NCBI GenBank assembly: GCA_951406725.2
Contig: OX597823.1
Location: 15,190,001-15,254,000 of the forward strand
Direction: 5' to 3'
Origin: Octopus vulgaris
Taxonomy: Eukaryota
Length of the DNA: 64,000 bases
The notes beneath the pieces were generated by a model, which saw only the letters and a program-made list of their open reading frames with translations, ran no database searches and was not told the DNA's origin. The translations under genes were made by a program, and so were the position numbers. Positions 1 through 64,000 of this stretch are shown one piece after another. Positions within the stretch are counted from its first letter, which is position 1. Each line of letters starts with the position of its first letter.

Positions 1-644
1 CGGGAATCGAACTCATAACCTTACGATCATGAGCCGAATGCCCTAACCACTAAGCCACGCGCCCTCACTATATTTTACTATTACACAGCATATAACCTAA
101 GCTATTTTATGTACATATATTTAATCTCCCGGTGAAGGTTCTTGTGGGTTACAATTAGTAGTATTAACATTATGGTCTAAATCAGTCACGGGCACTGAAT
201 GGTAGTGATGGTGACGGCGGCGATAGCTGTTGCAGCGGTGGCGACGATGATGATGACGATGGTGAGGACACCTACCACTTACAGTTACCATATTTGAATT
301 ACTCTAGCGTTCCAGGAAACTCTTTTTATCATCACAATTAAGTCAGTTATTCACAACCTTTACTCAGAGAAAGATTTTAGCCTAGACATGAGAAATATAG
401 TGAAACATTAATTACTTATATAATGTATATGACAGACGTCTACTGTAGTAAGTTAATTTGCTTTTGATATATAACTTACATCGTAGTAAAGTGGGCAGTT
501 TTTTTTTACAGCAGGTAAGTAAATAATCGTTCCCATTGTACAAATTTCACAGTTTGGTCCACTGAACTATGTTGACAACAGAACACATAGCATATACATT
601 TCAGCTTGGCAGATATTACCGTTGTGAGGTAAATGTAATCATTT

Positions 645-807
645 AGGCGCAGGAGTGGCTGTGTGGTAAGTAGCTTGCTTACCAACCACATGGTTCCGGA
701 TTCAGTCTCAATGCGTGGTACCTTGGGCAAGTGCCTTCTACTATAGCCTCGGGAAGCCCAAGCCTTGTGAGTGGATTTGGTAGACGGAAACTGAAAGAAG
801 CCCGTCG

Positions 808-840
<33 letters not shown>

Positions 841-1230
841 AGTTAATCCAAACAAGAAACCACAGAAAAAAAGAGAAAAAAAACATAGCAACGCGAGGAC
901 GTGGAACAATTAAAGTATTATTGACGCTCAGGAAAGAAGGGAAGGAGGGTTTAACGTTTCGAGCGGAGCTCTTCGTCGGAAACAAGGAGAAGGAAAGATC
1001 CCAAGAAGGGAAAACAGAGGAAAAAATATTTTTGCTGGTGGTGCTCAAGAGATCACATGTTGAAACCGATGCCGGTGTGTTTACGTCCCCGTAACTTAGC
1101 GATTCGGCAAACGAGACCGATAGAATAAGTACTAGGCTTACAAAGAATAAGTCCTGGGGTCGATTTGCTCGACTAAAGGTGGTACTCCATCATGGCCGCA
1201 GTCAAATGACTGAAACAAGTAAAAGAGTAA
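645..1230 (+). mobile_element. SINE family 1 (tRNA-like head, CORE-like ACCTTGGGCAAGT, internal microsatellite), interrupted by element 841-1060
   Basis: Near-identical to the copies at 2695-3088 and 60873-61253. Confidence 0.88.
949..983 (-). ncRNA. Variant minimal hammerhead motif
   Basis: Minus strand reads GTTT-CCGACGA-A-GAGC-tcc-GCTC-GAAA-C-GTT|AAAC, with a core U4>C change. It lies in element 841-1060, which is related to 39452-39655. Confidence 0.55.
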
Positions 1231-2027
1231 ATGAGTATTTGCTAGGAAAATAACGCAGTAATGATGATGGAATATGCCCGTGACGTCATCCTCATTTTTG
1301 ACGAACAGCTTTTGGTCAACCATACCATTTAAACTGAACTTGAATTTTAAAGAAACTGTAACAACGACAAATAATAAATTTATAAATAATCTGACGTAAG
1401 AATTTTTTAAATCTAAAGTTTAGTCAAATATTTTACATGTTTTTATGGGTATCTATTTTGGAGACACGTAGGATTCGAGACAAATCACATTACGTAAAAG
1501 GAAGAAGGAATATGAGAATGGGGAAGAAAGTGTTTTCTCAATTTCTACTCCAGTAAATTTATTGACTGGTGAATGAATGTTGAGAGAACAGTCCGAGTGA
1601 ATGGCCCTGCTCTGAGATTGCGTCTCTTGACCGGAAAAGGCGGCTGAAAGAGGGGCACCGTTCTGTAGTATCCTTGTCACTCAGGAGTGATTCAGATGCT
1701 GTGGAGTTCCTTGGTGCCGTGGAGTTCCTTGGTGCTGTGGGGTTCCTGGATGGTACTATTGTGTATTGGGGAGTTTTGACGTCATTAGTTTTTTGTTATT
1801 GTTTCATTTTGTACACGTGTACATGTAAATCCCCACTATCATTTATCTTTGTATTGCTCGAAATGTTTCGTGGCTTTTGTGAGGAATAAAGCAAACATTA
1901 ATTCTTATTTCGATAGATTACGGATGAGATCGACGTATTTTTTTTTCTATTCGTTTTATGTTGATGAAATAAGATTGACTAATATAATTTTCAATTGATT
2001 TTATTTTGTCTTGCTTTGGCTTTTTAG

Positions 2028-2179
2028 TGTTCAGGGAAACGCGGCTACCACGTGTCCTAAGTTGCCCAAACAATCACCTTTTACTGGTGTCTGGAAAGAA
2101 GCAGACATGTCTCAATGTAATAATACTAAATGGATCAATCCAGAACTCAAGAAAATGAAAGACCGTCGTATCAAAAATT
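2028..2179 (+). CDS. aGPCR exon A (HRM C-terminal part)
   Basis: tttttag|..|gtgagt. Reads VQGNAATTCPKLPKQSPFTGVWKEADMSQCNNTKWINPELKKMKDRRIKN and ends in phase 1. An alternative in-frame acceptor would start the exon at 2035. Confidence 0.8.
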
Positions 2180-2213
2180 GTGAGTGACAAGTCAATTGTT
2201 TCCGACACTATTA

Positions 2214-2276
<63 letters not shown>

Positions 2277-2408
2277 CAGCAGCAGCTGTTGTTGTTGCTT
2301 TGGTTTTACTGTTTTGTGCACCCCTAATAGTTAATATATGAGTGTGTGTGTGTGTGTAGATACATAAAACGTATGTATTGTGCGCATATTTATACACATA
2401 TACACACA

Positions 2409-2440
<32 letters not shown>

Positions 2441-2694
2441 GATATATATATTTATAATAATAAGGGCTTTTTGCAACAAGTTGCTTAAACCACATACCGA
2501 AAATATTAGAAATAGCAGTCAAAGGGCTACTATTTCTTTTACTACAAAAATAAGACTCCACAAACAACAGTATTTATAACTCACATATGGTTAAAAAAAA
2601 AAGGAAGAAAAACAACGAAACCACACAGTCTCCGGATTAATTATGGACGTACGTTTCTGGATTAGAATCGTAAAGTTCATTTCCTTATCAACAT

Positions 2695-3088
2695 AGGCGC
2701 AGGAGTGGCTGTGTGGTAAGTAGGTTGCTTACCAACCACATGGTTCCGGGTTCAGTCCCACTGCGTGGCACCTTGGGCAAGTGTCTTCTACTATAGCCTC
2801 GAGCCGACCAAAGCCTTGTGAGTGGATTTGGTAGACGGAAACTGAAAGAAGCCCGTCGTGTATATGTATATATATATGTGTGTGTGTTTGTGTGTCTGCG
2901 TTTGTCCCTCTAGCATTGCTTGACAACCGATGCTGGTGTGTTTACGTCCCCGTCACTTAGCGGTTCGGCAAAAGAGTCCGATAGAATAAGTACTGGGCTT
3001 ACAAGGAATAAGTCCCGGGGTCGATTTGCTCGACTAAAGGTGGTGCTCCAGCATGGCCGCAGTCAACTGACTGAAACAAGTAAAAGAG
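2695..3088 (+). mobile_element. SINE family 1, full length
   Basis: AGGCGCAGGAGTGGCTGTGTGG..GTTCAGTCCC..CAGCATGGCCGCAGTCAA.TGACTGAAACAAGTAAAAGAG. Confidence 0.9.
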
Positions 3089-3469
3089 AGAGAGTAGAAG
3101 AGTATAGTATTTCCAATAAATCTAGAAATGCTAGGAAAAACTTACCTTTTATATTTTCGATCAAGCGACATCGAAAGATAGAAAAGTCCACAAGCATATC
3201 CACATTTATATAGACAAGTGAATTCGTATCTCCCTCCAAAATCTCACCACTTTCAATTTCGACCAAAATTACAGTGTTCGATTATGAGACTGACGATGTG
3301 TGAATAATGAAAGTCATGTTTTTTTCCGAATTAGTTACGTCTGTATTATAATAAAGAAAATGTACGCATAAATATTGTATTAAAATAAGCCACAACCAAA
3401 AAAAATTGCATTAAACGACATCCATTTCTCTATATGTTATGAGAAAATACAATCACACGCACACACACA

Positions 3470-3522
<53 letters not shown>

Positions 3523-3794
3523 AAAAAAGATGTATGCATATGTATTTATGGGCGAAGGTAAAGAATACACACACTCGGTGTTTAGGGTTAGGGTTAAGCC
3601 TAAAACGGGTGGTGTACGTATTCTTTATCTCCTATTTATGTACGTGTGTATGAAAGATAATGTGTGTGTGAAAAAGAGAGAGAAAGAGAGACAGACGGAC
3701 AGACAGACAAACAGACAGGGCGAGTGAGTGACACACATACATGCAAAAAAATTCATCCATCACAACATACACCTTCAATCACTCACTCACTCTT

Positions 3795-3838
<44 letters not shown>

Positions 3839-4301
3839 GTACGTCCATTTCATATACACGTATACCTTTGACTTTCTCCTCTCACTTCAATGCAAATGTC
3901 GCTTTTTTTACTCTCAATTTCTTCTCTCTTCAAAGCATAAAGAAGTTAAAAGAATTTTACGGAAATTATCGAACAATCATATGATCCCATATATGTCGAG
4001 TTGACAACTTTGCTTCTTCAAACGAAAGAATGCCGTAAAATACTTCGAATTCCATCGTTTAAAAAAAAAACGATTTATAACATTGTGTAGTAATGTGTGA
4101 CATGACTATTGCAACTAAAATCATAGAGTAAGAAACACTGTGGATTAGATTTAGAGCAATTAACGAACCAGTAGTGAACTGAATGTTTTTTGTTAGATCT
4201 GATATCTTTGTTAGGTTCCAGTGACCCAATAATAGTAATGTGACGCTGAATTTTCATTCAATAAATTCTTCTCAAATTAACCGTTCAATTTCCCATTGCA
4301 G

Positions 4302-4521
4302 GTCATATTGAATATTTATCCAAAAAACTGTTAAATATTTCCCAGAAATCAGTTTATTTCAAAAAAATCGATGTTGTCCTGGCTGTAGCTATTTATGAGA
4401 AGATAATGCTATGTATACCGAATGCAACAAAAGAAGATTTACTTCGTACCATCAACAATATCATAAACACACCAGAGAAGATTTTGATTGAAGCAGAAAA
4501 ATCCAACAGAAGTGTCAGCAG
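4302..4521 (+). CDS. aGPCR exon B (GAIN subdomain A)
   Basis: ttgcag|..|gtaaaa, phase 1 to 2. HIEYLSKKLLNISQKSVYFKKIDVVLAVAIYEKI...LLRTINNIINTPEKILIEAEKSNRSVS. Confidence 0.9.
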
Positions 4522-4717
4522 GTAAAACCTAAATCACATTTGCTGCAATTGTACTAATGTAAGTAGTAGTAGTAGTAGTAGTGGTAGTGGTGGTGGTGGT
4601 GGTGGTGGTGGTGGTGGTGGTGGTGGTGGTGGTGGAGGTAGTAGCAGCAGCAGCAGCAACTGTAGTGGTGATTGCGGTGGTGGCTGCTGCTACAATTATT
4701 GTCTTCTAGAATACATT

Positions 4718-5336
4718 CTTTTCTTTTCTACTCCAGGCACAAGGCTCGAAATTTTGGGGGAGGTGGCCACTCGATTAGATCGACTCCAGTACGCAACTGG
4801 TACTTAATTTATCGAGTTCAAAAGGATGAACGGTAAAGTCGACCTCGGCGGAATTTGAACTCAGAACGTTAAGACAGACGAAATGCCGCTAAGCATTACG
4901 CCCGGCGTGATAACGTTTCTTATTTCTTTATTGCCCACAAGGGGCTACACACAGAGGGGACAAACAAGGACAGACAAACGGATTAAGTCGATTATAACGA
5001 CCCCAGTGCGTAACTGGTAGTTAATTTATCGACCCCAAAAGGATGAAAGGCAAAGTCGACCTCGGCGGAATTTGAATTCAGAATGTAACGGCAGACAAAA
5101 TACCTATTTCGTTACTACCCACAAGGGACTAAACACAGAGGGGACAAACAAGGACAGACAAACTGATTAAGTCGATTATATCGACCCCAGCGCGTAACTG
5201 GTACTTATTTAATCGACCCCGAAAGGATGAATGGCAAAGTCGACCTCGGCGGAATTTGAACTCAGAACGTAGCGGCAGACGAAATACCTCTAAGCATTTC
5301 GCCCGTCGTGCAAACGATTCTGCCAGCTCGCCGCTT
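4718..5336 (-). mobile_element. SINE-like family 4, three tandem units (also -12137-12268, +23083-23300, -54635-54803, -59190-59420)
   Basis: Repeated GTTCTGAGTTCAAATTCCGCCGAGGTCGACTTTGCCTTTCATCCTTTCGGGGTCG core, with a B-box-like GTTCAAATTCC. Confidence 0.85.
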
Positions 5337-5694
5337 TATTTTCTAGAATACATTGTAAGAGTAATGACAACATACATATTTTATTTTAGTTGCTTTTTAT
5401 TTATTTATATATTTATCTTATAGATATTCCAGAAAATAGAGTGACATAATTCTCTTCAATAGTTAGCTGAGAGTGACGGAAAACTGAGTAAGATAGATTA
5501 AGGAACAAAGGTCATAATTCTAAATGGAATCGCTTTTTCTAGAAATTTATACTTTCTCATAAACTACGCTTATATTAATATATTGCAGTGTTATTTTAAG
5601 TTCCTCATAAAGCAATTCAGAGCATCCATTATATCTCACCGGCGCTATATGCTGAACGTAATATAGTGAATAATTATTTTATTGTAGTAAAATG

Positions 5695-7263
5695 TAAACA
5701 CTCAATTGAAAGTAATACAAAAAGTTGTAACAACTTTTTTTTCATTAACTGCTAAAGGTTATTTAAACTGCATATGCTGGTAGAGGAATTCTTCCTTCAC
5801 ACATAGTGTCCTTCATAAGCGATGCATTTGCACCATCACTAAATTCAACTCCCGAATCCCTTAAAAAAAAATCATTCAGGTGTGTATTGTTGTAAACCCT
5901 TTTACCTCGTCTGTGTCACCATATCGTTGGCTGAGGATTCTTCTTCATTGGACTGAACTAGTGAATGTTGAAGGACGTTAGATACGAGTTTTACGGTGTA
6001 TGGGACCTTACACAACAGTCCAATTTACCGGTTCCCTGATTTGTTATCAAAGATGTGTAGTCGCGAACTATCATGGTAAATGTTAATAGTCTTCAGATTG
6101 TTGTTCGGTCTATTCTCCTTAATGGCTTCTCTAAACTTCTTTTTTTTTTGTGGTTGGGCAGGGGTAGTTTTCGAGAGTCTTGTACCAATTTTATGCACAC
6201 AACGGCCATATTCTAGAAAACCAAAGCAAACAAGTTTCTTATCATCCCTTATCATTCACCATGACTTTCTGTACTCACAATACCCTTGAAGAAGTGTGAA
6301 GCCATTCCACGAACTGAGCCTCCGTTTCCGGATCATAAACATACATCTACGTTTCATTCCCTGTCACCGGAACTGCGTCTTTATTGGCTTCAAACGCTTC
6401 CAGCAGATCACGCCAGGCTTCTGCTTCAAATTGAGCCTCAATTGTTGATGTATCAAATCGAGTTTCAACTGTTGAGGTATCAAATCGAGTCTCAACTGTT
6501 GATGTATCAAATCGAGTCTCAACTGTTGATGTATCAAATCGAGTCTCAACTATTGATGTATCAAATCGAGTCTCAACTGTTGATGTATCAAATCGAGTCT
6601 CAACTGTTGATGTATCAAATCGAGTCTCAACTGTTGATGTATCAAATCGAGTCTCAACTGTTGATGTATCAAATCGAGTCTCAACTGTTGATGTATCAAA
6701 TCTAGTCTCAACTGTTGATGTATCAAATCGAGTCTCAACTGTTGATGTATCAAATCGAGTCTCAACAGTTGATGTATCAACTTTGCACGCACTTCTCGAC
6801 ACGCAAAATCTTATACCATCTTCTGTAATGCATCGTGTTCACATTTCAGTTGTGCAGTGCATGCACAGGCTGTGACTCGTTTGTTCATGCAAATCAATTC
6901 TTCTGTTCACTGGCGATTCGTGTCAGCAGACACAGTTCGTCTCCTGCTGCATACTTTATCTTCAACGTTGGTTTCCCTTTCCTTAAACTTCTTCCATGTA
7001 TGTGCAGTAGTATTGTCAATAGTGTCATCCACGTAAACAATATTCCATGAATGTAAGACAGCTTGCAATTCCACCTTCGTCGAATAATCAATGATGGCAC
7101 GTTGCTTCAGCTTAGAACCCATTATTTGCCTGCAACGAAGAAGAGTAGAAATAAAAGTTATTCCAGAAGAAGAATTTCTCCACCAGCAGCGTGTACAATT
7201 TGAACGACCTACGCCAGTAAAAAAATACTATGCTGTCTTTGCATTACTTTTGGTGATCCCTCG
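5695..7263 (-). mobile_element. Decayed mariner transposon
   Basis: Minus-strand fragments MGSKLKQRAII, KFKERETNVED, VTGNET*MYVYDPETEAQFVEW and KFREAIKENRP..IYHDSSRLH. TIR-like TA|CGAGGGATCACCAAAAGTAATGCA at 7241-7265. Confidence 0.85.
6426..6780. repeat. 27-bp minisatellite, about 13 copies
   Basis: Unit CTCAACTGTTGATGTATCAAATCGAGT repeats every 27 nt from 6437 to 6761. Confidence 0.97.
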
Positions 7264-8762
7264 TAATCATTGCTCTTTAGCATTGGTACATCGTGAAACA
7301 TTTTAGTAGGGAATATGCAGTCAAATGACCTGACCTCAATACTTAACTTATACATTACATTATTGTTCCCAGGAAACTGAAAAGAAGGTTGACTTCGGTG
7401 GAATGTACAAATAATTATTACAGAAATAGCACCATGCTGTAGACTGATAAGCTGCTGCTCTCACACTTTTCAACTAGTGTGATAGACCACGAGCACAATC
7501 ATCATTCTCACCAGCCTTTTACTGTCTAACATACAGCCGTCGACTTACAACAGATACTAATTATAATAAAGAATAGATAGATTAGTTCCAATATTAACAT
7601 TTATAAAACAAAAACAAAAGAAGATAATAAATTATAATTAAAGATAACACTCTCGAAATAAATGTTCCGTTTTCAGTATTTTAGTAAATATTTGAATGGT
7701 GATCATATAAATAATGTGTGACCGAGAAAATGGTACGGAAATGTCAGCATTTAGGTTTTTCTGCTCTTTTTGAGAATGTTTATTTCATGTAGTTTTATAC
7801 ACTCAAGGACTATATTCGTTTTAAAATACACAAATGCATTCCTTAGTTATTCCGTTTCGTCGACCATTTATTTAATTAATCTTTGTTCTCCTAATCCTGT
7901 CCCTCCACATCATCATCATCATTATCATCATTATCATCATCATCATTATTGTCGTGATCATCATCATCGTTTGCTGTAATTACAATCCGTCCAATGAAAA
8001 CTAGAATAGATTACAAAGGAGAACAATTTTGAACATAATTTCTGTTGAGTTAGCTTTTTCACTTCCTTTAGACTAAAATTGACATGCTGATTTCAAAACT
8101 ACAAAACTACACTCAGTTTTATTCTACCACGTCAAGTGCTTTTTCAACCGTTTTTTTTTTTTATCAACCGCTTACTCCCTAAGCACAATTGTATTGTTTG
8201 TCTAGAAGTAACAGTGTTGGTCGGCAGCTTATATTATTTATTGATGATAAATTGTATGATTAAACAAATTCTTACATACTATCAGACGAAGATCAAAAGA
8301 TAAATGCATGGGATTCTTTACTCCCTCCAACTGCAGAATATATCAAAGATTTCTAGATCTCCCATGAAAACTAATTATTATCACATAGGCCATCACCGCT
8401 TTCATAGCAATCTAGAATTTAGCCCGTGAAATATGGCGCCTATATGGATTCAATATATTTATTGCTATCAACAGCTTCGGTCTCTCTCTCTGGAATATAC
8501 CAAAATGTATGGATATGTGGCTCTCAGACGTCCACATCCACTACGACAAAGGATTTTGTTTCTGAGATTAAAATTATAATCTACTTTCATGTGTGCCTCT
8601 GATTCTTCTTTCGTTCATTACCAATATTGATAGTTTCTTTCATTATCAATGTCGATAGAGGACAAATGAACTTTATACTACAAATTGTTGAACCTCCAGT
8701 TCACATCTACGGCATGCGTTCTAGTGTAAGCTTAAAAAAGATTCATAAAACATATTAGGACT

Positions 8763-8905
8763 ACAGTTCTATATCTAAGAGACGAGGAATTATGTACATT
8801 ATTTACATTAATTACATTTGTTAAATATGCCCACGGGAATATGGCGTAGTGGTTAAGAGCGCGGGCTACTAACCCCAATATTCCGAGTTCGATTCCGGGC
8901 AGTGA

Positions 8906-8961
<56 letters not shown>

Positions 8962-9120
8962 TCGAAAAATACTTATGAATGAGAACCCAGGTTCGAAATT
9001 TCCCCAAGACACCTGATGAAGGCTGGAGGGTGTATCAGCCGAAACGTTGTGTTAACAACAAACAAGATGAGGACAAATATCCATCAAATGTAAATATCAT
9101 AAATAATGTAAATTAGAACT
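8763..9120 (+). mobile_element. tRNA-headed element with (AAT)n spacer, hammerhead and inverted terminal copy
   Basis: A box TGGCGTAGTGG 8842-8852, B box GTTCGATTCC 8887-8896, (AAT)n 8910-8959, hammerhead 9008-9053. 8795-8820 is an imperfect inverted copy of 9085-9110. Confidence 0.7.
9008..9053 (+). ncRNA. Minimal (Penelope-type) hammerhead motif
   Basis: GACAC-CTGATGA-A-GGCTG..CAGCC-GAAA-C-GTT|GTGTT. Stem III is a loopless palindrome (AACGTT). Confidence 0.75.
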
Positions 9121-10260
9121 ATATGATACGCTTTATGGGGTGTAATCAATGTCTTATTTATGTCAGATTATCTTTAATCCATTTAATGTCATCAACCTTA
9201 CTATGGTAGCATTTACGTTATGTTTTTCGATAATTATTGTTACCGTTATATAGCGTTACAATTTACTTCAGTTTATAATAGAATAATCAATTGAGGTCAA
9301 CCCTGTCTCACATATACACACATACACTCACACACTCACTAACACACTCACACATGCATTGTTATCATGATGATATAGAGTTTAGTGATCTATAGATAAG
9401 TATCTTAAAGGTCCCCCGATATACATTAAGCATTTACTTTAATTTGTAGATCTAATGTCACAGTTTTCTAGGATCTGAGAGAAAGCAATAAGAAACTTCT
9501 TCAAGAATTGTCGCCATTAGCTCTTAGAAGTTGAGGTGCTCATGATAGAAAATCAAGAGAAATCCAGAATGAACAGAAGCAAGAGAGTGGGAGGGAGGAA
9601 AGTAGAGAGAGGGGGTAAGAGGGGGAGGAAAGAGAGGGTGAGTAAGAAAGATGTGAGCTAATGGAAACATTTCTTGAAGGTACTCTAGCAGTAGTTTCTC
9701 ATAACTCCCTCTTAATATATTAGCTCCATAAACTAACGAAAATTTTTATCAATAATACAGTGATCCTTAATATACTTATTGCACAAAACTCTACATATCT
9801 CAATCCATGCTTCATATTTAAAATTGGCAAGACTACACCAATGAGTGCTAAGTGTTTTCTTACAGAGACACAACATTACAACAATTAACTGTTGCTAATT
9901 TATATATTAGTGGATTTATATTCTGGTGAAATTCGTGTGACGGGAATATATTCAGTGTTGGCTTTGATTTTATTTAACTGGCAATAGCAGCAGCAGGGAT
10001 AACAAGAGAAGTTGTATCATCGTCATATGGAAAATAGCTGCAAAGTAGCCGAAACAATATGAGTAATTACAGTTGTGGTATATAAACTAATTTTAATGTA
10101 GTTATAACTACTTACTGAATTTCTTCGCTCCCTTTACGACATTGGCGTTCAATGGTTTTTTCTCGCTTGAATCCTTGTTTTTCCTTTCAGGTTTTGCAGT
10201 TTCACGTCATATGTTTCCCTAAGGGAAGGCCTTCCTCGCTTAGCTCTTGTGGGTTTTGAA

Positions 10261-10472
10261 TTTACTCTTTTACTCTTTTACTTGTTTCAGTCATTTGACT
10301 GCGGCCATGCTGGAGCACCGCCTTTAGTCGAGCAAATCGACCCCGGGACTTATTCTTTGTAAGCCCAGTACTTATTCTATCGGTCTCTTTTGCCGAACCG
10401 CTAAGTGACGGGGTTATAAACACACCAGCATCGGTTGTAAAACAATGCTAGGGGACAAACACAGACACACAA

Positions 10473-10557
<85 letters not shown>

Positions 10558-10723
10558 TACGACAGGCTTCTTTCAGTTTCCGTCTACCAAATCCACTCAC
10601 AAGGCATTGGTCGGCCCGGGGCTATAGCAGAAGACACTTGCCCAAGATGCCACGCAGTGGGACTGAACCCGGAACCATGTGGTTGGTTAGCAAGCTACTT
10701 ACCACACAGCCACTCCTGCGCCT
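10261..10723 (-). mobile_element. SINE family 1
   Basis: Reverse complement of 2695-3088. Confidence 0.9.
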
Positions 10724-10989
10724 ATCATTGTCATCGATACTTCTGTAACTTTGCTTTCTTTTTACACAGCAGATAATGAAAATTGTGATTGAAATGTTTT
10801 CGCCTCTGACTTAATGTACTGTTAATGGTAATACATGAACTTTAGCTGTTTATTAAACACTGTATATTCTACCATGTGTACCCCTTTGTAGTAAACTAAA
10901 AATTAGATTTACAAGTTTAGCTTTGAAAAGGATTTGAATAAATAGGATTCAATGTCATAAATTGAACGGTTTTGTTCGCTTTCTCACAG

Positions 10990-11161
10990 AATACTGGATA
11001 TTATGGGAAACGTGTCAGAAAAACTTCAAGTAGAGGAGAAGCAGTTCAAAGCCTTATATTCCAAACTTGGCATTGGTATTACCAAAGTGAATAAGAATAA
11101 TTTCCAAGGTCTTTTCTATGGTATTTTACCGGCAACCAGTAAAACTAAAGCAAAAAATGTG
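10990..11161 (+). CDS. aGPCR exon C (GAIN)
   Basis: ctcacag|..|gtaaat, phase 2 to 0. ILDIMGNVSEKLQVEEKQFKALYSKLGIGITKVNKNNFQGLFYGIL... Confidence 0.9.
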
Positions 11162-12088
11162 GTAAATATTTTCTCAAGTTTACTTTGTTATTAAACTTTT
11201 GTTCTAAATACTAACGATAAAAACTACGGTAGTATGTAATATATCTTTATTGCTGTATGAATTAGTATTGTATGTGTGTGTGTGTGGAGAGAGAGAGAGA
11301 GAGATTTTGAAGTGATGTACAGATATTGTATATTTAGAATAATAAGTTAGTCAGAATGCTGGATGATTATATAGACTTTTTTTTTATTTACATCTTATTT
11401 ACATTTTTAGCGCTTCCTTCCGTTATCGAATTTATCAAAAAGTAGATTAAAATTAGATTTCTTGGCCTTTTAATATATAAAAAAAATGGTGTGAGGTTAG
11501 CCAAGCAAGGAAGAAGAACGAAGAAAAAATTTTTGAGAAGGAGAGGAAGGTAAAGAGGCGAGGCTTTTGTATTGGTATGGTCACACTTGTTAGCTTAGTA
11601 TTTTGTGGCTTTTTATGTGGGGAAAGAAAAATACTTTTGTATTTGAATTGTTCAAGGATTTTATTGAAAAACCAGATGTTTTTTGATTTTCTTCAGCAAA
11701 AAATTATAATTACATTTCCAGGTCTTCTTTTGTATTCATTAAAGAATAGTTGCATGGATATGGTCACTCGGACAAAAATCAAGAGTAGTGGCTACAATGA
11801 CCAAAACTTTCCAAATCTATGACCACTTCAAATAAAATACAATAAGTCTTTTTCCTTCCCTACCTTAAAAGGCCACTAAGTATTAAACAAAGTCTGACTA
11901 TACCAATACAAAAGCCACGCCTCTTTACCTCCCTCTCCTTCAAATTTTATTTCTTTATTCTTCTCCCTTGCTTGGCAAACCCCACAATACGTTTTATATG
12001 TAAAATGGCCAAAAAATATATCTTTAAACCACTTTTCGATTAATACGATAACGGAAGAAAGCGCTATAGATGTAAATAAAATGTAAAT

Positions 12089-12138
<50 letters not shown>

Positions 12139-12339
12139 CCAGTGCGTAACTGGTACTTAATTTATCGACCCCGAAAGGATGAAAGGCAAAGTCGACCTCG
12201 GCGGAATTTGAACTCGAACGTAACGACAGACGAAATACGGCTGAATCTCTGCTAACGTTTCTACCAGCTATTATATATATGTATATGTATGCATACATAT
12301 ATGCATATATATATATATGTATAAATGCATATATATATA

Positions 12340-12415
<76 letters not shown>

Positions 12416-12629
12416 TGCACACAGCGATGCAGCACGGACTTTGTCAGTGAATAGGTCGCGGATTTTAGCGACGAAAATATTTTGACAAATTAAACTTAAA
12501 TGTTGAAGTGAATCGAACGGCTTTTGTGTGTTTCTTAAATGGCTTATAAACACCTTCCACGCTGCAATTGTTTTCGTTTCAGCACACGATCTCAGATCAA
12601 ATTACTTGCTATGCGAGTACATCTCCGTA

Positions 12630-12748
<119 letters not shown>

Positions 12749-12799
12749 TACATTGCAAATGTATACACACTTTAACAGCTGATAGCTTAAATTTCAAAT

Positions 12800-13998
12800 C
12801 TTTTTATAGTTTACCAATTTTAAATAATGAAGGAAGCCAGATTAAGGTTTGAACAAAGAAACTTTTTCCTAAAGTGCGAGTAGAAGTTTCAAATTTCAAT
12901 GGAAGTACAAAGATAGTTTAGGTGGGGAGCTTCAAATAGTTCCATCTAGCGCCTTACCATCATTCGAATTAGAAATAATAGAAGCAGAAGGAGCTGTTCA
13001 GAATGTTCACAAGCTGAAGGCCAGAAGGCTACGGACATTGATCGGCCCCACATATCAAGAAAGATTACTAGAAACGTTTTGCCAGAGTTCAAGAAAATTT
13101 GTGCGGTATGCGAGTCATGAGATAGGAATTTGAAAATCCAGGGACCATCGTACTTTGAAGTGTTGTCATTGGAACAGTTATGTTCCAATAATAGTCTATG
13201 CTCTCGAAAAAAGATAATCTGGAACGAAGAATGGTGTTTTGTGAGTGGTACTTAGCAAGATGTGTTGAAGATGCACACTTTCCAACAAATATTTTTCGGA
13301 TTAATGAGGCTACATTTGAATTAAATAGCTCAGTTAACTTTCCCATTTGCACTTACTGGGGACCTGAGAATTTCCATATTAAGGAGGTCACCATCTTAAT
13401 TTACACTGTGATACAGTATGATGTGGCCTATCACCAAAATGATTAATTAGACCATTCATTTTTGATTGGTTCCATTTACTTGAATTTGCTGCAAAATTCT
13501 GTGATTGCCAATCATTCAAATATTTTGAATATGTGCAGTTTTATTTCCAACAAAATAGGGCACCCAAACATTTCCACAGTAATGTAAATGTATACCTTGA
13601 CGAGACCTTTCCTAACTAGTGGATTGAACAAAGAGGTTCAAAAGAATACCCCTCGCGTTCACCGGGTCTCACATCACTAGACGTTTCTTTATGGGGATTG
13701 TTAAACGATAAATTTTACGATATGAAACCGGTGACAATCGACGAATTGAGGACAATCATTGAGCGAAAATTCTCAAAAATATTGAACGAAATGTTTCTTC
13801 ATGTCCGCGAATCTATTGCTTCGCGTTATCAGCAGTGTCTGGAGGAGAATGATCATAAGTATGAAAGCATGTTCATAAAAAAACTTTTAAACTCTGTCTG
13901 TAGATTGTATTAAATTTTGAAAATGAAATCATGTATTTTAATGAACGCTGACTTTCTAGTCATTCAAAATGGGTATATACTTTTGGGAACAACTTATA
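12800..13998 (+). mobile_element. Decayed Tc1/mariner-superfamily transposon
   Basis: [30 protein letters not shown], and FQQNRAPKHF..YLDETFPN*WI..YPSRSPGLTSLDVSLWG (compare FQQDGAPPH..WPPRSPDLTPLDFFLWG). Confidence 0.85.
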
Positions 13999-14009
13999 CG
14001 CACACACGT

Positions 14010-14370
<361 letters not shown>

Positions 14371-14375
14371 TATAC

Positions 14376-14439
<64 letters not shown>

Positions 14440-14532
14440 GTAATATGTGACAATTATTCGATAGCCAAGATAAAACTCCGAGTTTTGGATGCCTAGGGGG
14501 AAATCTACGCCGCCATCTCTTCAGTTATATAT

Positions 14533-14840
14533 GTGGAGGCGAAATGGCCCGGTGGTTAGGGCGGCAGACTCGCGGTTGTAGGATCTTGATTCGATTCCCA
14601 GACCGGGCGTTGTGAGTGTTTATTCAGCGAAAACACCTAAAGCTCCACGTAGCTTCGGCAGGGGTGGGGGGGGGGCGAACCCTGCTGTACTCTTTTGGCA
14701 CAACTTTCTCTCACTCTTTCTTCTGTTGGCCTGCTCGCTTAGCGAACGGGGTGGCGTCATTTGAATGCTCAAACAATGCGAATCGCATTGTGACCAGCGA
14801 TGTGTAGCAACATCTGATGGCCTGTTCGGTCACGTGATCA
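14533..14840 (+). mobile_element. SINE family 2, tail A (also +41305-41606, -42414-42715)
   Basis: tRNA-like head GTGGAGGCGCAATGGCCCAGTGGTTAGG..TTCGATTCCC, ending GGTCACGTGAT. Confidence 0.88.
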
Positions 14841-14983
14841 TATATATATATATGTACACGCATGCAAGCAATGCATACGTGCGTACATATGTATGTATGT
14901 GTATGTATGTATGTATGTATGTATGTATGTATGTATGTATGTATGTATATAAGAATACGGCTTTACGCATAATATGTATGTAC

Positions 14984-15018
<35 letters not shown>

Positions 15019-15143
15019 TCAAGTATTTTGAGTTCTCTGGAAGACCCTTTTTAAAGTGGAAGAAATGGCTAAGATTTTGGCTGCTATTTCTGAACTTCGG
15101 TATGCGGCGACGCAATTCTTTTACCGAACCCTTTTTATTAGTG

Positions 15144-15213
<70 letters not shown>

Positions 15214-15527
15214 CATACATACATACATACATACATACATACATACATACATACATACATACATACATACAGCACAAGTGATGGTACATAGCAATAAAAA
15301 GGCAACAATGATTTTCTTCAGGGTAACTATAGCAACGAATTGATGAATGTTTTTAAAAATTGATTGTCACGTTTCTAAAGGCAAATAGCGCACTCAGAAA
15401 ACCAGAGCACTAACAGTTGGAGACAAGAAACATCAATAATTACTAGAACATCGTAGAAATTCCTACGCATGCTTTGGTACGGAGAATATCAGTTGTCGTA
15501 GTGGGGCCGACTTTAATCCCTGTCTTG

Positions 15528-15559
<32 letters not shown>

Positions 15560-15560
15560 G

Positions 15561-15625
<65 letters not shown>

Positions 15626-15711
15626 TGTTGCTGTTTTTGTTGTTGTTGTTGCTGTTGTGTATGTTTTTTTTTAGTGAACAGTTTCAAATTTCCGTTCTTT
15701 TTCTCCATCAG

Positions 15712-15852
15712 ATATATCAATTTTCATACCCAAATGATGCAGAAAGCATAAAAATGATGGACTACATTTCAATACCGAAGACTTTATCAAAACATCTGAA
15801 AAACAGCAATCGGATTTCGTTTTATTCCATGAATAATGATAAACTATATAGG
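15712..15852 (+). CDS. aGPCR exon D (GAIN)
   Basis: ccatcag|..|gtacgt, phase 0-0, 141 nt. IYQFSYP..DYISIPKTL..RISFYSMNNDKLYR. Confidence 0.88.
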
Positions 15853-16005
15853 GTACGTTACGTAACTAATAATTTTCTTATTCCAATTCATTGGTTAAAA
15901 TTTATTTGATTTCATCAATCGTGTTCTGATAACAGCAGAAACAATACTAAAAAAAAAAAAGCGATACTCACTGTTTATGTATTCACATATATATGTATAT
16001 GTGGA

Positions 16006-16390
16006 GTGGAGGCGCAATGGCCCAGTGGTTAGGGCAGCGGACTCGCGGTCATAGGATCGCGGTTTCGATTCCCAGATCGGGCGTTGTGAGTGTTTATTGA
16101 GCGAAAACACCTAAAGCTCCATGAGTCTCCGGCAGGGGATGGTGGTGATCCCTGCTGTACTCTTTCACCACAACTTTCTCTCACTCTTACTTCCTGTTTC
16201 TGTTGTACCTGTATTTCAAGGGGCCGGTCTTGTCACTCTCTGTGTCACGCTGAATATCCCCGAGAACTACGTTAAGGGTACACGTGTCTGTGGAGTGCTC
16301 AGCCACTTACACGTTAATTTCACGAGCAGGCTGTTCCGTTGATACGGATCAACCGGAACCGTCATCGTCGTAACCGACGGAGTGCTTCCA
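16006..16390 (+). mobile_element. SINE family 2, tail B (also -30671-31056)
   Basis: Same head as tail A copies, but a different 3' part ending AACCGACGGAGTGCTTCCA. Confidence 0.88.
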
Positions 16391-16619
16391 CATGTATATC
16401 TGGATGTATAAAGCATAAATTCAGGCACGAAAGGTGGATATAGATTTATTTTTTTCATTTGAACATGATGCGAACACGATAAGAAAGTTCAAAACTTAGG
16501 CTTGAATTTTTATGCAAACTTTAACACTATATTAATACATTCTGTTAAATGATAGTAATTTGAGAGTATAACATTCATGTATGATCTTCTTAGCATTTTA
16601 CTTTGTCTCCTCCTTACAG

Positions 16620-16760
16620 GTTATACAAAGATCTGGTGACGGAAAAGATAGTAAACCCGAAAGCTTTATTAACAGTCGAATTATAGCTGCAAATATTCCT
16701 AAACAGCGCATATCCAACCTTGAAAACCCAATAAATATCTCCTTCAATTTATTATATAAG
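16620..16760 (+). CDS. aGPCR exon E (GAIN subdomain B)
   Basis: ccttacag|..|gtaata, phase 0-0, 141 nt. INSRIIAANIPKQRISNLENPINISF matches the GAIN pattern 'vNS.visa..i.nL..Pv.i.F'. Confidence 0.92.
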
Positions 16761-17190
16761 GTAATATCTAATTATCTAATTATTCTTGCTATTGTTGTTG
16801 TCATTGTTGCTGGCAATGTTTCATCCAACGGTGGTTTTATTTTTGGATCCTTCTGAAAGAAATATGATCCAATATGGTGGTAGCGGCGGTGGCGGTGGTA
16901 GCAGTGGCAGTAGACATGAATGAGGAGAAAGATTTTTAGGATAGAATTGTATGTTTCTAATGTTGTTGTTGTTGTTGCTGCTGTTGTTGTTGCATAACTC
17001 TCCATTAACCCTGATCGAGGGCACCTATAATGACATGCATTTCAACAATGACTATCTCAATTTTTATTGTTATAATGTATTCAGATCTCCATTAAGCATG
17101 TCCTCCCGCTTTTGACCTCTTAGCATTTTTTTTCAACCTTAGCAAAGACAATTCATAGTGACTACACTCTGTTACAAAGTAATTTTATTA

Positions 17191-17751
17191 TTGGGTTGTC
17201 CGGAAAGTTCGTGCCGATTTATAGTAGCTTACCTTTCGACTTATTTTAGAACGTGGTTGAGTCCATAAAATAGGATTTGACTACACCTCCATTTAGAGCA
17301 CAGATTAAGTTATCTTTTCGGGGAAGAAGGTCTGTGTTCCTATAACCTGTGTTAATTCTGTAACCCTTTAAAATGGAAGATAAGAAAGTTCATTTTCGGC
17401 ACTTGATGTTTTGGGAACCAGACAAAAATTGCTGCAGCTCGTCTGGGATGTGTTACCCAACACTCCATATTCACCAGATATTGCTTCTTTTCGATTCTCA
17501 CTTATTCAGGTCTTTGCAGAATAGTCTTAATAGTAAAAATTCCTTGGATGATGTAAAAAGATACCTTGATGAATTCTTTGCCATGAAACCACCTCAATTC
17601 TGGGAAGGGGGTATTTTCAAGCTAAAGGAAAGATGGAGATGCATTGAGCAACAAAATGGTTCATATGTCGTTGATTAAAAATGTAATGGCAAGTATTCAT
17701 TAACCTTTTTTTTTCCTTTAAAAATCGGCACGAACTTTCCGGACAACCCAA
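17191..17751 (+). mobile_element. Internally deleted mariner with perfect 30-bp TIRs
   Basis: TTGGGTTGTCCGGAAAGTTCGTGCCGATTT and its reverse complement, TA TSDs at 17189-17190 and 17752-17753. The transposase N-terminus (KVHFRHLM) is fused to the C-terminus (YSPDIA..DSHLFRSLQN..GIFKLKERW). Confidence 0.95.
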
Positions 17752-17781
17752 TACATTATCAGGCATTTAATTTCTTTTCAG

Positions 17782-17922
17782 AATGGTAGCAACTCACGGT
17801 GTGTTTTCTGGGATGACACCTCGGGACATGATCCTCATTGGTCAACAAGTGGTTGCAAAACTGAACGTAAAGAAAAAGTTTATTGTTCCTGTAACCATCT
17901 TACAAGTTTTGCAATACTAACG
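17782..17922 (+). CDS. aGPCR exon F (GPS motif, autoproteolysis site, Stachel start)
   Basis: ttttcag|..|gtttgt, phase 0-0, 141 nt. RCVFWDDTSGHDPHWSTSGCKTERKEKVYCSCNHL|TSFAILT, with H-L|T at 17896-17904. Confidence 0.95.
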
Positions 17923-18780
17923 GTTTGTACAATTATGGCTCGTTAATTAACTATAATTCTAAATGTCATATGTACGTGTTAATGCAGTTTTCAAAGTGCG
18001 TCGGTAAATAAAAGAAAATACTTGTATCTTCTTATTTTAAAACTTGTTGCTATTGCTGTTGTAATTGTTTTTGCTTCTGTTATTCTTGCTAACAAATAAC
18101 ATTTAATTTTTCCATTTAATCTCGCATTTGTTTCTATTATCTAAATATTCATAGGTGACACATTCTATCTCATTTGTTGTCAAAATATAACAGCCCAAAT
18201 GGCAAAGTTGAACAAGTACTGAGAATTCTAACAAGATGTCAGTCGTTGGTATCTTGTCAGAGGCAATCAACAGTGTCCTTTAACACGCACATATTCTACA
18301 ATACACAAAGTCACTTATACAAAGATACTACGCTATATAACAAATATAAGATACCATCATGAAGGTCTTTTGATGCAATAACTATTTTTAGTTACTTGGT
18401 GTTAAGTGAATGAGAAATATGTGCTTCTGGGAGAGGACGACATCTCTTAGTTAATATGCACTTTAATTGTAGCAGGTAGAATTAAGTGTACAAAGAAATA
18501 CTTTTAACTAATTTGAACTCAAGATCTATGGATTAGTGATACATTTGTACATCTATTAAATCAACTCATATACATACCAGTATTATGATAAAAGCTGAAC
18601 TTTATATAAGAACTAACTTTTGTTTGACATGTAATACAAGATGGTGAACGAATATATTGTTTCTAATGTAGGATACAGAAATCTACATCTTTTATACCAA
18701 ACACAATTTGTATAAGTATTGACAAACACTAAACATATAAGAAAGACAAGGAGCTAATATCTTGTTTGCTTCTATTGCAG

Positions 18781-18881
18781 GATGTCGACCAGAATGCCAA
18801 GTTATATATTATATGCTATATTGGTTGTGGAATATCACTTGTCTTCCTCATCCTAACAATAATAGTTCATGCTGGTTTCAA
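18781..18881 (+). CDS. aGPCR exon G (TM1)
   Basis: attgcag|..|gtaagc, phase 0 to 2. DVDQNAKLYIICYIGCGISLVFLILTIIVHAGF. Confidence 0.93.
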
Positions 18882-20365
18882 GTAAGCATTATAATTTCTA
18901 TTTTCATAAACTATTCAAATACGGGAAGACAGTGACCATCACTTCTCGAAGTCCTCCTAGATTGATAAGATCAATATAGCTGCTTTAGGTTGATATGCGG
19001 AGTGAAAAAGAAGAAAACAAACATATGAGTGAGGAGACAACTCTTGATGTTGCAACAAATGTTTCAGTGTAGGATTTTGTGTGTGTGGTATGAGACAGTG
19101 AGTGAGATTTATTGTGTGTGATTAAGTAGAGCTGCTATATAAGTAGGCAGGCATGTATGCTCTTGTTTGTATGTTCGTATGTGTATGTCTATGGATATAC
19201 GGAGAACATTATGTGATATTTCATATCTGAGACTACCTAGGGTGTTTTAGTTCTGTTTTGTTTATGTCGAGAGAGAATGGAGTACACAACTATTACAGTT
19301 ATTAAGAAGTTATTATGTCTTGAACGAAATTGTGTTGTAATGTCCTTATTGAATGATGTTTTCATAGTCTCCGCTCTTGAGATCTGTGCAAGATGGTTTG
19401 AAATGTCTAGGCTGTGTGTTTATGACACCAAAGTGTAAATTCTTAAGAAGAATAAGAAGTGTGGTATCATCTCTTTAAAGTGTACACTTTATTCTGCTCT
19501 GCCTCGCTTTACCTCGTTGTCAAGAATATGCTTCAGGTCAACTGAAGAATTTTCAGCTTCACACAGAATCCACAAAACCTATTGACTTAGCTTTCCATTT
19601 CTTAGTTACAATCTCATTCAGCAACAGTGACGGCCGCAATGGTAGCGGTAGTGGCGACAGCAGAGGCGGTTGGAGGCGGCGGTGATGGCGGCGGTAATGG
19701 CGGCGGTTGCGGTATCTATTTCTCGTGTCCGACAATTTCAATTTCCTTTTGACTTATTGGTTTGTTTTTTTTCTAAATGGATAGTATTGATGACTCAATC
19801 AACATGTTCCATGACGACAAGTGATTACCATAACAAACAAAACTAGCCTAAAGGTACAATGCAGCATACATAATTACTTCGCAAAATACACACACACACA
19901 CACACACACACATACACACACACCGTGAAATATGAATGAAGCACAAACTCTCACTCACACACCATGTTGCAGTGTTCAGTCCAACTAATCGATCTTAGTA
20001 CTTATTTTTGATGTTTGGTACTTATTCCAGAGCTGCAAATTTACCAGTACCGGTTGTCAAGTAATGGGGAGGACAACCAAAAACACAAAGACACAAATAC
20101 ACATGCATGTACATGCATACACACATACATATACATACATACTTACATATACGAAGTGCTTCCACACAGTTTCCATCTACAATATTCACTCGCAACGCAT
20201 CGGTCAGTCTATGTCTATGATTGAAGAAGTTACTCGCCCAAGTCACCGCGCAGAGGGACAGAACCCCGAACCCGCTTGGTTGCAAAGTGAGCTTCATAAG
20301 CATACTACCATATCTGTGCCTGTATCTTTATATATGTGTGAGTGCGTGTGGATGGACGCGTGTAG

Positions 20366-20366
<1 letters not shown>

Positions 20367-20396
<30 letters not shown>

Positions 20397-20625
20397 TGTA
20401 TGTATGTATGTATGTATGTATGCATGCATGCATGCATGCATGCATGTATGTATGTATGTATGTATGTATGTATGAATGCATGTATGTATGTATGCATGCA
20501 TGCATGCATGCATGCATGTATGTATGTATGTATGTATGTATGTATGTATGTATGTATGTATGTATGTATGTATGTATGTATGTATGTATGTATGTATGTA
20601 TGTTTGTATGTTAGTATGTATGTAT
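20367..20625. repeat. Compound (ATGT)n/(ATGC)n microsatellite
   Basis: Read directly from the sequence. Confidence 0.95.
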
Positions 20626-21381
20626 ACGTGCAGATTTGTATGTTTTATTTTATATATGCCCTCTCATGCATATACTTGCATATGTAGACATGCTCATATA
20701 TACTTCAATGATAAACTTCCGGAAAGTTCTATAGATGTTTACAGTTCCAGTGATAGATTGGATCTGTAGTCTTCGAATCAGCTTTCTCCTTTCTGGTTTT
20801 GAGAAACCTAATTTCTCAAGATTCATATTTAGGCAGTGTATTACATATCCCAATGCCGCAATAATTACAGATATGAACCTGAACTTATAATCCGGATAAT
20901 GTAACTACAGATTTCTCGATAGTTCAGCGTATGTATTTTTTTTTTTTTTCACTGTATGAATGTCATTATTCAGTTTATTTCAAGATTTCTTGTCCATAGA
21001 GAAACGACCGATTTCTAACCTAGATCCAAGGCTCCTTCATTGCAATTTCAACATCAACAACAGGGTATTTTTATTTGTGTGTCTGTCTGTCTGTATGTAT
21101 GTATGTATGTATGTATTTGCAGACTTGTATGTTTTATGTATGTATTATCATGCATATAGTTGCATGTCTAGACATGCTTATACATATATGTATGTATTTA
21201 TGTATTTATTTATGTATACACGTACGTATGTATCTATGAGTGTAAGTATGTATGTATTCCATATGCCTACTCTTATATAGCTCGTTGTATTTTATTGATA
21301 CATTGATTGATTTCTTAGAATTCCATGCTTCTGTAAAAGTAAATGCTATTGATAATTTTTTTTTTTTTTTTGGTACTTCAG

Positions 21382-21499
21382 AAATCTATGGAAAATAATT
21401 CCTTCAAAGATTCTTGTAAATTTATGCGGTTCTTTAGCTATAACTCATCTTATCGTTCTTGTTGGGATGCGGCCAGGAAAATCCAATGTTATTTGTAAG
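21382..21499 (+). CDS. aGPCR exon H (TM2)
   Basis: acttcag|..|gtaggt, phase 2 to 0. NLWKIIPSKILVNLCGSLAITHLIVLVGM..VICK. Confidence 0.93.
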
Positions 21500-22005
21500 G
21501 TAGGTGAAATTATGTAGAGAACACATTAAACCTGTACATATTTATCTTTATTAACAACAATATACTAACCGAAACTGACTTCTATGAATTATCGCCATCA
21601 GAAATAAGAATGTCCACTGAATAGTGGCAAATATTCATCCAATTTTATAACCATCGGTTCCCTTCCCTATTTTTAGCTATTTACCGTTATGACTGCATTG
21701 CTGTTGAGAAGTAAGTCTTTTGATAACTCATATCTCAATACGTGAATTTGGCAGGATTAAAACGGATAATATACGGGCTACATTTTAATAATGAATTCAT
21801 TCGATTCCCTGCGGCCCGTGCATCTTCAAGTTAAGGGTCCCAACTATGAGAAAACTATTTTGATGTAGTTGATTTGTACAGGATTTATCAGGATTTGTAT
21901 TTGAATATTCACAAGTTTAAAATTTAGAAAGGATGAGAAGTAAACTTCAGCCGCCGATACAAGATATAAAATTGGGCAGGATTGAATTTGAATTATTTAT
22001 ATATG

Positions 22006-22070
<65 letters not shown>

Positions 22071-22491
22071 AAGGGTAAAGACCCCCTTCGGTCATGAATG
22101 ACCATGGGATTGCACCTAGAAAGTTACCCTCCTAGACACAAGTCCGGGCAAGGTTGTTTATGGAAGACCAGCAGTCGCCCATGCATACCAGCCTTCCCTC
22201 TCCACGCCACTGATGTTATCCAAGGGAAAGACAAAGGTCGATACAGCTTGGCAGCAGTGACGTCGCAACTCATTTCTACAGCTGAGTGAACTGGAGCAAC
22301 GTGAAATAAAGTGCCTTGCTCAAGAACACAACACGCAGCCCGGTCCGGGATTCGAGCTCACAACCTCACGATCGTAAGCTCGACGCTCTAACCACTGAGC
22401 CATGCGCCTATGCATATATACATACATACATATATGATATATACATAATATATATATAATTAAAATAAGCAACAAGGATATCCAGAGGTAA

Positions 22492-22578
22492 TGCAGTACG
22501 ACCGTTTCATGCAACTCCATTTAATTGAACAATGCAATCATTACATCAATTTAAAAAGCACACCAATCTTCAGCTGCA
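22492..22578 (-). ncRNA. Hammerhead motif with long stem II
   Basis: Minus strand reads TGCAG-CTGAAGA-(~58-nt imperfect hairpin)-GAAA-CGGTCG-TA|CTGCA. A related decayed copy is at 34550-34634 (+). Confidence 0.6.
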
Positions 22579-23915
22579 CAAAGACATAGAATTTAATTAA
22601 ATTTGAACAAATGGACACATTAGTATAATTATACCTAAAATCTCCAAGAAGTTAAGGAGATAGACAAAGAACATGCTGTCTCACTCCAGCATAGAAGTTA
22701 CTAAGTTTTCAAAACCCTATTCTTCATCCGTTCGGAGTCGATAAAACAAGTACTAATTGAGTACTGAGGTCGATGTATTCGACCTAACCCTTCCCTTGAA
22801 ATTGTTGGCCTTGTACCAACATTTGAAACTATTATTATTATTGCTACCAAAGCTGTGGGCTGGCAGAAATGTTAGGGCTTTGGACAAAATGCCTTACGAT
22901 ATTTCATCCAGTTTTTTTACTTTCTGTCGCCGATGTCAACTTTGCCTTTTATCGCTCCGAAATCTAGAAAATAAGAATCAGCTGAGTATTGGCCATAGAT
23001 GTAGTTGACTAGCTCCCCACCGCACGCCGCCCCGCCCAAAATTGCCAGCTATGTTCAAAAAATTAAGAAAAAATTAATATTAAGGCGGCGAGCTGGCAGA
23101 ATTATTATCAAGGCAGCTCGCTAGACGAAATACTTAGCAGTATTTCACTCGTCGCTACGTTCTGAGTTCAAATTCCACCGAGGTCGACTTTGGCTTTCAT
23201 CATTTCGGGGTCGGTAAATTAAGTACCAATGAAATTCTGGGGTCGTTGTAATTGACTAGTCTCCTCCCCCAAAACTTCAGGCCTTGTGCCTATTATATAA
23301 ATAAAAAAAATAATAATAAATGCGCCTTTTTAAAGCCTAGCCATGCTTATGGGCCCGATTTCCCGGTTTCTATGGCGTATGTGTTCCCTAGCTTGACGGG
23401 ACGCCAGTCCATCGCAGCGTTACTCATTTTTTGCCAGCTTAGTGAACTGGAGCAACGTGAAATGAAGTGTTTTGCTCAAGAACACAACGCGTCGCCCGGT
23501 CCAGGAATCGAAACCACTATCTTACGATCATGATACTGAAACCCTAACCACTAAGTCAAGCGCCTCCACTATTATAGAAAGAATTATTATTATTATTAAA
23601 GCAGCAGGTTGAGAGAATCGTTAGAGCATCGAAGAAAATGACTTGCGGTATTTAATTATGTCACTCTATGTTCTAAGCTGAAATTCCGCAAAAGTCACCA
23701 TTTCCTTTCTACACTCCTACACCACCGCCACCCTACCCTGAATCAATGAAATGCTCTCTCAGGCAAGTACTGGGTTCGATTGCCCCTACAACATCCCCTT
23801 CACAAATTTCAGGATTTGTGGAGTTTGTATGAGAAAAAAAAATTACTATTGTTATTGTGAGAAATGCTTATTATTGTTGTTGCTGTTGTTATTGTTGTTG
23901 ATTTTGCTGTTGTAG

Positions 23916-24060
23916 GCAATGGCTATTCTGTTACACTATTTCCTTATTGCGTCCGCCATGTGGATAACTGTAGAAGCTCTACATATTTGCCAAGCTTTGA
24001 TTACTACATTTAGTGCATGCCAGAGATCATTTGTGATGAAGAGTTCAATTTCCGCTTGGG
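23916..24060 (+). CDS. aGPCR exon I (TM3, start of TM4)
   Basis: gttgtag|..|gtatgt, phase 0 to 1. AMAILLHYFLIASAMWITVEALHICQAL..SAW. Confidence 0.94.
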
Positions 24061-24110
24061 GTATGTATAACCGTTGCCCATTTATCTTTCTGTGGCTCGC
24101 ATTTACTCAA

Positions 24111-24197
<87 letters not shown>

Positions 24198-24396
24198 TAT
24201 ATGTATATATATATATATGTGTGTGTGTGTGTATATATATATATATACATATATATAAGTTCAGAAAAATTTAGATTCAAATGAATATGGTACTTAAGTT
24301 AGATGCACCAGAATTTTGTATGGTGTTATCCATATAAATCCATGGGGTGATTATAATTAAAATAAGCAACAAGAATAATTCTTGTTGCTTATTTTG

Positions 24397-24448
<52 letters not shown>

Positions 24449-25582
24449 CCTTCTTTCTTTGTAATTAATTTGTACTTGTGAATTAATTGATTGAGAAATT
24501 TCAGCCGAATAATTTGAACTCAGTATCATGCTGCTCTTACATATTTCAATGAACCCAAATTATTAGAGATCGGAGTTGACTTCCATGAGATTTGATCTCG
24601 GAGATATCGTACTGTTAAACAGTTTGTGTTACGAGCAAAATCTTAGCCAGGAATTACTGTTTATAATTGCTCTTTGCAACTGTTTGTTACAGAAAGCATC
24701 GGGAATCACTGCTGCAAATTATCTAAGTCTCATTATCCTCAACATAATCATAATCCTGTATATTATCATTTAAAAAAATTTTTAAATGCAGAGCAATCTT
24801 CAGCTGCACTTTTGAAGGTTAAAATTAAAACATTTTTTTCTTCTGAAAACGATTACAGTCGAGACTACTTTCCTGTCTCGCAGTAAAATCTACGTTAATA
24901 AAAATTAAACCCCCAGTAAAAACAGCAATCTTTTAGTTGTTGCTCGTTTTCGTTGTTGTTTTTCCCGAGTTTGGCACTAAGTGAGCAGACCTATGATTAA
25001 ATGACCTCAGATCAACCCTGTGAACAAAGACTCACTCGATATGACTAGCCTCTCTTTTGTGACGTAATCTACATTATCCAGTTTGTCCTTCAATTTTTAA
25101 AGAGAATGATGTTTGATATATTTAGCTGTTGTTTCCAGCTGATCGAATAACTATGCGAAGGTCCCCTCATATTAATATTTGCACCGTTGTCATGAATGGA
25201 AAAAAATTAAACGTGTATCATATTTGGAGAGTTTCACATGAAGAATTTTTGTCTTAAATTAGAAAACAATGAAGTCAGTTAGCCAAATATTTTATTTGTT
25301 AAAAGTGGGAATAAGAATTTAGTTTTCACATGTCAATCATGTATAGAAATAGATGATCAATTTAATTCTAGATAGAAAATTTCTTTAGTAAACATACATT
25401 ATTCAATCAAGTAAAATATTGATTTTTGTTCAATTAGATATGACTAAATTTTTTGTTTTGTTTCGTTTTTTCTGAACAAGAGTATTGTAAACTGAATCGA
25501 TTCAAATTGATCAGTTTTCATGTTTTAAATATATATTGATACCTACTTATAATCATTAATATATATATATTATAATTATCAG

Positions 25583-25655
25583 GGGTTCCAGGCATCATTG
25601 TCATGCTTACTCTGATAATCAAAAAAACAAACAACTACATCAGAATAACTGCAAT
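25583..25655 (+). CDS. aGPCR exon J (TM4/ECL2)
   Basis: ttatcag|..|gtaagt, phase 1 to 2. GVPGIIVMLTLIIKKTNNYIRITA. Confidence 0.9.
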
Positions 25656-26557
25656 GTAAGTGTTTCCGCCTTTTATTCGTCTTATTTTCTCTGTACTTTA
25701 GAATTGATATTTTACAAGATCTCGTATGGTATTTTAGAGTTCTGCATAATGAGGGTTAAAATCAAATTGATCAAAGACCTTCGGTCACGAATGATCATAA
25801 GACTGCACCTAGAAATTTCCCCTCCGAAGCACAAGCACAAGTCCAGACAAGGTCGTTTTGTGGAAGACCAGCAGTCGCGCATGCATATTAGCCTCCCCTC
25901 TTCACGCCACCGATGTTGTCCAAGGGAAAGGCAAAAGCCTATACAGCTTAGCACCAGTGATATCGCAGCTCATTTCTACAGCTGAATGAACTGCAGCAAT
26001 GTGAAGCACAACACAAATCCAGGTCTAGGAACTGAACTCACAATCTCACGATTTATCTGCGAATTGCTCATTGACCGATCGATTAATCAAATATTCGATT
26101 AGATAATGAGTTGAATAGTTAGCCAGTTGATAAACAAAAGTATAGTTTGTACTGATTTTCTATAAGCTGTAGCTTTCAGAGTCATCTTAGTGTTGCTTCC
26201 GTTGTAGTACACTGTGCTAATAATAGCAAAATAGCTACAAATACATTCACCGGTCTACAGAGGCCGCACCAAGATTATTTTTGGTGCTTTAACATTATGG
26301 CATAAAACGAGAATTGTCTCCATGGCAAACTACAGTAAAGATGGCCTTTGAACAGATAAAAACGTTTTAATTCTCATCATTGCTTTTGCATGCCCACTAT
26401 ACATACATCTTCTCTAGATGTCCGATGACTTAGGATTCTTCAATGAGCCTACGAGACTTTATGTTGTATGGAACAGCATGAAATTGTTATTAAATAATAA
26501 TCGATGTAACTCTAACCGTATATGTTCAGTCCCACTTTCTTTAGTTTGTCCATTCAC

Positions 26558-26619
<62 letters not shown>

Positions 26620-26849
26620 TTAATTAAATATATTCTGTAAGAATATTATACACTGAATTTATAACGATTGTAAGATGCATTAATTAACAAATTTTTAAAC
26701 TGTTATGTTTCATATATTTACATATATTATTGATACAATACTATTTTAGACATATATATCTTCGTGAGGAATATTTTTGTTATTGAATTTCATGCTATTA
26801 TATATATATATATATATATTAAAATATTAATATTAAAATATATATATTA

Positions 26850-27114
26850 AAAGATTAAAATATTTATATATACCAATTATGGACTGAACACGAAAAGTGG
26901 ACAGTCAACATGCTAGATATAGACGTCAAATCAATGATTTGAGAACATAATCTTTCGTGGAGAATGGCGATTTGACGTCTATATCTAGCATGTTGACTGT
27001 CCACTTTTCGTGTTCAGTCCTTAATTGGTATATATAAATATTATAATCTTCGGATTCTTTTTTTTATATGCTAGACCACTGGTTTTAATTGATAAATATC
27101 AATTTCTACCCTTA

Positions 27115-27123
<9 letters not shown>
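26850..27123 (+). mobile_element. Truncated copy of the 45341-46532 family with an inverted 5' arm, in aGPCR intron J-K
   Basis: GGACTGAACACGAAAAGTGGACAGTCAACATGCTAGATATAGACGTCAAATC is followed by its reverse complement, and the copy ends in (TA)n. Confidence 0.85.
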
Positions 27124-27174
<51 letters not shown>

Positions 27175-27424
27175 GGAATCTCAAGTCGAGGATGACGTAG
27201 GAATGTTCAGCTCTTTTTGCAGAACGACCTGCAGAGATAATTTGTTTAATTTGGTGTTGAAGTGATTGCATAGCAACATGAGATGAAGTGTTTTGCTCAA
27301 GAGCACAATGCACCACCCTACATAGAAATTGAAACCGCGATCTCATAACCACGAGTTCAAACAACCTAACTACTAAGCCATACATACATAGTGCACCTGA
27401 GCACTGTATACAATTTCTTTCATA

Positions 27425-27837
27425 TTACTCTTTTTACTCTTTTACTTGTTTCAGTCATTTGACTGCGGCCATGCTGGAGCACCGCCTTTAATCGAGCAAC
27501 TCGGGACTTATTCTTTTTGTAAGCCCAGTACTTAATTTATCCGTCACTTTTTGCCGAACCGCTAAGTAACGAGGACATAAACACACCAGCATCGGTTGTC
27601 AAGCAATGCTAGGGGGACAAACACAGACGCATAAACACACACACGCGTATATATATATATATATACGTATATACGACGGGCTTCTTTCAGTTTCCGTCTA
27701 CCAAATCCACTCACAAGGCTTTGGTCGGCCCGAGGCTATAGTAGAAGACACTTGCCCTAGGTGCCACGCAGTGGGACTGAACCCAGAACCATGTGGTTGG
27801 TTAGCAAGCTACTTACCACACAGCCACTCCTGCGCCT
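27425..27837 (-). mobile_element. SINE family 1
   Basis: Reverse complement of the family consensus. Confidence 0.9.
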
Positions 27838-28058
27838 ATTATACATTATATTATACATAAAACAAAAATTTCAATATCTGACTCCCTTTTCACTTTTTTT
27901 AATTAATTTCTATAAGATTCATCTCACGAAATCATTCTATTAAGTAAAAACCGAAATTAACTTAAAAGATTTAAATAATTAAAAACATGTCCATCTCTGA
28001 TAATTACCGTAAGCATCTGCCATAATTTCCTGTTCGAAATATCTTTCTATTTTTCTAG

Positions 28059-28453
28059 CTGCTGGTTATCCGAGATACCCTTTTCCGTTGCTTTCCTGAT
28101 TCCCATGGGACTTATTCTTCTCATTAGTCTCATCCTATTTCTTCTCATTATCGGACGCCTTTTCTCAATGAAAAAGGAGAAGCAATGTGAACGCAAAACA
28201 AGAAAATTTCGTCTTTTTGGTATCGTTAATGTGTTTTTCCTGTTTGGTGCTTCGTGGGCTTTAGCATACTATATCTTCTTTGGTGGAGCGGCCACCGTGT
28301 TTATATATATCTGTGCAATCTCCCATGCATTTCAAGGACTGTTCATTTTCATATACTATTGCGTGTGTGATAAAAATGCTCGAAGTGTTATCTGCTCGAA
28401 TTCATGTAATAAAAAGAAATATGTATTGAATAAAAATTCCCAGAACAACTCAG
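28059..28453 (+). CDS. aGPCR exon K (TM5-TM7, helix 8)
   Basis: tttctag|..|gtaagt, phase 2 to 1. CWLSEIPFSVAFLIPMGLILL...FFLFGASWALAY...HAFQGLFIFIYYCV. Confidence 0.95.
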
Positions 28454-28481
28454 GTAAGTGCAAATTCTACTTTCTTACTAT

Positions 28482-29035
28482 GGTTAATATCTAGATCCGC
28501 ACCCGGTGGGAAAAATGAGATCCGCACCCGGTGGGAAAAATGGAAACGAAAATGTGTAACAGTTGTAAGGCATCGTATATTGAAGGAATATGACGAAAAA
28601 AAAGCGCGCTGACAAACGGGGGGGGAGGGGGCTCGGAAAATTGCCTACGATTTAAAGAAAAATTTACCATCAATTTTCACCATTGTGTTTCTGATTCGCG
28701 ACCCCATGTCGAATTTATCGATTTTTTCAGAACTGGGGGAACTTTTCAAAATTTTCGCTGCGTTAGTTTTGAATTATGACATTGGGCTATGTGTGTGAAA
28801 TGCGTTTAAACACCTGTTACACATATTTTTTTCCATTTTTGCCTCTACGGTTGATCCTGGGAATTTCCCGAGCCCCCCCCCCCCCCCCCCCCGCCCCCCG
28901 TTTGTCAGCGCGCTTTTTTCCTGTCTTATTCCGTCAATATACGATGCCTTACAACTGTTACACATTTTCGTTTCCATTTTTCCCACCGGGTGCGGATCTC
29001 ATTTTTCCCACCGGGTGCGGATCTAGATATTAACC
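28482..29035. mobile_element. Foldback MITE with long TIRs (MULE- or hAT-like)
   Basis: ~150-bp TIRs starting GGTTAATATCTAGATCCGCACCCGGTGGG, with an 8-bp TSD CTTACTAT at 28474-28481 and 29036-29043. Confidence 0.9.
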
Positions 29036-29820
29036 CTTACTATACTACAACCCCAGTTGCTAAAACAACCACCAACACCGTCTTTGTCTTAATAGTCATC
29101 AGAAATATCACTCTTGTACCATCGGCACAAGTCATTATGGTCGTCTTCATAAATATCATTCCATCCCTACATCAGCTACCACTGTCATAAGGATCACCTT
29201 TACTGTCCATGGGAAGAACAAATTGCATATTATAGTGTACGCACTTTAATTTTAAAGAAGCGTAACCTCTCTGATCTAATCAAATATGGATTTATCGCAC
29301 TCACTTTGCAGTATATCAGCCGTTTCTCAAGCCAGATTTACTGTAAGAACCTATTAAGGTGCCCGGTTTAAGGTGGCCCCTATGGTTAGTTATTTGGGGA
29401 TAGAATATATTTTTGTCCTCTTCAAGACTAAAACATATTTTATCCCAAATAACTAACTATAGGCAAAGTTTAAGCAAGACTCTCAACGGGACTCTGCTCT
29501 CACATCTGGGTTGCTGCTACTGCTCTGACAGCCACCCAAGACTGCATCCAAAAGCAGGCCACTCAGTTGTTGCGTATGATGTCGTTTACCTTCACGCTTC
29601 ATCAGGTTCACAAAGTTGTTGTCGCCTTCATATCTGCCTTTTGTACCACTACTGCGATAGAGAAATCAGAAAGTGGCTACTGTAACAAAAATGGCTTTTC
29701 CATGGCCCCTGTTTCTCGGAGCAGGCTGGTGTTTGCCACTTCCACAAAATCAACTTTCTTCTAATCTTGCGATCCATAGTATCTTGATCAACTCAAGGCA
29801 ATCACTGATTTTTATACTAT

Positions 29821-30219
29821 TTTACTCTTTTACTCTCTTACTTGTTTCAGTCATTTGACCGTGGCCATGCTGGAGCATCGCCTTTAGTCGAGCAAATCGA
29901 CCCCAAGACTTTGTAAGCCTAGTACTTATTCTATCGGTCTTTTTTGCCGAACCGCTAAGTTACGGGGACGTAAACACACCAGAATCGGTTGTCAAGCGAT
30001 GTTGGGGTGACGAACACAGACACAAAAACATATATACACATACATATATATATACATATATACGACAGGCTTCTTTCAGTTTCCGTCTACCAAATCCACT
30101 CACAAGACTTTGGTCGGCCCGAGGCTATAGTAGAAGACACCCAAGATGCCACGCAGTAGGACCGAACCCGGAACCACGTGGCCGTTAAGCAAGCTACTTA
30201 CGACACAGCCACTCCTGCG

Positions 30220-30289
<70 letters not shown>

Positions 30290-30455
30290 TACAACGGGCG
30301 TCTTTCAGTTTCCGTCTACCAAATCCTCTCACAAGGCTTTGGTCGGCCCGAGGCTATAGAAGAAGACACTTGCCCAAGGTGCCACGCAGTAGGACTGAAC
30401 CCGGAACCATTTGGTTGGTAAGCAAGCTACTTGATACACGGACACTCCTACGCCT
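29821..30455 (-). mobile_element. SINE family 1, full copy plus an extra tandem 5' half
   Basis: 29821-30222 is a full copy, and 30290-30455 repeats the head after a (TA)n tract. Confidence 0.88.
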
Positions 30456-31694
30456 GTGTTGATTCCTTCCTCCTCTAACGTGACTTTTCTGGATCCCTCT
30501 CCCTACGCATTATTTTCAGTATTCGTACATGTTCAAGAGAACATAACGACATCAATACCATCGACATTTGTCATGGCGAAACCTCCGTGGGCTATGACGT
30601 GGCCTCTTGATTTAGATCAATACACACGCAAAAATAAAGCTCAACAATTCAACATCATCATATGGATGGATGGAAGCACTCCGTCGGTTACGACGACGAG
30701 GGTTCCGGGTGATCCGAATCAACGGAACAGCCTGCTCCTGAAATTAACGTGTAAGTGGTTGAGCACTCCACAGACACGTGCACCCTTAACGTAGTTCTCA
30801 GGGATATTCAGCGTGACACAGAGAGTGACAAGGCCGGCCCCTTGAAATACAGGTACAACAGAAACAGGAAGTAAGAGTGAGAGAAAGTTGTGGTGAAAGA
30901 GTACAGCAGGGATCACCACCATCCCCTGCCGGAACCTCGTGGAGCTTTTAGGTGTTTTCGCTCAATAAACACTCACAACGCTCGGTCTGGGAATCGAAAC
31001 CGCGATCCTACGACCGCGAGTCCGCTGCCCTAACCACTGGGCCATTGCGCCTCCACCAACAACATCATCATAACCATACTCTCATGATCATAATCAACAT
31101 CAATACTGGCATCATCGTCACACACACCGTTGTTGTAACCATCACCATCATCGCCGTCCTCGTCATCATTGTCATCGTCATCATCGTCGTCGTCGTCATC
31201 ATCATTGTTGTCATCATCAGCATCAACGTTGCTGACGTCGTCCACATCATAAATATCATCATTATTGTCTTATCCGTTCTGTTCCTAATCTGTTGATATA
31301 TATATGCCAGTATATATATACATATCAACTCTGGTTTGTACATTAGCAACTAGCATCGAGATGAATTAACTAACGTATAATTCAGGTAAATTAAGTATAT
31401 GCCTTATAGCCGGAGTGGTAAATAGTATCAGACATGAATGTGGCTATAATTAAATTTGTGTATGTGTGTGTGTAGACACATACTACACACACACACAACA
31501 CATATATGTATATGAGTCTAGGACATTTACCCCTCATGGACAACAGATGAGGATAACAGATGATGATTTAAAACTTCCAAATCTATAGGAGAGGGGGTAA
31601 TTAACCAAGGGGTGTGTAATTGTCCTAGGGTGTAGTTGTCGGTGGGAATTGTCCTATGGGGGGTGGGTAATTGTCCCAGGCGTAATTATCCTGA

Positions 31695-31749
<55 letters not shown>

Positions 31750-31910
31750 AGTAGTTGAATGAATTATCTTATTGTGGATAATTCGAATTAACCGATACCT
31801 GGGTAGCAAATTCACATCAGAAAAAACACGGTTGCAATTAGGAATATGCAGCCTTCGAAACATATGTCGAAAATAAAGGAATTTTGTTAATTCGTCGTTC
31901 AACTCCATTC

Positions 31911-31993
<83 letters not shown>

Positions 31994-32151
31994 CAGACAG
32001 ACAGATAGGGCGAGTAATCAATTCAGGGGTTTACATATTCAGGGTGTCAAATTAAGGCCACTTCCAAAAGGTACACATAATATTAGAAGTGAGACACGTT
32101 TTATTATAACAATGGGTTGATGTTTTAATGCATCACACACGCATACATACA

Positions 32152-32185
<34 letters not shown>

Positions 32186-32285
32186 CATACAATGGTAGAT
32201 ACGTATGGGCGTACATACATACATGCATACATACATACATAGATCACACGCACACATGTATGTATGTATATATGTATGTGTGTAA

Positions 32286-32320
<35 letters not shown>

Positions 32321-33102
32321 TGCGTGTATGTATGTACATATGTATGTATATCTGTATGTAAGTATATAAGCATGCTTCTATGTAACCGTGCTTCTATGTA
32401 TGTATATAATTGGGATGTAATCAAACCAATTTGGAAGTCATCAAAAAGTCAGAGGACTTGTTCATCGAATCAAATACAAATGAAGTCTTTAACAAATGGA
32501 TTTCCGTTCTATTCGTTCACAGCTACAATAAAAACAGATTGGAACCTCCGGTATAAAACCAACAAATTGAGCTGACAGGTAACTCCCGAAATATTCATCA
32601 GTAGCCACACAGAGCCTCTTCTCACCAAAGAACCTGTCTTTGCATACGACGATCATATTAGAGATTTGGACTGCAATCTGTCCAGAAGACTAATAAATCC
32701 AGCATTGACAGAATAAGTATGGCCATTGAATACACCCTTTATAAAAAAAAAAAATGATACTCCGATGTAAAAAAAAATCAAAGAAATAAACTTCACTTCT
32801 CTTTTTGATATTTTACAAACGAAGCAATTAAATGGTTTAAGGTAATCCCCGATAAGAGCATTTGTGACTGTTACATAGATCAAGGTACCTACTTAGTGAA
32901 ATGGAGTTTGGAGAGGAATTAGACGACGAAGGCATGTAGTGTGTAGTCGGTGATATTGATGGCTATAGGACGGAGGAAGAAGAGTTGACGTATAGTGGCG
33001 AACATGAGTTATTGGCTGATATCAGACGGCAAAGGATAACTTATATCAAATAAAATATTAACAAAATTCTAGATTATATCTATTTTCTCGTTTTACTTCC
33101 AG

Positions 33103-33179
33103 GTGAAAATCCTGATAATGAAACAGAAGGTGTGAAATATAGCAATTCAGAAGATAAAACAGCTGAAGTAAAGTTATAA
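33103..33179 (+). CDS. aGPCR terminal coding exon L
   Basis: ttttacttccag| acceptor whose phase 1 matches exon K. GENPDNETEGVKYSNSEDKTAEVKL*, followed by AT-rich UTR-like sequence. Confidence 0.75.
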
Positions 33180-33316
33180 AAGAATATTTTTAAAAATACC
33201 TTTGAGAATTATTTTCCATCGTTTGTTTAGTAACATAATTAAACATTTTTTCCCTTTATATAATGTGAAACTTATTTCTAAATATATACAAAATTATGCA
33301 AGTGAGAGCATGAATA

Positions 33317-33828
33317 TCGTAAATCCTCGAGTATGATCCGCATTTTTTCCCCAAAATTTAACGATCAAAATCCCTAGTGCGTACTATATACGAGGTTAAA
33401 AATGAAAATTATTTTCTAAGCAATGTCCGAGTCTCTATTTGCTGACCGGCAATGTTTATTCAGATGCAATTTGTGTCGGGCGTGAAAATACCTTAAGCTA
33501 AGCCTGAAAGCAATGAAGTCATAAAAGAATCATTCATAACTTACAGTAAGCAACGTTTATTATTAATCATTAATACTGTTATTTCTTTATTTTTTGCAAA
33601 CAAAATGCACAAAAAAGCTACACGTTTGCATTATGTTATATATACAATAATAATAAAGGACCTTACCGTATACAGTTTTACAAACCAATGACGTTATATA
33701 GACTTCCTTGACTCAAGTTAGAGAAGGGGTGCATATCATACACAAGGTTTACTTTTTTCAGAGGTACAGCCTCCAAAAATTCCACTGCGTATTATACTCA
33801 AGGGCGGACTATACTCGAGGATTTACGG
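33317..33828. mobile_element. Tc1/mariner-type MITE downstream of the aGPCR stop codon
   Basis: TIR (T/C)CGTAAATCCTCGAGTAT..TCCGC at both ends, flanked by TA. Confidence 0.85.
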
Positions 33829-34242
33829 TAATCGGCAATATGTATTTGCAAGATTCAATAAGTTATTTGTTGACTGAAGCATAAAAATATCTTATTTTGA
33901 AACATTATGTGCTAGTTGCCAATGTGATTATTAACCCATTCAATGAAATCTTTAAAATTAATAAAGGAATACGATTCATGTCCTGATTGTTGTTTCTGCA
34001 TATTCCGAACAATAAATTATAATATAACCGATTTAAATGTTGACTTCCTTGAATTACTATTGCTGTTGATGAGTTTTCATTGAATTTTTCCCAAGGATTT
34101 ATCAAAAGTATTGTGAAACTTTAAGCAACCAAACAATATCAGAGTCAAGTAATTGCTAAATTCCCTTATCTTGTTCTAACAGTGAAGTTAAATAAGTCTG
34201 CACTGGTGGTAAATATACCAGATCCATAGAAACCATATATAT

Positions 34243-34301
<59 letters not shown>

Positions 34302-34722
34302 TGTATGTATGTATGTATGTATATATATATATATTAAAACTGTTGTAATACTTACAACATTTAATAAAATGATGTAGCGTGAAACGATCGTACCAAATTA
34401 CCGAAGTTATTCTTGTTGCTTATTTTGAGTATATATATATATTCTTGCTGAACTAGTGGCAACATGAAATTATTTCATCTTCTTGCTCTGTAAAAATATT
34501 TAAGGAAAATTATATTAATATATTTCGTCTGTTAAAAATCCATATTTCTTGCAGCTGAAGATAGCGGTGTATTTAAATTGATGTAATGATTACATTGTTC
34601 AGTTAAATGGAGCCGCTTGAAACGGTTTACTGCATTACTGCTTGCCATTCTGATACTTAGTTTGATTATGTGTGTGTGTGTGTGTGTCTGTGTGTGTGTG
34701 TGTGTGTCTGTGTGTGTGTGTA

Positions 34723-34953
34723 GAGGCGCGTGGCTTAGTGGTTAGGGTGCCAGCATCATGATCGTAAGATTGTGGTTTCGATTCCTGGACCAGGCAACGC
34801 GTTGTGTTCTTGAACAAAACATTTCATTTTCACGTTGCTCCAGTCCACTCAGCTGACAAAAATGAGTAACGCTGCGATGGACTGGCGTCCCGTCCAGCTG
34901 CGGTACACATACGCCATTGAAACCGGAAAACCGGGCCCATGAATCTGGCTAGG
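34723..34953 (+). mobile_element. SINE family 3 (also -1-68, -22072-22409, -23322-23569, -25770-26050, -42025-42272, -53775-53880)
   Basis: tRNA-like head TGGCTTAGTGG..TTCGATTCC plus a conserved block GTTCTTGAGCAAAACACTTCATTTCACGTTGCTCCAGT. Confidence 0.85.
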
Positions 34954-35189
34954 CCATGACCTGGTGGTTAGAGCAGTGGACTCGTGGTCGAGGGATCGCG
35001 GATTCGAATCTCAGACCGGGTGATGTGTGTGTTTATGAGCGAAACACCTAAGCTCCACCCGGCTCCGGCAGAAGGTATTGGCGAACTTCTGCTGACTCTT
35101 TCGCCAACTTTCTCTCACAACTTTCTCTCAATCTTTTGTCCTGCATCTTGCAGCTCACCTGCCACGGACCGGCTGGAACATTACAACAG

Positions 35190-38100
35190 TCTTGTAATGT
35201 CGAGTCCAGGCTAATGTTGAGTCCAAATGCCTTGCAAGAAGTAGAAATACGATTCATAAGTATTTTCATGCCATCCACTGTATGAGTGACTAAGTCACAG
35301 TCATCTGCATAAAGAAGGTCATGAATAAGAGACTGGAAAACTTAAATTGGCAGCAAATCGGCGCAGATTAAAGAAGCAGCTAGAAGATCGATACTTGACA
35401 TATATTCCCAGAGAGCTAAGCTTAGCAAAAGCAGCAGCAAAGTACAAGGAAAAGGGAGTTGGTGCAAGGATGTCACACTGCTTGACACTATTCTGTACAA
35501 GAATGGGTCCCGCTATGCCACCACCAACATTGACCCAAGCCTCCATGCCATCATGAAAGGATTTAATTATAGATACAAAATTATCCGGACATCTACGTTT
35601 GCCAAGTATTTTCCATTGCAAGGCCCTATTCACAGCATCAAATACCTTTGTTAAATCAATGAATACCTGGACAAGATCCATATTCTGCTCATAGCACTTC
35701 TCCTGCATCTGTCTTGCCGTGAAAATTATATCCATTGTTCTTCTACCGGATCGGAAAGCGCATTGAGATTCAGATAGGACATCATTTACGAGACACCCAT
35801 TCAAGCGAGTAAGAAGAATATTTGCCAGAACCTTGCCAGCAGCTGATAGTAGAGCAACACCTCTGTAGTTACCATATGTTGTTCTAGCTCCTTTTCCTTT
35901 ATAGAGAGGAAGAATAATTGCATCTTTCCAGTCCTTAGGCATTGCACCATCCCTCCAGACTGCACTAATAAGTTCATGAAGAGACTGTATGATGTAATCA
36001 CCACCAAATCACAAGACTTCAGCACAAATTCCACCCTTTTCAGGTGCCCTACCAAGATTCAATTCACTTAATGATGTTATTACCTCATCTGTTGGGTCAT
36101 CCACAATTGACTCATGGTTTAGGAGTTCAGAGAAGTGTTCAATCCCGCGACCTGTGATTTCTGTTGATTTAGTAAACAGAGTAGAAGACTCCTTAGAAAG
36201 CAAAAGGTCTGATGCGGAGCTCTTAGGTCCATAAATTTGCTTCATAAGATGGTAAAGTCTCTTGCTGTCATTTGCCTCAGCAGCAGCCTGAACATCGCGA
36301 GCAGGATCCTCCCGCCAAATGTTCCGAACCTTCCTGAGAGATCGCTATAGTAGTGATTTTACACTGCTATAGTGGGCAAGTGCTAGATTTCGCTGCACAG
36401 CTGAAAGTCTTCTGTGCAGCAATATATTGTAGGCATGGCGCTTTACAACCAGTAGTCGTTGAACTTCAGCATCATTTTCATCAAACCAGTCTCTATGTCT
36501 GGCAGTAGCATATCCTAGTGTTTCAGCAGCACATTGAAGAACCTGGACTCGAAAATCTTTCCATGCTGCAGTATTTTCAATGCTGGACAAGTGAGTCTAA
36601 AGCTGTTTCCTCAACACAGCATCATATATCTTGTGGACATTCAGATGCCGAGGAACGCCGACTGGCCCTCTTCTCTCTTTCACTTTAATCATCATCCGGT
36701 ACTTTGCTCGCTCGCACCAGACTGTGGTCTGTCCAGCATTCCGATCCATGAAAGGGCTTGATATTACAAATGTCATAGATGACACGCTTGCGGATGATGA
36801 CATAATCCATGCCAAATTTTAGAGCTTGGATGCATCCACGTTGTCGTGTGATCACCTTTGTGCATAAAATGAGCGCTTGCGATGTAAAGTCCGTGATCAT
36901 CGCAAAGCACAAGCAGCATCAGACCATTGCTGTTCATTTTCCCTACACCAAAACGTCAGAATTGGAGATTTTCATAAGTATGACTCAGCTGGGTATAAAA
37001 AATAGTTTTATCTTCATCAAAGCTAGTCAAAGTAGGTGCATCGGCACTTAGAGTAGTAAACCGCCCACCGTTCAAGTGCAATCGTGGGGTCATTAGACGT
37101 TCATTTAAGGGAAGGGGAAGCTCTTCCAACTTCTTAAGGATATTTGATCGAACTGCAAAGCCAATACCAGCCTCTCTGTGCTCCTCCTTCTGCCTCCCCT
37201 TCCCAAAAAGATGCATTCACCTCCTACTTCCTCAAGCTGACTATCACCTTCTATACGAGTCTCTGAAAGTGCAGTTATATCAATGTTATAGCGGTTCATC
37301 TCGCGAGCAACAAGTGCAGTGCGTCTTTCAGGCCTACAATCACTCTTGTTATCTAACAGAGTGCGCACATTCCAACATGAAATGTTCAAGTTCCATTGAG
37401 GATTTTGTAAATAAATGTCTTTTTGATTTAGAGCGCAGGCTGGACATCCGTCTGTCGCGCTAAACTGACCAGATATAGATAACAGGCAATTTTTGGTTCA
37501 CCTTTTCTAGAACTTCCTCGGCCTTCGGTGAGCAGTGCCCTCTCCAAATGGAGCTGCTCAGACACCCATGCAACAACCGAATTCTACCGCTGTCTTGGGC
37601 GACAAGGAGAGGATTTCATATCTAGCATGGGCCGCCTACTTGCAGGTCACTGACTACATGCTTCCAACCCGTTAGGTCTGCATGCTTCACCACCTTCCCA
37701 TCGCCGCAGGACTTCTGAATAAAAAAAATATATATATACTAAAAGTAAATAAACATATAAATATATACTAAAAATAAAGATACATCTATACTGAAGATAA
37801 AATAAATATATATAGGGGGAAAAAGCAGCACATACCGAGCAGAGATCAACAATGCCTGTGCAGAATTTTAGGTTCAATAAGGCTTACATAACACGTCATA
37901 GACCTTCTCCATTTTATTGACATTATCCAGGGACAAGCCAGAGCAAGATGTCTGGTGTCAATATGAGTCGCAGGGTCAGGGATGTGGGAGCTCCATGAGC
38001 TCTAGCACAAGCAAAGATTCCCCAAATCACCAATGCCATTCACAGCATATCTGGTTTTATATCAGAGGAACCTTCTCCTAGAGACATGCTTCAAAAGACG

Positions 38101-38220
38101 CTGAGGGGTGCCTCACTCCCAGTGGTCCTTCAGCTCGCCGGACACCATCCCAGAATTTCTTCGTACCCGTACTATTGCTAGATAGCCGTTGAGCCTGCAC
38201 TAGGTTCATCTGACCTGTAT
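35190..38220 (-). mobile_element. Decayed RTE-clade LINE, 3' truncated
   Basis: APE: ISCWNVRTLLD..RPERRTALVAREMNRYNIDITALSETR. RT: PKDWKDAIILPLYKGKG..NYRGVALLS..FIDLTKVFDAVNR..LLYADD. Many stops and frameshifts. Confidence 0.93.
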
Positions 38221-38231
38221 ATATCTATCTA

Positions 38232-38276
<45 letters not shown>

Positions 38277-38325
38277 TGTGTGGTGACCATAGTTGGGAGC
38301 AGTTGTCTAAGCGACTGAGAAAGTA

Positions 38326-38329
<4 letters not shown>

Positions 38330-38359
<30 letters not shown>

Positions 38360-38514
38360 CATACATACATACATACATACATACACACATACATACATAC
38401 ATACATACATACATACATTCATACATACATACATACATACATACATACATACATACATACATACATACATACATACATACATACATACATACAATACATA
38501 CATACATACATACA

Positions 38515-38548
<34 letters not shown>

Positions 38549-39149
38549 CATACCTACATACATACATACATACATACATACATACGTATACATACATACA
38601 TACATACATACATACATACATACATACATACATACATACATACATACATACATACATACATACATACATACATACATACATACATACATACATACATACA
38701 TACATACATACATACATACATACATACATACATACATACATACATACATACATACATACATACATACATACATACATACATACATACATACATACATACA
38801 TACATACATACATACATACATACATACATACGTACATACATACATACATACATACATACGTACCTACATACATACATAAATACATACATACATACATACA
38901 TACATACATACATACATACATACATACGTACATACATACATACATACATACATACATACATACATACATACATACATACATACATACATACATACATACA
39001 TACATACATACTATACATACATACATACATACATACATACATACATACATACATACATACATACATACATACATACATACATACATACATACATAAATAC
39101 ATACATACATACATACATACATACATACATACATACATACATACATACA

Positions 39150-39181
<32 letters not shown>

Positions 39182-39451
39182 CATACATACATACATACAT
39201 ACATACATACATACATAAATACATACATACATACATACATACATACATACATACATACATAAATACATACATACATACATACATACATACATACATACAT
39301 ACATACATACATACATACATACATACATACATAAATACATACATACATACATACATACATACATACATACATACATACATACATACGTACATACATACAT
39401 ACATACATACATACATACGTACATACATACATACATACATACATACATACA
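38330..39451. repeat. (TACA)n microsatellite, ~1.1 kb
   Basis: Read directly from the sequence. It is the source of the YIHT/MYVC pseudo-ORFs. Confidence 0.98.
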
Positions 39452-39654
39452 TAGTCAATTCAAACAAGAACAAGCAAGAAAAAACAACAACGCGAGAACG
39501 AATGAATACTGTGTTATTGGACGGTCGGGAAAGGAAAGAAAAGACAGAGGATCTCACGTTTCGAGCGGAAAGTCTTCATCAGAAATATAGAAAAAGCCCA
39601 AAGAAGGGAAGATGGAGAAATAAAATCGCCAACAATACACACGCGGTTACATAA

Positions 39655-39694
<40 letters not shown>

Positions 39695-39699
39695 TATAT

Positions 39700-39776
<77 letters not shown>

Positions 39777-39899
39777 TTATATATATAACACATATATATA
39801 GAACGGGAAGCTTTATGAAAATAAACAAAAGACGAAGGCAGGTGGAGTACAAACAAACAATTGTATTAGTATGGCGCTCAGGAATATAAATAAAACAAG

Positions 39900-39937
39900 T
39901 CTTTTACGTTTCGAGCCTACGCTCTTCAACAGAAAGA
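39900..39937 (-). ncRNA. Variant minimal hammerhead motif
   Basis: Minus strand reads TCTTT-CTGTTGA-A-GAGC-gtag-GCTC-GAAA-C-GTA|AAAGA, with a core A6>U change. Confidence 0.55.
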
Positions 39938-40719
39938 TACACAGAAAAGAAACACGGAGAGAAACAAGGAGAGAAAAAAAATACGTGCAGAAGCTAGCTA
40001 TTCAACATGGCGAACTGATTCTGGCCAGAAGTCAGAGATCAAACGTGAGACGCAAGAGTGAAAATAGGGGAGATAACAGGGTCAAATGACTTCGCCCCAA
40101 CATAAGGGTGCGTGTGTGTATGAGGGAGTATGTGGTGCGTATGAAAGGTCTGGACATGTGTATGTATGTATGATGTGATGTGTAATGTCGTATGGTGTAG
40201 TGTAGAGAGGGGAGATGAGGGGGAGAGTGAGAGGGGAGGGGTGGAGAGGGGGAGGAGATGTGTGTGTGTATATGTATATATCGAAACCGCGATCCTACGA
40301 CCGCGAGTCCGCTGCCCTAACCACTGGGCCATCGCACCTCCACATTAGGTATATATATGCATATATATATATTCTTTTTTTCTTAATTCTTTAAAGTGAT
40401 TCAGCTTTAAAGCTGCAGTCATGCTGGGGCACGATCGTTGGCTGTGCTACACCATTATTTGAAATCTCCTCTATGTGGCATTTGGTGAACGAGAGAGTTT
40501 GATGCTGCTGCCCCCATCTGTGTTTCCTGTCGTGAGGTAGCCTAATCTGGAACCCTTGACAAGAGAAGACCCAATGGTGATATATATATATATATATATA
40601 ACTTTGAAAACGGGAGAAAATGATGGTCCTTTCGAGGGGAGGCATACTTCCTCAGCTGCTTAGACAACTGCTTCCAACTACGGTCACCACACAGTATAAA
40701 ATTAACGGTGGAACTCGAA

Positions 40720-41270
40720 GCAATTCAATGAAGTTATACAAAGAAAATTGTCTCAGTACAACGTATCAGTTACTGGGAATGACTGAGGGAGTTAAAACTC
40801 TTCTCCCTGAAGCGAAAGCAGGAAAGATATGCAGGGATTTACATCTAGAAAATCCTCGAATGCCTCGTACCAAACTTTGCCATTGAAAGTTACACAAACA
40901 GCAGAATAGGGCACCACTTCATAGTGCCAAAGACCCCAGCTTCACCATTAAAATACAGAACCAGATACTGCAACAGCTTAGGTTTCAAAGGTCCACAGTT
41001 TTTCAATAATTTTCAAAAATCCCTGAGAGACCTGCATGGTGTGGAGGTAGGTGTCTTGAAAACACAATTGGATCTTCTCTTGTCAAGGGTTCCAGATTAG
41101 GCTACCTCACGACAGGAAACACAGATGGGAGCAGCAGCATCAAACTCTCTCATTCACCAAATGCCACATAGAGGAGATTTCAAATAATGGTGTAGCCAAG
41201 CCAACGATCGTGCCCCAGCATGACTGCAGCTTTAAAGCTGAATCACTTTAAAGAATTAAGAAAAAAAGAA
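40720..41270 (+). mobile_element. 3' end of a CR1-like LINE (ORF2 C-terminus and tail)
   Basis: SYWE*LRELKLFSLKRKQERY..IYI*KIL..GPQFFN..LDLLLSRVPD, followed by a hairpin tail. Confidence 0.75.
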
Positions 41271-42275
41271 TATATATATATATATGCATATATATATACC
41301 TAATGTGGAGGCGCAATGGCCCAGTGGTTAGGGCAGCGGACTCGCGGTCGTAGGATCGCGGTTTCGTTTCCCAGACCGGGCGTTGTGAGTGTTTATTGAG
41401 CGAAAACACCGAAAGCTCTACGAGACACCGGCAGGGGATGGTGGTGATCCCTGCTGTACTCTTTCGCCACAACTTTCTCTCACTCTTTCTTCTGTTGGCC
41501 TGCTCGCTTAGCCAGCGGGGTGGCGTCATTTGAAGGCTAAAACAATGCGAAGCGCATTCTGACCAGTGATGTGTAGCAGCATCTGATAGCCTGGTCGGTC
41601 ACGTGACGTAATATATACCTAGTTACATAACTTTTTAATCCTAACTTGCGTTTAACTTTATAACTGCGTTTCTCATGAACTCATTTCATTTTCTCTACGA
41701 AAAACTATACTGAAGTATTTTGACCTAATTTGAAAATATCTGTTGTTCAATATTATGTCTTGATTTAATCTTTATATCAACAGCTGTTTCTTTGAACTAT
41801 ATTATTTTTTTTTCATGTATTTCTACATATTTAATTTTTTTTATTTACTATAGCTGATTTCTCTCCTATCTCTTCCTGTCTTTTGTTAACATTAACGATC
41901 ATCAATTCGTTAAAATTAGATCCAGCACCTTAATTGATGTGAAACAGAATATATTCATTTTTGATAACCATACTAAGCTAATTTTATCAAGTATTGGTCT
42001 TCCACACATTGTATAAATATCAATGTTCCTTCTTGAGCCATGCCAGGCTCGTAAGGACCAGTATCCCGGTTTCAGTGGCGTAGAAATTCCCCACCTGGAC
42101 AGGACGTCGGCCCGTCGCAGGATTACTCCTTTTTGCCAGCTGAGTGGACTGGAGCAACGTGAAAATGAAATGTTTTGTTCAAGAACACAACGCGTCGCCC
42201 GGTCCAGGAATCGAAACCACAACCTTATGATCAGGAGTTCAACACCCAAACCACTAAGCCATGCGTCTCCACTTG

Positions 42276-42413
<138 letters not shown>

Positions 42414-42711
42414 TCACGTGATCACGTGACCGGCCAGGCTATCAGATGTTGCTACGCGTCGCTGGTCACAATGCGCTTCGCATTATTTTAGCCTTCAAAT
42501 GACGCCACCCCGCTGGCTAAGCGAGCAGGCCAACAGAAGAAAGAGTGAGAGAGAGTTGTGGCGAAAGAGTACAACAGGGATCGCCACCACCCCCTGCCGG
42601 AGCATCGTGAAGCATTAGGTGTTTTCGCTCAATAAACACTCACAACGCCCGGTCTGGGAAACGAAACCGCGATCCTACGACCGGTGCCCTAACCACTGGG
42701 CCATTGCGCCT

Positions 42712-42828
<117 letters not shown>

Positions 42829-43674
42829 CATAATTAAATCTCAGAACGAGATTGAAACAGTAATCGCTCGATAATGTAAAGTATAGAAGCCATCTTATCA
42901 TGGCTAACCACATGATAAGGTGGGGAATTTCTACGCCACTGAAACCGGGATACTGGTCCTTACGAGCCTGGCATGGCTCAAGAAGGAACATTGATATTTA
43001 TACAATGTGTGGAAGACCAATACTTGATAAAATTAGCTTAGTATGGTTGTCAAAAATGAATATATTCTGTTTCACATCAATTAAGGTGCTGGATCTAATT
43101 TTAACGAATTGATGATCGTTAATGTTAACAAAAGACAGGAAGAGATAGGAGAGAAATCAGCTATAGTAAATAAAAAAAATTAAATATGTAGAAATACATA
43201 AAAAATAATATAGTTCAAAGAAACAGCTGTTGATATAAAGATTAAATCAAGACATAATATTGAACAACAGATATTTTCAAATTAGGTCAAAATACTTCAG
43301 TATAGTTTTTCGTAGAGAAAATGAAATGAGTTCATGAGAAACACATTGTGGTTAGCCATGATAAGATGGCCTCTATACTTTATATTTATATATATATATA
43401 TATGTATATGAAGAGAAAGTTTTATATGTATATTTAGACGTGAAGCTTTGGTGTAAACATGATGTTCTGGTGATCTGTTGAACTAGCTTTCATTTTTTGC
43501 ACTGACTTTTAAATATAAAATTGCATTTCATAAATCATAGCATGCATAAACATAATTTATTATACACTGAATTATTATTACATGGTGAAGGCTGTGGAAC
43601 GGCTGTAACCCTAAGGATGACAAATGGTTAAATATATTCACTTCTCATACCTCATGACTTTTTAGGGTTTATAT

Positions 43675-43766
<92 letters not shown>

Positions 43767-43947
43767 CATTCGAGTTGGCCCGCTCTCGATACCGTATTTG
43801 GCTTTATTGCTGTTGCTTGTGTATTCTGTTAGTTTAAATACATATTCATTAATTAATATGATATAATTGTCCCCGAGCTTAACTAGTATACAAATCTACA
43901 ACGTTAGGTTCCCTCGACTTATGATGTCCACTGTACATTTCCAATTG

Positions 43948-43986
<39 letters not shown>

Positions 43987-44521
43987 TCTATCGTACGTTA
44001 TGTGTGTGTATGAAACTTGGTTGGCATCCTTTCTGTCTCGGGAGACAATGGAGTTGCGCGTAAAGTAGACTAGTCCGGCTTTTATATTTCATGTCCTGAT
44101 ACATTTCCTGCTGTGGCTGTGTATAACGTGTGCGTATATATACTGTATGTTTGTGCGTGTGTATACTTGTGTAAGGACAATAGTATGTATGTGCGACGCT
44201 TTATAGATATATATAGTGAATGCACGTAGCCAGGTATTGCACCCACGATCGCAACTTCGTGATGTCGATTTCCGGATCGGGTGTCGTGCTCTTGAGCAAA
44301 ATACTTCATTTCGCGTGGCTCCAGTTCGCTCACCTGTAAATGAGAACTCCTGTGACAGACTGCTGTCTCGTTCAGAATATCATGTTCTCGGTCGCATACA
44401 CCATGGAAACCAGGTAACCTAGAACTCCAGATAGTATTTCATTTTACTATATATGTACGTTGATAGATACATGTAGAAGCCACCTTGATCTATCATTCCT
44501 CCATTTTGCTTTTATCTCAGA

Positions 44522-44890
44522 CTAGCAGTATCGCCCGGCGTTGCTCGGGTTTGTAAGGGAAATAACTATAAAGCATTTTTAGAGTTATAGCCAAAAAATG
44601 GAAAAAAAATGATGGTAAATTTTTTTTTAGTTAAAAAGGTCGAGTTGCGTCCCCTAGACAGTCTGTGGTTTGTGTTTCTGATTCTCGACCCCATGTCGAA
44701 TTTATCGATTTTTTTCAGAACTGGGGGAACTTTTCAAAATTTTCGCTGCGTTAGTTTTGAATTATGACATTGGGCTATGTGTGTGTCAAGTTTCATCAGA
44801 ATCGGTTGAAAGCCGTGGTCAGGGTGAGGGTACAACCTAACAGACACACAGAAACACACACAGACAAACTGCCGTTTATATATAGAGAGA
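44522..44890 (-). mobile_element. Non-autonomous Helitron
   Basis: On the minus strand: A|TC 5' end, subterminal hairpin CCCGAGCAACGCCGGG, CTAG|T 3' end, no TSD. Confidence 0.85.
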
Positions 44891-45269
44891 TTTTTAACCA
44901 CACTCATAATACTTACCTAGTTTTCTCCAATTAATTTTCTTATAATTTTAGCAATTTTTACTCACTTTTTCTTTAATTCAATGATTTTTCCACATTTTGT
45001 TAGATTGGTACCATTGAAAATTGCGTTTTCTCTCTTATCTTTTTCGGTGGACTTGAATGGTTGGTTTAGTATTTTTGTCGAAATTGTCGAACATACCATA
45101 TATGTATATATGTATGTGGCTGTACGGTAAGTAGCTCGCTTACCAACCACATGGTTCCGGGTTGAATCCCACTGCGTGGTACCTTGGGCGAGTGTTTTCT
45201 ACTATAGCTTCGGACCGACCAAAGCCTTGTGAGTGGATTTGGTAGACGGAAACTGAAAAAAGCCCGTCG

Positions 45270-45345
<76 letters not shown>

Positions 45346-45496
45346 AATCAAGGACTGAACACGAAAAGTGGACAGTCAACATGCTAGATATAGACGTCAA
45401 ATCGCCATTCTCCACAAAAAGTCTATGTTCTCAGATCAAATTCAACACAAAACCAAAGCAATAAACAAGTGAAAAATATACGAAATAAATATTTAC

Positions 45497-45562
45497 CCAT
45501 GTACTAAATTTAGTTTCGGTTGTTATTTTCCGCCAGGAAAAGTGCAACCATCATCAGCATGG
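45497..45562 (-). ncRNA. Type-I hammerhead ribozyme motif, second (inverted) copy
   Basis: Reverse complement of 46252-46317, with one difference in the stem II loop. Confidence 0.85.
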
Positions 45563-46251
45563 TCCCATATAAAATGCAATTTGCTATACTAAATGCCAAC
45601 ACGATACCGAAATATCGCGTGCATGGAGTACGGCCTATTACATTTGAAATATACATTTCAAATGTCTCTACTTTTGGCGCGATGAGACCCGAGAAAACTA
45701 GCCTGCAGCTAATAGTTAGCAGCAGTTTATTTATCGGTTAGAGAACAAATATTTATATAAAATTAAAATTTAGGGTAAAAATTGATATTTATCAATTAGA
45801 ACCAGTGGTCTAGCATATTAAAGAAAGAATCCGAAGATTAAAATATTTATATATACCAATTAAGGACTGAACACGAAAAGTGGACAGTCAACATGCTAGA
45901 TATAGACGTCAAATCGCCATTCTCCACAAAAAGTCTATGTTCTCAGATCAAACTCAACACAAAACCAAATATAAATATTTTAATCTTCGGATTCTTTCTT
46001 TAATATGCTAGACCACTGGTTCTAATTGATAAATATCAATTTTTACCCTAAATTTGAATTTTATATAAATATTTGTTCTCTAACCGATAAATTAACTGCT
46101 GCTAACTATTAGCTAGTTTTCTCGGGTCTCATCGCGCCAAAAGTAGAGACATTTGAAATATATATTTCAAATGTAATAGGCCGTACTCCATGCACGCGAT
46201 ATTTCGGTATCGTGATGGCATTTAGTATAGCAAATTGCATTTTATATGGGA

Positions 46252-46317
46252 CCATGCTGATGATGGTTGCACTTTTCCTTGCGGAAAATAACAACCGAAA
46301 CTAAATTTAGTACATGG
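46252..46317 (+). ncRNA. Type-I hammerhead ribozyme motif, intact core
   Basis: CCATG-CTGATGA-T-GGTTG..(TTTTCC/GGAAAA hairpin)..CAACC-GAAA-CTAAATTTAG-TA|CATGG. Stems I, II and III all pair and the triplet is GUA, so cleavage is predicted after 46312. Confidence 0.85.
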
Positions 46318-46523
46318 GTAAATATTTATTTCGTATATTTTTCACTTGTTTATTGCTTTGGTTTTGTGTTGAGTTTGATCTGAGAACATAGACTTTTTGT
46401 GGAGAATGGCGATTTGACGTCTATATCTAGCATGTTGACTGTCCACTTTTCGTGTTCAGTCCTTAATTGGTATATATAAATATTTTAATCTTCGGATTCT
46501 TTCTTTAATATGCTAGACCACTG

Positions 46524-46597
<74 letters not shown>

Positions 46598-47559
46598 TAT
46601 ATATATATGTATGTATGTATATGTATATACATATACATATATATGTATATGTATGTATGTGTGTTTGTTTATGTATCTGTTTGTCTCCCCAACATCGCTT
46701 GACAACCGATGCTTGTGTGTTTACGTTCCCGTAACCTAGCCGTGCGGAAAAATAGACCGATAGAATAAGTACTAGGCTTAAAAAGAATGTCCTAGGGTCG
46801 ATTTGCTCGACTAAAGGCGGTGCTCCAGCATGGTCGCAGTCATATATATATATATATATATATATATATTCTTTCTTCCTATCAACCCTTTCGCGCTTAT
46901 TCGTTCATTCCCCTCTTCGTTCTTTCATTCCCCATCTGGAACATTTCCCTGCCTTCTCTTCTTGCTCACTTTCCCTCCTCTTTTCACTTTACTGTGTCCT
47001 TGTCTTTTGTTTTTCTCGCTCCTCGTTAATTCTTCTTTCCTTCTGCCGCTACCTCTCTCTCTTCTCTCCCCACGTGACCGGTGTTCGGCCAAGCCTGATC
47101 TTTATTTCGTCGTCCGTGCAACATCTATATTCTTCCCTGTTCCTGTGAAATCTTGTATCACTGCCGTGAGGCTTTATTTCCACACACGCCAGATTAATTC
47201 AATTCGTCCTTAGTCCAAAAACACCTGTTGTTATGTTCTGCTATTTGTATTTGTGTAACATTCTCTGTTTTTGTTCTGTCCTTATTTTCGTATACATTCG
47301 CTGCTTTCTCCCAAGGAATCTAATGCTCTTAGCTTAGTTTTTCCTTGGGGCTCGCCAGATTGGAGCAATCTCGAGTATAACCGGCCGAAATTGCAAAGAT
47401 AATCTGGAACTCGACTGATGAAAGAAAACTCTGAATGGCCCGTCCTTGTTTTCTTTGTATCGTCTCTCTGGATGTTTTGTAGTCCCTTTTTTGTATCACC
47501 TAACTCTCTGGATGTTTTGCGTTGTTATCCCATTTTGTATTATATATATATATATATAT

Positions 47560-48178
47560 ATATAACAAATTAATAAATAAAACATATGCATATATACATA
47601 CATATATGTACGTACCTGCATCTATATGTATATATACATGCATATATGGGTATAGGACACCAAATTTTTTTCTTTCGTTTTGGCTTAACGGCTCTCAATG
47701 TCTGTGTTACCGTTATTCTCCTTGTCCTGTTTTTTACTGTTTATATTTTGTACTGTCTTTACTGTACTGTTTCTGTTACCATTTTTGCCCCTCCGCAAAA
47801 AAATCTCAAATTTTGTTTAATTTGCTTTTTGCGGGAAGGACTGTTTCAACTAAGTCGTGTCTCGCCTTTACCTTCGAAACGCGGAGTAGATGAAACAGAG
47901 GCGGCTGAAGAAGGGGAATTTTCCTTTCCTTGTGTTGTATGTATTGTGCTCTATTTTTTCGTTGTTTAAGAAAAATGTCCATTTCCTTGGTTTTGTGTTT
48001 ATGTTTTCGTTTCTCATTGTGTTTGACGTTTTATTTTTTTTGATGTCCTTTACCCATAAATGCATGTATATATATATAGAGATGTAGATATGTACATATA
48101 TGTATGTATGCATATGTTTTATTTATTAATTTGTTATTATATGACGGAATGCACGCATCCATTTCTAAGTAAGTTTTA

Positions 48179-48180
<2 letters not shown>
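47560..48180 (+). mobile_element. (TA)n-embedded element with an inverted 5' arm and a decayed hammerhead-like fold
   Basis: 47562-47659 is inverted relative to 48044-48137. The 47820-47891 region reads ATTTGCTT..GAAGG..CCTTC-GAAA-CGCG..GAGTAGAT. Confidence 0.5.
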
Positions 48181-48226
<46 letters not shown>

Positions 48227-48252
48227 CCTATACATATGCGTTTTCATACATA

Positions 48253-48487
48253 CAGGGTTGGCGAAAAGCACTCGACAGTAAATCAAAATCCCATAAATAC
48301 TTAATATTCAGTTTTATCTACTCATTCCAGTTATGAAGTCGCTCAAGAAGAACTTCAGTTTTAACAATTTTCATTATGTTTCATATTTATCAGATGCATT
48401 TATTAAATTTATTTAGTTGATAACAATAAATAAATCTTGGAATTAAATGGTTTTCATTTACTGTCAGGTGGCTTTTGGCCAACCCTG
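48253..48487. mobile_element. Tc1-type MITE
   Basis: TA|CAGGGTTGGC(G/C)AAAAG TIRs, with TA at both flanks. Confidence 0.85.
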
Positions 48488-48509
48488 TATGTATGTGTGT
48501 GTGTGTGTG

Positions 48510-49310
48510 TATCGGTGTAAAATCTTGGAAGTCACATATAAGTATAAAATCTGAACCTTGACATACATGTAAGGGGATTAATATGATTTTGCTCAAAAAT
48601 GACGATTTTAAAATTATAGTTTCTCCCCGTTCCCACTGCATTTTCTTAATTTGTAACTTTTTCACGAACTTTTTTTTTTTTATCAATGTAAAATATACAG
48701 AGATTACGAATCTTGGAAATATATTTTTTTTAAAGTTTAATTTTTCTTAAAGAAACACTCAATGCACCTTCTCCTACCTCGCCCACTCATCACCTACCCG
48801 GTTTCAAAAAAGTTAAAAACACCGTTTCACTTTTGTCATATGTTTCACGCATGCGTAGAATTGTACTGAAATATCAGTATTTCAGTACAAATATTTGAGC
48901 ACCATCAGGAAACACGACATGCTAAAAACAACAGGTTAACGACATTATTTCTGAAAAAAACTTCCCCGCTTTCCAAAAAGCTAAAAGTTAAACATTGAGA
49001 GTTTCTATCTTTGTGAAAGTGGTGTGGTGTGATGAGTGGGTGGGTGTTTGGGAAGGAGATTTTAGTGTTTCTTCAAGGAAAAAGAAAGAAGAAAATCCTT
49101 AAAGATTCGTACTATTTTTTTTCTCCTGAATTACTAAGAAAAAATTCGAAAGAAAATAAAAACTGAAGAAATTGTGATGGGGAGGGAGAAAATTGAAATA
49201 TTGAGAACGTGCTTTTTGGGGTGAAATCCTAATCTCCTTTATTGAAAACATAGGAATCGGAAGAAATTTAGGAAAAAATCAGGTTAGGGCGCAAATATCA
49301 CCTCGCACAT
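48510..49310. repeat. Old imperfect foldback element
   Basis: Inverted matches CCCACTCATCAC/GTGATGAGTGGG, AAGAAACACT/AGTGTTTCTT and TACGAATCTT/AAGATTCGTA around a centre near 48880. Confidence 0.55.
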
Positions 49311-50326
49311 GTTAAAAACAAAAGGTAAAGGACAAGATTTCTGAGAGAAAGTTGTATGTAAGTGTGTGTGCGTGTGCATGTTTGAGAGAGAGAAGGTGAG
49401 AAAGAGGGAATGAGTGAGTGAAGGTGTGTGTTGTCATGTATAAGTGGCACTCATTCGGTCTCTCTCTCTCTCTCACACACACACACATATCTTTCATATA
49501 CACATACATAAATATATATGCATACATCTTTTTGTATATATGTGTGCGTATGCGTGTGCATTTGTGAGAGAGAATGAGTGACTGTAATTTGTCATAACAT
49601 ATAGAGTCATGGATAACTTTTAAGGTACACACTCATAGAGAAAATGTGACGTCGTTATCATTATCGTCGTGGTATAAAATGTTTACCATAGTTGACTTAT
49701 AGAAAAGATTTGTAATGTAAAATTTTTGTATTACAAATATGTAAATGAAAATAAAGTTCATTTGGTGGTCGTAAGATTGCTAAATCTTTTGATACACCAT
49801 ACGTCAAAATTGGCAACTCATTTTTTGAATGCATAAGGAATGCGGACGCACACACGCACACACACAAACTCTCTTTTATATATATGGAAGATGTCCCTGT
49901 CTGTCGTTCTCTCTGTCTACCCCTCACATTTCCTGCGTGTCTAACTCTTCTTGTCTCCTCCCCTTTTCTGATATCAGCCACTCTCATTATGCCACATTTT
50001 CCTGAACCTAACACTTTTTCACCTCTCTTATTTTATCATGTAATATCCCAACCCCCGTAGTTGGTCCCTCATCAATTTTTATTGAAATCCAATTAGCCTA
50101 TAATTGAACTGGATATTAGGTCAATGTGTATACAAAGTTTGCAGTAAATCACTTAATCATCCATAACTTTTGTATTATCCTCTCACATTACGCTCAAATC
50201 TCAGACAATAACAATTAATATCGTATTTATTGTCTGTGAAAATTATAGCATATAAAACAACTTTGATAAAAACTTATACATACTTTTCTGGCGAAAACAA
50301 TGCCGTTCTGAACATTTTGGCCGCAA

Positions 50327-50433
<107 letters not shown>

Positions 50434-52072
50434 TGTGTGTATGCATGAGAATACATTCATACATGCGCACACTTATGAAGAACGCTCATATAGGTGACAC
50501 ACACATACATACGCACAACATATATGTGTATAAGTGTGTATATGTGAACGTGATTACACATGCATATATATAGGTGTAGGTAAATGCATATACATACGTA
50601 TACACATATGTACATACATATACTATATATATATATAGTACATGTAAATATATGTACATGGATGTATATACATATACCTACACCTCTCTCTCCTCTCTCT
50701 CTCTCTATCTTTATATACACACCACACACACACACACACTCACACACATACACACGCACATACAAGCATATGCATTCATTTGCTACACTACTTATCGGAT
50801 ATGCATTATCATTCATTTGGTTGATAGCCCAGTGTTCTATTCGCTGAGCTATGCACAGATGTTAGATGTTATCTGCTCAGAATATAGATAAATAAATAAC
50901 CCATAAGCTGCCTGGGAGTTTCTTGGTTCCACTTTCGTTGAGTGAAGCAGATAAGAGGTAAATCTTTCTTTCTGTTGAACACATGCGTGACGTTGGTAAG
51001 TATTGATATTTGATCAGGTACTTTTTTCCGACTGCTATTTGGAGCGAAACATAGCCGAATATACATATTGCTCCGGATCACGAGGTAACGTCTACAAAAT
51101 GTCTAAAGTGACGAGCTATTACTCCAATATCTAATTCGCTTTTTTGTTTTGTTTTGTTGTTTTTTGTTTGTTTTTGTTTTGTTTTTTTTTTCAATTTTAC
51201 CCTTCTCATGATACAGATATATGCATATTTTATGAAATACGTATGGATTTAACGAAAAGCTTATTTAGTTCATTGGTCGCCAAAGTTCCGTTATTCCCAC
51301 TACGAATGTGCGTTAACATGGAAACCACCAGTGAGTTTTGTACTAGTTAGAATTATTTATGCATTTTAATTACCACTTCCCAAGAGACTGTCTTCTTCGT
51401 AAGTTAATAAAGGTATCAGATAATTGTTTTTACCATTTTTTTTTATCATGCAACGAAAAGCTATTAACGCAGGCATGGGTTTAATAGTCCCCATGGTATT
51501 TATTTCACTTCACGCATATCGATAGTAAAAATGGAATCGATTAGTATATTGTTTAACACAATATAACCATCAAAGAATTTAGTCGTTCGCATCCTACAAC
51601 TGGCTCTGCGCTGTATCTACAGCTTAGTTATTGAGCATTTTCACGCTGAATATTTGTGTAGCATTTTTTTACGTTCTGAGTTCAAATCCCGCTGAGGTGA
51701 ACTTTCCCTATTATCCTTTCAGGGCCGATAGTATAAAGTAACGGTCAAGTCATGGAAACCGGGTAACTGGTTTTATGTGTCCCATGACCTGAGAAAAAAT
51801 GAGAGCATATTAAAATATATAAGAAGGTTGGGGGAATACTCAAGTACGCCCATAGCATTAAAACATGAAAGTAAAGGGAGTGAGAGCATATTTCAGGAGG
51901 TAAACCAAGATATTTTAATTTAATATTAGACCCTTAACGAATAAAATAAATTAGTATGTAATTGACAAAAATCATTTTTTGGAGAAAAACTCCAAAATTT
52001 TAATAAATTTATTAAATAGGGAATGCAGGATTACAGTGCCGATCGAACCTGATGTTTAGCAGCAAGGTGACA

Positions 52073-52115
52073 ACTTCTGACATGTTTCGTCCTTATTAAG
52101 ACTCATAAGCAAAGT
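52073..52115 (-). ncRNA. Decayed hammerhead motif
   Basis: Minus strand reads ACTTTG-CTTATGA-GTC..GAC-GAAA-CATG-TC|AGAAGT. Stem III is the palindrome ACATGT, the triplet is GUC, and the core has G5>U. Confidence 0.5.
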
Positions 52116-52715
52116 TTAGTCTGACTAAAGCACGTCTTATAGGTATGTGTGTATTGAGTGAAAATAGTAGCTGATATTAACCACAGGTTTATTTTAGAGA
52201 AGAGACATTGAGTTATTCATTCAAAAACAAGAGTTCACGACTTGATTTAGGCTTCCTGTTGAATTTATTTCGTTTACCATAAATGTTTTTTATTCTTTTT
52301 TCGCTCTAATTTACGGCGAGATAGAAAAATATTTCTAGTGGCCTTTACATACATATTTTGCCTTGAGATTAGCGGTGGCTGAGCAGAAATAAAATGTTAA
52401 AACAATACATTCACTTTGTTGGGAAAAAATGCAAAATCATGCAGAGCCAAAGGTTATACTTAAATCACGTGATTGTTCAAACTGATAGGAATAATCAACC
52501 CTCACTCTCTCGCTCCTCTCTCGCTCCTCTCTCTTTCTCTATCTCTTTCTCTATCTCTTTCTCTCTCTATCACACACACACACACATACACACACAGACA
52601 CATGCATACACATTCACACTTAAACACGCACGCACACACACATAAGTACACACACATACACATACACACTCTCTCTCTATCTCTCTATTTCTCTCTCTCT
52701 TTCTCCCTCTCTCTT

Positions 52716-52762
<47 letters not shown>

Positions 52763-52771
52763 TTCTCTCTC

Positions 52772-52808
<37 letters not shown>

Positions 52809-53289
52809 GATCATAATGACTTAAAAATAGACAGACATATTGGATAATGCAGACCTAGATTCGCAATGGCCGAGAGTAAAAATAGACATGTCATTTCATC
52901 ATATTTCTTCTGGATAAAGGCACACATGAGGACAAACCAATTCAAAACTAACAACAACAACAACAACGTATTAAAGTTTAATGAAATTTATGTTTAACTT
53001 TCTTAAAAATATATTTTTACGACAAAGAATTTATTAATGTTATGATTACTGAGGTTTTTTTTTTTTCATGATCAAGACACCATTATGCAACCCTGAGGAT
53101 ATCGGCAGTAACAAATTTCAGGATCTATCTTCAGCCGCTTGCTTAGAAATGGAGTGAAACATCTACTCTCGAACCATGGCCTGTGGTGTAACTTCCTGTA
53201 ATTGGAAAGAAAAAAGAAATATGATATTCACATATGTACACATGTATAGACATAGGTACACATTATATATATACACATACATATACGTA

Positions 53290-53331
<42 letters not shown>

Positions 53332-53507
53332 TATACGTGATCACATATAGTACGGTCGCAATTGCAACGGTTACTAATCGGTGCAGTTGAAACATGTGCA
53401 AGTATATATAAAGCTGTATATATATAAAAAGAATTAAAGGTAATTCTATGGAACTTCGTAATAATCCTTATTATTATTATTGTTGATATATATATATATA
53501 TATATAC

Positions 53508-53550
<43 letters not shown>

Positions 53551-53584
53551 CATACATACGTACATACATACATGTCATCACGTG

Positions 53585-53622
<38 letters not shown>

Positions 53623-55141
53623 ATAACGTGACCGCCAAAGCTATCAGATGTTGTTATATATCGCTGGTCACAATGCGTTTTTTGCATTGTTTTAGCCTTC
53701 AAATGATGCCACCTTGCTGGCAAGGCGAGCAAGGCTAACAACCCTCTCCTCCCTCCGCTCGAAAGGGAACTAGACCGACGTGAAATGAAGTGTTTTGCTC
53801 AAGAACACAACGCGCCGCCCACCCAGGGATTGGAACCCAAGATCTATTGATCGTGAGTGCAACAGCCTGACCACTAGGCCATATATATATATACATATAT
53901 ATGTGTTTGTACATGCGTGTGTGTATGTCTATTGCATCAATAAAGAGTCTTTACGCAAATGCTAGATGTGCTAAAATTAGCACGCATTTCGCGCAAATCT
54001 CATCATACTATCTTAAAATGGTAAGAACTCAACGTAATTGTGAAAACTTATGTGCAATCAGTCGACTCTGCTAGAAATGGTAGCTCATTTTTACTTAGAT
54101 TTCATCTTCAAATCTCACCCTACCTCTTATACGGGGAAGGACACCCTACGTAATGTGAACCTAAATGGAATCAGTCGACCCAGCTAGAAATAGCAGTCCG
54201 TTTCTACTTAGTCTAAGCCTACCGTCTTAAAATAGTTCTTGATGATATATGTGCAAAATAGATAAGAAATGTTACGACTGAAACACCTTGTTTACATGTC
54301 TGCTGGAGAATGGTTACTCGACAACAAAAGCATGGCAAAATAAAAATCTGTTTCTATTTAAAGTCAGATTATATCGTATGTTGGCCAAACGTGCCTGATC
54401 GCTATTCTGGTTTTAATTAATATAATCTTTATGCAGAAAACGCTTGAGTGGCATTTGGTTTCGAAAGCCCTTTCGTGTGTGTGCGTATGTCTAGGTTGCT
54501 ATTTTTCAGCCCCAGGATTCATAAGATTGGTTTTCCGGTTTCCATGACGTATACCTGACCCAGACTACAGCAGTCCCCTAAACGAGACGCAGGTCCATTG
54601 CCGGGTTTAAGGTCAGTAATTTTTAAGGTAAGATACAAGTTAAGTACATTGACCTCAGCACTTGACTGGTACTTTGATTTATTGACTCCGAAACGATGAA
54701 AAGTAAAGTTGACCTCAGCGGGATTCGAACTTAGAACGTAAGAAGCTGAATACCGCTAAGCATTTTGACCAACGTGCTTACGACTGTGCTAGCTCGACGC
54801 CTTGAATTAATTCTTTTAAAGTTTTCCGTTGTCTGACGACACTATTTATTCACAGTTCCTCTCCGGAGCCAGACTTAGATAATTACATACACAACTCGAG
54901 GTCGCTAGAGTGCATTAATTAACTATGAATGTCGGGTAGAAGGGATACATTAAGTGTAATAGACGTAATCTTTGTAAATTATTTATTTTTCGGATGTATA
55001 GAGAACGAATTTATTGACAAGCAATATACATGCATACTCACACACACACACAGAGACACACAGACACGCATATCTATTATAAAATTAAGGCTAAATCACT
55101 TTGATGATTTTATCAAGGGGCCAGCGTACCTACAATATATT

Positions 55142-55211
<70 letters not shown>

Positions 55212-57747
55212 GTATATGCATACATATATATATAGAGAGAGAGAGAAAGAAACAGGTAAACAGAGACAGGGACAGTCAGACAGACAGACAGACAGAGACA
55301 AGCAGAGATACGTATGCATATAAGTATACGTATATGTGTACGTGGATTGATTGGCGGCTGTTTGCTTTCACAAACAGGAAAGAAAAGTTACTGATCTGTA
55401 GTTATTCAACCAGTTTATGAGAGAGAATGTGTTTCAGAAACACATTATCGTATCTTCTCTTTACACCTACATGAGAGAAGTTATTTCGTCTAATGCTAAT
55501 TCCACGAAAAGCACGGACGGCTGAATACGTAGGCGGTAATTTAATCAGTCGCATTGTCAGTGGTTTCTAGCTTGTCTTTGACACTTGAAAGGTGTCCTGC
55601 CAGATGGCTTTAGTTAACCTAATTCTAGGCGATAAACAGAAGAATGGGAAGAAGTTGTAGCACCAGTTTGTCAGCTTGCAATGTTCATCATCACAACTAA
55701 TGTATAAAGAAATTGAGAAATAAACAGAGTACGGTCTTTCAATTAGAGCTACCCCTAATGGAAATCAATCGATAATGAATAACGGTTAAAGAATGTCAAA
55801 GACCTCCTCTTCTAATCTATTTATGAATTCTATAAACTACAAGTCATAACTGAAAATTAATGCAATAAAGATATGTTCATGTAGATGCACATGGTCATGG
55901 TAGGTTCACTTTGACCTAATGGTTAAGAAGTCGACAGTGTAACCATGAGGCTGTGGGATCAATCCCACTATGCAGTATCTTCGACAGATGTTATATTATA
56001 TAATATATGTGTGTGTATGGGTGTGTGTGTTTTGTAATATACGGGGGTAGGCAAAAGTATGGATGCAGTTCCTTAATATGAGTGGAATGTTCTTGTGTCT
56101 CAAGCATTCACTTAAAGTCCCCAGAAATCAAAACAAAGTTTTCAATGAACGAGGGATCTCCCGCAGATCCCTTAATCGATTTATGAATCTCTCGGGTTTT
56201 AAAATATGAAATAGAGAAATGAAAAGAACATTCCGCTCATATTAAGCAGCTGTGTACCTGACGATAGTGAATAAGGTAGACATGATCAGACTAAAATGAG
56301 GCAGACTGCAACCATCGGGTAGAATGTACTGAAATTCACTGATTCTGTATACGATTACATTAATGGAGTGTTTGCAGAATACTCGGCCACATACGCATTA
56401 ATTCAGGAGCGGATAATTCAGTTAATTAAACAACTGAATCTTCGAATAATGGCGATCCAGCATTTTGTTATAATAGTGTGAAATATTTTCGAACAATAAC
56501 ATAAACATATAGATGGAAATTTTTCCTTTAGTGCTAATTCTGTTAGTTTTAGTTAATAATTGATCAGCTATTTCTTTCGATTAATGTACAAAGTGGAACG
56601 TGGCGGATGCACTTAAGAAGTAACTGTAATGGTAATCTATTAAGGAGTTAGTAATATACACTTGATCCGTTTTATTTTTAATTTCCTTTGGTCATTTGGT
56701 AGATCTTCGATTTAAATGCACCATGAATAAATATATACTTTTATAATTTGTAAAGCAATGTCTAAAAGAAAAGAATACTCACCATAGCTTCCTGAGAAAG
56801 AGCACACAGGGTACAGCAAAGATGTAGAAATATATCACCGATCAATGAACCCTGAAATGGTTAAAAAGAAAACAAATCAGTTGCCGTTTAGTTGTTTTGA
56901 AACAAATATATAAACTAGCATACATGGATGAAATACATACAATTAAAAGCATACAGCTATGTGATATATACGTGAGCTTGTGACAATAGAAATAGTATAG
57001 ATTAAACCACAAGAGAATAATCTTTACTTGTGTAATCACTTCGTATTCTCTGCGATACAACTCAGTCTTTGTTTCGTGTTTGCTTTTGGTTTCGTTTCGT
57101 TATTGCCGTCGTTTTCGTTTTTAATATAACCTATTCAAAATAACTAAGCAAATAGCAGTAGTTACAAAATCTTGCAGTAAACAATGATGCTTCGAAATCA
57201 CAGGCTAAGCTGTATGGTTTGAGAGGTTCACTCGCTTCCGGGCGCGATCCCTACGCGTAGCTTTGGGCAAGTTTCTTCTTCTATCACAGCATAGAGTAGA
57301 CCAATTCCTTCTTGAGGAAATTCGGTATAAAGAAATTGTATCGTGTTTACACATGCATACACATACACACACACATATACACACACACACATACATGCCT
57401 ATATTATATTATATTATATTATATTATATTATATTATATTATATTATATTATATTATATACATATATATGTAGGGATGAGAGTATGTGTGTTGGTGTTTA
57501 TAATAGTGTAATGCGAGAAACCGGTGCCTTTGAACAGAAACACCTTTCCATATTAATGTCCTACTGAGTTATCTTCCCTTACAACATTGTCAACTTTGTA
57601 TTGCATATGTTACAAAGTATTGGGATCAATGTAAAACAACTTGAAGGCGTACTCCAGTAAGGCCACAGTCAAATGAAAACCAGTTATAGAAACATATAAA
57701 ATATGGCTATTTCAAAACAGAAAGAGAGAGAGTGAGTGAGAGCGGGA

Positions 57748-58130
<383 letters not shown>

Positions 58131-59429
58131 CAATGTTACACATTTAACTATACTACACACTCGCTTTTACCGACAATTGTATACTTTCACCCTCATCTTC
58201 TCACCCATTCTTTCATTCGCCTTCTCTCTCTCTCTCCCTCTTTCGCCTTCTATCTTCCTCTCTCTCTCATTCTCTCTCTCTCAATTTCTTTTCTGTTTCA
58301 CTGTCTATCATTTTCTCACGTGCGCTCTCACTTCTCCTCTTCTCCATTCTCTTTAGTCTTTTTTCATCTCCCTCTTCTCTTTACTTTCGAAATTTTAGTT
58401 CTTTCTTTCCTAGTATCAAACGAACTTTTTCCATCATGCCTGCAATGTAAGCAGACGTCTTTAATTTGATATCGTCCAAATTTCTATCCTCCTTCAGTTA
58501 ATTTTTTATTCCTCTTTGATATAACGCATAACCCGAAACGATAGACCCTCTTCCAATTCTCCTCATTTGGTGTACTTATTCTCATTGTACACATTTGTTA
58601 ATTGTTGTTTTCTTACATTTTCTACGCTTTCACGAGCATGTTTTTTTTTATTTATCTAAGCTTGAGCATTCAGTCATGCAACCAATTGGCTTTCTACTTA
58701 TGAAATTAACTAACAAACGTTATCCTTAAAATATATACTTTTATCTACGATCCTAAATTATAGATATCTGTATAGACAAACAATTATTATACCATACTGT
58801 TATAATGGTAGTACACCATAAATGGTTAAATTTTATATATATTTCCTTATATACTCTTTACTCTAGTTAACATTAAGCACTTTAACTTTTGTTCAAATCA
58901 TCATCAATACCATAATCACAACTCCTTGGAATATATGTCCATTATATTCGCAAAGTTGTTAACCAACGGACAGTATATAGAAAATACTTATATTACCATT
59001 CTCTCCATGGCCAAAAGTAAAATGAGTACAATCTACAATTGTAAAGTGTGTGTTAACCTAAAGTATAATAACATCCAACAAAATATACTTACGAAACCTT
59101 CTAAATTAAAAATAGATCGGATGTTTTCTTTCCCCATGCCCTAGAAATCATATTATAATGACTAGCTCGCAATAAAACCCCAAATACCTATTCTATTTCT
59201 TTTACTACCCACAAGAGGCTAAACACAGAGGGGACAAACAAGGACAGACAGACGGATTAAGTCGATTATATCGACTCCAGTGCGTAACTGGTACTTATTT
59301 AATCGACCCCGAAAGGATGAAAGGCAAAGTCGACCTCGGCGGAATTTGAACTCAGAATATAGCAACAGACGAAATACCGCTAAGCATTTCGCCCGGCGCG
59401 CTAACGCTTCTGCCAGTTCATCATAAAAA

Positions 59430-60640
59430 CTATTCATTTGGGATTAATGTCTTAGACCTTTTTGAATCAGACGTATTTGAAAAGATAGCCAACGCTTAAT
59501 TTTGTAATAAAACTAACACTTTTCAAAACTAATTTAAATCTCTAAAAACACATTCATACTTCAGAAATAACTAAAACCTCTTAGAATTAGATATTGGCTT
59601 TCACAAATCTCTGTTAATAAATAATATTACCCAAAATTACAAAAAGACCCATTCACATTTACAGTATCATAAACATGAAGATAAAATAGAAACAAAACTG
59701 GAAGCAGACGATAAAATTGTAACACTAACCTGAAGAAAAGTGCTTATCATATTAAGAGATCATTATGAAAATTTTGCCTCTAGCTCCATAAATCCTGATA
59801 AATCAAACGTAGCAAAATCAAAGACAAACCTCCAGCAATGGAAACGTATTCACGCAGTATTTAACTCGTGTAATATTATCAGAGACAAGAATAGATACAG
59901 ATTCATCTCCGATACGCCCAAAAATTCTCTAGGAACTTCACATAATTGAAAAAGTAGAAACAGATATCATACTACACAGAAGGTCCTAAATTTTGATAAT
60001 AAATATATTTAGATTTTTAACCATCAAACCCGAAGATCGTAGTTCACGTTAGCGAGGCGAGGGTGTACACACAGCGCAGAAGTATGCTACCTTATCGACT
60101 TTAGAGGAGCTCACAAAAAATTGCAAAAACTTTAACTTATGCAGAGACGGTCGTCTAGCAATTTCTAAAGACGTGAACAAATGTACACCAGAGAGATTCA
60201 GGAAAGACGTTTAATAACTCTAGACTAAAAGTAACTATCACGGCCAAATCTGTATTATTCTTAGACGCCCACCTAAACTTAAAAACTAATCTTTATAAAC
60301 CTTATAGGGAGTCAAATGAAACGCTAACCAACATGCACAAAGTCTGATGCTACTATCCAGTGATAAATAATACAAGCAGAAGACTGTCCGGGTAAAAAAT
60401 TTAAAAAATAGATAATACAACTCCAAAAGCTAACGATTTCAAAGACAAAATCAAATACATAAAAATTATCTTTTTGCAACGAAACAAGAACAGAAGCTGG
60501 TGGTGCAAAATTGTATGGTTTATGTTCCGTTAAATAGATTTGGGTCGTAAATAAAAAGTCGCGGTGCTGACAAACAGCAATTATACAACTCCATAAAAAA
60601 TTATCAGTATGCCATGAATAGTTTAATTGTATCATAAATA
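59430..60640 (+). pseudogene. Decayed Penelope-like element RT ORF (stops, frameshifts, deletions)
   Basis: Fragments LDLFESDVFEKI..NTFQ, IILRDHYENF..INPDKSNVAKSK..QQWKR and FLDAHLNLKTNLYKPYRESNE resemble motifs I recall from PLE RTs (ITLKDHKENF..LINPAKSELG; FLDV.L.L....YKPYRKPN). Confidence 0.65.
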
Positions 60641-60736
60641 TATACATTATATACACTGATACCGAATGTTCTAATTTTTCTTCATATCTTTGAAACAATA
60701 TACACGTTTGTGTTATGTATACATAGGCCTATTTAG

Positions 60737-61876
<1,140 letters not shown>

Positions 61877-62156
61877 TATGTGTAAATTTTTTCAATAAAT
61901 TCGCCATTAGCTTCAACCATCGAAATCGCCTGCAACTCTTCGAGACGATTTCCTTATTTAAGTTGGTGAATGCTGACATAATTCAAGGGTAGTCCAAAAC
62001 ACAGATACATATACACATGCACACTAAAAACACATGTAAGCACATGGGGATACATATACTATGCACCGTTCCATATGCACACACGTTCAGTATGCATACA
62101 CACACAGATACACAGCGTTTCACACATATATACATATATATATGCACACAAATACG

Positions 62157-62240
<84 letters not shown>

Positions 62241-62339
62241 CAGATAGATAGACAGATAGACAGATAGACAGACAGACATACAGACAGACAGACAGACGGA
62301 CAGACGGACGGACGGACGGACGGACGGACGGATGGATGG

Positions 62340-62375
<36 letters not shown>

Positions 62376-62410
62376 ATGCATGCATGCATGCATGCATGCA
62401 TGCATGCATG
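62157..62410. repeat. Compound tetranucleotide microsatellite
   Basis: Blocks run AGAT, AGAC, GGAC, GGAT, GCAT in that order. Confidence 0.95.
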
Positions 62411-62816
62411 ACACAAACTCAGCTCCATAGCCGGAATTTCTTTCTAGCTCTGTTTTTATAATCTTGCAAAACTTGCCTCGCTAGTCTCCTGAAAATATCC
62501 TATTGAAACTATTTAAACAGAAAAGCTACCTAAAATCTTTAATGGAGCTGTAATAACAGTAATACATAAAAGCAAAGTAGGACGCAGATGGACTCTTAGA
62601 GATCTATGTCACATGGCATTTTTCAAACATTTTGGAAAGAATCATAAGCAGAAAACTAAGCTCTTTAGGCCAACTGAAACATTTTAACATCTAAGAAGCT
62701 TCGAACCGGATGAAGCAGCCTAGTACGACTTGTACAAGATAAAAATTGCTTCACAAGTCCGACCAGAGAGTTTGTTTGCAATCTGAAAAAGTTCACCATA
62801 ACAAGATCTCTAATTA

Positions 62817-64000
62817 CACTGGTCAACAGCCAATTTTCATCAGGGATATTATATGGTGTTTTTATGCAGTTTTATCCGCAGATTTTAAAAATGTAATTGA
62901 TTTCCTTCTATCAGGCACAGTTTTTCTGGTGAGATAAGAGAGCTATATAACTCCCAACAGCAATATCGCAGCACGTCAACGTCTTATACAGGTAAATTCT
63001 GACTTCTGTTTTATTACTATTTGTATTCATTTTGTAATTTTATGTTTTCATAATCTTTTCTTTTCATAAATTTTACTTTCTGTTTAAGGTGCCAAGTCGT
63101 CATCATCATCAAATTCTACTCAGGATGTCTAGGCATTGCAAGAACAGTCCTGATATATTTTGTCATGTCTGTGGTTCATTTACCACCAAAGCTCAGCAAG
63201 GTGCCATCACAAATGAAATCAAGAAGATCTGCCAGTTATACTTTGGTTGCTCTCTCGGGGATCAAGATAAGAGTTGGGCCCCGCACATCATCTGCTCAGC
63301 TTGTTCAAATGGACTAAGGGATTGGCTAAATAAGAGGAAGAGAGCAATGCTGTTTGCAATACCTATGATATGGAGAGAGCCAAAGGATCATTTCATGGAC
63401 TGTTATTTCTGCAACGTTAATGTACGTGGGTTTACTGTAAAGACCAAGCATAAGATTGTGTATCCCAACTTGGAATCAGCAAGAAGACTAGTACCACACA
63501 ACGATGATGATCTTCCTCTTCCAATACCACCAGAAAATGGCCTTCAGATATCTGACGAAGATGTATTTCCTGAACAAGATACTAATGCTATGGAAAACAC
63601 CGAAGTGGATGCAGATTTCACGATTGAAAATGAAGACGTACCACAGACATTTTCTCAAGGAGAGTTAAATGATTTAGTTAGAGACTTGTCATTGTCGAAG
63701 GATAAAGCTAAACTATTAGCATCTCGACTTCAAGAAAAGTGTATACTTAAGAAAGATGTTTGTATAACACATTTCAGGAAGAGAAATAGGGATCTGACTT
63801 CTTGCTTCTCTGTTGATGGACCACTTTGTTTCAGTAATAACACTGATGAGTTATTTCACTGTTTGTTCCAAGAGCATGTTCCAGCTGAATGGCGCTTATT
63901 CATTGATTCATCTAAGAGAAGCCTCAAGGCAGTACTACTACACAACGGCAATAAGAAACCATCCATTCCCATAGGACATTCAGTGCACATGAAGGAGTGT
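62817..64000 (+). mobile_element. Chapaev3-like (CMC superfamily) DNA transposon, left part
   Basis: Starts TTA|CACTGGTCAACAG. TATA-like at 62944, candidate 5'UTR intron 62992-63088, followed by a transposase ORF. Family assignment is from recalled motifs. Confidence 0.7.
63125..64000 (+). CDS. Transposase N-terminal 292 codons, open to the window edge
   Basis: MSRHCKNSPDIFCHVCG..YFGCSLGDQDKSWAPHIICSAC..PMIWREPKDHFMDCYFC..FSQGELNDLVRDLSLSK..WRLFIDSSKRSLKAVLLHNGN. No stop codon, so it is missing from the ORF track. Confidence 0.88.
   Translation, partial: MSRHCKNSPDIFCHVCGSFTTKAQQGAITNEIKKICQLYFGCSLGDQDKSWAPHIICSACSNGLRDWLNKRKRAMLFAIPMIWREPKDHFMDCYFCNVNVRGFTVKTKHKIVYPNLESARRLVPHNDDDLPLPIPPENGLQISDEDVFPEQDTNAMENTEVDADFTIENEDVPQTFSQGELNDLVRDLSLSKDKAKLLASRLQEKCILKKDVCITHFRKRNRDLTSCFSVDGPLCFSNNTDELFHCLFQEHVPAEWRLFIDSSKRSLKAVLLHNGNKKPSIPIGHSVHMKEC

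Follow-up and report, generated by a model that had tools for sequence, protein, structure and literature searches.

A probable non-LTR retrozyme of Octopus vulgaris: a non-coding, hammerhead-bearing repeat with the insertion footprint of Penelope-like elements

The window analysed here, a stretch of 64,000 nt from the genome of Octopus vulgaris, contains two inverted, non-coding arms in a (TA)n tract, each with an intact type I hammerhead (Table 1). This arrangement, reported in a first-pass annotation of the window, is confirmed by sequence comparison. The inverted segments 45341-45852 and 46473-45969 are 97.3% identical, and the overlapping units of the two arms (512 and 505 nt) are separated by nine differences, counted as events and including a 7-nt gap. 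Each arm is indeed slightly longer than one unit (~1.2 and ~1.1), but the 512 and 505 nt earlier assigned to the arms are unit lengths and the arms themselves are longer (45969 to 45344 and 45970 to 46532). The insertion splits a host repeat of which intact copies occur elsewhere in the same window, and since the two flanks are the halves of one such repeat, a pre-existing TA tract was hit. The end of the right arm at 46532 lies in a shortened tail, which is atypical and an exception to the rule of two fixed 3' end sites (E1 and E2) that applies to the family.

Table 1. Features of the insertion and of a related short copy, in window coordinates.
Feature	Position	Strand	Remarks
Short head-to-head copy, sister subfamily	26851..27133		minus arm 26851-26932, just past E1; plus arm 26935-27123, to E2
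Host SINE-like repeat, left half	45100..45272	+	85-92% to 2705-2859, 60857-61037 and others, which run on into the right half
(TA)n target, left side	45270..45343	n/a	
Left arm, ~1.2 units	45344..45969	-	5' end 45969 (truncation); 3' end at fixed site E1, then (TA)n
Predicted type I hammerhead core, left arm	45497..45562	-	predicted cut between 45502 and 45501
Right arm, ~1.1 units (505-nt unit, 7-nt deletion)	45970..46532	+	stops ~55 nt into tail
Tail, ~100 nt, between fixed end sites E1 and E2	45970..46072	+	E2 at ~46062-46072
Predicted type I hammerhead with extended stem I	46244..46325	+	stem I with internal loop GGGA/GUAA; one additional U precedes the long stem II; stem III palindromic
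Internal copy of fixed end site E1	46464..46476	+	~160 nt downstream of predicted cut
(TA)n target, right side	46532..46658	n/a	
Host repeat, right half	46655..46845	+	

The third copy noticed earlier is real, but it does not end at an arbitrary TA-rich point of the unit: it is itself built head-to-head, with its arms ending just past E1 and at E2. It belongs to another subfamily (93-95% identity) and lacks a hammerhead. The window further holds an exon of a secretin-family 7TM receptor (27979-28491, plus strand; PF00002, E 1e-9) and a possible earlier exon without a Pfam match (23916-24281, plus strand), which would place the short copy in an intron. Other repeats in the window are a 317-nt inverted duplication (41780-42096 and 42918-43230, 98%) that flanks SINE-like repeats and microsatellites and whose sequence occurs nowhere else in the window, a MITE-like element (28482-29035) whose 150-nt terminal inverted repeats hold a 25-nt tandem repeat, and a LINE reverse transcriptase (RT) fragment (35322-36008, minus strand).

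The plus-strand hammerhead is predicted to consist of CCAUG (46252-46256), CUGAUGA (46257-46263), one extra U and stem II GGUUG/CAACC, followed by GAAA (46297-46300), stem III ACUA-AAUU-UAGU, the GUA triplet (46310-46312) and CAUGG (46313-46317), with the cut expected after 46312. An unpaired base before stem II has been described for hammerheads of Penelope-like elements (PLEs; PMC4209133). The hammerhead is the minimum-energy fold for 46240-46330 and 46250-46320, not for 46245-46325, and a structure-descriptor search of the 64-kb window matched only the two arm hammerheads. Screening with the Rfam hammerhead models, as the first-pass annotation had proposed, detected no hammerhead in 45345-46530 at E<=10, where four weak unrelated matches were returned; across the whole window the matches listed (150 of 198) were all microsatellite-driven or unrelated. 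An abundant, covarying hammerhead family thus escapes the Rfam models.

Covariation was scored on 19 copies picked across subfamilies, down to ~60% unit identity. The four helices (outer and inner stem I, stem II, stem III) are paired in 97.1% of cells, and 12 of the 17 hammerhead pairs show two-sided changes. None of 500 shuffles reached the observed values and slid controls gave 21-44%, a comparison to be read with the caveat that kinship alone can beat shuffles and that the structure was drawn from the very sequences scored. Stem II reads GGUUG/CAACC in the window's subfamily versus GGCUG/CAGCC in the sister subfamily. Stem III and its loop are palindromic or almost so in most subfamilies, so that cleavage as a dimer would be possible. 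The hammerhead is conserved as a structure in this family, and self-cleavage is predicted from sequence.

The family comprises thousands of copies. Searches covered the animal's own genome assembly (2.8 Gb, 227 contigs): the unit gave at least 127 matches from the 40 candidates scored out of 1,317, while exact patterns for the 3' half of the hammerhead and for the tail motif matched 163 and 2,344 times, respectively, with no match for the reversed-pattern controls. At site E1, 653 copies end into (TA)n and 977 read through, again with reversed-pattern controls at zero. Full units in the fetched loci are 61-98% identical to that of the window and 505-535 nt long, with a period of 505-512 nt in young subfamilies, and they form arrays of up to five units per arm. 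Unit GC is 0.33. The longest stop-free run in a five-unit array is 71 aa, which makes the repeat non-coding, and LTR-type flanks were not seen at the mapped loci. As to a Pol III promoter, the unit gave no B box and one loose A-box match, inside the hammerhead; a tRNA-derived SINE was rejected on the missing B box and on 5' ends that are scattered instead of forming a fixed 5' head. One locus (L040) proved to be a chance 17-mer and not a family member. Almost identical insertions whose flanks are also the same lie between a few kb and 50 kb from each other (L014/L015, L183/L184 and L081) and represent local segmental duplications or assembly duplicates.

Other hammerhead repeats were met along the way. 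A (TA)n-flanked family, H, is present in the window (31746-31919) and at L048, L291 and L303. Family B (L113-L130, e.g. L113:1250-1670; 1,655 candidates) is likewise (TA)n-flanked, with a compact hammerhead, inversions and a ~85-nt tail, and its first end resembles the E2 motif of the unit. A ~400-nt tandem unit with a hammerhead (L087:3750-4420, minus strand) is weakly similar to the retrozyme in the tail region (E 1e-4). Yet another hammerhead family, G, lies at L072:6020-6520 (minus strand).

Mapping of copy ends, another step proposed in the first-pass annotation, was run on 144 loci with a profile of 102 natural units, and it bears out a non-coding hammerhead repeat placed in (TA)n with PLE-type inversions. 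Left out of the arm tallies were duplicates (L015, L131, L184), L040, L088-L090 and short antisense hits from the unit's internal hairpin. The 3' ends lie at E1 or E2 in 222 of 240 arms, in bins that make up 9% of the model. The sample is biased in that similarity guided the choice of the full-length sets and a motif within the tail that of the C1 set, and E1 is also the profile edge. E1 is located ~160 nt past the predicted cut and E2 ~100 nt further 3'. A TA-type microsatellite adjoins 209 of 225 such ends versus 16% of random positions. Other TATATA runs occur in the unit but do not serve as ends, contrary to the notion that copies stop at arbitrary TA-rich points. The 5' ends are scattered, as in ordinary 5' truncation.

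The two sites are also distributed between arms in a regular way. Among 80 head-to-head pairs, 69 combine E1 with E2, three have E1 twice and none has E2 twice. Where loci had been chosen without the tail motif, mixed pairs account for 22 of the 24 that were classed (P=2e-5 against one half), and single arms end at E1 in all 13 cases. Both sites end in TA-like letters, which could pair with the target. Arm-arm junctions mostly show overlaps of 0-10 nt or short inserts, as expected if two truncated cDNAs get joined. In a test of fold-back as a general origin of the inversions, the starts of the two arms lay at most 12 nt apart in 12 of 33 short pairs (4.2 expected) and in two of 28 long pairs (1.9 expected). 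Twin priming in the manner of L1 was considered, as the right arm in the window starts where the left one ends, and was rejected because this rule fails at other loci. Craig et al. (2021, PMC8557442) list as PLE hallmarks truncated 5' ends, partial tandems, an inverted copy that is itself 5'-truncated, and a tail on one side. The protein of the PLE Poseidon begins reverse transcription at two positions within the RNA, which delimit the tail, and it extends both strands of the DNA (PMC11167929). The two fixed ends and their E1+E2 pairing in the octopus repeat are this PLE tail signature.

Inverted repeats in (TA)n pose difficulties for assembly, and the Rfam models give the hammerhead no score, which could be taken to mean that the structure is an assembly artefact or a passive satellite with a chance hammerhead-like motif. 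Such a view is hardly credible given 80 head-to-head pairs that follow a fixed E1+E2 rule at unrelated loci, window arms that differ by nine events within an interrupted host repeat, and the covariation of the hammerhead.

Around E1, one potential helix (a) is paired in 169 of 176 cells; a second (b), which crosses it, is paired in 116 of 132. All changes are one-sided, and helix b is broken twice in the window's subfamily. These pairings possibly form a pseudoknot.

Which RNA serves as template is a separate question. The "circularly permuted" ends on which a circle had originally been proposed do not support it, as the 3' ends are fixed at two sites and only the 5' ends vary. Nevertheless, a circle may reasonably be proposed on other grounds, namely read-through of the cut, the arrays and shared private variants. 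The predicted cut is read through in 110 of 223 arms, with two cuts passed in 19 and three cuts in three. In the genome-order sample, 23 of 114 arms pass the cut and two stop within 4 nt of it, while 89 do not extend far enough to reach the cut and are thus uninformative on a circle. A pile-up of 5' ends at the predicted cut was not seen among the mapped arms. As arms run through the cut without such a pile-up, doubly cut linear monomers would not be the usual template.

Variants that are private, i.e. confined to one locus among the copies compared, are common to units of both arms at L002 (4/4), L033, L212, L257 (4/4) and L260, which argues that both arms of these insertions derive from one template lineage. 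At other sites a variant is shared by part of the array only (L001 2/5, L002 3/4, L256 2/3), which fits later conversion or duplication, and no private variant across all units was found in L001, L003, L007, L010, L012, L019, L255, L259 or the window arms. Most differences within arrays are singletons, as expected for units that were identical at insertion. Predicted circular folds of three natural monomers are more stable than 30 shuffles each (z -4.7, -5.1 and -6.6), and stem II of the hammerhead is missing in two of the three. Four contig sets from runs presumed to be RNA were compared with L012. In X1 and X3, two contigs each show 12-13 loose letters that start at or one base past the predicted cleavage product (2943). 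One X2 contig crosses the predicted cut, and the summed depth in X1 is higher after it; as contigs cannot show RNA ends and the depth has no DNA control, these observations count neither for nor against cleavage.

A circular template is a probable reading of the read-through, the arrays and the shared private variants, all of which would also fit uncleaved homogeneous multimers. Alternatively, a PLE-dependent passenger could be copied from a linear template, as uncleaved read-through multimers of tandem source loci or by template jumping, with arrays kept by later unequal crossover and a hammerhead that only trims or terminates transcripts. Uncleaved RNA is the main substrate of the Poseidon PLE in vitro, where cleavage is dispensable (PMC11167929), and local tandem amplification is favoured in a 2026 preprint (bioRxiv 10.64898/2026.07.22.740005); variants common to only part of the arrays and the many genome-order arms too short to reach the cut (89 of 114) are compatible with this as well. 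Yet 5' truncation should erode linear arrays in each generation, whereas arms of up to five units recur in several subfamilies, within-array differences are mostly singletons and the hammerhead has been kept by covariation. We consider a linear template unlikely on balance, and a circle the better supported choice.

The enzyme that moves the repeat is, with high probability, a PLE, and candidates were sought among the Hydra and Neptune elements of the same genome. A search for the GIY-YIG nuclease, with 150 of 6,136 candidates scored, revealed a young PLE family with intact 781-aa RT-EN frames, which we take to be Neptune-type from its DKG and zinc-finger motifs. In young copies of this type (L071-L080), the 781-aa frame is preceded and overlapped by another ORF of up to 479 aa, and the hammerhead is minimal, with the U3-A8 core variant described in PMC4209133. 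The family inserts into (TA)n and has two ends, but these are unlike those of the unit, and its tails measure 33-37 nt (8 rows).

Coding elements with RWK, DKT, CxCX5C, CxxC and CxH motifs were reached via another hammerhead family at retrozyme loci, and these motifs are diagnostic of the Hydra clade (Craig et al., PMC8557442). In a search for the Hydra nuclease, 150 of 19,408 candidates were scored. Hydra elements also have (TA)n targets, and their tails, 79-126 nt in 27 rows that include some loci more than once, bracket the ~100 nt of the retrozyme, while their hammerhead cut lies 36-38 nt before E1 versus ~160 nt in the retrozyme. One near-complete Hydra ORF (L291:2548-5391, minus strand) is open over 947 aa; its RT and nuclease are separated by a long asparagine-rich linker, and it gave no Pfam match at E<=1. 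Short, partly inverted copies of Hydra-clade 3' ends in (TA)n, termed family E, occur in the window at 14126-14370, 34331-34433, 24204-24402 and 22455-22554; the first is head-to-head, with E1 and a ~100-nt tail.

The retrozyme is present in three of 70 Hydra loci, joined at L308 and not joined at L309 and L317. At L308, an old retrozyme arm that ends at E1 is joined head-to-head, without a microsatellite in between, to a Hydra ORF that is 5'-truncated, cut off mid-ORF, and ends at its own tail. With the retrozyme at E1 and Hydra at its tail, this chimera obeys the E1+E2 rule, although a deletion between neighbours could mimic it. A Hydra RT fragment also adjoins the retrozyme at L153, which is old and ambiguous. 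L026, L148, L220, L309 and L317 were rejected as chimeras, a microsatellite separating PLE from retrozyme or the match being a mere flank match. Separately, L303 and L291 each hold a fragment of a Hydra ORF to which an arm of type H is joined head-to-head, which suggests that Hydra forms chimeras with a second hammerhead RNA.

Based on this comparison, a Hydra-clade element is the probable partner. Movement by another PLE clade, Neptune or Naiad, seems improbable. The young Neptune-type family also inserts into (TA)n, shows the same arrangement of two ends and retains numerous intact ORFs, and octopus Naiads likewise favour (TA)n. The Neptune tails are short, however, and no ends are shared, for which reasons Neptune was rejected as partner; a joined retrozyme arm was found in none of the 50 GIY-YIG-selected stretches (partly overlapping), and a Neptune-like fragment lies in the flank of five of 148 family loci, joined in none. 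Cephalopod Naiads, for their part, are described as long-inactivated remnants (Craig et al., PMC8557442).

Similarity of the unit to sampled Hydra or Neptune ends was not found in 70 Hydra and 50 GIY-YIG-selected stretches, drawn from the part of the candidates that was scored. With only 150 of 19,408 Hydra candidates scored, the copies might still be solo or tandem pseudo-LTRs of a coding PLE family outside this sample, all the more since the similar-looking family E proved to be the 3' end of a coding Hydra element and Xenopus retrozymes are homologous to pseudo-LTRs (bioRxiv 10.64898/2026.07.22.740005). This is very improbable considering that the upstream neighbour is a unit, an inverted unit or a microsatellite, that arrays reach five units, and that no PLE ORF end was found upstream of the unit in 152 loci with unit hits. 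Constant attachment to a coding PLE, which the first-pass annotation had named as the finding that would speak against a retrozyme, is thus not what these loci display.

The ~510-nt repeat is almost certainly a mobile, non-autonomous hammerhead element. As a whole, we put a probability of about 0.6 on its being a non-LTR retrozyme that likely forms a circle and is likely copied in trans by a Hydra-clade PLE. Tandem copies would be transcribed by read-through or on their own, no promoter having been found, and the hammerhead, its structure kept by covariation, is predicted to cleave after GUA into unit-length pieces that may be ligated into a circle, by analogy with the retrozymes of coral, mussel and axolotl. 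The GIY-YIG nuclease of the PLE would then nick (TA)n, and its RT would start inside the RNA at E1 or E2, the sites at which the copies are seen to end. A single start would give a 5'-truncated copy ending at E1. Two starts, one per target strand, would give two cDNAs joined at their truncated ends, with E1 and E2 outermost as observed, the order of events being conjectural. An RT circling the template would produce the tandem arrays.

Perhaps the hammerhead RNA circle is a parasite of the Hydra PLE in a stricter sense, with a dimer that nicks both (TA)n strands and starts cDNAs at E1 and E2, rolls tandem arrays in one event and co-carries Hydra mRNA, giving rise to chimeras. The pairings around E1 would then act as a telomerase-RNA-like template-positioning domain for a telomerase-related RT, without homology to the partner. 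We offer this extended scheme as tentative, with the odds against it.

The octopus family probably joins the metazoan non-LTR retrozymes, a class that is already in print together with its proposed dependence on PLEs (PMC7229834; bioRxiv 10.64898/2026.07.22.740005). The class was defined, and circles were shown in coral, mussel and axolotl, by Cervera & de la Pena (2020, PMC7229834; also PMC7761336), where PLEs are named "a strong candidate" for mobilisation (PMC7229834). The octopus family shares with it tandem non-coding repeats whose units each bear a single canonical type I hammerhead, a low GC content (33% here), a strongly self-paired predicted circle and an apparent lack of LTR, PBS and PPT, but its units measure 505-535 nt as opposed to 170-400 nt (PMC7229834). 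In the portion compared, PMC7229834 does not describe the strict preference for (TA)n, the pair of fixed 3' ends or the head-to-head inversions of the octopus family, and while circular RNA was demonstrated for the coral, mussel and axolotl retrozymes (PMC7229834), the octopus circle is a prediction.

The July 2026 preprint bases its case for PLE-dependent retrozymes on vertebrate data, namely co-occurrence and homology to pseudo-LTRs, and reports that one of nine Xenopus retrozyme dimers cleaved in vitro and eight did not (bioRxiv 10.64898/2026.07.22.740005). Both analyses arrive at a dependence on PLEs and its units of 51-972 bp span the octopus unit length, but the octopus link consists of an insertion footprint and a chimera, with no pseudo-LTR homology found. 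The words octopus, cephalopod, mollus- and tail have no occurrence in its main text. Neither this family, its footprint evidence, the Hydra link nor cephalopod retrozymes were found described in the literature, Repbase, Dfam and subscription journals lying outside that search; six short unit motifs were not found in the supplement of Craig et al., where cut long runs and line breaks can hide matches.

Like the octopus family, Hydra-clade PLEs insert into (TA)n, bear a canonical hammerhead, form tandem and inverted structures with 5' truncation, and have a tail on one side (PMC8557442); those of this genome also share tails of ~100 nt and a palindromic stem III before GUA. Unlike them, the octopus unit encodes nothing and has no similarity to the sampled Hydra ends. 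The published PLE tail is 30-40 bp long versus ~100 nt in the octopus family, and the hammerhead listed for Hydra-1_Obim differs in sequence from that of the unit (both PMC8557442). MRC1 and other non-autonomous Chlamys PLEs are passengers with multicopy head-to-tail insertions as well, but their 3' ends resemble those of autonomous partners and most Chlamys elements lack canonical hammerheads (PMC8557442). A biochemical parallel is Poseidon_Ac, with two internal RT starts defining a tail, nicking and extension of both strands, AT-rich targets and a predicted dimer (Frangieh et al. 2024, PMC11167929). Poseidon_Ac, in contrast, is autonomous, with start sites that are close together and stated to be non-homologous to the target (PMC11167929), whereas the octopus sites lie ~100 nt apart in a non-coding passenger and have TA-like ends that could pair with the target. 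What is in print so far comprises co-occurrence, pseudo-LTR homology and one PLE in vitro, and the enzyme of the retrozymes and the origin of PLE tails, tandems and inversions have stood as open questions. To these the octopus family adds insertion footprints in hundreds of young copies, with one arm from each start site, and it points to a candidate partner clade of which this genome encodes a near-complete ORF; a two-site footprint made in trans, combined with such a candidate, renders the question of mobilisation testable in vitro.
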